Shown here in pieces: positions 1 through 64,000 of a DNA stretch of 64,000 nt (position 1 is its first letter; each line of letters starts with the position of its first letter). The notes beneath the pieces were generated by a model. The model made no database searches. It saw nothing but the letters and a program-made list of their open reading frames with translations, and was not told where the DNA came from. The DNA is taken from positions 1-64,000 of the IMG/VR virus record IMGVR_UViG_3300021091_000001. One strand, given 5' to 3'. This DNA comes from a virus. Lineage: Duplodnaviria; Caudoviricetes. The translations under genes and the position numbers were made by a program.

Positions 1-469
1 CTGCTGTTACTGCTGTATTATCAAGATTGATTGTAACTGTATCTGTTGCAGAAGCGACTGATGTAAGACCTGTACCGCCAGAAATGGTCAAAGTGTCTGT
101 GCCAGAAGTTATTGTTTGACTAGAACCACTGTCTGCAGCTACCGTAAACGACGTTGCAACGCCTGCAACAGCGGTATCGACATATCCTTTTGTTACAGCG
201 TGTGTCGAAGCAGATGGAGTCGGAACAACAACTGTTCCTGTAAATGTTTTATTACCAGAAATAGTTTGAGCAGTTGTGAGTGTAGTAAATGCACCAGAAC
301 CACCAATGGCAAGAATTGTTCCCGCCGTACCACCAGCGCCATTTGTTCCCTTACCGTAATAGAGGACGTCATCTACTTCTGTAAATGCTAATTCTGCGTT
401 TTCAAGCGACGCTGGTGCACCTGATGAGCCACCAGGAGCCCTTCTTTTGATTCTAATTGTATTTGACAT
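1..469 (-). CDS. Tail fibre / tropism-determinant-like virion protein (partial, runs off window)
   Basis: Not in ORF track. Manual translation from ATG at 469: MSNTIRIKRRAPGGSSGAPASLENAELAFTEVDDVLYYGKG..., Gly/Thr/Ala-rich with a HAVTKGYVD motif typical of tail fibres. Confidence 0.7.
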   Translation of the reverse strand, partial: MSNTIRIKRRAPGGSSGAPASLENAELAFTEVDDVLYYGKGTNGAGGTAGTILAIGGSGAFTTLTTAQTISGNKTFTGTVVVPTPSASTHAVTKGYVDTAVAGVATSFTVAADSGSSQTITSGTDTLTISGGTGLTSVASATDTVTINLDNTAVTA

Positions 470-471
470 TT

Positions 472-810
472 TTAGAAGTTTCCTCCATCAACTAAATTTT
501 CTTCAGAATAGTTTATCCATTGATTGCCATTATAACGAAGGACATCACCTGAACCTACTGTCGAAATAGTAACGTCACTTAAACCATTGAGAACAGATTG
601 TGTTGCTATTTGTGATTCTGCAGATATTATTCTGTCTTTGACCGTTAAATGAGAACCGGCAGGATTTAGACCCATTACAGTTTGAATTGCTTCTACAGCG
701 TCATTTAAATTTGCGTGCTGTTGTGCATGAGGTACTACAACCGAATTTAAAGTATCTGTTGGGCTAGGATTGATGAAATTATCAAGGGAACCAGGATATT
801 GTGTTGGCAT
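472..810 (-). CDS. Small virion structural protein (tail-fibre anchor-like)
   Basis: 112 aa; YPGSLDNF...HAQQHANLNDAVEAIQ N-terminus resembles actinophage minor tail proteins; ends LVDGGNF. Confidence 0.55.
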   Translation of the reverse strand: MPTQYPGSLDNFINPSPTDTLNSVVVPHAQQHANLNDAVEAIQTVMGLNPAGSHLTVKDRIISAESQIATQSVLNGLSDVTISTVGSGDVLRYNGNQWINYSEENLVDGGNF

Positions 811-817
811 ATTTCTC

Positions 818-1231
818 CTATAATGAAATAATTTTATTAGGGCCGTTTTCCCAAACTATAGTAATGGGACTTGATGAATTTGATCCAGTAAAAGGTAAAC
901 CAGTTGCGGTATCTACATAAAATATTAATCTTGATGTTTCGTCAGTTGCAGAAGACTGGTACCCAATAACGGCATTAAATGCAGAGCCATCATAATCTCC
1001 AATGATTAGATCACTTGCATCAACTACCCCTAAAGTAACAGTAACATTTTCAAGTGCATTTGATCTTTTTTTAATTGACCCAGCAGGTATATCAGAGACA
1101 TACTGATCAACATTTTGATTGGGTGTATATAAAGAATTGTTAATAATCAAAATCTTTATTTCAATTACAGATAAATTGATTTCGCCTTTTAAAAGAGATT
1201 CTTTTGTTTTCCCATAGATGAAATTACTCAT
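818..1231 (-). CDS. Virion structural protein
   Basis: Start corrected to MSNFIYGKTKESLLKGEINL (137 aa), abutting upstream gene; resembles a common actinophage structural family. Confidence 0.55.
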   Translation of the reverse strand: MSNFIYGKTKESLLKGEINLSVIEIKILIINNSLYTPNQNVDQYVSDIPAGSIKKRSNALENVTVTLGVVDASDLIIGDYDGSAFNAVIGYQSSATDETSRLIFYVDTATGLPFTGSNSSSPITIVWENGPNKIISL

Positions 1232-1232
1232 T

Positions 1233-2003
1233 CTAGACGCCCACATCTTTGGATACAATAATTCTATATTTGTATCCTGACTTAAAATAATCTTTGTCAT
1301 CAGTAAAATACACAGGCGTTGCATCTTCTGATGGAAAATCAACATACACTTCTGGCTTCCACGAGTGCATCAACACTCTTGTTTCGATATTTTCCCATCT
1401 TGAAACATTGCGTTGTATCTTTTTTCTCTGTGCTTTAAAATAAAAATTATTTAAAAAGTTTGTAGCAGGACGTGAACTAAATTTAATAATAACTCTTCCA
1501 TTATTATAATCATTATTTAAATAAAAATCACCGTTAATTGGATTAACATCTGCTATATAAAATTTAGGGTTTTTTGCCAAAATTTGAACTGTCGTATAGG
1601 CGTCAGTTCTAATAGAATGATCCTCTACAAACAGTTCCTGAATAACTGGAACAGTGTAGGAATTAAATTCACTTGGAGTTGCACTTTCCTCTTGAGTAAA
1701 GCATATCTGTTCTTCGGAAATTGACTCATTTGCCGCATCCAAAAAATTGACAAGCCTAATTAAATACTCTTTATTTGTTTGCCTAGTAACATCCCAGTAC
1801 AACTTAAGAGTTCTTGATATTTGATTATAGTCAGCTATTGTATTAATTGGAAGAAAAGGTTGAGCTAAAACTGTAGGAGTAGCATGGTTAGTCTGAACTA
1901 TAAAATTTTCATTTTTAAGACTTGATATTTTAATTGTTTTACCAAATCTTATGACAACCATATTGGTATCAACAATGGCGTACTCAATTAACGGAAGGGT
2001 CAC
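1233..2003 (-). CDS. Virion protein, probably two Ig-like beta domains
   Basis: 256 aa, beta-rich, immediately downstream of the capsid operon terminator. Confidence 0.45.
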   Translation of the reverse strand: MTLPLIEYAIVDTNMVVIRFGKTIKISSLKNENFIVQTNHATPTVLAQPFLPINTIADYNQISRTLKLYWDVTRQTNKEYLIRLVNFLDAANESISEEQICFTQEESATPSEFNSYTVPVIQELFVEDHSIRTDAYTTVQILAKNPKFYIADVNPINGDFYLNNDYNNGRVIIKFSSRPATNFLNNFYFKAQRKKIQRNVSRWENIETRVLMHSWKPEVYVDFPSEDATPVYFTDDKDYFKSGYKYRIIVSKDVGV

Positions 2004-2060
2004 ATTAATCTCCTGATTACAAACTAATAATATTAGTAACCAATCATTGGAATAAAAGAA

Positions 2061-2088
2061 CAGGGGGCGACCCGAAAGTCGCCCCCTG
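2061..2088 (-). terminator. Rho-independent terminator after major capsid gene
   Basis: 11-bp stem CAGGGGGCGAC/GTCGCCCCCTG followed on minus strand by TTCTTTTATT. Confidence 0.85.
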
Positions 2089-2128
2089 CTTTTAGGGTAT
2101 CGTAACTATAACTACCCTAAGGTTTTTT

Positions 2129-3190
2129 TTAGAGGTTCGAAGTAATCGATCTTGTGACTTCTACTTCGTAGTTACGTGCTAGCTTGACATTCTTAGCAAC
2201 GGTGATACCTTCACCGTCACCCAGCATGACAATATCGTAGCGCTCCTTCATCTTCATTGAACGAATGTCACGGCTTGGATCATCGAACTGATCGGTGCTC
2301 ATGTCATCCTTGACGAGGAGTGTGCCAACCTCATTACGATCAATGAGGAATAGGTCTGACTTAGCTGGTGTTGCGCCACTCTTAGCGGTGAAGCTGACGA
2401 ATGGTGAAACAATAACGTTCAAGCCCATTGGAGCAGTAGCATTAAGCGTACCTTCCTTGGACTGTGGACGGTAACCCCAGCTTGTATTCATCTGTGCGCC
2501 ACCTGCGTGGAAGACATTGTCCTTGAGGAACAATGACCACATAAGTGGGTGAAGGATGAAGTCAGTTGGAACATGATTCTCAGCCATGAGAACTGCAGCC
2601 ATATCAACGATATTGTCCCAGGCAATTGTCTGGTTCAATGCGCCGTTGATGTCACGACCACTTGTGTCGTCATAGCTGCCACTGTCGTTGTCAAAGACGA
2701 TGGTTGCAGCGTCCTTGAAGCGACTAAGAGCAATTTGTTCCTTGAGACGTGCCATGGCGCGTCCTGCAGCTCTTACGTGCATGCCTACGATATCCCAAAG
2801 GGAGTCAGCAATTACTTCCTCAGTAAAGGCCAGCTTTACGCCCTTCTTTGATACCTTGCCCTCGATCTGCTTGGCAAATGCGAGTGCTTGTTCTGGGTAC
2901 TCTTGTCCTTCGGGTATCTCTGCTGCTTGGATGGCATTTACTGCAGGGAACTCCAAGGAGCGTCCCTTTCCGAGGCGAACTGTTGAGAGAAGTGGCGTAA
3001 CCAGCAATTGTGGCTCAGCTGCTTCCTTAAGAGTGCGAGAGATTATTTTGGGGAAGAGGATTGCAGCGTCAGACGATGCAAATGCTTCCTTAATAGTTAC
3101 TCTGTTATCTTCGTCAATATATCCATCCTCGGCCAGCGCGGCTTCCCAAGCTGGGAGACCCGAGAGGAGCTCTTGGATTGTCTTACTCAT
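2129..3190 (-). CDS. Major capsid protein (HK97 fold)
   Basis: 353 aa; AAEIPEGQEYPE, KKGVKLAFTEEVIADS, PTDFILHPLMW pattern; position after protease and decoration genes. Confidence 0.88.
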   Translation of the reverse strand: MSKTIQELLSGLPAWEAALAEDGYIDEDNRVTIKEAFASSDAAILFPKIISRTLKEAAEPQLLVTPLLSTVRLGKGRSLEFPAVNAIQAAEIPEGQEYPEQALAFAKQIEGKVSKKGVKLAFTEEVIADSLWDIVGMHVRAAGRAMARLKEQIALSRFKDAATIVFDNDSGSYDDTSGRDINGALNQTIAWDNIVDMAAVLMAENHVPTDFILHPLMWSLFLKDNVFHAGGAQMNTSWGYRPQSKEGTLNATAPMGLNVIVSPFVSFTAKSGATPAKSDLFLIDRNEVGTLLVKDDMSTDQFDDPSRDIRSMKMKERYDIVMLGDGEGITVAKNVKLARNYEVEVTRSITSNL

Positions 3191-3224
3191 CTTAGGATTA
3201 TTCCTCCTGTGCTATTTTCTTTTA

Positions 3225-3998
3225 TTATATTGTGAGATTAACGCGGAATGCGCCAATCACGTTGTGGACATCCAGGTTGCTACGGATACCAAGCTTGCCC
3301 GAGAAAGCGCCTGAGCGAGTAAGCTCAAACACAGTCTTAAGTGCACCTGGGTCTGAAGGAAGCTGCATATAAGAAAGCAAGCCATCATCAAAGTTGGTTG
3401 CAAACTTCTCAACCTCTACTACCTTACCAACCTGGAGGTAAGAATAGACTGCAGAGCTGTTGTAGAAATCAGCAGCAGCTGCCTTCACTGGACGTCCCAT
3501 ATGATCGGAACGCACCACATCACCGGCAGCAACGTCAGCGTTGATGCCTGAAACCATTGGGTACTCTACGTAGCCATGGGTAATGAACCCAGCACCCTGT
3601 GAGGTGCCCTTGTCGAATGGACGGTAGAGGTCGTACTGTGCAACACCTACTGGAACTGATCTTGCAGCAACAGTAACAGTGTCAGTTGCTCCAGAGCTGT
3701 AAGATGGAGTTGCACCATCTAGTGGATCCCAAGATGATGGCATGTTGTCACCAAAAGTGATTGCAGCCGATGTACCATTAGCTGGAACAACTCTTGAATC
3801 ACCAGCTGAGTCGGTTACGACTGAAAGAATTGTACCCTTAGTGATGACGATCTCGAAACGATCATCTTCACTGTCAAGGTACCATGTAGGAAGGCCAGGA
3901 TGTGGCAGGAGGTAAGCTGCTGGGGCAATACCCTCTGAGATTACGAAACGACCTGCGCCGGTCTTAGTGCCTACCTTACGGAATTTAGCTAAACTCAT
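3225..3998 (-). CDS. Capsid decoration/cement-like protein
   Basis: 257 aa between scaffold and capsid; VAAGDVVRSDHMGRPVKA motif typical of decoration proteins. Confidence 0.55.
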   Translation of the reverse strand: MSLAKFRKVGTKTGAGRFVISEGIAPAAYLLPHPGLPTWYLDSEDDRFEIVITKGTILSVVTDSAGDSRVVPANGTSAAITFGDNMPSSWDPLDGATPSYSSGATDTVTVAARSVPVGVAQYDLYRPFDKGTSQGAGFITHGYVEYPMVSGINADVAAGDVVRSDHMGRPVKAAAADFYNSSAVYSYLQVGKVVEVEKFATNFDDGLLSYMQLPSDPGALKTVFELTRSGAFSGKLGIRSNLDVHNVIGAFRVNLTI

Positions 3999-4023
3999 TT
4001 AAGTTTCTCCTTGAAATATAAAT

Positions 4024-5626
4024 TTATAGTTTTCTGCGGCCCATGAGAGCATCTACAAATACTTGCTCTGGGATTGATTCTGTTTTTGATTTTTCTTCTT
4101 TGATCTGACCATCAATGGTGGTGACATTGTCCTCACCCTCAACAGCTTCGATTTCAGAATTGATTTCTGGCATTGGTGCCTTGTTTGATTTAAATTGTGG
4201 CATCTTTGCAAGATCTCTTAGTGAATCTGCTAACGAAGAAGCAGTACGCTTTGCATGCTCCTCAATAAGCTCTTCTCTTTCTTCTGCAGCTTCAACACCA
4301 GCAGCAATCTTTGCATCAACAACTCTTTCAACAAGAGTTCTGTGCAATGCGCTTCTGAGCTTTGCATTCTCTTCTTCAAGGGCCTTAACTCTTTCGAGTT
4401 TCTCGGAATCCTCGTTCTCAGCGACTTCTTCTTTATCGTTGAGTGAATCCTCCTGAGTTTCGCCCTCTTTAGAAACAGTCTGAGTTTCCTCAGACTTCTC
4501 ATCGGATTCTTCAGATTCTTCAGAATCAACAACTTCTTCAGTATGTTCTTCTGTTCTCTCTGCGTCCTCTTCGGAGACCTTTTCTTCGCTTGATTCAGCG
4601 ACTTCTTCTTGTTCTTCTTTAGCGTCGACTTCTTCGCCCTGAACTTCTTCAGAAACTTCTTCTTGCTGCTTTGATTCTGAAGCAATAGAAGACAAAGAAT
4701 CGCTCAATTCTTGAGCAACAAGAAGAATATCTTCTTCTTTAGTAGAATTATCCATTTTTTCATTCTCCTGAGAATCAGTACTGACCATTATATCTTCAGT
4801 AGATAGTAATGCAGTATTAGATTTATTGTAATTTTCGCTCTCCTGGATTGAAAGTGCTGTCAAAAAAGCTCCCTTAAGATGTAAGTAAAGAGGCTTTGAT
4901 TCTTTCTTTTTCATATTTGAAAAAACTGATTCATTTTCTTCTACAGAGATAATATCTTCTTTATCCATACTTAAAAGAAAAGCTGAGCTTTTAGCTACCC
5001 ATTCGCCATCTGAGGTATCTAGTGACCCAGAATTAGGAGAATTGATTGATCTAACGCTTGACTTTGAGTCAGCTGGTTGATTCACAAAAGAATACTCTTT
5101 AAAAGAGATTTCTTGCATGTCGACAAATGCTAATTTGCCCTTATAAACCTGGCCTCTTCTATACTTTGAAAACTTAGGCCTTCCGTTGTCATCTTCTTTA
5201 GCTAGATCGTCGCCAGTAATTGAACATACTGCTTTTCCAGCCCTTCCACCAACAGAACCTGTCAAATATCTCTTATCAAGAACTTTTTGAATTGCAGCCG
5301 GATCTGTAATTGCAACTTGCAAACGCACAAATGAAGAACCATCTGCTTCTTTATCCATCCTTGCAGCCATAACTCTACCGATTGGTTCCGAGTTAATATC
5401 ATGATTGAGAATAATTGGCTTTGGATATGGCTCAACCCAAGACTGGAGAGCCTTTTCTAATTCTGCTGCAGAGTAATTATTATAATTTCCGTGTAAGACC
5501 TTCGTGTATAGCTGCAACCTCAATAATAAGACCGCTATTTGAATTAATTGCTTCCTCAAAGGAAACATTCATTTTTGAAAAGTCTGGAAGTTGAACAGTA
5601 AAATTTTCTACGAAATCAAAACTCAT
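4024..5626 (-). CDS. Prohead protease fused to acidic scaffold domain; +1 frameshift at 5491
   Basis: GGAGA RBS then ATG at 5626 gives MSFDFVENF...EVAAIHEGLT, which joins GNYNNYSAAELEK of ORF 4024..5568 if one base is skipped; PKPIILNHD and LTGSVGG protease-like motifs; Glu-rich coiled-coil C-terminus. Confidence 0.78.
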
Positions 5627-5730
5627 TGGTTTCTCCGTGTTTGCATAGCATACTCGCTTGAACTATATAGTAAATTTGCTTTTATAACATTAAACAATTT
5701 TATATAAAGATATCATGTTTTTATATAGTT

Positions 5731-6492
5731 TTAAAATATTATCATTTCTCTTGCATCACCATTTGTTTTAAAATGATCTAGCATTGCCTCATGCATAATG
5801 TGAGGTGCATAAATATAACTCGCGCAATACAGTTCTAGACCATTTTTAGCTGCATTCACAGACCATCCCAAGTCCTCGCCTTGTATGTGCAGTTCATAAT
5901 CAACAAGATTATAAGTTTTTTTTGACATCATCTTTGCTGCCATTATGACATCAGATTTAAAATAACTTCCCAGTGGATATTCTTTTGTTCTATGTGCTTT
6001 GTATGAATCTTTATCAAGCCATGTCATTACACTTGGATAATCCACTCCAACAGGAGTCATAAACATTAAAGGATTTACAGCATCTGCGCCGTCATTAATG
6101 TGACTAATTAAAAGTTCTATTGTTGAAGGATTTTTTAAGATAATGTCTGAATCAAGACTGAAATAATAATCTGGTTGTATTTCTCTTACTCGAGAAAGAA
6201 GAGAGTTTCTAAGAGAAACCATGTTCTCATATTTTGAAATACTCCATTGTCTTCCGTTTTCTATATGCTCAAAATGAGGAACGTCTTTTCTTTCTCGAAT
6301 TTCATACAAAGGAATTTCTGGATGAACTTGTCTCCACCTATGTAGCATGGTGGCAGTCTCTTCATCATCTGGACTTGTCTCAAATATAAAACCTATTTTT
6401 GATAAAGGAATTGATTGTCTTTCCAATGCCATTGCCCACAATGGAAAAATCCAACTTCTTTTATAAATAGGACAACCTATTATTAGCTTCAT
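5731..6492 (-). CDS. Glycosyltransferase (GT-A fold, GT2-like)
   Basis: N-terminal LIIGCPIYKR, DxD motif YFSLDSD, GEDLGWS motif. Confidence 0.75.
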   Translation of the reverse strand: MKLIIGCPIYKRSWIFPLWAMALERQSIPLSKIGFIFETSPDDEETATMLHRWRQVHPEIPLYEIRERKDVPHFEHIENGRQWSISKYENMVSLRNSLLSRVREIQPDYYFSLDSDIILKNPSTIELLISHINDGADAVNPLMFMTPVGVDYPSVMTWLDKDSYKAHRTKEYPLGSYFKSDVIMAAKMMSKKTYNLVDYELHIQGEDLGWSVNAAKNGLELYCASYIYAPHIMHEAMLDHFKTNGDAREMIIF

Positions 6493-6497
6493 ATATA

Positions 6498-6803
6498 TTA
6501 TTCAGCTTCGATTTTTATTTCTTCTTTTTTGATAGCAGGTTTTTTAGCTGCAGTTTCTTTTTCCTCAACAAACTTTTCTGCTTTGATATTTTTTTCTACT
6601 ACAACTGGAGTTAGTTTTTTTGTTTCTTCTTCAGAATCTTCAAAAACTATATTGAACATTTCCATCATTCCGTCTATAACATCAGCAAGAATCTGCAAAG
6701 CAAGTCTGACTTGACCATTTTCTACTGCTGATTTGAAACCTTGAATTGCATCTTCTTCTCTCGTGTATTCTTTTGAGACTTCTGAAGTAATCATTATTGA
6801 CAT
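6498..6803 (-). CDS. Hypothetical protein, charged C-terminus
   Basis: ORF between portal and glycosyltransferase; start set at MSIMITSEV. Confidence 0.55.
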   Translation of the reverse strand: MSIMITSEVSKEYTREEDAIQGFKSAVENGQVRLALQILADVIDGMMEMFNIVFEDSEEETKKLTPVVVEKNIKAEKFVEEKETAAKKPAIKKEEIKIEAE

Positions 6804-6804
6804 A

Positions 6805-8448
6805 TTAATCCTCTTTTGACATTTGATCATCTTGTATGATTACATTATACTGCTCTTCCAACAGATTTTCAACTAAACCAATCCATGTAGAATCGGATCT
6901 TTTTATATTTGGAGATGTTCTTCTTCCCTGTTGATTTTGTGGCCTAACTAAGTTGCCAACTCCTCTTCTTCTTGAGGGCAAGTTTCTTTGACCAGAGGAA
7001 GCTGAAGATTGTTTGTCTCCATCTTTTGTTACGTCTTTAGACTGCTGAGCTTTTGCTTGAGCGTCCATTTGTGCGGCAGCCATGTCCATCTGCATTTGTG
7101 ATTGAATGCCTTGGAATGTAGCCTCCAAATCTATATTTGGATCTTCGCCAAGTTTGATTCTTGCTTCGTCAATCGAAATAAGAGAGTTAACATATTTTTG
7201 TATTATATGTGTTTCTTTCTTAACTTGAGTGTCAACGTCAATCTCATTAAATTTGAAATAACATCTGTCTGAAACTTCCGATGTAATTGGATTAATAAGA
7301 GGATCAAACCCGCCTTCAAACAACAATTCATTAAGAATATTTACTCTTACCATCTCAGCAAATTGTTTTTGAAAATGCTTGATTTTATCGTAAAGAGCAG
7401 TGTCTAATCTTTCTGTTACAGATCTATTTCCACCATTCATGCTCATTCCCAAATGATGAGGAGAAACACCTAAACCAATAGCAACTCTTTCCTTAAAGTG
7501 ATCAAGATATGCACTTGCATCTAGTGCTTCATTTGCTGATCCGACGACTTCAACGTCATGTCTAAATGGAAGAATTAATCCGCCTTCTGCTCTGAGGTTT
7601 TCTATCTCAGCAGCTGCTTGATCAATTTCTTCTGGCTCAGCTGGTTGATCTGCTGTGCCAATTCTGTATTTATACAATGGAAAAAGTTCTCTGTGAACTA
7701 GATTTTGAATGTCTTCTTCCATCTGACGTAGAGCAATGACGTCATCTAAAACATTTGATAGAAATGGCGTACCAAAAGCTCTCCCTGGTTTTCTATCAAA
7801 GAAAAGATGTATTATTCTGTCAGCTGACCATACAGGATCCCTATCTGTAGGAGCATAGGTTAGAGGATCTGTTTGCTGTTGGTATGATTTAGGTCTATTG
7901 TGCTTATCGCGCAGAATTCTAGTTTGCTCTGTTGGAATTAAATAATATCCAACAACAGGAAAACCACCATTGATTCCATCAAGTTTTATTGGAAAATACT
8001 CTGACATATCTGCTCTTGCTTTTACGATAAAAACATTTGCAAATTTGAATAGCTGATCAGATAAATCAATAAGAAAATCTAGAAATGGTCTTTTCATTGC
8101 CATTTCCATGTAGTCTATTCTTTGATACAAATAAGCTACAGCCTCTGGATTTTCTCCAACAATCTGCCAACCTTCCTTCCAAAATAAGTCTTTGTATTTT
8201 GCTACAGCTTGTTTGACATATGAGTCTGTATCAACTGCTTGAATAATGCGATCAAAATCATATGGCGAAGGTTCAAAATTGCTTCTGCCAGTATAAAAAT
8301 AGTTTGTCCCTTTATAGCCTAGAGCAAGGGCAGCTATTCTCATGGCCTTACCAAGAGAGCTTATTCTTTCTGGCGGAAGTTGAGCTGCTACAAAATCAGC
8401 TTCACTAAGTTCTAGCCTTCTGAAAGGAAGGTATTGACGCAATGGCAT
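6805..8448 (-). CDS. Portal protein
   Basis: 547 aa; IIHLFFDRKPGRAFGTPFLSNVLDD and AIGLGVSPHHLG segments typical of portals; position in head module. Confidence 0.85.
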   Translation of the reverse strand: MPLRQYLPFRRLELSEADFVAAQLPPERISSLGKAMRIAALALGYKGTNYFYTGRSNFEPSPYDFDRIIQAVDTDSYVKQAVAKYKDLFWKEGWQIVGENPEAVAYLYQRIDYMEMAMKRPFLDFLIDLSDQLFKFANVFIVKARADMSEYFPIKLDGINGGFPVVGYYLIPTEQTRILRDKHNRPKSYQQQTDPLTYAPTDRDPVWSADRIIHLFFDRKPGRAFGTPFLSNVLDDVIALRQMEEDIQNLVHRELFPLYKYRIGTADQPAEPEEIDQAAAEIENLRAEGGLILPFRHDVEVVGSANEALDASAYLDHFKERVAIGLGVSPHHLGMSMNGGNRSVTERLDTALYDKIKHFQKQFAEMVRVNILNELLFEGGFDPLINPITSEVSDRCYFKFNEIDVDTQVKKETHIIQKYVNSLISIDEARIKLGEDPNIDLEATFQGIQSQMQMDMAAAQMDAQAKAQQSKDVTKDGDKQSSASSGQRNLPSRRRGVGNLVRPQNQQGRRTSPNIKRSDSTWIGLVENLLEEQYNVIIQDDQMSKED

Positions 8449-8514
8449 AAGAGGCTACACTCCAAAATTAAATAGGAATTATTTCTGTATAGTACAGTTT
8501 ATAATTATTTAAAT

Positions 8515-8694
8515 TCAGCTTTTGCCTTCAGCGTCCTGGAATGTCTTATTAATAATAATTCCCTTAATTGACTCCAGCCAGAACACCGTCTCTGGCTCAG
8601 AAAAATCGCTCTTATAAGACAAATTTGAATTTGTAATCTTGATACTAATAGTAAATTCTTTTTCTTCTACTTTTTCAACAGTTTCTTCTGACAT
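8515..8694 (-). CDS. Small hypothetical protein (59 aa)
   Basis: Manual translation MSEETVEKVEEKEFTISIKITNSNLSYKSDFSEPETVFWLESIKG...; start overlaps upstream stop (TAATG). Confidence 0.6.
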   Translation of the reverse strand: MSEETVEKVEEKEFTISIKITNSNLSYKSDFSEPETVFWLESIKGIIINKTFQDAEGKS

Positions 8695-8861
8695 TACTTA
8701 TCCTTTTTGCTTGTATTTTTTGCGGACTCAGTCATTGACTGAATCTGAGCTGTTAACTGCTTAATTGTAGCATCTTTGACAATGGTTTCTGTCATTAATT
8801 GATTAATTTTTTCTTGAAATGACTGAACTATTAAATTAATATCTAAGTTTCGATCTTGCAC
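8694..8861 (-). CDS. Small coiled-coil protein (55 aa)
   Basis: AAGGAG RBS, GTG start, MQDRNLDINLIVQSFQEKINQLMTETIVKDATIKQL... Confidence 0.55.
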   Translation of the reverse strand: MQDRNLDINLIVQSFQEKINQLMTETIVKDATIKQLTAQIQSMTESAKNTSKKDK

Positions 8862-8875
8862 TTGCGCGCACTCCT

Positions 8876-10985
8876 TTAGTTATTTAACTGGGATTCTAAG
8901 ACTTCTATTCTAGCACATAATTCTTGTATAGACCTTACAGAAAGAGCAACTATATCGACGTATCTATACATAGTTGGATACCATTCGGATATGTCATACG
9001 CACCGCCTGGTTGATCTGGTTTTATTTTTGTATTTTTTGGATGGTAATCAACAAGATCTTTACTAACTTCTTCTACTTCTTCTACTACAAAACCATATGA
9101 TCTAGATAAAGATTGGATATCTAGAGCTTGTTGTGTCCATCTTTTTCCAGTATTAGGATCTATAACCCAAAGCTCTCCAGTCTCTGGATCTGGATCACCT
9201 ATCTTAGCTCTATATTTTCTTGGTCTTAGTTTTTTGACTATATCTAATCCACTAACAATGTCTTCAATATTATCTTTCAATTCTCTTCTAGAAGTAATTT
9301 GAACAAGCCTGTATACATTTTGGCCTTGAATGAAATCTGTTCTTAAATTTGGAGTTGTAGAAGTAACTTGTGGCACATTTTGGGACCATCTATAAGTGAA
9401 ACCATTTTCAACTGTAACGTTCCTTGCTGTCATTGCTCCAGTAACAGACATATTTGCTCCAACATTAAGCGTACCATCGATTGTCGCCGTACCAGTTGAA
9501 GTTAGATTGCCCAACATATTAACACGAAATGGTGCGTTACTAAACGTTTGGTCACCTAAATAAATACCACTTGAATCAGCTTTAAATACACTATTACCAG
9601 AACCAATTAATACTGATCCATGGAATGTTCCTGTTGCTCCTTGTAAAGAACCGTTGAAATACTGCAGATCCATCGGAATTAAGTGCGACTGTGTTTACTC
9701 CACCAGTGTTATATATTTTTATACCAGTAGAATCTATTGAAAGGCGAGCACCTGAAGTGCCAGTATTAACATTTACGCTATTGAGATTAATTGTTCCAGT
9801 TGTAATTACTCCACCTGATATTGTGGTTACACCTGTTCCACCTAAATTATTTTTTACATCACCAGGAGAAACTTTTCCATTAGCAGTATTTTGCGCTGTA
9901 TCAATTGAACTATTAACTTGAGATGCAGTACGTGATCCTATTGTTACTGTTCCATCAATGACTAATTCATTTGTAGTTGCATTCCAATATAATTTATTTT
10001 TTAAAGAAAAATTTCCAGAAGAATCTACATAAAATGCTGTGTCTGCATTAGCGTAATTTCCAGTTCCTATATATATCTTATTAGTTCCGGCATTAATTCC
10101 TGCTATTGTTCCACCAGTTTGTGTTGCATTTGTTATGACTTGACCTGTTGTGGTTAAATTTGCGCCATCCCATTGAATGAATTTTGTTCCAGTTCCAGCA
10201 AAGAAGTTTCCGGTATTTGAAACTCTAAATGGAGCAGTTGCTTTATTCGCTACAGCAGCTCCCAGCCACATGTTTCCATCGATATCAACATGAAAAGAAC
10301 TTGTGTCATCTCCACCAATATCCAATTGAGATCTTATTGTTAACTGATTAAATTCAGCGTTTCCAACACCATCTATCTTCCACCCTTCAGATCCAGTAGA
10401 ATAATTTGAAGACTTTATGATAGATGTTGCTCCAGCTAATGTAATTGTATGTGCACCTATTGTTCCTGAAGTTATTTTAGATGCTGTAAGATTATTTATA
10501 TATTGATCTTGAATCAATGGAGTATCGCCAGAACCAACCAACGGATAAACCCAAGCCCCCCTTGTTCCTGCGGTACTTACTGTTCTTACGGTTCCCCAAT
10601 ATGCTGTATTGACAGACGAAGTTGAGTTTTCAACAGACACGGTAAAAACATTAGCTTTTGCTGTACCAGAAATTAGGTCTCCATTTGTTGCGGTTTTTTG
10701 GTTGACCAAAGTTCCTGTACCGGCAGAGTTATCATAGAGTCTATACTCAAAGTAATCTAGATCTATATCATTAACTGGATCAAATGCAAACATGACTGTT
10801 TCAAAGTTTGCGGCCAAAGTCAATCCAGTAATATTAGACGGATTTCCAACTGCAGATGGAGTCTTGACTCTAATTGCTTCTGGTAATTCATCTAATGCTG
10901 AAATTTCTACATTCTTTGGTTTGAGCGTAAATAAATAGTTGGAATCTGGGTTTAGTCCGCTAATTGTCTTTTTGATCTTTGCCAT
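8876..10985 (-). CDS. Tail fibre/spike with C-terminal S74 intramolecular chaperone; +1 frameshift near 9653
   Basis: ORFs 9594..10985 and 8876..9673 join as ...DGSAVF(Q or N)GSLQGATG...; ITASKITSGTI fibre motifs; SRRELKDNIEDI...GFVVEEVEEV...SVRSIQEL S74 signature. Confidence 0.8.
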
Positions 10986-11959
10986 TATCTGATAACTCCC
11001 GTTGAAGTAAACACAATGCTTGTGTCTATTTGTTCTTTGTCAAAGTAGAGGTCATAATTTTTACTAAAAGAATATTTCGTTATAGACATTTCTGTACTTC
11101 CTGAAGATTGATTTTTTGAAGATAAAAGTTCTATCTCAAAAGAAAATGTTCCATAACAATCATCATAAGAATTTAAATTTATAACGGATGAATTTGTTTT
11201 GAGATTAATATTAAATATTTCTGTATCTAAAACTTGATTAACAGAATACATATCAATATTTTTTTGTGTATACACAACAGACTGTCCAGATGATGTGGCA
11301 GACGTCTTAATTATTTTTATGTTTATTTGACCTTTGTCTGGACCTTTGTCTGCAAATATTTTTAATCGTGGACCGTCAAATGTTCCAAGAATTTTTGCTC
11401 CTGGCTTATTTGTTTTGCCATCTGACCATATTTCTGAATCTCCAAAATATGAAAGTTTTGCAATGCGAATATTGGAATTTTTATTAACTAAATGAGAATA
11501 GTAATCAACAACATTGACTCCTGAACCAGAAGTTGTTCCCATATAATTTGAACCACCAGGATTTGCAGTTCTTATATAGTTTCCGCTAGATAACTGAATG
11601 TATTGAGCATTATCTGAATGGTAATAAATGTAATACGCACCTTCTGGTCTTGAACCAGAACTTACATCCGTTAATGATTTGAAGTAAAGATTTTCTTCTA
11701 AATCTATATAAGAATAAGTAGGAGTTTTTGTTGTAGCCGTTTCATATACAACTATAAAAGCATCTTGATCAAAAGAAACATTAATCGATTGACCAACATT
11801 AAAATATAATTGCCCTATATTAAGATCTGTTAGAGGACAATGAATCCAGTCTCCTGCTTTAAGGTTATCAGACAAAGATGGAAATACTATAAGCCTCCTC
11901 ACGGGAGGAGTAACAGAAGTCGCCAATGTTCCATCTGTATAATAATTAAACCAATTCAT
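10985..11959 (-). CDS. Putative tail/baseplate protein
   Basis: 324 aa ORF tightly coupled in virion operon; no motif recognised. Confidence 0.5.
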   Translation of the reverse strand: MNWFNYYTDGTLATSVTPPVRRLIVFPSLSDNLKAGDWIHCPLTDLNIGQLYFNVGQSINVSFDQDAFIVVYETATTKTPTYSYIDLEENLYFKSLTDVSSGSRPEGAYYIYYHSDNAQYIQLSSGNYIRTANPGGSNYMGTTSGSGVNVVDYYSHLVNKNSNIRIAKLSYFGDSEIWSDGKTNKPGAKILGTFDGPRLKIFADKGPDKGQINIKIIKTSATSSGQSVVYTQKNIDMYSVNQVLDTEIFNINLKTNSSVINLNSYDDCYGTFSFEIELLSSKNQSSGSTEMSITKYSFSKNYDLYFDKEQIDTSIVFTSTGVIR

Positions 11960-11961
11960 AA

Positions 11962-13530
11962 TTATAACTCTTTATATAATATTTCAAAATCGTAAGCATT
12001 TAGTTTATCATCTTCTATGTCTATTTCAAATACAGCAGAATATTCATGAACTCCACCTATTTTAAGTGTAGATTGAAATCCAGTTAAAACAATATTAGAA
12101 TATGGTTTTTCATTTGTCGATTCGTAATAACTTGATCTAGCAGAAGAGTAGTCTATTGAGTCGGCACTAATCGGAGAACTTCCATCTTGGAAATTATGAC
12201 TATGATTTACAAAATCAATTCCACCTATTTTAGTTCCACTTTCGATATATATGTCTCCAGTAATTTTTCCTCCACTTGCTTTTATATATTGCGGATGAGG
12301 ATCTCCATCTAAATCGTCTAAATCATTATGTGATGATCTTAGGCTTTCTCTCTTTGATGAATCTACATCAATGAACTCAAATATTGATGTTATTTTATCT
12401 ACATCTTCTTTTATAGGAAAAGATAGTGGCTTAACTCTAGAGAAACCTTTCTCTTCTAGGTTTATAATAAAATTAATATATCTTCTATTTAATCTAAATA
12501 ATTCTACTAAAGCCGACAATCTTTTACCAACAGTTATTCTTCTTTCAACTAAATCTGTTGTAACTGAACCCAAATTTCCGGTAATCGCATTGCTTGCAAT
12601 AAACATTTCTCCGACTAACATCGGAGCGTTTCTTGAAAGATTTGATGTATTTATATCCAACATTAATGGCTCTACTAATTTAGACTTAAAAGTTAGTGCT
12701 GGCATTAGGTAGTTGTCATAAAATGCTGGAGCAACGTCGACAGAGTCTCTCTTAATTAGAGCTGACACTGACAATATCTCAGATACTACAGAATTTACTC
12801 TGAGCGAAAAAAATGCTTGAAATTGAGCGGCTTGCTTTTTAGAGATTTGATCCAATTCGGATTGGGGGAGAGATATTGATTTTGATGTGATTTCTGCGGC
12901 AAATTGTTTCGAATAGTGCGTAACTGCCTTTGACCAATCTGCGAGGTGTTTTGCAATCTCCCCTTCTGTTTCATCCCTATAATCCTCCCCTAAATAATAT
13001 GTGACAATATTTTTAATAATTAAAACTTCTTTATGCAGATACTCAAGAACCTTTTTAAGATGTAATAAATATCCATAACTTGTATGTCCTATCGCTAACT
13101 CATATTGTTTTATAAATTCTCTACAAGCTCTACATTGATGTTTATTTGCAAAAAGATATTCTTCATAACAAATGAAATTTGGAGCAGTTGTATCTATAAT
13201 TTGATTTGAATGTTTAATTGCATCTTTCCAAACAGCCCCATGTGCAGTCTCTAAATTTATGTTTACATATGGATTTATGTTAACCATATGTAGATTGTCA
13301 TCTATCTCTATAGATAGTTTTTTTAGTATTTGCTCACATTCAAAAACATATGATCTAATATTTAATATCGTAGAATGAGATAAGTGATTATTATATTTGT
13401 TTTCATTTCCAATTATTCTGTTATATTCTGTTGATCTTTTCTCAACCGAGTTAAGAGAAGAAACATCAGAGTATGGGTCAGCAAAAACATTTTCTACTGC
13501 GTTAGATCTACCCAATCCATAGTTAGCCAT
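11962..13530 (-). CDS. Putative virion protein
   Basis: 522 aa; DLDGDPHPQY and GGKITGDI motifs seen in tail-associated proteins. Confidence 0.5.
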   Translation of the reverse strand: MANYGLGRSNAVENVFADPYSDVSSLNSVEKRSTEYNRIIGNENKYNNHLSHSTILNIRSYVFECEQILKKLSIEIDDNLHMVNINPYVNINLETAHGAVWKDAIKHSNQIIDTTAPNFICYEEYLFANKHQCRACREFIKQYELAIGHTSYGYLLHLKKVLEYLHKEVLIIKNIVTYYLGEDYRDETEGEIAKHLADWSKAVTHYSKQFAAEITSKSISLPQSELDQISKKQAAQFQAFFSLRVNSVVSEILSVSALIKRDSVDVAPAFYDNYLMPALTFKSKLVEPLMLDINTSNLSRNAPMLVGEMFIASNAITGNLGSVTTDLVERRITVGKRLSALVELFRLNRRYINFIINLEEKGFSRVKPLSFPIKEDVDKITSIFEFIDVDSSKRESLRSSHNDLDDLDGDPHPQYIKASGGKITGDIYIESGTKIGGIDFVNHSHNFQDGSSPISADSIDYSSARSSYYESTNEKPYSNIVLTGFQSTLKIGGVHEYSAVFEIDIEDDKLNAYDFEILYKEL

Positions 13531-13533
13531 ATC

Positions 13534-15403
13534 TTAAAATACTTTCCTTTTTAGAGGAGCATTGGCTCTTCTATTAAAACTTGTTTTGAATGATTTTTTA
13601 ACAGATAAATTTTTTGTTCTACTTTTTTCAACAGATGTTGAGTCTTCTTTATCATCTGACTCTTTGCTTCCTGGCATAAAGAATGTGTTAGAGAAACTGC
13701 TAGTTTTATTTGTAAACTTTGCTTTGTGTAAATCATTATAGTTTTCAGTAATAGATAAAAGAGCAAGAATCAAACCATCATGAGCATGGTCTTGCGCAGA
13801 ACCTCCTGCTTCAAATACTGGCCTTCCAGTTTGAGTTGTTCTCACTACAACATAGGAAATTAACTGCATATAAAGCTCATCATCTTTTTCCGGAATTAGT
13901 AAAAGTTCTTTTTCCAAATACTGACGAAGATTATCAACCATATATGGTTTTATTTCTTTCTTTATTATTTGTTTTGTATATGGGTCTCTAATATCAATAG
14001 TCTCAGCAAAACTGACTCCCTTAACTTTATTCTTGAGTCCAGATATAGGATTTTCTACTCCATACTTATGAAGAAGCTCTACTTGGACCTCACCAAAACC
14101 TCTATCTACATAAATGTGTTTTGGCTGAAAAATATCATTAAGTTCAACTATTCTAGAAACAGCTTTAGTCAAAGTATATTCTGATTTCTCTATTTCTTGT
14201 CTATATGCGAGTCTAACTCTATTTCTAAATCTTTCTTCTTCATAAGAATCAGAACAAGCTTCTAGCATAACTATATTTGTTCCTGCTCCGTATTTATCCC
14301 AGTCAACTCCCATAACAAAAAAGCTTCTTGCAGAAGTTATTTCTGGTATATAGTTCCATGATGGTTCTATAAATGCTTTATCTACATACTTTCTGGGATA
14401 TACACCTTCTGCATCTTCGCCCCAATCAGCTTCAATTTCATGTCGATATCCTATCTCAGAATATTGTTCTCTAAATTCGTCTTCTTGATCTTTGGAAAAG
14501 TATGGATTACAATATGATGGAAACCAGAACTCCTTGAATCTTGTGCTTCTGCACCATTCCCAAAATCTTTCTCTTCTACCTGTTGGAGTAGATGCGCCTA
14601 TCAAAACTTTATCGGATTGATCTTCTGCGGTTTTCTGCAACATTGCGTATAGTGCATCAAGATCGTCAGCGTGCATGTAGTCCATTTCATCAAGAACAAT
14701 TACGTGTGCTTCTTGACCTCTAGCAACGTCAGATTTTCCGCCAGAACGCATACCAGATGTGAAGAATCTAATTGTCGATCCATTTGTGAATTGAATCATA
14801 AATTGTGGAGATGTAACTTTTCTTATAATTGAGTTCATTACAATTTCATTTTTAGAAGCAAGTCTAAGTATCTCTTGATATATTAGTTCTACGTGAGATT
14901 TCATTGGCGCAATAACAAGACATTTTCCATCTTTATGAGTATAGCTGTAATGCAGCAAATAAATTGCCATACTAAAAGTCTTACCTAAACGACGACCAGC
15001 TCTAAGAACTTTTCTTAATGAAGGATCCCTTAAAATGAGAGTTTGATATACTCTTGTTTCTGCACCGAGAAATTGTTTTGCCCAAACACACGGATCTTTG
15101 GCTACATGTATTTGCCTTTGTTGTTCAGCAGAAATGCCGCATGTCTAAAAGTTCGAAGTCTAATTCAAATGGTTCATCAACCAATAAAGATAACTCTCTA
15201 TTAGTTAGAGGCCTATTATCTATAATTGATCCATCTGCCCAAGCAAGGTGTTTTAATTTATTTTCAAACACCCATTCAATTCTATTAATTTGTTTAATAG
15301 CTTCAATATCTTGAGCTCTTATTATTTCTAATAAATCTTCTCTAGATAACTTTTCTAAGTCTTGTCTAAACTTTTTTGTTTTATTAATAATAGATGTATT
15401 CAT
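13534..15403 (-). CDS. terL: Terminase large subunit; +1 frameshift at 15139
   Basis: Walker A (AGRRLGKT, ~14978-15000) lies in frame upstream of ORF 13534..14970 and links to ORF 15125..15403 by skipping one base; Walker B VIVLDEMD, GASTPTG, nuclease MGVDWD and QDHAHDG. Confidence 0.9.
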
Positions 15404-15405
15404 AA

Positions 15406-16938
15406 TTATCCAAAATGAGCTGCCAACATTGAACTTTCAGATCCCAACACTGATCTTGCGTTAAGTCTTGAGTTTTGAATTGCCATAACTCCTCTAGCCC
15501 TTGAAGTTGCAGCTACTTCATTGTCTTTAAATCCTGCTCCAAATAAAGGCTTGTTAATACTGCCCTGAAAAGATTTTAGCGCATCTTTGCCAGTATTTAC
15601 ACCTCCCATCATTAATTTTCCAAGACCTTTTCCAACATCATAAGCTAATGATGCCCAACCATAAACACTGAATGCTTTTCCTGCAGCTTTGCCGTATGTA
15701 GACAGATATGTTCCACCAAGCCTAGCTGCTAAACCTTTTTCTCCAGCTCCATAAGCTTTAATTGCCAAAGATTTTGTAGCAGCTCTGATTGATTTTACAT
15801 CCCCAGTTTTTAAAAGAGCAGCGGCATCATCTGCATATGTCGATAAAGGATTAATAATACTTGCTGCTTCACTGGAGAATAAAGCACCAGTTGCTGCATT
15901 AACTGACATCTTTGTTTTTTCAAGACCTTGTGCAATGCCTTTGCCAACTCTTGCAAGAGTTTCAGCAGAAGCTTTTGGTCCAGCTCCCTGCATAACTCCC
16001 AAGAATTTAAAAACATTTTCGCCCATCACTCCGCCAGTCATTCTGGCAATAGCTTCAAATCTGCCCATCCCCGCTACATCTGCAACGCTAGTAAGACCCC
16101 TTGCTCTCATGATGTCGTCTGCATAGGAAGCTGTTAATCCAATTGTGTCTTTTTGACCTGGAAATAATTTTGCAAACTTAGCTGTAGCTTCAAATTGTGC
16201 AGATTGTTTTGATACTTTTAATATATTTTCATCTAGTCTAGATAACTTAGCTGCGGCAGCATCGCCTCTTCTAACGGCTCTTGCTTGTGCTCTAGTTCTT
16301 GCTGCTTCTTGAGGTACTCTCGTTCTTATATCTGCTGCTCTTTGAACTGCAGATTCATAAGCTGTAGCTTTATTGAATGTATTTAGTCTTCCTAACACTC
16401 CACCAGCATAAAGTGGTTTACCTGGATTTGCTTCTAAATCAGCTTTAAATCTATGCCTTATACTTTCTGGAATTCTTCCTGAAGATTTTTCGCCCATAAG
16501 CTTATTAAGTATAAATGATACTCCCTGAAATGGAGTATAGGGTGTTGATCTATCTCCTGCAATACCTGTTAATCTAGCAACGCTGTCAAATCTAAATGGA
16601 TTTGCTACAGCTGCTACTCTAGGTTTCATTTTTTTCGCAGCATACTTTCCAAATATACTTTTACCTAATGCAAACTCGTCTGCATTTTGGGCGACATTAC
16701 CAACGTATGCACCTGTTCTTCTTCCTAGTGCAGATCTAATTCCAGATGCACCTTCTGCGACATCTAGATAACCACCTCTGAACATGGTGCTTGCATATTT
16801 ACTAGCGTTTACAGCTGCCATTTGAGTTGCAGATGGCAGTGCGCTTAGAGCTCTTAATGGCAAAGGTAATTCAACTTCTGGAGCCATTTGAGATGACATT
16901 AATGGGTCAACAGTGTAAGAAGAACCATCAGCTGGCAT
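15406..16938 (-). CDS. Ala/Gly-rich putative internal virion / tape-measure-like protein
   Basis: 510 aa, Ala/Gly/Lys-rich helical composition, in virion module. Confidence 0.45.
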   Translation of the reverse strand: MPADGSSYTVDPLMSSQMAPEVELPLPLRALSALPSATQMAAVNASKYASTMFRGGYLDVAEGASGIRSALGRRTGAYVGNVAQNADEFALGKSIFGKYAAKKMKPRVAAVANPFRFDSVARLTGIAGDRSTPYTPFQGVSFILNKLMGEKSSGRIPESIRHRFKADLEANPGKPLYAGGVLGRLNTFNKATAYESAVQRAADIRTRVPQEAARTRAQARAVRRGDAAAAKLSRLDENILKVSKQSAQFEATAKFAKLFPGQKDTIGLTASYADDIMRARGLTSVADVAGMGRFEAIARMTGGVMGENVFKFLGVMQGAGPKASAETLARVGKGIAQGLEKTKMSVNAATGALFSSEAASIINPLSTYADDAAALLKTGDVKSIRAATKSLAIKAYGAGEKGLAARLGGTYLSTYGKAAGKAFSVYGWASLAYDVGKGLGKLMMGGVNTGKDALKSFQGSINKPLFGAGFKDNEVAATSRARGVMAIQNSRLNARSVLGSESSMLAAHFG

Positions 16939-17610
16939 TAGTATCCACCTCTTCTTGTATTATACGCTCCTAAAACTATATCTCCACTAGCATTTAATCT
17001 TTCAGCTGTTAACATTGAAGAATTATAAAAAGGAGACTGACTAATGATTTGTTGATTTTCTTGTGCAGACCTGCGAGCAAAATCGATTGATCCATAAACT
17101 CCCGTAATTCCACCAAGAACTCCACCCACCATTGCACCTAATCCTGTTTTTTTTCCGAAGTTTAGCTCCTAACAGAGCACCTGCTCCAGCACCAATAACA
17201 CTAGATCCCACTGCTGCCCTTAATGGATTGGGTGCTCCATAAAATCTATATGGATTAGAGCCTCTTGCTAAGCCACCAATTGGCCCATCAAGAGTTCCTC
17301 CAGCCAATATGCTGCCAGTTAAATCAGTTCCAAGCACTGCTCTATCTGCATTTGGATCATCGAATGCAACATCCATTGCTGCTTTAATAGTTGGCTGAGC
17401 AGTTTCTTTATACATGCCTGCCATCATTAATCCACCAAGTCCTGCTCCGACAGCGATTCTTCTTCCTCGTGAGCCTGGTATAGATTCAGTAAAAGTAGAC
17501 ATTGCTCTACCAATGGCAGTTCCAGCAGAACTAGAGGTTGCTTGCCTTGCAGCTTGACTAAGACTTCGAGAGCTTGCTAATAGTTTTCCTAAATTTTCTA
17601 ATACTGCCAT
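16938..17610 (-). CDS. Gly-rich putative ejection/membrane-spanning virion protein; +1 frameshift near 17157
   Basis: ORFs 17041..17610 and 16938..17132 join as ...ALLGAKL(G or R)KKTGLGAMVGGVLGG... Confidence 0.6.
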
Positions 17611-17612
17611 TT

Positions 17613-20600
17613 TTATCTTCCGTATAAATAATCGTATTTATTTGGGCCCATTTTTGTGTGTCCAATTTTATTTCTATCTAAATTTCCGACAACTCCAGCA
17701 GTAACAAGTGGATCTCTTCTTGCGCTATAAATTTGTTTGTCTGCTTGAATGTCATCGTTAGCTTCTTGAACCAGTCCAGTATCTTCATACGGTTGCTGAT
17801 TCATAACCTCGTTGAACATTTCGTTTTTTCTATTTCTTCTTGCTATATAGTAACCCGCACTAAAAGCTGCTACACCTAGTGCTGCAACAGCCATTTTTGG
17901 CTTATGTTTAGTAATAAAGTTAACTATTGATTCATCTCTTAAAGTTCTATTTCTAAATATAGATGTACCACGTATTCCAGTATCTACTCTTGCTCTAGAA
18001 AAGTTAGTTTCTAAATTTCTTCTAAATTCTGGATTTTCTTCGGCTTCTCTTACAATGGATAAAAATGTTTCGTATTGTCCACCAACCATCTGTGATCTTG
18101 CTGCCGCATGTAGCGCTGGATTTTCTGCTTCAAGAACTTGTTCAGCTGCTGTACTAATAGAAGCAGTAACAGCATTATACTGTTCTCCCATTTCATTAAC
18201 CTGAAATAAGAACCCTCTTCTCACAGGTTCAACATCGTTAGTTATGGAACCTCCAAGTCTTCTTAGGAGTGCAGTTACACCTTGTGCTGGAGCTCCTTCT
18301 ATGAATCCCGAAACTGGACCACTTCTCACAAATGTGTCTGTAAGTTTATCGACAAGTTCATCAGCGCTTATTTGAGCAGCATCTGCTATGGTTCCAGAAG
18401 AAGATGACTTAAGAATATTTTTAATCGCTATTGCTTCCAATTCATCTCCAGCAAGACCTGACTTAACCATTTCTTCTGTGGTTTTGCCTGCGTTTTGTCT
18501 CCAAACTTCAACAATACTTTCTGCTAATTCTTGTGCTTTTGACCTTTGCATTTGTCCAGATCCAAGAACCAAGTTAACTCTATCCTTTCCATCAACAATA
18601 GAAAAATGTGCCTTGTCTAAACCAATATCACTAAAAAATGTATCACCTTTAATTCTTTTAATTTCTTCTGTTAACTTTGCAGACATCATTGGCTTTGATA
18701 CGACTTCGCTATCTGTTGTTAATATTCTTGTGGTTTCTTGAGCTCTAGTAAATACTACTCCGAGTTCAGAAGCTTGCCTTGCAATTTTTTGTCCTCTCAA
18801 AGCCATCGATTTTACTCTCTCAACATCTGTTGGCAGAATATCTCCAGGAGATATCAATCCTGCTCTTCTTAAAATTTGAGTTGGAAGAGTAGTTGTTTGA
18901 GAAACTTCATCAACTGCATCTACTACTGGTCTTGCTAATGAATCTCTAGGAACAGTAAAAGGAATTTCAGAAGTAAGAGTAGAAGCTGCAACAAAGCTTC
19001 CTCTCATTGATGGATCTAAGAAACCAAGACCAGCTCCACCAGAATGAAGTGATCTAAAAGCTTGAGTAACTAGATTTTCTGGAATTGGATCATATCTATC
19101 AGCCATTGACCTAGTGAGTGCCAAGTCTCCTCTTGAGATAATTTCAGGTCTTTCTGCCAAATATGGAAAACCAATAGTTTGTCTAGTAGTTAATAAAGAT
19201 CCTAGGAATTCTTTTTGTTGCGTAGCATCTAACGCTGATACATTGACAAATGGAACTCTTGATGTTACAGATGTAGCATTTGCAGTAACAACGGGACTTA
19301 TTGTTGAAGTTGTAGATACATAATCTAACATTCTTCTCATTTGAGAAGCTTCTGCATAACTAATTCCGGATGTCAACATTCTATCAACTGGTGCTGATCC
19401 TCCAGGTTGTAATGCAGTCAATTCTTGATGTAGAACAGTTCTTATTTTCATCTCAGCAAGTTGTGTTCTTATTGGAGATACTTGTCCTGCTTTAGAACCT
19501 CTTAAAAAACTTTCCTCATACATGCCAGTTTCTGCATTGAATGCAATCATTGCATCGCCGCCTTGAGATGAAACTCTTACTCCTTGAAGAGTTCCTTTAC
19601 CACTTGGACTAATCATGAATCTTAATAAATTATCTGACATTTGATTAACATCTACTATGTTTGCAGTAGAAAAAGGCGCAACTGATCTTGCTATAGTTTG
19701 TCTAATACCCCTAAGGATCGGGTCCTGTACGTGTCCAGCACCTAAGAGATCTAAGCTCTGATCATTAATTCTTCTAAGCAATTCTCCAGAAAAATATTGG
19801 TCAATTTCGGAAATGTGAGTACCTCTTTGTAGAGCATCTATAACCTTTGAGGCCTCAGTGTTTCCTTGATCTGCAGAATCTTTTATTAATTCCAACATGT
19901 TTGTTGACAAAAGAAGGTTCTCCATTGACCTTGGTTTAACACCCTCTCCAAGAAGCCCTCCTTTAGCTATAGTTTCTGGAGCAAGTAAGTTTGTTCTCAC
20001 AAAATCTATTGCTCTCTCAGTATCTTGGAGATCAATTCCAGATTGACGTAATCTTTCTATAAGTTTACCTTGCAAATATTGACCAGAAATTTGCGTCATA
20101 TCAATAATTTTTCCATTGTTTAATTTTGATATTACTTTAGATACTAATTCATCTGCGCCATCGATATCACTGAATTCCTGTAGTTGAGCTATACTTTGAA
20201 CAACTTTTGGAATATCAAATGCTCCAACATTATTTCCAACAATATAAACATCATCTTGCGCCATGAAATTAAACAACTTAAAATATGAATCTGCTGCTTG
20301 TCTTCTTTGTAGTGGGTCAGATAAATCAAATATGTCGTCAATGTTTTCAGTTAACAAAGATCGAGCTTCTTTGCGTGCTATTTCCGTTCCTAGTCTTGTT
20401 CCTTGACCAGTTGATCTACTTACCACTAGATTTTGCATTTCTGGAGCAATTAAATGAAATCCTACTCTTCCAGAAGGATCAGCAGACATTCCTGCAATAC
20501 TTGTTGCTACAGATGTTCCAGGAAGATGAGAATCATACATTTGACCAGAAAGAGATCTAGCTATATCATCAGTTCCTACTCCAGTAGTTTCTATGTCGAG

Positions 20601-21275
20601 AGAGAAGTATTTTACTCTTTCTCCTCTTGCAAGTTTTTCTGTGATTTCTTTAAGTGGCGGACTGGTTCTTTGCTGCATTAGTTCTCTCATATAATCTGGT
20701 GTTGGAATACTAGAATATCCTATCTCAATTTTTTTAGTATCAAGAGACATGTTAAATGTTCTTCCGCTTAATAATATATCCAAAGGATGAGAACTTCCTG
20801 GAGTCATCATTAAGGCTGACATTTTCCTTGGGTTTCCAGATGGAATAGGAACAGATGGAAAACCAAGAACTCCAAATGTTCCTCCAGAACCAGATTGTCC
20901 AGTTGATCCAGTTAACATTATCATTTTTTCAAACTGATTTTGTAATTCTTTTCTAGATTGATATGAAGATATTAGGTTAAAATTCATAGTTGGCTGTTGC
21001 ATAGCCATACCTAATAATCTTACTCTATCTTGAGTTAATCCAACTCCTTCATCTAATTCTTGCTGCAAAAGTTGCAAATATCTAGTATGCAATGTTTCTA
21101 AGTTATCCATTACTTCTGAACGAGGAGAAATAATATCTAGATTTGCTATATGTTGCGATGGATTAAGTGCTGCAGAAAAGTTCTTTTGAATACGTGCTCT
21201 AGCTTCAGTTTCATTAGTTGCCATACCCATATCCAGATAAGCTTTTGTTAGCTTTTCAAAATTTGTCTTTGTCAT
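17613..21275 (-). CDS. Large (~1220 aa) putative virion protein containing a DEDDh 3-5 exonuclease domain
   Basis: Start set at MTKTNFEK; ExoI YFSLDIETTG, ExoII IVGNNVGAFD, ExoIII HISEID; hydrophobic AVAALGVAAFSAGYY near C-terminus. Confidence 0.6.
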   Translation of the reverse strand: MTKTNFEKLTKAYLDMGMATNETEARARIQKNFSAALNPSQHIANLDIISPRSEVMDNLETLHTRYLQLLQQELDEGVGLTQDRVRLLGMAMQQPTMNFNLISSYQSRKELQNQFEKMIMLTGSTGQSGSGGTFGVLGFPSVPIPSGNPRKMSALMMTPGSSHPLDILLSGRTFNMSLDTKKIEIGYSSIPTPDYMRELMQQRTSPPLKEITEKLARGERVKYFSLDIETTGVGTDDIARSLSGQMYDSHLPGTSVATSIAGMSADPSGRVGFHLIAPEMQNLVVSRSTGQGTRLGTEIARKEARSLLTENIDDIFDLSDPLQRRQAADSYFKLFNFMAQDDVYIVGNNVGAFDIPKVVQSIAQLQEFSDIDGADELVSKVISKLNNGKIIDMTQISGQYLQGKLIERLRQSGIDLQDTERAIDFVRTNLLAPETIAKGGLLGEGVKPRSMENLLLSTNMLELIKDSADQGNTEASKVIDALQRGTHISEIDQYFSGELLRRINDQSLDLLGAGHVQDPILRGIRQTIARSVAPFSTANIVDVNQMSDNLLRFMISPSGKGTLQGVRVSSQGGDAMIAFNAETGMYEESFLRGSKAGQVSPIRTQLAEMKIRTVLHQELTALQPGGSAPVDRMLTSGISYAEASQMRRMLDYVSTTSTISPVVTANATSVTSRVPFVNVSALDATQQKEFLGSLLTTRQTIGFPYLAERPEIISRGDLALTRSMADRYDPIPENLVTQAFRSLHSGGAGLGFLDPSMRGSFVAASTLTSEIPFTVPRDSLARPVVDAVDEVSQTTTLPTQILRRAGLISPGDILPTDVERVKSMALRGQKIARQASELGVVFTRAQETTRILTTDSEVVSKPMMSAKLTEEIKRIKGDTFFSDIGLDKAHFSIVDGKDRVNLVLGSGQMQRSKAQELAESIVEVWRQNAGKTTEEMVKSGLAGDELEAIAIKNILKSSSSGTIADAAQISADELVDKLTDTFVRSGPVSGFIEGAPAQGVTALLRRLGGSITNDVEPVRRGFLFQVNEMGEQYNAVTASISTAAEQVLEAENPALHAAARSQMVGGQYETFLSIVREAEENPEFRRNLETNFSRARVDTGIRGTSIFRNRTLRDESIVNFITKHKPKMAVAALGVAAFSAGYYIARRNRKNEMFNEVMNQQPYEDTGLVQEANDDIQADKQIYSARRDPLVTAGVVGNLDRNKIGHTKMGPNKYDYLYGR

Positions 21276-21984
21276 TTTCCGTTTCCTGAGATTCAATATA
21301 TTCATCAATTTCATATGTGCCAAGTTTTTGTTTAATAATTTTTTCTCTCTGTATATCAATTGATTGAACTTTATTAATAATCTCAGATATTGCTTGAGCT
21401 GTATCAAGTTGAACTTGGCCAACTTTTGCTTTTGCTTCTCTAGTTGCAAGAAGTTGATTTCTTAGATCTTTTCTTCTTTTATGCAGTTTATCTTCTAACT
21501 CAACCGCTAAGTGTAATTCTTTTTTGAAAATTGGCTGACCCTCTTGGTCAACTCCAATAATATTTTCCTGAATGAAATGCTCCTTAGCAAGGAGTTTTGT
21601 TTTACGCAGATATTGAACTTCTTGATCTACCAGATCTCTTACCATTGAAACTTCAACAAGATTATTTGGATTTACATCAAGTTGCTCTAAGTATTCTGCT
21701 GTAAACTGAGAAACCATTGACATTTCTATTGGACACGGTTTTCCTCTTGGAGCAAGATTTTCTTTTAACAGTGGACATGTAGCTGCAAAAATACATTTTT
21801 CAGATTGACAATTCATTGGAATCGATGAGAACATCGCATTCCTAGTTCTTTGGGGCCTTACAAGTTCTGTAGCTTTTTGCTTTTCTTCTTCTGACCAGTG
21901 ATCAGGAAAAAATAAGTCTGGTCTTAAAGACTCAAACTGTTTCATAAAACCGTTTTTATCATCTGCTTTTTCTATATTAGACAT
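21256..21984 (-). CDS. Possible terminase small subunit
   Basis: Cys cluster (CQSEKC..C...CP) followed by helical coiled-coil; location upstream of terL; function inferred only. Confidence 0.4.
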   Translation of the reverse strand: MSNIEKADDKNGFMKQFESLRPDLFFPDHWSEEEKQKATELVRPQRTRNAMFSSIPMNCQSEKCIFAATCPLLKENLAPRGKPCPIEMSMVSQFTAEYLEQLDVNPNNLVEVSMVRDLVDQEVQYLRKTKLLAKEHFIQENIIGVDQEGQPIFKKELHLAVELEDKLHKRRKDLRNQLLATREAKAKVGQVQLDTAQAISEIINKVQSIDIQREKIIKQKLGTYEIDEYIESQETENDKDKF

Positions 21985-22174
21985 TGAAATCAATCCACTC
22001 TGATCTAACTAAACCTATGTCATCAAAACTTTCCACTACTGCACCTTTGCAGTGAGAACAGAAATATTCTCTTACATAAATAAATTTATCTTCTTCAATC
22101 ACATACTCAGTTACATTTTGCAGCCTGTAGGCACATCTTGGGCATTCCACACTATTGTACTGCCAGTATCTCAC
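21977..22174 (-). CDS. Zinc-ribbon protein
   Basis: CPRC and CSHC motifs, 65 aa. Confidence 0.6.
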   Translation of the reverse strand: MRYWQYNSVECPRCAYRLQNVTEYVIEEDKFIYVREYFCSHCKGAVVESFDDIGLVRSEWIDFNV

Positions 22175-22562
22175 TTAAACTTTTTTGAAGCTTCTGCATT
22201 ATTTCAACTCCGCTTGCTGCATTAATAAATACTCCAACTTCTTTCATCTGATCTGGAGTAAGAGTTGAACTAATTGTATATCTTGCACCTTTGCATATGT
22301 CACAATAAGTTTCTTTGTCATAAAGAGAACAGACACAAGGGTCTATAATATTAAAAAATTCAAGAGCTTTTGCTATTTCATACCAACGTGCTTTAAACAT
22401 CTTTTTTGTTTGCTCTTTATAAGCTCTTAACTTATGTTGATCGTTAGACAGTAGCGTTCCCATATCTAAAGACTGCTTCATTAAATCATTAATAGTTCTG
22501 TACAAGAAGTTGGGCAGTTCGAAATCACCAGACTCATTTATAAAAGTTTCCCAATTGCTCAT
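22152..22562 (-). CDS. Hypothetical protein
   Basis: 136 aa with CVC...CDIC motif; overlapping operon. Confidence 0.55.
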   Translation of the reverse strand: MSNWETFINESGDFELPNFLYRTINDLMKQSLDMGTLLSNDQHKLRAYKEQTKKMFKARWYEIAKALEFFNIIDPCVCSLYDKETYCDICKGARYTISSTLTPDQMKEVGVFINAASGVEIMQKLQKSLSEILAVQ

Positions 22563-41377: not shown

Positions 41378-41976
41378 CGAGTATCCTGGATAAGACCAAG
41401 AACATGGCACTTATAACCATGTAACGATGCGGGTTATGTCCCGTAAGTTGTCGTGTGATTAAGATTGGCCTCACCGATCTTAGTCTACCTGTGAGGCAGG
41501 TAGTCCAGGGGAAAGTCTAAGTTGTTAGTCATCTCACAAATAGCATGAGTGTCTGGGGAGATCCCAGAACAGCTGTCCTTCAGCCGATGAAACACTATTT
41601 GTAAAAACTAACTGCAATACACAACTAGCTAATAGCCTGTAGCTTTGACTTGTGTATAAGATTTTGGCTTATACGGTAGATAACTGTAAACCCGTAATAT
41701 AGGAAACTATATTAATCCGATAATACATACGAGGGTTCTTACAAGTAGTATATATTGTCCAGTTAGATCTTTTTGTAGAAGATTGCGTGTATAACGCGTC
41801 TTAAACGACACTGTGGTGTGCCCTATAATACGTCCATGGTCGCAAGACGTTAAAATGCGTAACCTTGGCCTTTGGTACGAGGGTGACATTAGTGTCAGTG
41901 TCTGGTATATGCACAAACAGCGTCGTATCAATATACCATTAAGATCTTTTTAAAAAGTTCATACAAAGGAGAAAAC

Positions 41977-42216
41977 ATGCCAATCACCGAAGAAACCATC
42001 AACGAATACGTCTACAGCAGTGAACAAATGATTGAAAGTCAACGGCAAATGATCGAAAAACTCAAAGAAGCCATTGAACTCAAAAACAAACTGTACAATA
42101 CTGCCATCGAATACGCTCAACTCATCTACAAAGGTCTACAATCAACCAATTCCGAGACCAAAGCCAATGCCATGTGGCACCTAGCCAATCTCGCTCAACA
42201 TGAGGAGACAAAATGA
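41977..42216 (+). CDS. Coiled-coil hypothetical protein
   Basis: AAGGAG RBS. Confidence 0.6.
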   Translation: MPITEETINEYVYSSEQMIESQRQMIEKLKEAIELKNKLYNTAIEYAQLIYKGLQSTNSETKANAMWHLANLAQHEETK

Positions 42217-42443
42217 GGCAACCAATACTTCCATGTATTGTATGCAACAAAAAAATGAATTACCTATGGCCAGAAGAAGAACTAACCAACGTAGATGATG
42301 GAGTTGACTTCTACATGACTGGCTGCTACGGATCCAAATTCGACCTACAGGAATTTACAGCTATCCTCTGCGATACCTGTCTAGAGACTGCCTACAATAA
42401 AGGACATGTAAGGTTCGTTAAAGAATATGACATACTATTCTAA
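42213..42443 (+). CDS. Zinc-binding hypothetical protein
   Basis: CIVC and CDTC; resembles 31331..31681. Confidence 0.6.
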   Translation: MRQPILPCIVCNKKMNYLWPEEELTNVDDGVDFYMTGCYGSKFDLQEFTAILCDTCLETAYNKGHVRFVKEYDILF

Positions 42444-42448
42444 TGTAC

Positions 42449-42486
42449 TTACCAGTGTATATGGCTTAGGCTGTATACACTGGTAA
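42449..42486 (+). terminator. Rho-independent terminator
   Basis: 13-bp stem TTACCAGTGTATA/TATACACTGGTAA then ATATTTTTTT. Confidence 0.75.
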
Positions 42487-42648
42487 ATATTTTTTTCTAT
42501 AGAGCGAGAATCGCCGCAATTAAAACTTTAATTTTAATGCATATGATTCGAGCGATTTATTTCGTCTATGGCTTGCATACAAAGGAACAATATGATATAT
42601 TATTGTTCCCAAGTAAGCTAGTCATATAAAAGGAGAAGTAAAAAGACT

Positions 42649-42864
42649 ATGCCTCGGCAACATCAATCTTCAAGCATGAAGAAAGTCCTTACCGAGTTGT
42701 TGCGGTTAGGATTCACAGTTGAAAGAGCTAAGTCGGGCGTTTATAAAATTGTCCCCCCTCCGACAATTAAAGGCCCTATGTACACAACTCATGGCACAGA
42801 GTCCGCTCTGCACCCAATGAGACGTGACTTTAAAAGAATATATAATATAGATATCCGAGTATGA
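42649..42864 (+). CDS. HicA-like protein
   Basis: 71 aa; LRLGFTVERAKSGVYKIVPP...YTTHGT pattern of HicA-fold proteins. Confidence 0.45.
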   Translation: MPRQHQSSSMKKVLTELLRLGFTVERAKSGVYKIVPPPTIKGPMYTTHGTESALHPMRRDFKRIYNIDIRV

Positions 42865-42885
42865 TTTAAACAGTTTATGCGGGCC

Positions 42886-42934
42886 AATAAAGAGTCGGTG
42901 TAGGTTTGGTGGTCACCTGCATCGACTCTTTATT
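42886..42934 (+). terminator. Long hairpin/terminator
   Basis: AATAAAGAGTCGGTGTAGG/CCTGCATCGACTCTTTATT. Confidence 0.75.
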
Positions 42935-43422
42935 ACTTGCCCCTGAATAATAATATTATTATAATTTTTTATTCTAGGGCGAGAATCGCCGCAAAACAAT
43001 AATGCTATATCTAATATACATATATACATACATAACAGACAATAACAAGACATAATAAAGCATAAAAACCCAATATACCACATTTTTGTTAATTAAAACT
43101 ATTTTTAGGTCCCCTTCCACGTGGGGGCCCAGTTGTAAGGTATATAAACTTGTTATTATCTGTTGGGGATTTTGTCCACGAAGTGGGGCAAAGTGGGGAT
43201 TCAAACAATGCTTAATACATTAGAGATAATGTTGAGGGTTCACAATGTTTCCTGTCAACTTTAATCCTTTAGCAACTTATATTGGTTATATTCATATACG
43301 CATATATTTAAAGTAAGGTTTTGATTTGCGGCGATGTCATATTTTGGATGGTTTTTATTGGCCCATACAAAAAGACGGATACGAGTTATTAATAGATCTA
43401 CCCAATATACAAGGAGCCGTCT

Positions 43423-43659
43423 ATGACAAACGCAATGTATAAGCTAGGTTCATTTGCAGGCAACTCCGCAAACTATCTGAACCGTCGGCGTTCTAAAAAG
43501 CTTGCTTTAAGTTCCTATCTCACAGTAGAAGCAGGCTTCACCACACTATCCATAGCTGCACTGTTATCCACAAAGATGTACCTGTCGGCTATCTTAGGAG
43601 TACTCCTACTAACATTCCTACTCTACGTCACTTATGGCGTACTCACAGAATTGAACTAG
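43423..43659 (+). CDS. Membrane protein
   Basis: AAGGAG RBS; two hydrophobic helices. Confidence 0.6.
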   Translation: MTNAMYKLGSFAGNSANYLNRRRSKKLALSSYLTVEAGFTTLSIAALLSTKMYLSAILGVLLLTFLLYVTYGVLTELN

Positions 43660-43666
43660 ATTACAT

Positions 43667-43798
43667 ATGATTATTCCACCCGAATACCGCATCTCTAAAA
43701 CCAGAGACTTCGAATGGCTTTACGAAAAGATGTACGGTGAAGAACCAATAGACCCATCCGACATTATTGTTACAGATGACCAAGAAGACCCCTTCTAA
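43667..43798 (+). CDS. 43-aa acidic peptide ending DDQEDPF
   Basis: Manual translation; packed between neighbouring ORFs; weak RBS. Confidence 0.4.
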   Translation: MIIPPEYRISKTRDFEWLYEKMYGEEPIDPSDIIVTDDQEDPF

Positions 43799-43850
43799 AT
43801 CTATTCAAAAAAAAAATTATGCGTCGAATTTGGCATGTGAGGGCAAATTT

Positions 43851-44042
43851 ATGGATGTTTGGTCTGTTGTTCAGATGATCGAAGAGCCAAGATATAAAGA
43901 GATTCTTACAGAAGCTCTGCTGGTATATCAAAACCAGTTAGATTTAAACCAACCAAACTTATCTTCTCTGATTAAGATTAAAGATATAGATACTATTCTT
44001 GATATTATTGAAGAATATACTTTAAGACAAAATCTTGTTTGA
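43851..44042 (+). CDS. Hypothetical protein
   Basis: GAGG RBS, start set at MDVWSVVQ. Confidence 0.5.
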   Translation: MDVWSVVQMIEEPRYKEILTEALLVYQNQLDLNQPNLSSLIKIKDIDTILDIIEEYTLRQNLV

Positions 44043-44180
44043 AGTTGAATTTGGTTCGTATAAAAGACCGGAAAACGTTTTGGTTGACGATTTGAACTGA
44101 GTTGATTTTATCCCCTCCTTTGATCAACTCCTGAACACAGTCCCTCAGACATCAGTAGCCGTTTAATATCAACCTTAACG

Positions 44181-44224
44181 AGCTAGTCCCTGGTTGCAGT
44201 TCCCCCTACAGCCAGGGACTGGCT
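44181..44224 (+). terminator. Hairpin/terminator
   Basis: AGCTAGTCCCTGGTTGCAG/CTACAGCCAGGGACTGGCT then pyrimidine run. Confidence 0.6.
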
Positions 44225-44265
44225 CTTCCTACTTTTTTATTTTATAAAGGGATGAGATTATTACT

Positions 44266-44709
44266 ATGATATTATCGCAGGAAACTATTGACGAAATATT
44301 GTCTGTTCATCACACTCTGTGGGATGCATTGACGACAAGTTGTCCAAATCCTTGTGTTACATACAATAATGAAACATATGATGTACGCATTCCTCCTCAT
44401 GGAGGATACGCTTCAGCTATTTTACCCAACAAGAATGGTACTCCGTTCTTGTGGATAACTCAGAACTTAAACAAAACATCTTATGGTACTTTGCAGATTG
44501 AGCGTCAAGCCAAACTAAACAATGACCATAGGATTAGCTGGATTGTCGACACTCGCAATGGTGGCTTTAAATATATCTTTAATATATCCACAACCACCAA
44601 CGACACTGGTCATTGTATCAATGGTACAATTGAGATGTATGACCAGTTCGGTACATCCACAGTATGGTCGACTAACCCACTTATGATTAGTAAGAAATCG
44701 GAATTTTAA
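44266..44709 (+). CDS. Hypothetical protein
   Basis: 147 aa ORF. Confidence 0.6.
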   Translation: MILSQETIDEILSVHHTLWDALTTSCPNPCVTYNNETYDVRIPPHGGYASAILPNKNGTPFLWITQNLNKTSYGTLQIERQAKLNNDHRISWIVDTRNGGFKYIFNISTTTNDTGHCINGTIEMYDQFGTSTVWSTNPLMISKKSEF

Positions 44710-44961
44710 ATGGACAACATTACCAGTCTTGAAGAACAAATTGGTGTGCTAGAAGCGGATTTTCTTCGCTCTTTTTCAGAGTTCGAGAACATACTTTCAA
44801 AGTATCACGACCAACTCTTTACACTCAGTTTTACTCAAGACAAAGAGCCACAGATTCAGGCTATTAGCCGTGGACTCAAGTCTATGGCATTAGGGCTTTC
44901 TGCTCTTGCAGAAGCCTTTCCTGTTATGTGTCAAGCTCGAGGACTTAATGTCCCTGATTAA
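44710..44961 (+). CDS. Hypothetical helical protein
   Basis: 83 aa, abuts upstream ORF. Confidence 0.55.
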   Translation: MDNITSLEEQIGVLEADFLRSFSEFENILSKYHDQLFTLSFTQDKEPQIQAISRGLKSMALGLSALAEAFPVMCQARGLNVPD

Positions 44962-45147
44962 AAATTTGTTAAATCCTTCATTTTATACGACTTGATCTGT
45001 TTTTATACTATATAATATATATGCTTTGTAATGATAGTTTTTTAAAAACTTTAGATATTTTAGTTTTTAACTAAGATATCTAACTATTATTATATATGTT
45101 TATATACTACAAATAACAAACAAATCACCTCATAGAGGAGTATCAAA

Positions 45148-45390
45148 ATGCCAAGAGGTAAAACAAATGCGATTGAACAGCTTATCAATACCAAGTACAG
45201 CAGCGGAGTTGAAATCACTGTTGCTGACTTTGCAGCAGAAATTGGTTGCACTGTTCAAAACGTTTATATCTACATCCGAAAGAATCCTTCTCGATTCTCT
45301 CAAATTCGTAGAGGCTTATATCAAATTCATCCATCTGTGCCTAACACTGCTCACCAAAGCGGCAGTGGCGGCATGAGTATGAATGCTTAA
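45148..45390 (+). CDS. Helix-turn-helix DNA-binding protein
   Basis: ITVADFAAEIGCTVQNVYIYI HTH pattern, RRGLY wing; GAGGAG RBS. Confidence 0.7.
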   Translation: MPRGKTNAIEQLINTKYSSGVEITVADFAAEIGCTVQNVYIYIRKNPSRFSQIRRGLYQIHPSVPNTAHQSGSGGMSMNA

Positions 45391-45602
45391 TTTACTTTAA
45401 TATTGTTGACCAAAACTTTGTATTATTTTAATTTAAAGTTACTATTTATAGAACGTAATTAGATTATTACGAAGCGCAGGAGTACAATGTCTTAATGTAG
45501 ATGTGTCCCCGAGCGACTGCCCGAAGGGCAGAAGCCGGGGACATACCATCTTGTAAGAGATGTATTCCTTTTTCCATTTTATGTTAGCCTTTGGAGGTTG
45601 TC

Positions 45603-45794
45603 ATGAAAAAGTCAAAGTCAGTTAATGACTTCAATGATTTAAATGACAAACAGTATAAAGCTATACTCTTGCTTGTAAAGCTAGTGTCATCTTTGTCTGT
45701 TGAGGTCCATGACCTCACCAAAGAGTTAAAAAGACAATCACAATTAATTGATCGTCTTTTGGCTAACACTCCATTGGAGGAAGACCCTGTTTAG
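45603..45794 (+). CDS. Coiled-coil hypothetical protein
   Basis: GGAGG RBS. Confidence 0.5.
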   Translation: MKKSKSVNDFNDLNDKQYKAILLLVKLVSSLSVEVHDLTKELKRQSQLIDRLLANTPLEEDPV

Positions 45795-45796
45795 TT

Positions 45797-45826
45797 TTGA
45801 CCACACTATCACCAATATGATACAAT
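45797..45826 (+). promoter_or_regulatory. Sigma70/SigA-type promoter
   Basis: TTGACC-N18-TACAAT with extended -10 TGn. Confidence 0.6.
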
Positions 45827-46025
45827 ATACCATGCCCGTTAGCAGCGGGCAGGGGGAAGTTCCCCTATCTAATAGATAGTGATATCTAGAAGTCGGAGAG
45901 GCAACCTTGCCACTGTGATGGGCATCTCGTATGTGTCCATGCAATCTTCGGTTTCGCAAACCTGCGCGATGATAATGCTAGTCGGATTATTGACTAGCAG
46001 AAACAGACGAAAGGAGCGATACCAA

Positions 46026-46859
46026 ATGCGCATACTTAAAACATTAATTATATCATTAATTATAATAACTTCATTAACATTTGCCAGTTCTGCCAATGCT
46101 TCAGCTTGGGAGTATGTCACCTTCAGAATGGGTGCACCCGCTAGCTACTGGAAAGATGTAGCTCAATGTCAGGCTGGCAACAAAAATCAGGTCAACTGGA
46201 AACAGCTTGGTATACAATCTGGAGGACTTCAGATTCATACCAATTCTTCTTTCGGTCAACCCGATATGGGCATATGGGAGCAATATGGTGGTGAGCAATT
46301 TGCGCCATCTCCAGATAAAGCATCTGTGGATCAGCAGATTATTATTGCCAACCGTATTGCTATCACAGGCTTCAAAACCAAACAAATTAACAGCTTTACC
46401 ATTAGGCCATTAAGAGATGTTTATATTAAACATCCTCTTGGTTTTAATCATTGGTCATGTATTGCAACTAGTGAGCTTGATTCATATTCCAAAATTGAAT
46501 ACACTGTAAGAATATCTACTGATCCAACTTTCTCATGTCCTAAATATGAGAACTTGTTCAGAAAATATGGTTTACCACCCAAGGTATTTTCCTATATTGC
46601 TTACAGAGAATCACGTTGCAATACTAATGCTGTTAACGCTAGGTGGAAAGATGGTAAACTCATCTGGACATTAAATAATAACAAAACTTATGATTCTGGG
46701 TTGTTACAAATCAATTCATCTTGGATTGGAACACTCAAGAGAGAGTTTGGTTATTCTTCATCTGATTTATTTAAAGCAGATGTTAATGCCCGATTTGCCA
46801 GCTGGATACTTAACAATACATCAGGTAGATTGCGTAACTGGTCTCTGTACGCAAAATAG
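46026..46859 (+). CDS. Secreted protein with Rpf-like domain plus SLT lytic-transglycosylase domain
   Basis: Signal peptide; WKDVAQCQAG..GGLQI..WEQYGGEQFAPSPDKASVDQQIIIA (Rpf-like); IAYRESRCN..DSGLLQIN (SLT); AAGGAG RBS. Confidence 0.8.
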   Translation: MRILKTLIISLIIITSLTFASSANASAWEYVTFRMGAPASYWKDVAQCQAGNKNQVNWKQLGIQSGGLQIHTNSSFGQPDMGIWEQYGGEQFAPSPDKASVDQQIIIANRIAITGFKTKQINSFTIRPLRDVYIKHPLGFNHWSCIATSELDSYSKIEYTVRISTDPTFSCPKYENLFRKYGLPPKVFSYIAYRESRCNTNAVNARWKDGKLIWTLNNNKTYDSGLLQINSSWIGTLKREFGYSSSDLFKADVNARFASWILNNTSGRLRNWSLYAK

Positions 46860-46907
46860 TTTGTACAGAAAATTGACCACTCCATCCATATCAATTAGGA
46901 GATTACA

Positions 46908-47252
46908 ATGGCGTTTGTCCCAAGCATTGAAACACAAGTTAGTAAGAATCCTCGAAAGTTTGCGATGGCTCAGCCATCCAAGCTTTTGACAAAGATTAAA
47001 GGTGAGCCGCCCTTCAACATTTCAAAGGGCAGACGGCGTAACCCTGTCAACACTACAATTTACAACGAGCTCATCGCTAATCGTAACGAATGGTTCCATG
47101 TGAATGTTCAAATTGTTGACAAAAAGCAGCTTGCATCTATCCGTTCATCGCTTTCATTCCGTGCTAGGAAGGATAATCTTACACTTGCCACTGCTTCACT
47201 CTTCAATGAAGAAACGCAGACCATTGATCTTTGGGTTATGCTCGTAGCGTAA
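46908..47252 (+). CDS. Hypothetical basic protein
   Basis: AGGAG RBS, 114 aa. Confidence 0.6.
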   Translation: MAFVPSIETQVSKNPRKFAMAQPSKLLTKIKGEPPFNISKGRRRNPVNTTIYNELIANRNEWFHVNVQIVDKKQLASIRSSLSFRARKDNLTLATASLFNEETQTIDLWVMLVA

Positions 47253-47667
47253 CCTAAAGACCAATTATTATTGCGTTATCGTAATTTCTTTGAAGTTCAT
47301 ATCTTACTTCGTCTCGTTATTAAACTATATTCGATGCGCTGTAAGTTACAGGGATGGCCGTAAGCCCTGGTAAAATGAACGGACGGAGTTTGCATGTTCT
47401 CTGCACAAAAACATGCACATCATGCACACGGTTTTTCTATTTGTAAACTTTCTTTTTTGTTCATACAGAAAAGAAGGGAATAGTCACATTTATTAGGGAG
47501 AAGCTGATGCCTTTTAAATCTGTTGTTGATATCGTCATATTTTCAACTATATGTTTTTTTCTTTTGTCTTGGTATGTTATCAACGCCAGCGATTACAAAA
47601 AGAAAAAGAAAAATAAACCTTAGTTGTTTATACAAAATATTGATCCATCTACCTACATAGGAGAATC

Positions 47668-48117
47668 ATGTTTGCTTTCGCTATTATGCTAGCTGTTGCT
47701 TCAACTATTGTAGAAATGATGTTTGCTGCTAATTTTCCGACTTGGCGTCGCCTTGCTTATGAATTCAAATGGTTTAATATGATTATTTCAATCATGTTGT
47801 CATTTCTCATTGGCTTGGCGTTCGGTGCTGCTGGTTTGATTGCCATGACTGCAGGCTTGATTTCTACAGTGTTATCAATTCCAGGTTATGCTTTCTTGCA
47901 CTGGAATTGTGACACTCCTAAAGCTCAAACTCTTGGCACCACTAGAACTAATTATATAAAGACCAAGACTAAAACTAAATTTGCTAAAGGCAAAGAACTT
48001 GCTTCTGACTTGGGAAAGGTTGCTTACGCTACTGGAAAAGTTATTACTGCTCCTATTTGGATTCCACGTAAAGCATCCCACAAGTACAAAGCATTTAAAG
48101 CTAGGTATAATTCATAA
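47668..48117 (+). CDS. Membrane protein
   Basis: AGGAG RBS; three hydrophobic helices, basic C-terminus. Confidence 0.65.
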   Translation: MFAFAIMLAVASTIVEMMFAANFPTWRRLAYEFKWFNMIISIMLSFLIGLAFGAAGLIAMTAGLISTVLSIPGYAFLHWNCDTPKAQTLGTTRTNYIKTKTKTKFAKGKELASDLGKVAYATGKVITAPIWIPRKASHKYKAFKARYNS

Positions 48118-48149
48118 AACAAATAACATTTAATATTATATATTAGGAG

Positions 48150-48908
48150 ATGATTGGCTTGTCCACACAATCAACACTCGATGACGCTTCTATTCGTAGA
48201 ATTATTGCTTCCTATAATAAGGTATACGATGCTCGCGTTGCAATTGAAGCAATTGCAGCCAATGGAGAATCAAATTCCTACATTGATCGTATTCTTGAAG
48301 TTACAGAATCCGTTGACCTTATTGTCAAGCGACCTTTGTCTAATCGCGTAACAAAATTTATTGTTGGCAAATGGTCAATGTCACAAATCGGTGTTGGACC
48401 TGTATTTACTGCAGGTCTAATGTCTTACATTGATGTCACTAAAGCCAAGACAGCTACATCAGTCTGGCGTTATGCTGGATTTGATCCTACATTTAATTCA
48501 TCTACTCGCATGTCATATAACGGCGATCTTAAAAATATTTGTTTAAAGATTGGTCATAGTTTTTCTCGAAACGTTGATAAGAAAAATGCTTTTTATGGCA
48601 AACTTTATTTGCAGGATAAAATTCGTCGTGTTCGCAACAATGAAAATGGCGAATATGCAGAACACGCATATGAAACACTTATCAATGTAAATTCGAAGAA
48701 TAAGGATACTATTGCTATTCTACAATCTGGTAAGTTGCCTGATGAACAAATTGAACAACAAGCTCGTAGATTTGCAGTAAAAATTTTTCTTAGTCATTAT
48801 CACACAATAGCATATCAGGAACATTACGGAACTGCTCCTTATCGTCCTAACTCTATCACTATTGATGGAATTGAACAACATATTGAAATTCCCAACAATC
48901 CATTCTAA
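48150..48908 (+). CDS. IS110/Nop-domain protein lacking the RuvC-like domain (TasA-like)
   Basis: GKWSMSQIGVGPVFTAGLMSYIDV, VWRYAGFDP, YNGDLKNICLKIGHSF, FYGKLY, QARRFAVKIFLSHYH; only a short helical N-terminus. Confidence 0.72.
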   Translation: MIGLSTQSTLDDASIRRIIASYNKVYDARVAIEAIAANGESNSYIDRILEVTESVDLIVKRPLSNRVTKFIVGKWSMSQIGVGPVFTAGLMSYIDVTKAKTATSVWRYAGFDPTFNSSTRMSYNGDLKNICLKIGHSFSRNVDKKNAFYGKLYLQDKIRRVRNNENGEYAEHAYETLINVNSKNKDTIAILQSGKLPDEQIEQQARRFAVKIFLSHYHTIAYQEHYGTAPYRPNSITIDGIEQHIEIPNNPF

Positions 48909-48916
48909 GGAGTTTT

Positions 48917-49501
48917 ATGTTTAATCACATTACAACAATTAGTCCAGAGCGAGTTGCTAAGGCCATCAAATACTTTGATAATAACATCGAACCACTCCTT
49001 GGTACAGATGTTTCTAGCTATGCTCCTGGACGTCGTCGTATATGGTTTCCTTACGAAGCTCCTTTGAGCAATAATCGTACCTTTGAGCTTGCTCTTCCTG
49101 ACCAAAAGATTTGGGCATTTGTCAAAAACATTTGTGCATCTTTTGGTTGGGAGCCTGAGCTTGCTCTTATCTCTAAAGGTGGAGAAATTTCTGCACACCG
49201 AGATGCAGCTTATGCTGATTTCCGATCTATCGGAATCAATCTTGGTTCTGTCACTTGGTGTTATGAAAGAATTTATCCAGCATTTGGATGGGCTGAGCCG
49301 TCCAAATGCATCGATCCTTCCGAGATAACTAAGGTACCCATGACTGGTGGAGAAGTCTTTGAGTTCAATTGTAAAAATCCACATTGGACTGAGGACGTTG
49401 ATCCTAACCGTTGGGCTATTAACGCTTGGAGAATTTCTGCTAAGAAACGAATTGAATTTACCGATTTTCTCAAATCGTTGACTGTTCATACAAAAGAATG
49501 A
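48917..49501 (+). CDS. 2OG-Fe(II) oxygenase (AlkB-like fold)
   Basis: GRRRIWF, ISAHRDA (HxD), SINLG-like GINLGS, PHWT and RWAINAW motifs. Confidence 0.7.
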   Translation: MFNHITTISPERVAKAIKYFDNNIEPLLGTDVSSYAPGRRRIWFPYEAPLSNNRTFELALPDQKIWAFVKNICASFGWEPELALISKGGEISAHRDAAYADFRSIGINLGSVTWCYERIYPAFGWAEPSKCIDPSEITKVPMTGGEVFEFNCKNPHWTEDVDPNRWAINAWRISAKKRIEFTDFLKSLTVHTKE

Positions 49502-49528
49502 CACAATTGACCCTACAAGGAACATTTT

Positions 49529-49933
49529 ATGACTAAAGAAAGTACTTTGCCCACCGACTGGAAGAACTGCTATCTTGTTTTTCATGGAGCAGCAGATGAG
49601 AATGGCTATGGCGATTCTCTCTATGCTCGTTCTCTTCAAGGTTTTAACCGCAAGAAAAATGGAAACACAAATGGCCCAGATTTTTATTCCATCCGTTCTT
49701 CTAGCTATGGAATCAAAGTTCCTACCGCAGCAGTAGGTTGGGCTATTGTTCGCATGACCAGTAGCACTGTCAAAACTCTTGTTATAGGTGAGATTCCTCA
49801 GCCCATGACTAAGGTTGTTCAAACTCTTTCTGATGGACGTGCTATTTATATGCGTCGTTCTGAGGCGAACATGTGGTTCACGATTACTGTTGAAAACGTT
49901 CATGCTAAGATTCCTCTTCACGTGGAATCTTAA
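49529..49933 (+). CDS. Hypothetical protein
   Basis: AAGGA RBS, 134 aa. Confidence 0.6.
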   Translation: MTKESTLPTDWKNCYLVFHGAADENGYGDSLYARSLQGFNRKKNGNTNGPDFYSIRSSSYGIKVPTAAVGWAIVRMTSSTVKTLVIGEIPQPMTKVVQTLSDGRAIYMRRSEANMWFTITVENVHAKIPLHVES

Positions 49934-50094
49934 TAAGATCTTTGGAGTTAAATGAATGTAGGTTGTGGTGAACTTACTCCGTTGTCACCATTCCAAAGAA
50001 GGTAAGTCATATGCCTTCCTTTCGCTCAGCGCCAGCCTGAGTCAAATATGACAGCTGGCATTTAAATTATATTTATCCTATTAAGGAGGATAAT

Positions 50095-50379
50095 ATGTAT
50101 ACACTGGCGCTTGCAGTCTTCCTTGGACTCATCGCTTCGCAAGTTACAGCATTTGCCTTGGTCAATGTTCCCGCATTGGAAAAGGTTCCTGTTTTGCGAA
50201 ATGGTGATAACTGGTTTATTGCGGTTTCCATTCTTGTTGTTTGGCTCACTAACACAAGCATTCTTGGTGCTTATGGTATTGCTTCAAACGCTGAGTGGAT
50301 TGACACTGTTGGTTCTGGTCTTGTTGTTGCAGGACTGGCCAATGTGACAAACGCCCTTGTCAATTCATTTGACAAGTAA
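50095..50379 (+). CDS. Small multi-pass membrane protein (holin-like topology)
   Basis: AAGGAGG RBS; three hydrophobic segments. Confidence 0.6.
   Translation: MYTLALAVFLGLIASQVTAFALVNVPALEKVPVLRNGDNWFIAVSILVVWLTNTSILGAYGIASNAEWIDTVGSGLVVAGLANVTNALVNSFDK

Positions 50380-64000: not shown

Follow-up and report, generated by a model that had tools for sequence, protein, structure and literature searches.

What is a Tas protein kept for in a phage genome that carries no TIGR array? TIGR-Tas systems are two years old, and the sole arrayless Tas branch that we found in the literature is a compact phage TasR lacking the coiled coil (Xu et al. 2026, bioRxiv 10.64898/2026.09.09.750476), for which the authors ask whether the guides come from an alternative source or whether they have escaped detection. 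The same question is raised by a gene, here called tasA, in the window analysed in this study. This window covers the opening 64 kb of a phage genome that is complete at 202,043 bp, is bounded by direct terminal repeats and was recovered from lake-water metagenomes. We found no description in the literature of an arrayless TasA clade nested in a dual-repeat clade with correlated loss of the Tyr/His dyad, as reported here, and the case is clean and polarised, combining a complete genome, syntenic array-bearing sisters and a single loss event. The array and the histidine that catalyses guide maturation went together, yet strong purifying selection persists, and a pair of closely related proteins, of which just one has guides, allows a direct test of the question. 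The case hints at competition between phages over guide RNAs or at a new Nop-domain RNP; if true, a role as decoy or hijacker, or as the partner of a conserved RNA that we call element A, would be the first function to be described for an arrayless Tas protein.

Identity and predicted fold of the protein

The tasA open reading frame (48150-48908, plus strand) encodes 252 aa, or 249 aa when read from a TTG at position 48159. An AGGAG sequence directly abuts the ATG at 48150, and the TTG lies 9 nt past it; the TTG is likely the true start, because it is better spaced from the AGGAG and matches the 249-aa start of the relatives. Database searches returned 197 homologues at an E value of 0.001 or better, mostly 245 to 300 aa long and often located on phage contigs of 100 to 200 kb. 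Pfam yielded only a sub-threshold match to the IS110 C-terminal domain (PF02371, E value of 0.004, residues 79 to 125), and the PHROGs family into which the protein falls is labelled "transposase" (E value of 3.5e-17). Against solved structures, the single sequence matched SpTasH (4e-8) and TaTasR (9MTY; 5e-4), and an hmmsearch profile built from 30 homologues matched TasR 9MTY at 1e-17 over nearly the full length and SpTasH at 5e-15.

The AlphaFold (AF2) model of the protein (pLDDT of 89, pTM of 0.86) shows a coiled-coil hairpin of two helices, followed by a helical core and, at the C-terminus, a beta-hairpin. The preliminary description of this locus had proposed a coiled-coil N-terminus followed by a GxGP...W.YAG...KIFLSH domain, and both parts were borne out: the predicted hairpin is formed by helices 12-38 and 43-67 (block pLDDT of 84 to 92) and aligns to the coiled-coil domain of TasH and TasR, and the motifs are present as GVGPV (residues 81 to 85), WRYAG (106 to 110) and KIFLSH (211 to 216). 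In a Foldseek search of the PDB, the top 11 matches were all TasH or TasR (E values for all TasH and TasR chains of 6e-7 to 4e-4), followed by IS621 and ISCro4. An exhaustive structural search with VIA-align gave the same order, with Z scores of 18.1 for TasH (216 residues aligned), 16.7 for TasR (193 residues), 12.8 for ISCro4, 6.4 for Nop5 and 6.2 for Prp31. The TasA-like identity first proposed is thus borne out by both sequence and fold.

The best matches in both sequence and structure, SpTasH (Salicola phage CGphi29; 9W03/9W04/21KL) and TaTasR (9MTY), share the coiled coil, the Nop domain and the C-terminal beta-hairpin with the window protein; unlike it, they possess an HNH or RuvC nuclease domain and have arrays alongside. 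No nuclease domain (RuvC or HNH) was detected in the window protein by Pfam, its model begins at the coiled coil, and its alignment starts only at residue 66 of TasH and residue 110 of TasR, as expected from the earlier reading of a nuclease-less protein. Because profile and fold match TasH and TasR and the nuclease domain is absent, the window protein is a TasA as defined by Faure et al. 2025 (PMC12045711). Conservation of its C-terminal IPNNPF tail (window 48890-48905) extends over the arrayless clade described below and the nearest sister clade and stops short of more distant TasA proteins.

Two other groups of proteins share the fold. The IS110/IS621 bridge-RNA recombinases (8WT6, 9T56) have the same RNA-binding domain, with 178 residues aligned at the Z score given above for ISCro4 and the weak PF02371 match; unlike these, the window gene lacks the DEDD RuvC-like domain of IS110 (PF01548, absent by Pfam and from the AF2 model), element ends and a bridge RNA. 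Since tasA is present as a single copy in the genome and is found at one and the same syntenic position in more than 12 related phages, it is no insertion sequence, which also agrees with the preliminary description. Archaeal Nop5 (1NT2) and eukaryotic Prp31 (2OZB) show a distant Nop fold over the whole core (137 and 147 residues aligned, respectively) with undetectable sequence similarity to the window protein, which, unlike them, has no known L7Ae/15.5K partner or K-turn RNA, the fibrillarin-binding N-terminal domain of Nop5/56/58 being absent from its model.

Genomic context of tasA

The genome is that of a tailed phage: its minus strand encodes major head, portal and terminase proteins between 2 and 15 kb. 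A search for cultured relatives returned no megablast matches and, by tblastn, SpTasH only; a comparison with MAG contigs for the host gave three matches, all marginal. The gene tasA sits within a plus-strand block of small early/middle genes, in the order transglycosylase, 114-aa protein, 38-aa and 149-aa membrane proteins, tasA, 194-aa, 134-aa and 857-aa proteins (Table 1). In two arrayless relatives, the gene immediately 5' of tasA belongs to the WhiB family (L089, 9719-9958; L091, 9752-9991), which, together with the Rpf-like transglycosylase of the window (46026-46859), suggests actinobacterial hosts.

Table 1. Features around tasA (coordinates in the window)
Feature	Coordinates	Strand	Basis
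38-aa small membrane ORF, heads the operon; called at 38-45 aa in relatives	47509..47625	+	
149-aa membrane protein gene, directly upstream of tasA	47668..48117	+	synteny
tasA, solo Nop-domain coiled-coil Tas protein of an arrayless, dyad-less lineage	48150..48908	+	sequence, fold, tree
194-aa gene, 8 nt downstream of tasA, kept in most relatives	48917..49501	+	
134-aa gene, in some relatives	49529..49933	+	
Element A, conserved 77-nt double-pseudoknot RNA	49995-50069	+	covariance model, compensatory pairs
tRNA-like RNA with 7-bp acceptor stem, T-arm and encoded (A)CCA	50419..50537	+	
857-aa gene, syntenic landmark	51234..53807	+	

Among the arrayless phages, the 149-aa membrane gene is the immediate 5' neighbour of tasA, as it is in three out of four sister phages examined; the exception, L007, has it behind the array. 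The Atlas offered no functional lead for this protein, and a weak 2OG-Fe(II) oxygenase-like signal in the 194-aa protein was the sole functional lead from that source. The 857-aa protein had no matches in the phage collection; its homologue lies 60 to 90 nt downstream of where the TIGR array stops in two of the sisters (L009, L011). A conserved promoter-like motif precedes the 38-aa ORF: the sequence ATACA(A/G)AAAGAAGGGA, following a T-run, occurs at window positions 47455-47475 and 51190-51206, in front of both the tasA operon and the 857-aa gene, and is conserved in all related phages.

Absence of an array and origin of the lineage

No guide array had been noticed in the flanking DNA by the preliminary description, and none was found here in the 64-kb window (TRF) or in the whole 202-kb genome, either by autocorrelation (periods of 24 to 89) or by local clustering of 6- to 8-mers. 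The same scans were run on 80 related viral loci and, as a positive control, detect the arrays in L006-L081. The repeats encountered elsewhere in the genome were rejected as arrays, being either coding tandems (at 4.2-4.8, 58, 84.4-85, 88.6-89 and 90.9-91.4 kb) or a 12-nt tandem. Repeat units of the sister type did not occur above chance in this genome, with 3 observed against a shuffled expectation of 4.7. The genome is thus without a TIGR array, both in the window and in its complete 202 kb, and the suggestion that guides lie beyond the window is not supported by these scans.

Relatives at 45% identity or below mostly carry 36- to 38-nt dual-repeat TIGR arrays beside tas, and among the 71 distinct relatives included in the tree, four or more array units were found there in 61. 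The nearest array bearers, L006-L011, have 37- to 38-nt arrays that are composed of an edge repeat AATGAATCA, a loop repeat AnTTGTAACA and 9-nt spacers and that lie between tasA and the 857-aa homologue; their 37-nt tigRNA would read edge AAUCA, 9-nt spacer, loop ACUUGUAACA, 9-nt spacer and AAAUG. The TasA proteins of these sisters are dual-repeat proteins of the FpTasA type (PMC12045711), with the same coiled-coil hairpin and Nop core, no nuclease, 41 to 45% identity to the window protein, invariant core motifs, and the same position and neighbours (the 149-aa membrane gene and the 857-aa gene).

We built a maximum-likelihood tree of 71 different Tas proteins with SpTasH as the root; in it, the window protein groups with L082-L085, L002-L004 and L012 in one clade (SH-aLRT of 99). 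The eight arrayless entries form this single clade, every member of which is without an array; it is nested inside array-bearing TasA as the sister of L006-L011, and its reading frames are intact at amino-acid identities as low as 49%. On four additional contigs belonging to the clade, no array was present within 10 kb on each side of the gene. The arrayless and sister genomes are syntenic and belong to one group of phages of approximately 200 kb. Going by tree and synteny, the tasA lineage descends from a dual-repeat TIGR-TasA system whose array was lost in a single event. The arrayless TasR branch of Xu et al. resembles the window TasA in being a Tas protein in phage genomes with no detectable array; it differs in that it lacks the coiled-coil dimerisation domain and occurs in genomes without intergenic space, whereas the window TasA has kept its coiled coil, falls within the dual-repeat clade and has plenty of non-coding DNA close by.

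Residues lost with the array and selection on the protein

The loss was not confined to the array. SpTasH matures its guides with the catalytic residues Y289 and H296 (PMC13421893), and the window protein has N234 and I241 in the corresponding columns. The processing histidine is present in 60 of 60 array bearers versus 0 of 16 arrayless proteins, and a tyrosine or phenylalanine occupies the tyrosine column in 60 of 60 versus 1 of 16. In addition, the arrayless clade has lost (i) a second histidine beside the dyad; (ii) the W and the RPW motif of the loop after WRYAG, both near-invariant in array bearers, the loop itself being shorter in the window protein; and (iii) an N-terminal extension of approximately 35 aa. 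Going by the domain order given in bioRxiv 10.64898/2026.09.09.750476, the loop that follows WRYAG probably corresponds to the wedge loop, and its alteration could mean either that the protein no longer opens DNA or that it uses no guides. The earlier view of the protein as TasA-like stood, and what it had missed is the derived lineage's loss of array and processing residues.

These losses are accompanied by strong conservation of the remainder of the protein. Within the arrayless clade, dN/dS is 0.09 to 0.14 for unsaturated pairs, and approximately 45 core positions are invariant across both clades, including GIGPV, WRYAG and RRFAVKIFLSH. Judged from these substitution patterns, the arrayless TasA is a functional, remodelled protein under strong purifying selection and no decayed fragment. 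That it might be a decayed transposase fragment had been named among the outcomes fatal to the first interpretation, and this is contradicted by the low dN/dS (approximately 0.1) and the intact frames.

A possible source of RNA for TasA

Taken together, we consider it somewhat more probable than the contrary that the window protein is a derived, arrayless TasA, functional and with its RNA binding retained. The evolutionary course started from an ancestral dual-repeat TIGR-TasA, still present at the same position in sister lake phages, and one branch then lost the array, the Tyr/His dyad, the W/RPW loop residues and the N-terminal extension, while the Nop core and the coiled coil were retained under strong purifying selection. 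The conserved motifs for RNA binding point to a protein that may still bind box C/D-type RNA as a dimer, and the missing dyad points to one that is presumably unable to make guides itself. The predicted dimer would make no guides from a cis array and therefore would have to work with RNA arriving ready-made.

Two candidates for such RNA can be put forward. Our leading guess is that TasA loads the mature tigRNAs of co-infecting, array-bearing relatives, in which case it would hijack their guides or act as a decoy in competition between phages; our second guess is that it partners a non-array RNA of the phage, such as element A. That a lineage without array and processing site was kept for a new job of either kind, as an anti-TIGR decoy/hijacker or as an element A partner, is proposed only tentatively, and the mechanism of guides supplied in trans, or of a decoy, is doubtful when taken by itself. 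Against the trans-guide idea, the spacers of 34 tigRNA units from sister-phage arrays have no convincing targets in this genome: they gave 31 matches at three or fewer mismatches, where shuffled spacers gave 14 to 22, and no match was exact, so that targeting of this phage by the sister arrays was rejected.

Element A and neighbouring RNAs

The alternative in which TasA partners element A envisages a regulatory or structural RNP, perhaps with an RNA matured via the adjacent tRNA-like element, and no programmable targeting; we regard it as unlikely, though the RNA itself is real. The preliminary description had pointed to a structured RNA at 49940-50060 as a possible guide, and this proved to be right as to the structure and wrong as to the guide. 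Element A folds into two hairpins whose loops pair with the 3' tail, giving a double pseudoknot of 21 pairs, in which 98.6% of the cells are paired, compared with 23 to 38% in slid controls; six pairs show compensatory changes, a level reached in 0 of 500 shuffles. It is present in eight distinct arrayless genomes (covariance-model E values of 1e-13 to 1e-23), always between tasA and the 857-aa gene, and was absent from the four array-bearing sister genomes under the covariance model. In these four genomes the array fills the interval that holds element A in most arrayless genomes, and within IMG/VR element A occurs only in this phage group. A partnership is further favoured by the tRNA-like RNA, which follows element A directly in L004 (about 8073-8170) and L089 (about 10839-10935) and would give it a defined 3' end.

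The co-occurrence of element A with arrayless TasA, however, amounts to one evolutionary event on one branch and hence is weak evidence, and the candidate is weakened by L012-L014, which have tasA and no element A within 6 kb under the same covariance model. In the window, two genes separate element A from tasA. Furthermore, element A has no variable, spacer-like segments and no UG/HCA box pairs in the tigRNA topology, and therefore is no TIGR-type guide. A hairpin at 49940-49998 combined with a 19-nt spacing of "CA" boxes (49990-50053) was considered as a degenerate unit and rejected, the boxes being unconserved in the homologous elements of other genomes.

In the tRNA-like RNA, a long central helix replaces the D and anticodon arms, and compensatory changes are seen between genomes. 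ARAGORN and Rfam made no call on it, and Rfam held no family for any of the nearby RNAs, element A included. Two further stretches had been named as possible structured guide RNAs. The first, at 47340-47430, was rejected: it lies in an insertion that is specific to this lineage and absent from 95%-identical relatives, and it folds no better than shuffled sequences (z of -1.4). The insertion (window 47262-47420) measures approximately 120 to 160 nt relative to L083 and L084, which carry just a terminator hairpin at this place. The second, at 41380-41940, belongs to a non-coding stretch of approximately 750 nt (window 41225-41976) without a plus-strand ORF; a tRNA-like piece was indeed found in it, as a T-arm-like GCGGTTCGATTCTGC, and a search for repeats was negative, leaving the guide proposal without support. 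The same gap in L090 (3854-4312) and L091 (3707-4312) contains a T-arm, an acceptor 3' strand and CCA, so that the stretch constitutes a second cluster of tRNA-like RNAs.

Cryptic guides and guide-free function

It is also conceivable, although in our judgement distinctly unlikely, that TasA is an ordinary RNA-guided repressor with cryptic guides in cis, which would amount to one or a few units, be dispersed or intragenic, carry diverged boxes and be matured by host RNase as in stem-loop TIGR. The stem-loop clades lack the Y/H dyad as well, and the positions of their guides are flexible and even intragenic (bioRxiv 10.64898/2026.09.09.750476); moreover, TIGRFinder reports arrays at only 6,685 of 20,096 tas loci. 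The arrayless clade, however, is nested in dual-repeat TasA and lies outside the stem-loop clades, and the searches for such guides in this genome speak against them. A screen for hairpin-enclosed dual spacers with sister-type boxes returned slightly more matches than Markov shuffles (13 versus 5 at stems of at least 7 bp), but none of these were near tasA and they formed no series or cluster. Recurrent bipartite motifs with variable 9-nt cores were, genome-wide, limited to early terminator-promoter cassettes. In ten arrayless genomes, the interval from tasA to the 857-aa gene contained no relics of edge or loop repeats, and a guide embedded in tasA itself was rejected, there being no window of suppressed synonymous change in the gene.

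Finally, a guide-free DNA- or protein-binding factor, built from the coiled-coil dimer and the IPNNPF tail, or else a decaying relic, could account for the combined loss of dyad, wedge-type loop residues and N-terminal extension and, in the former case, for the conservation of the IPNNPF C-terminus within the phage group; this is very unlikely, because a relic is ruled out by the low dN/dS and by frames that are intact across the clade, and the invariance of the Nop core would be unexpected had RNA binding been given up.

Other repeated elements of the genome

Outside the window, a 12-nt tandem in perfect phase with approximately 18 copies (GGTGGGAAGTAT / GGTGGGAAGAAA) is located at G000:C1:199870-200090 and adjoins the start of a minus-strand gene. 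Within the window, five cassettes, each consisting of a GC-rich terminator hairpin, TTTTCTCTTTATGGG, approximately 9 nt and AGATCCC, are distributed over positions 28377-35440, where they sit upstream of plus-strand genes in a GC-rich block at 28-36 kb and look like one promoter class.
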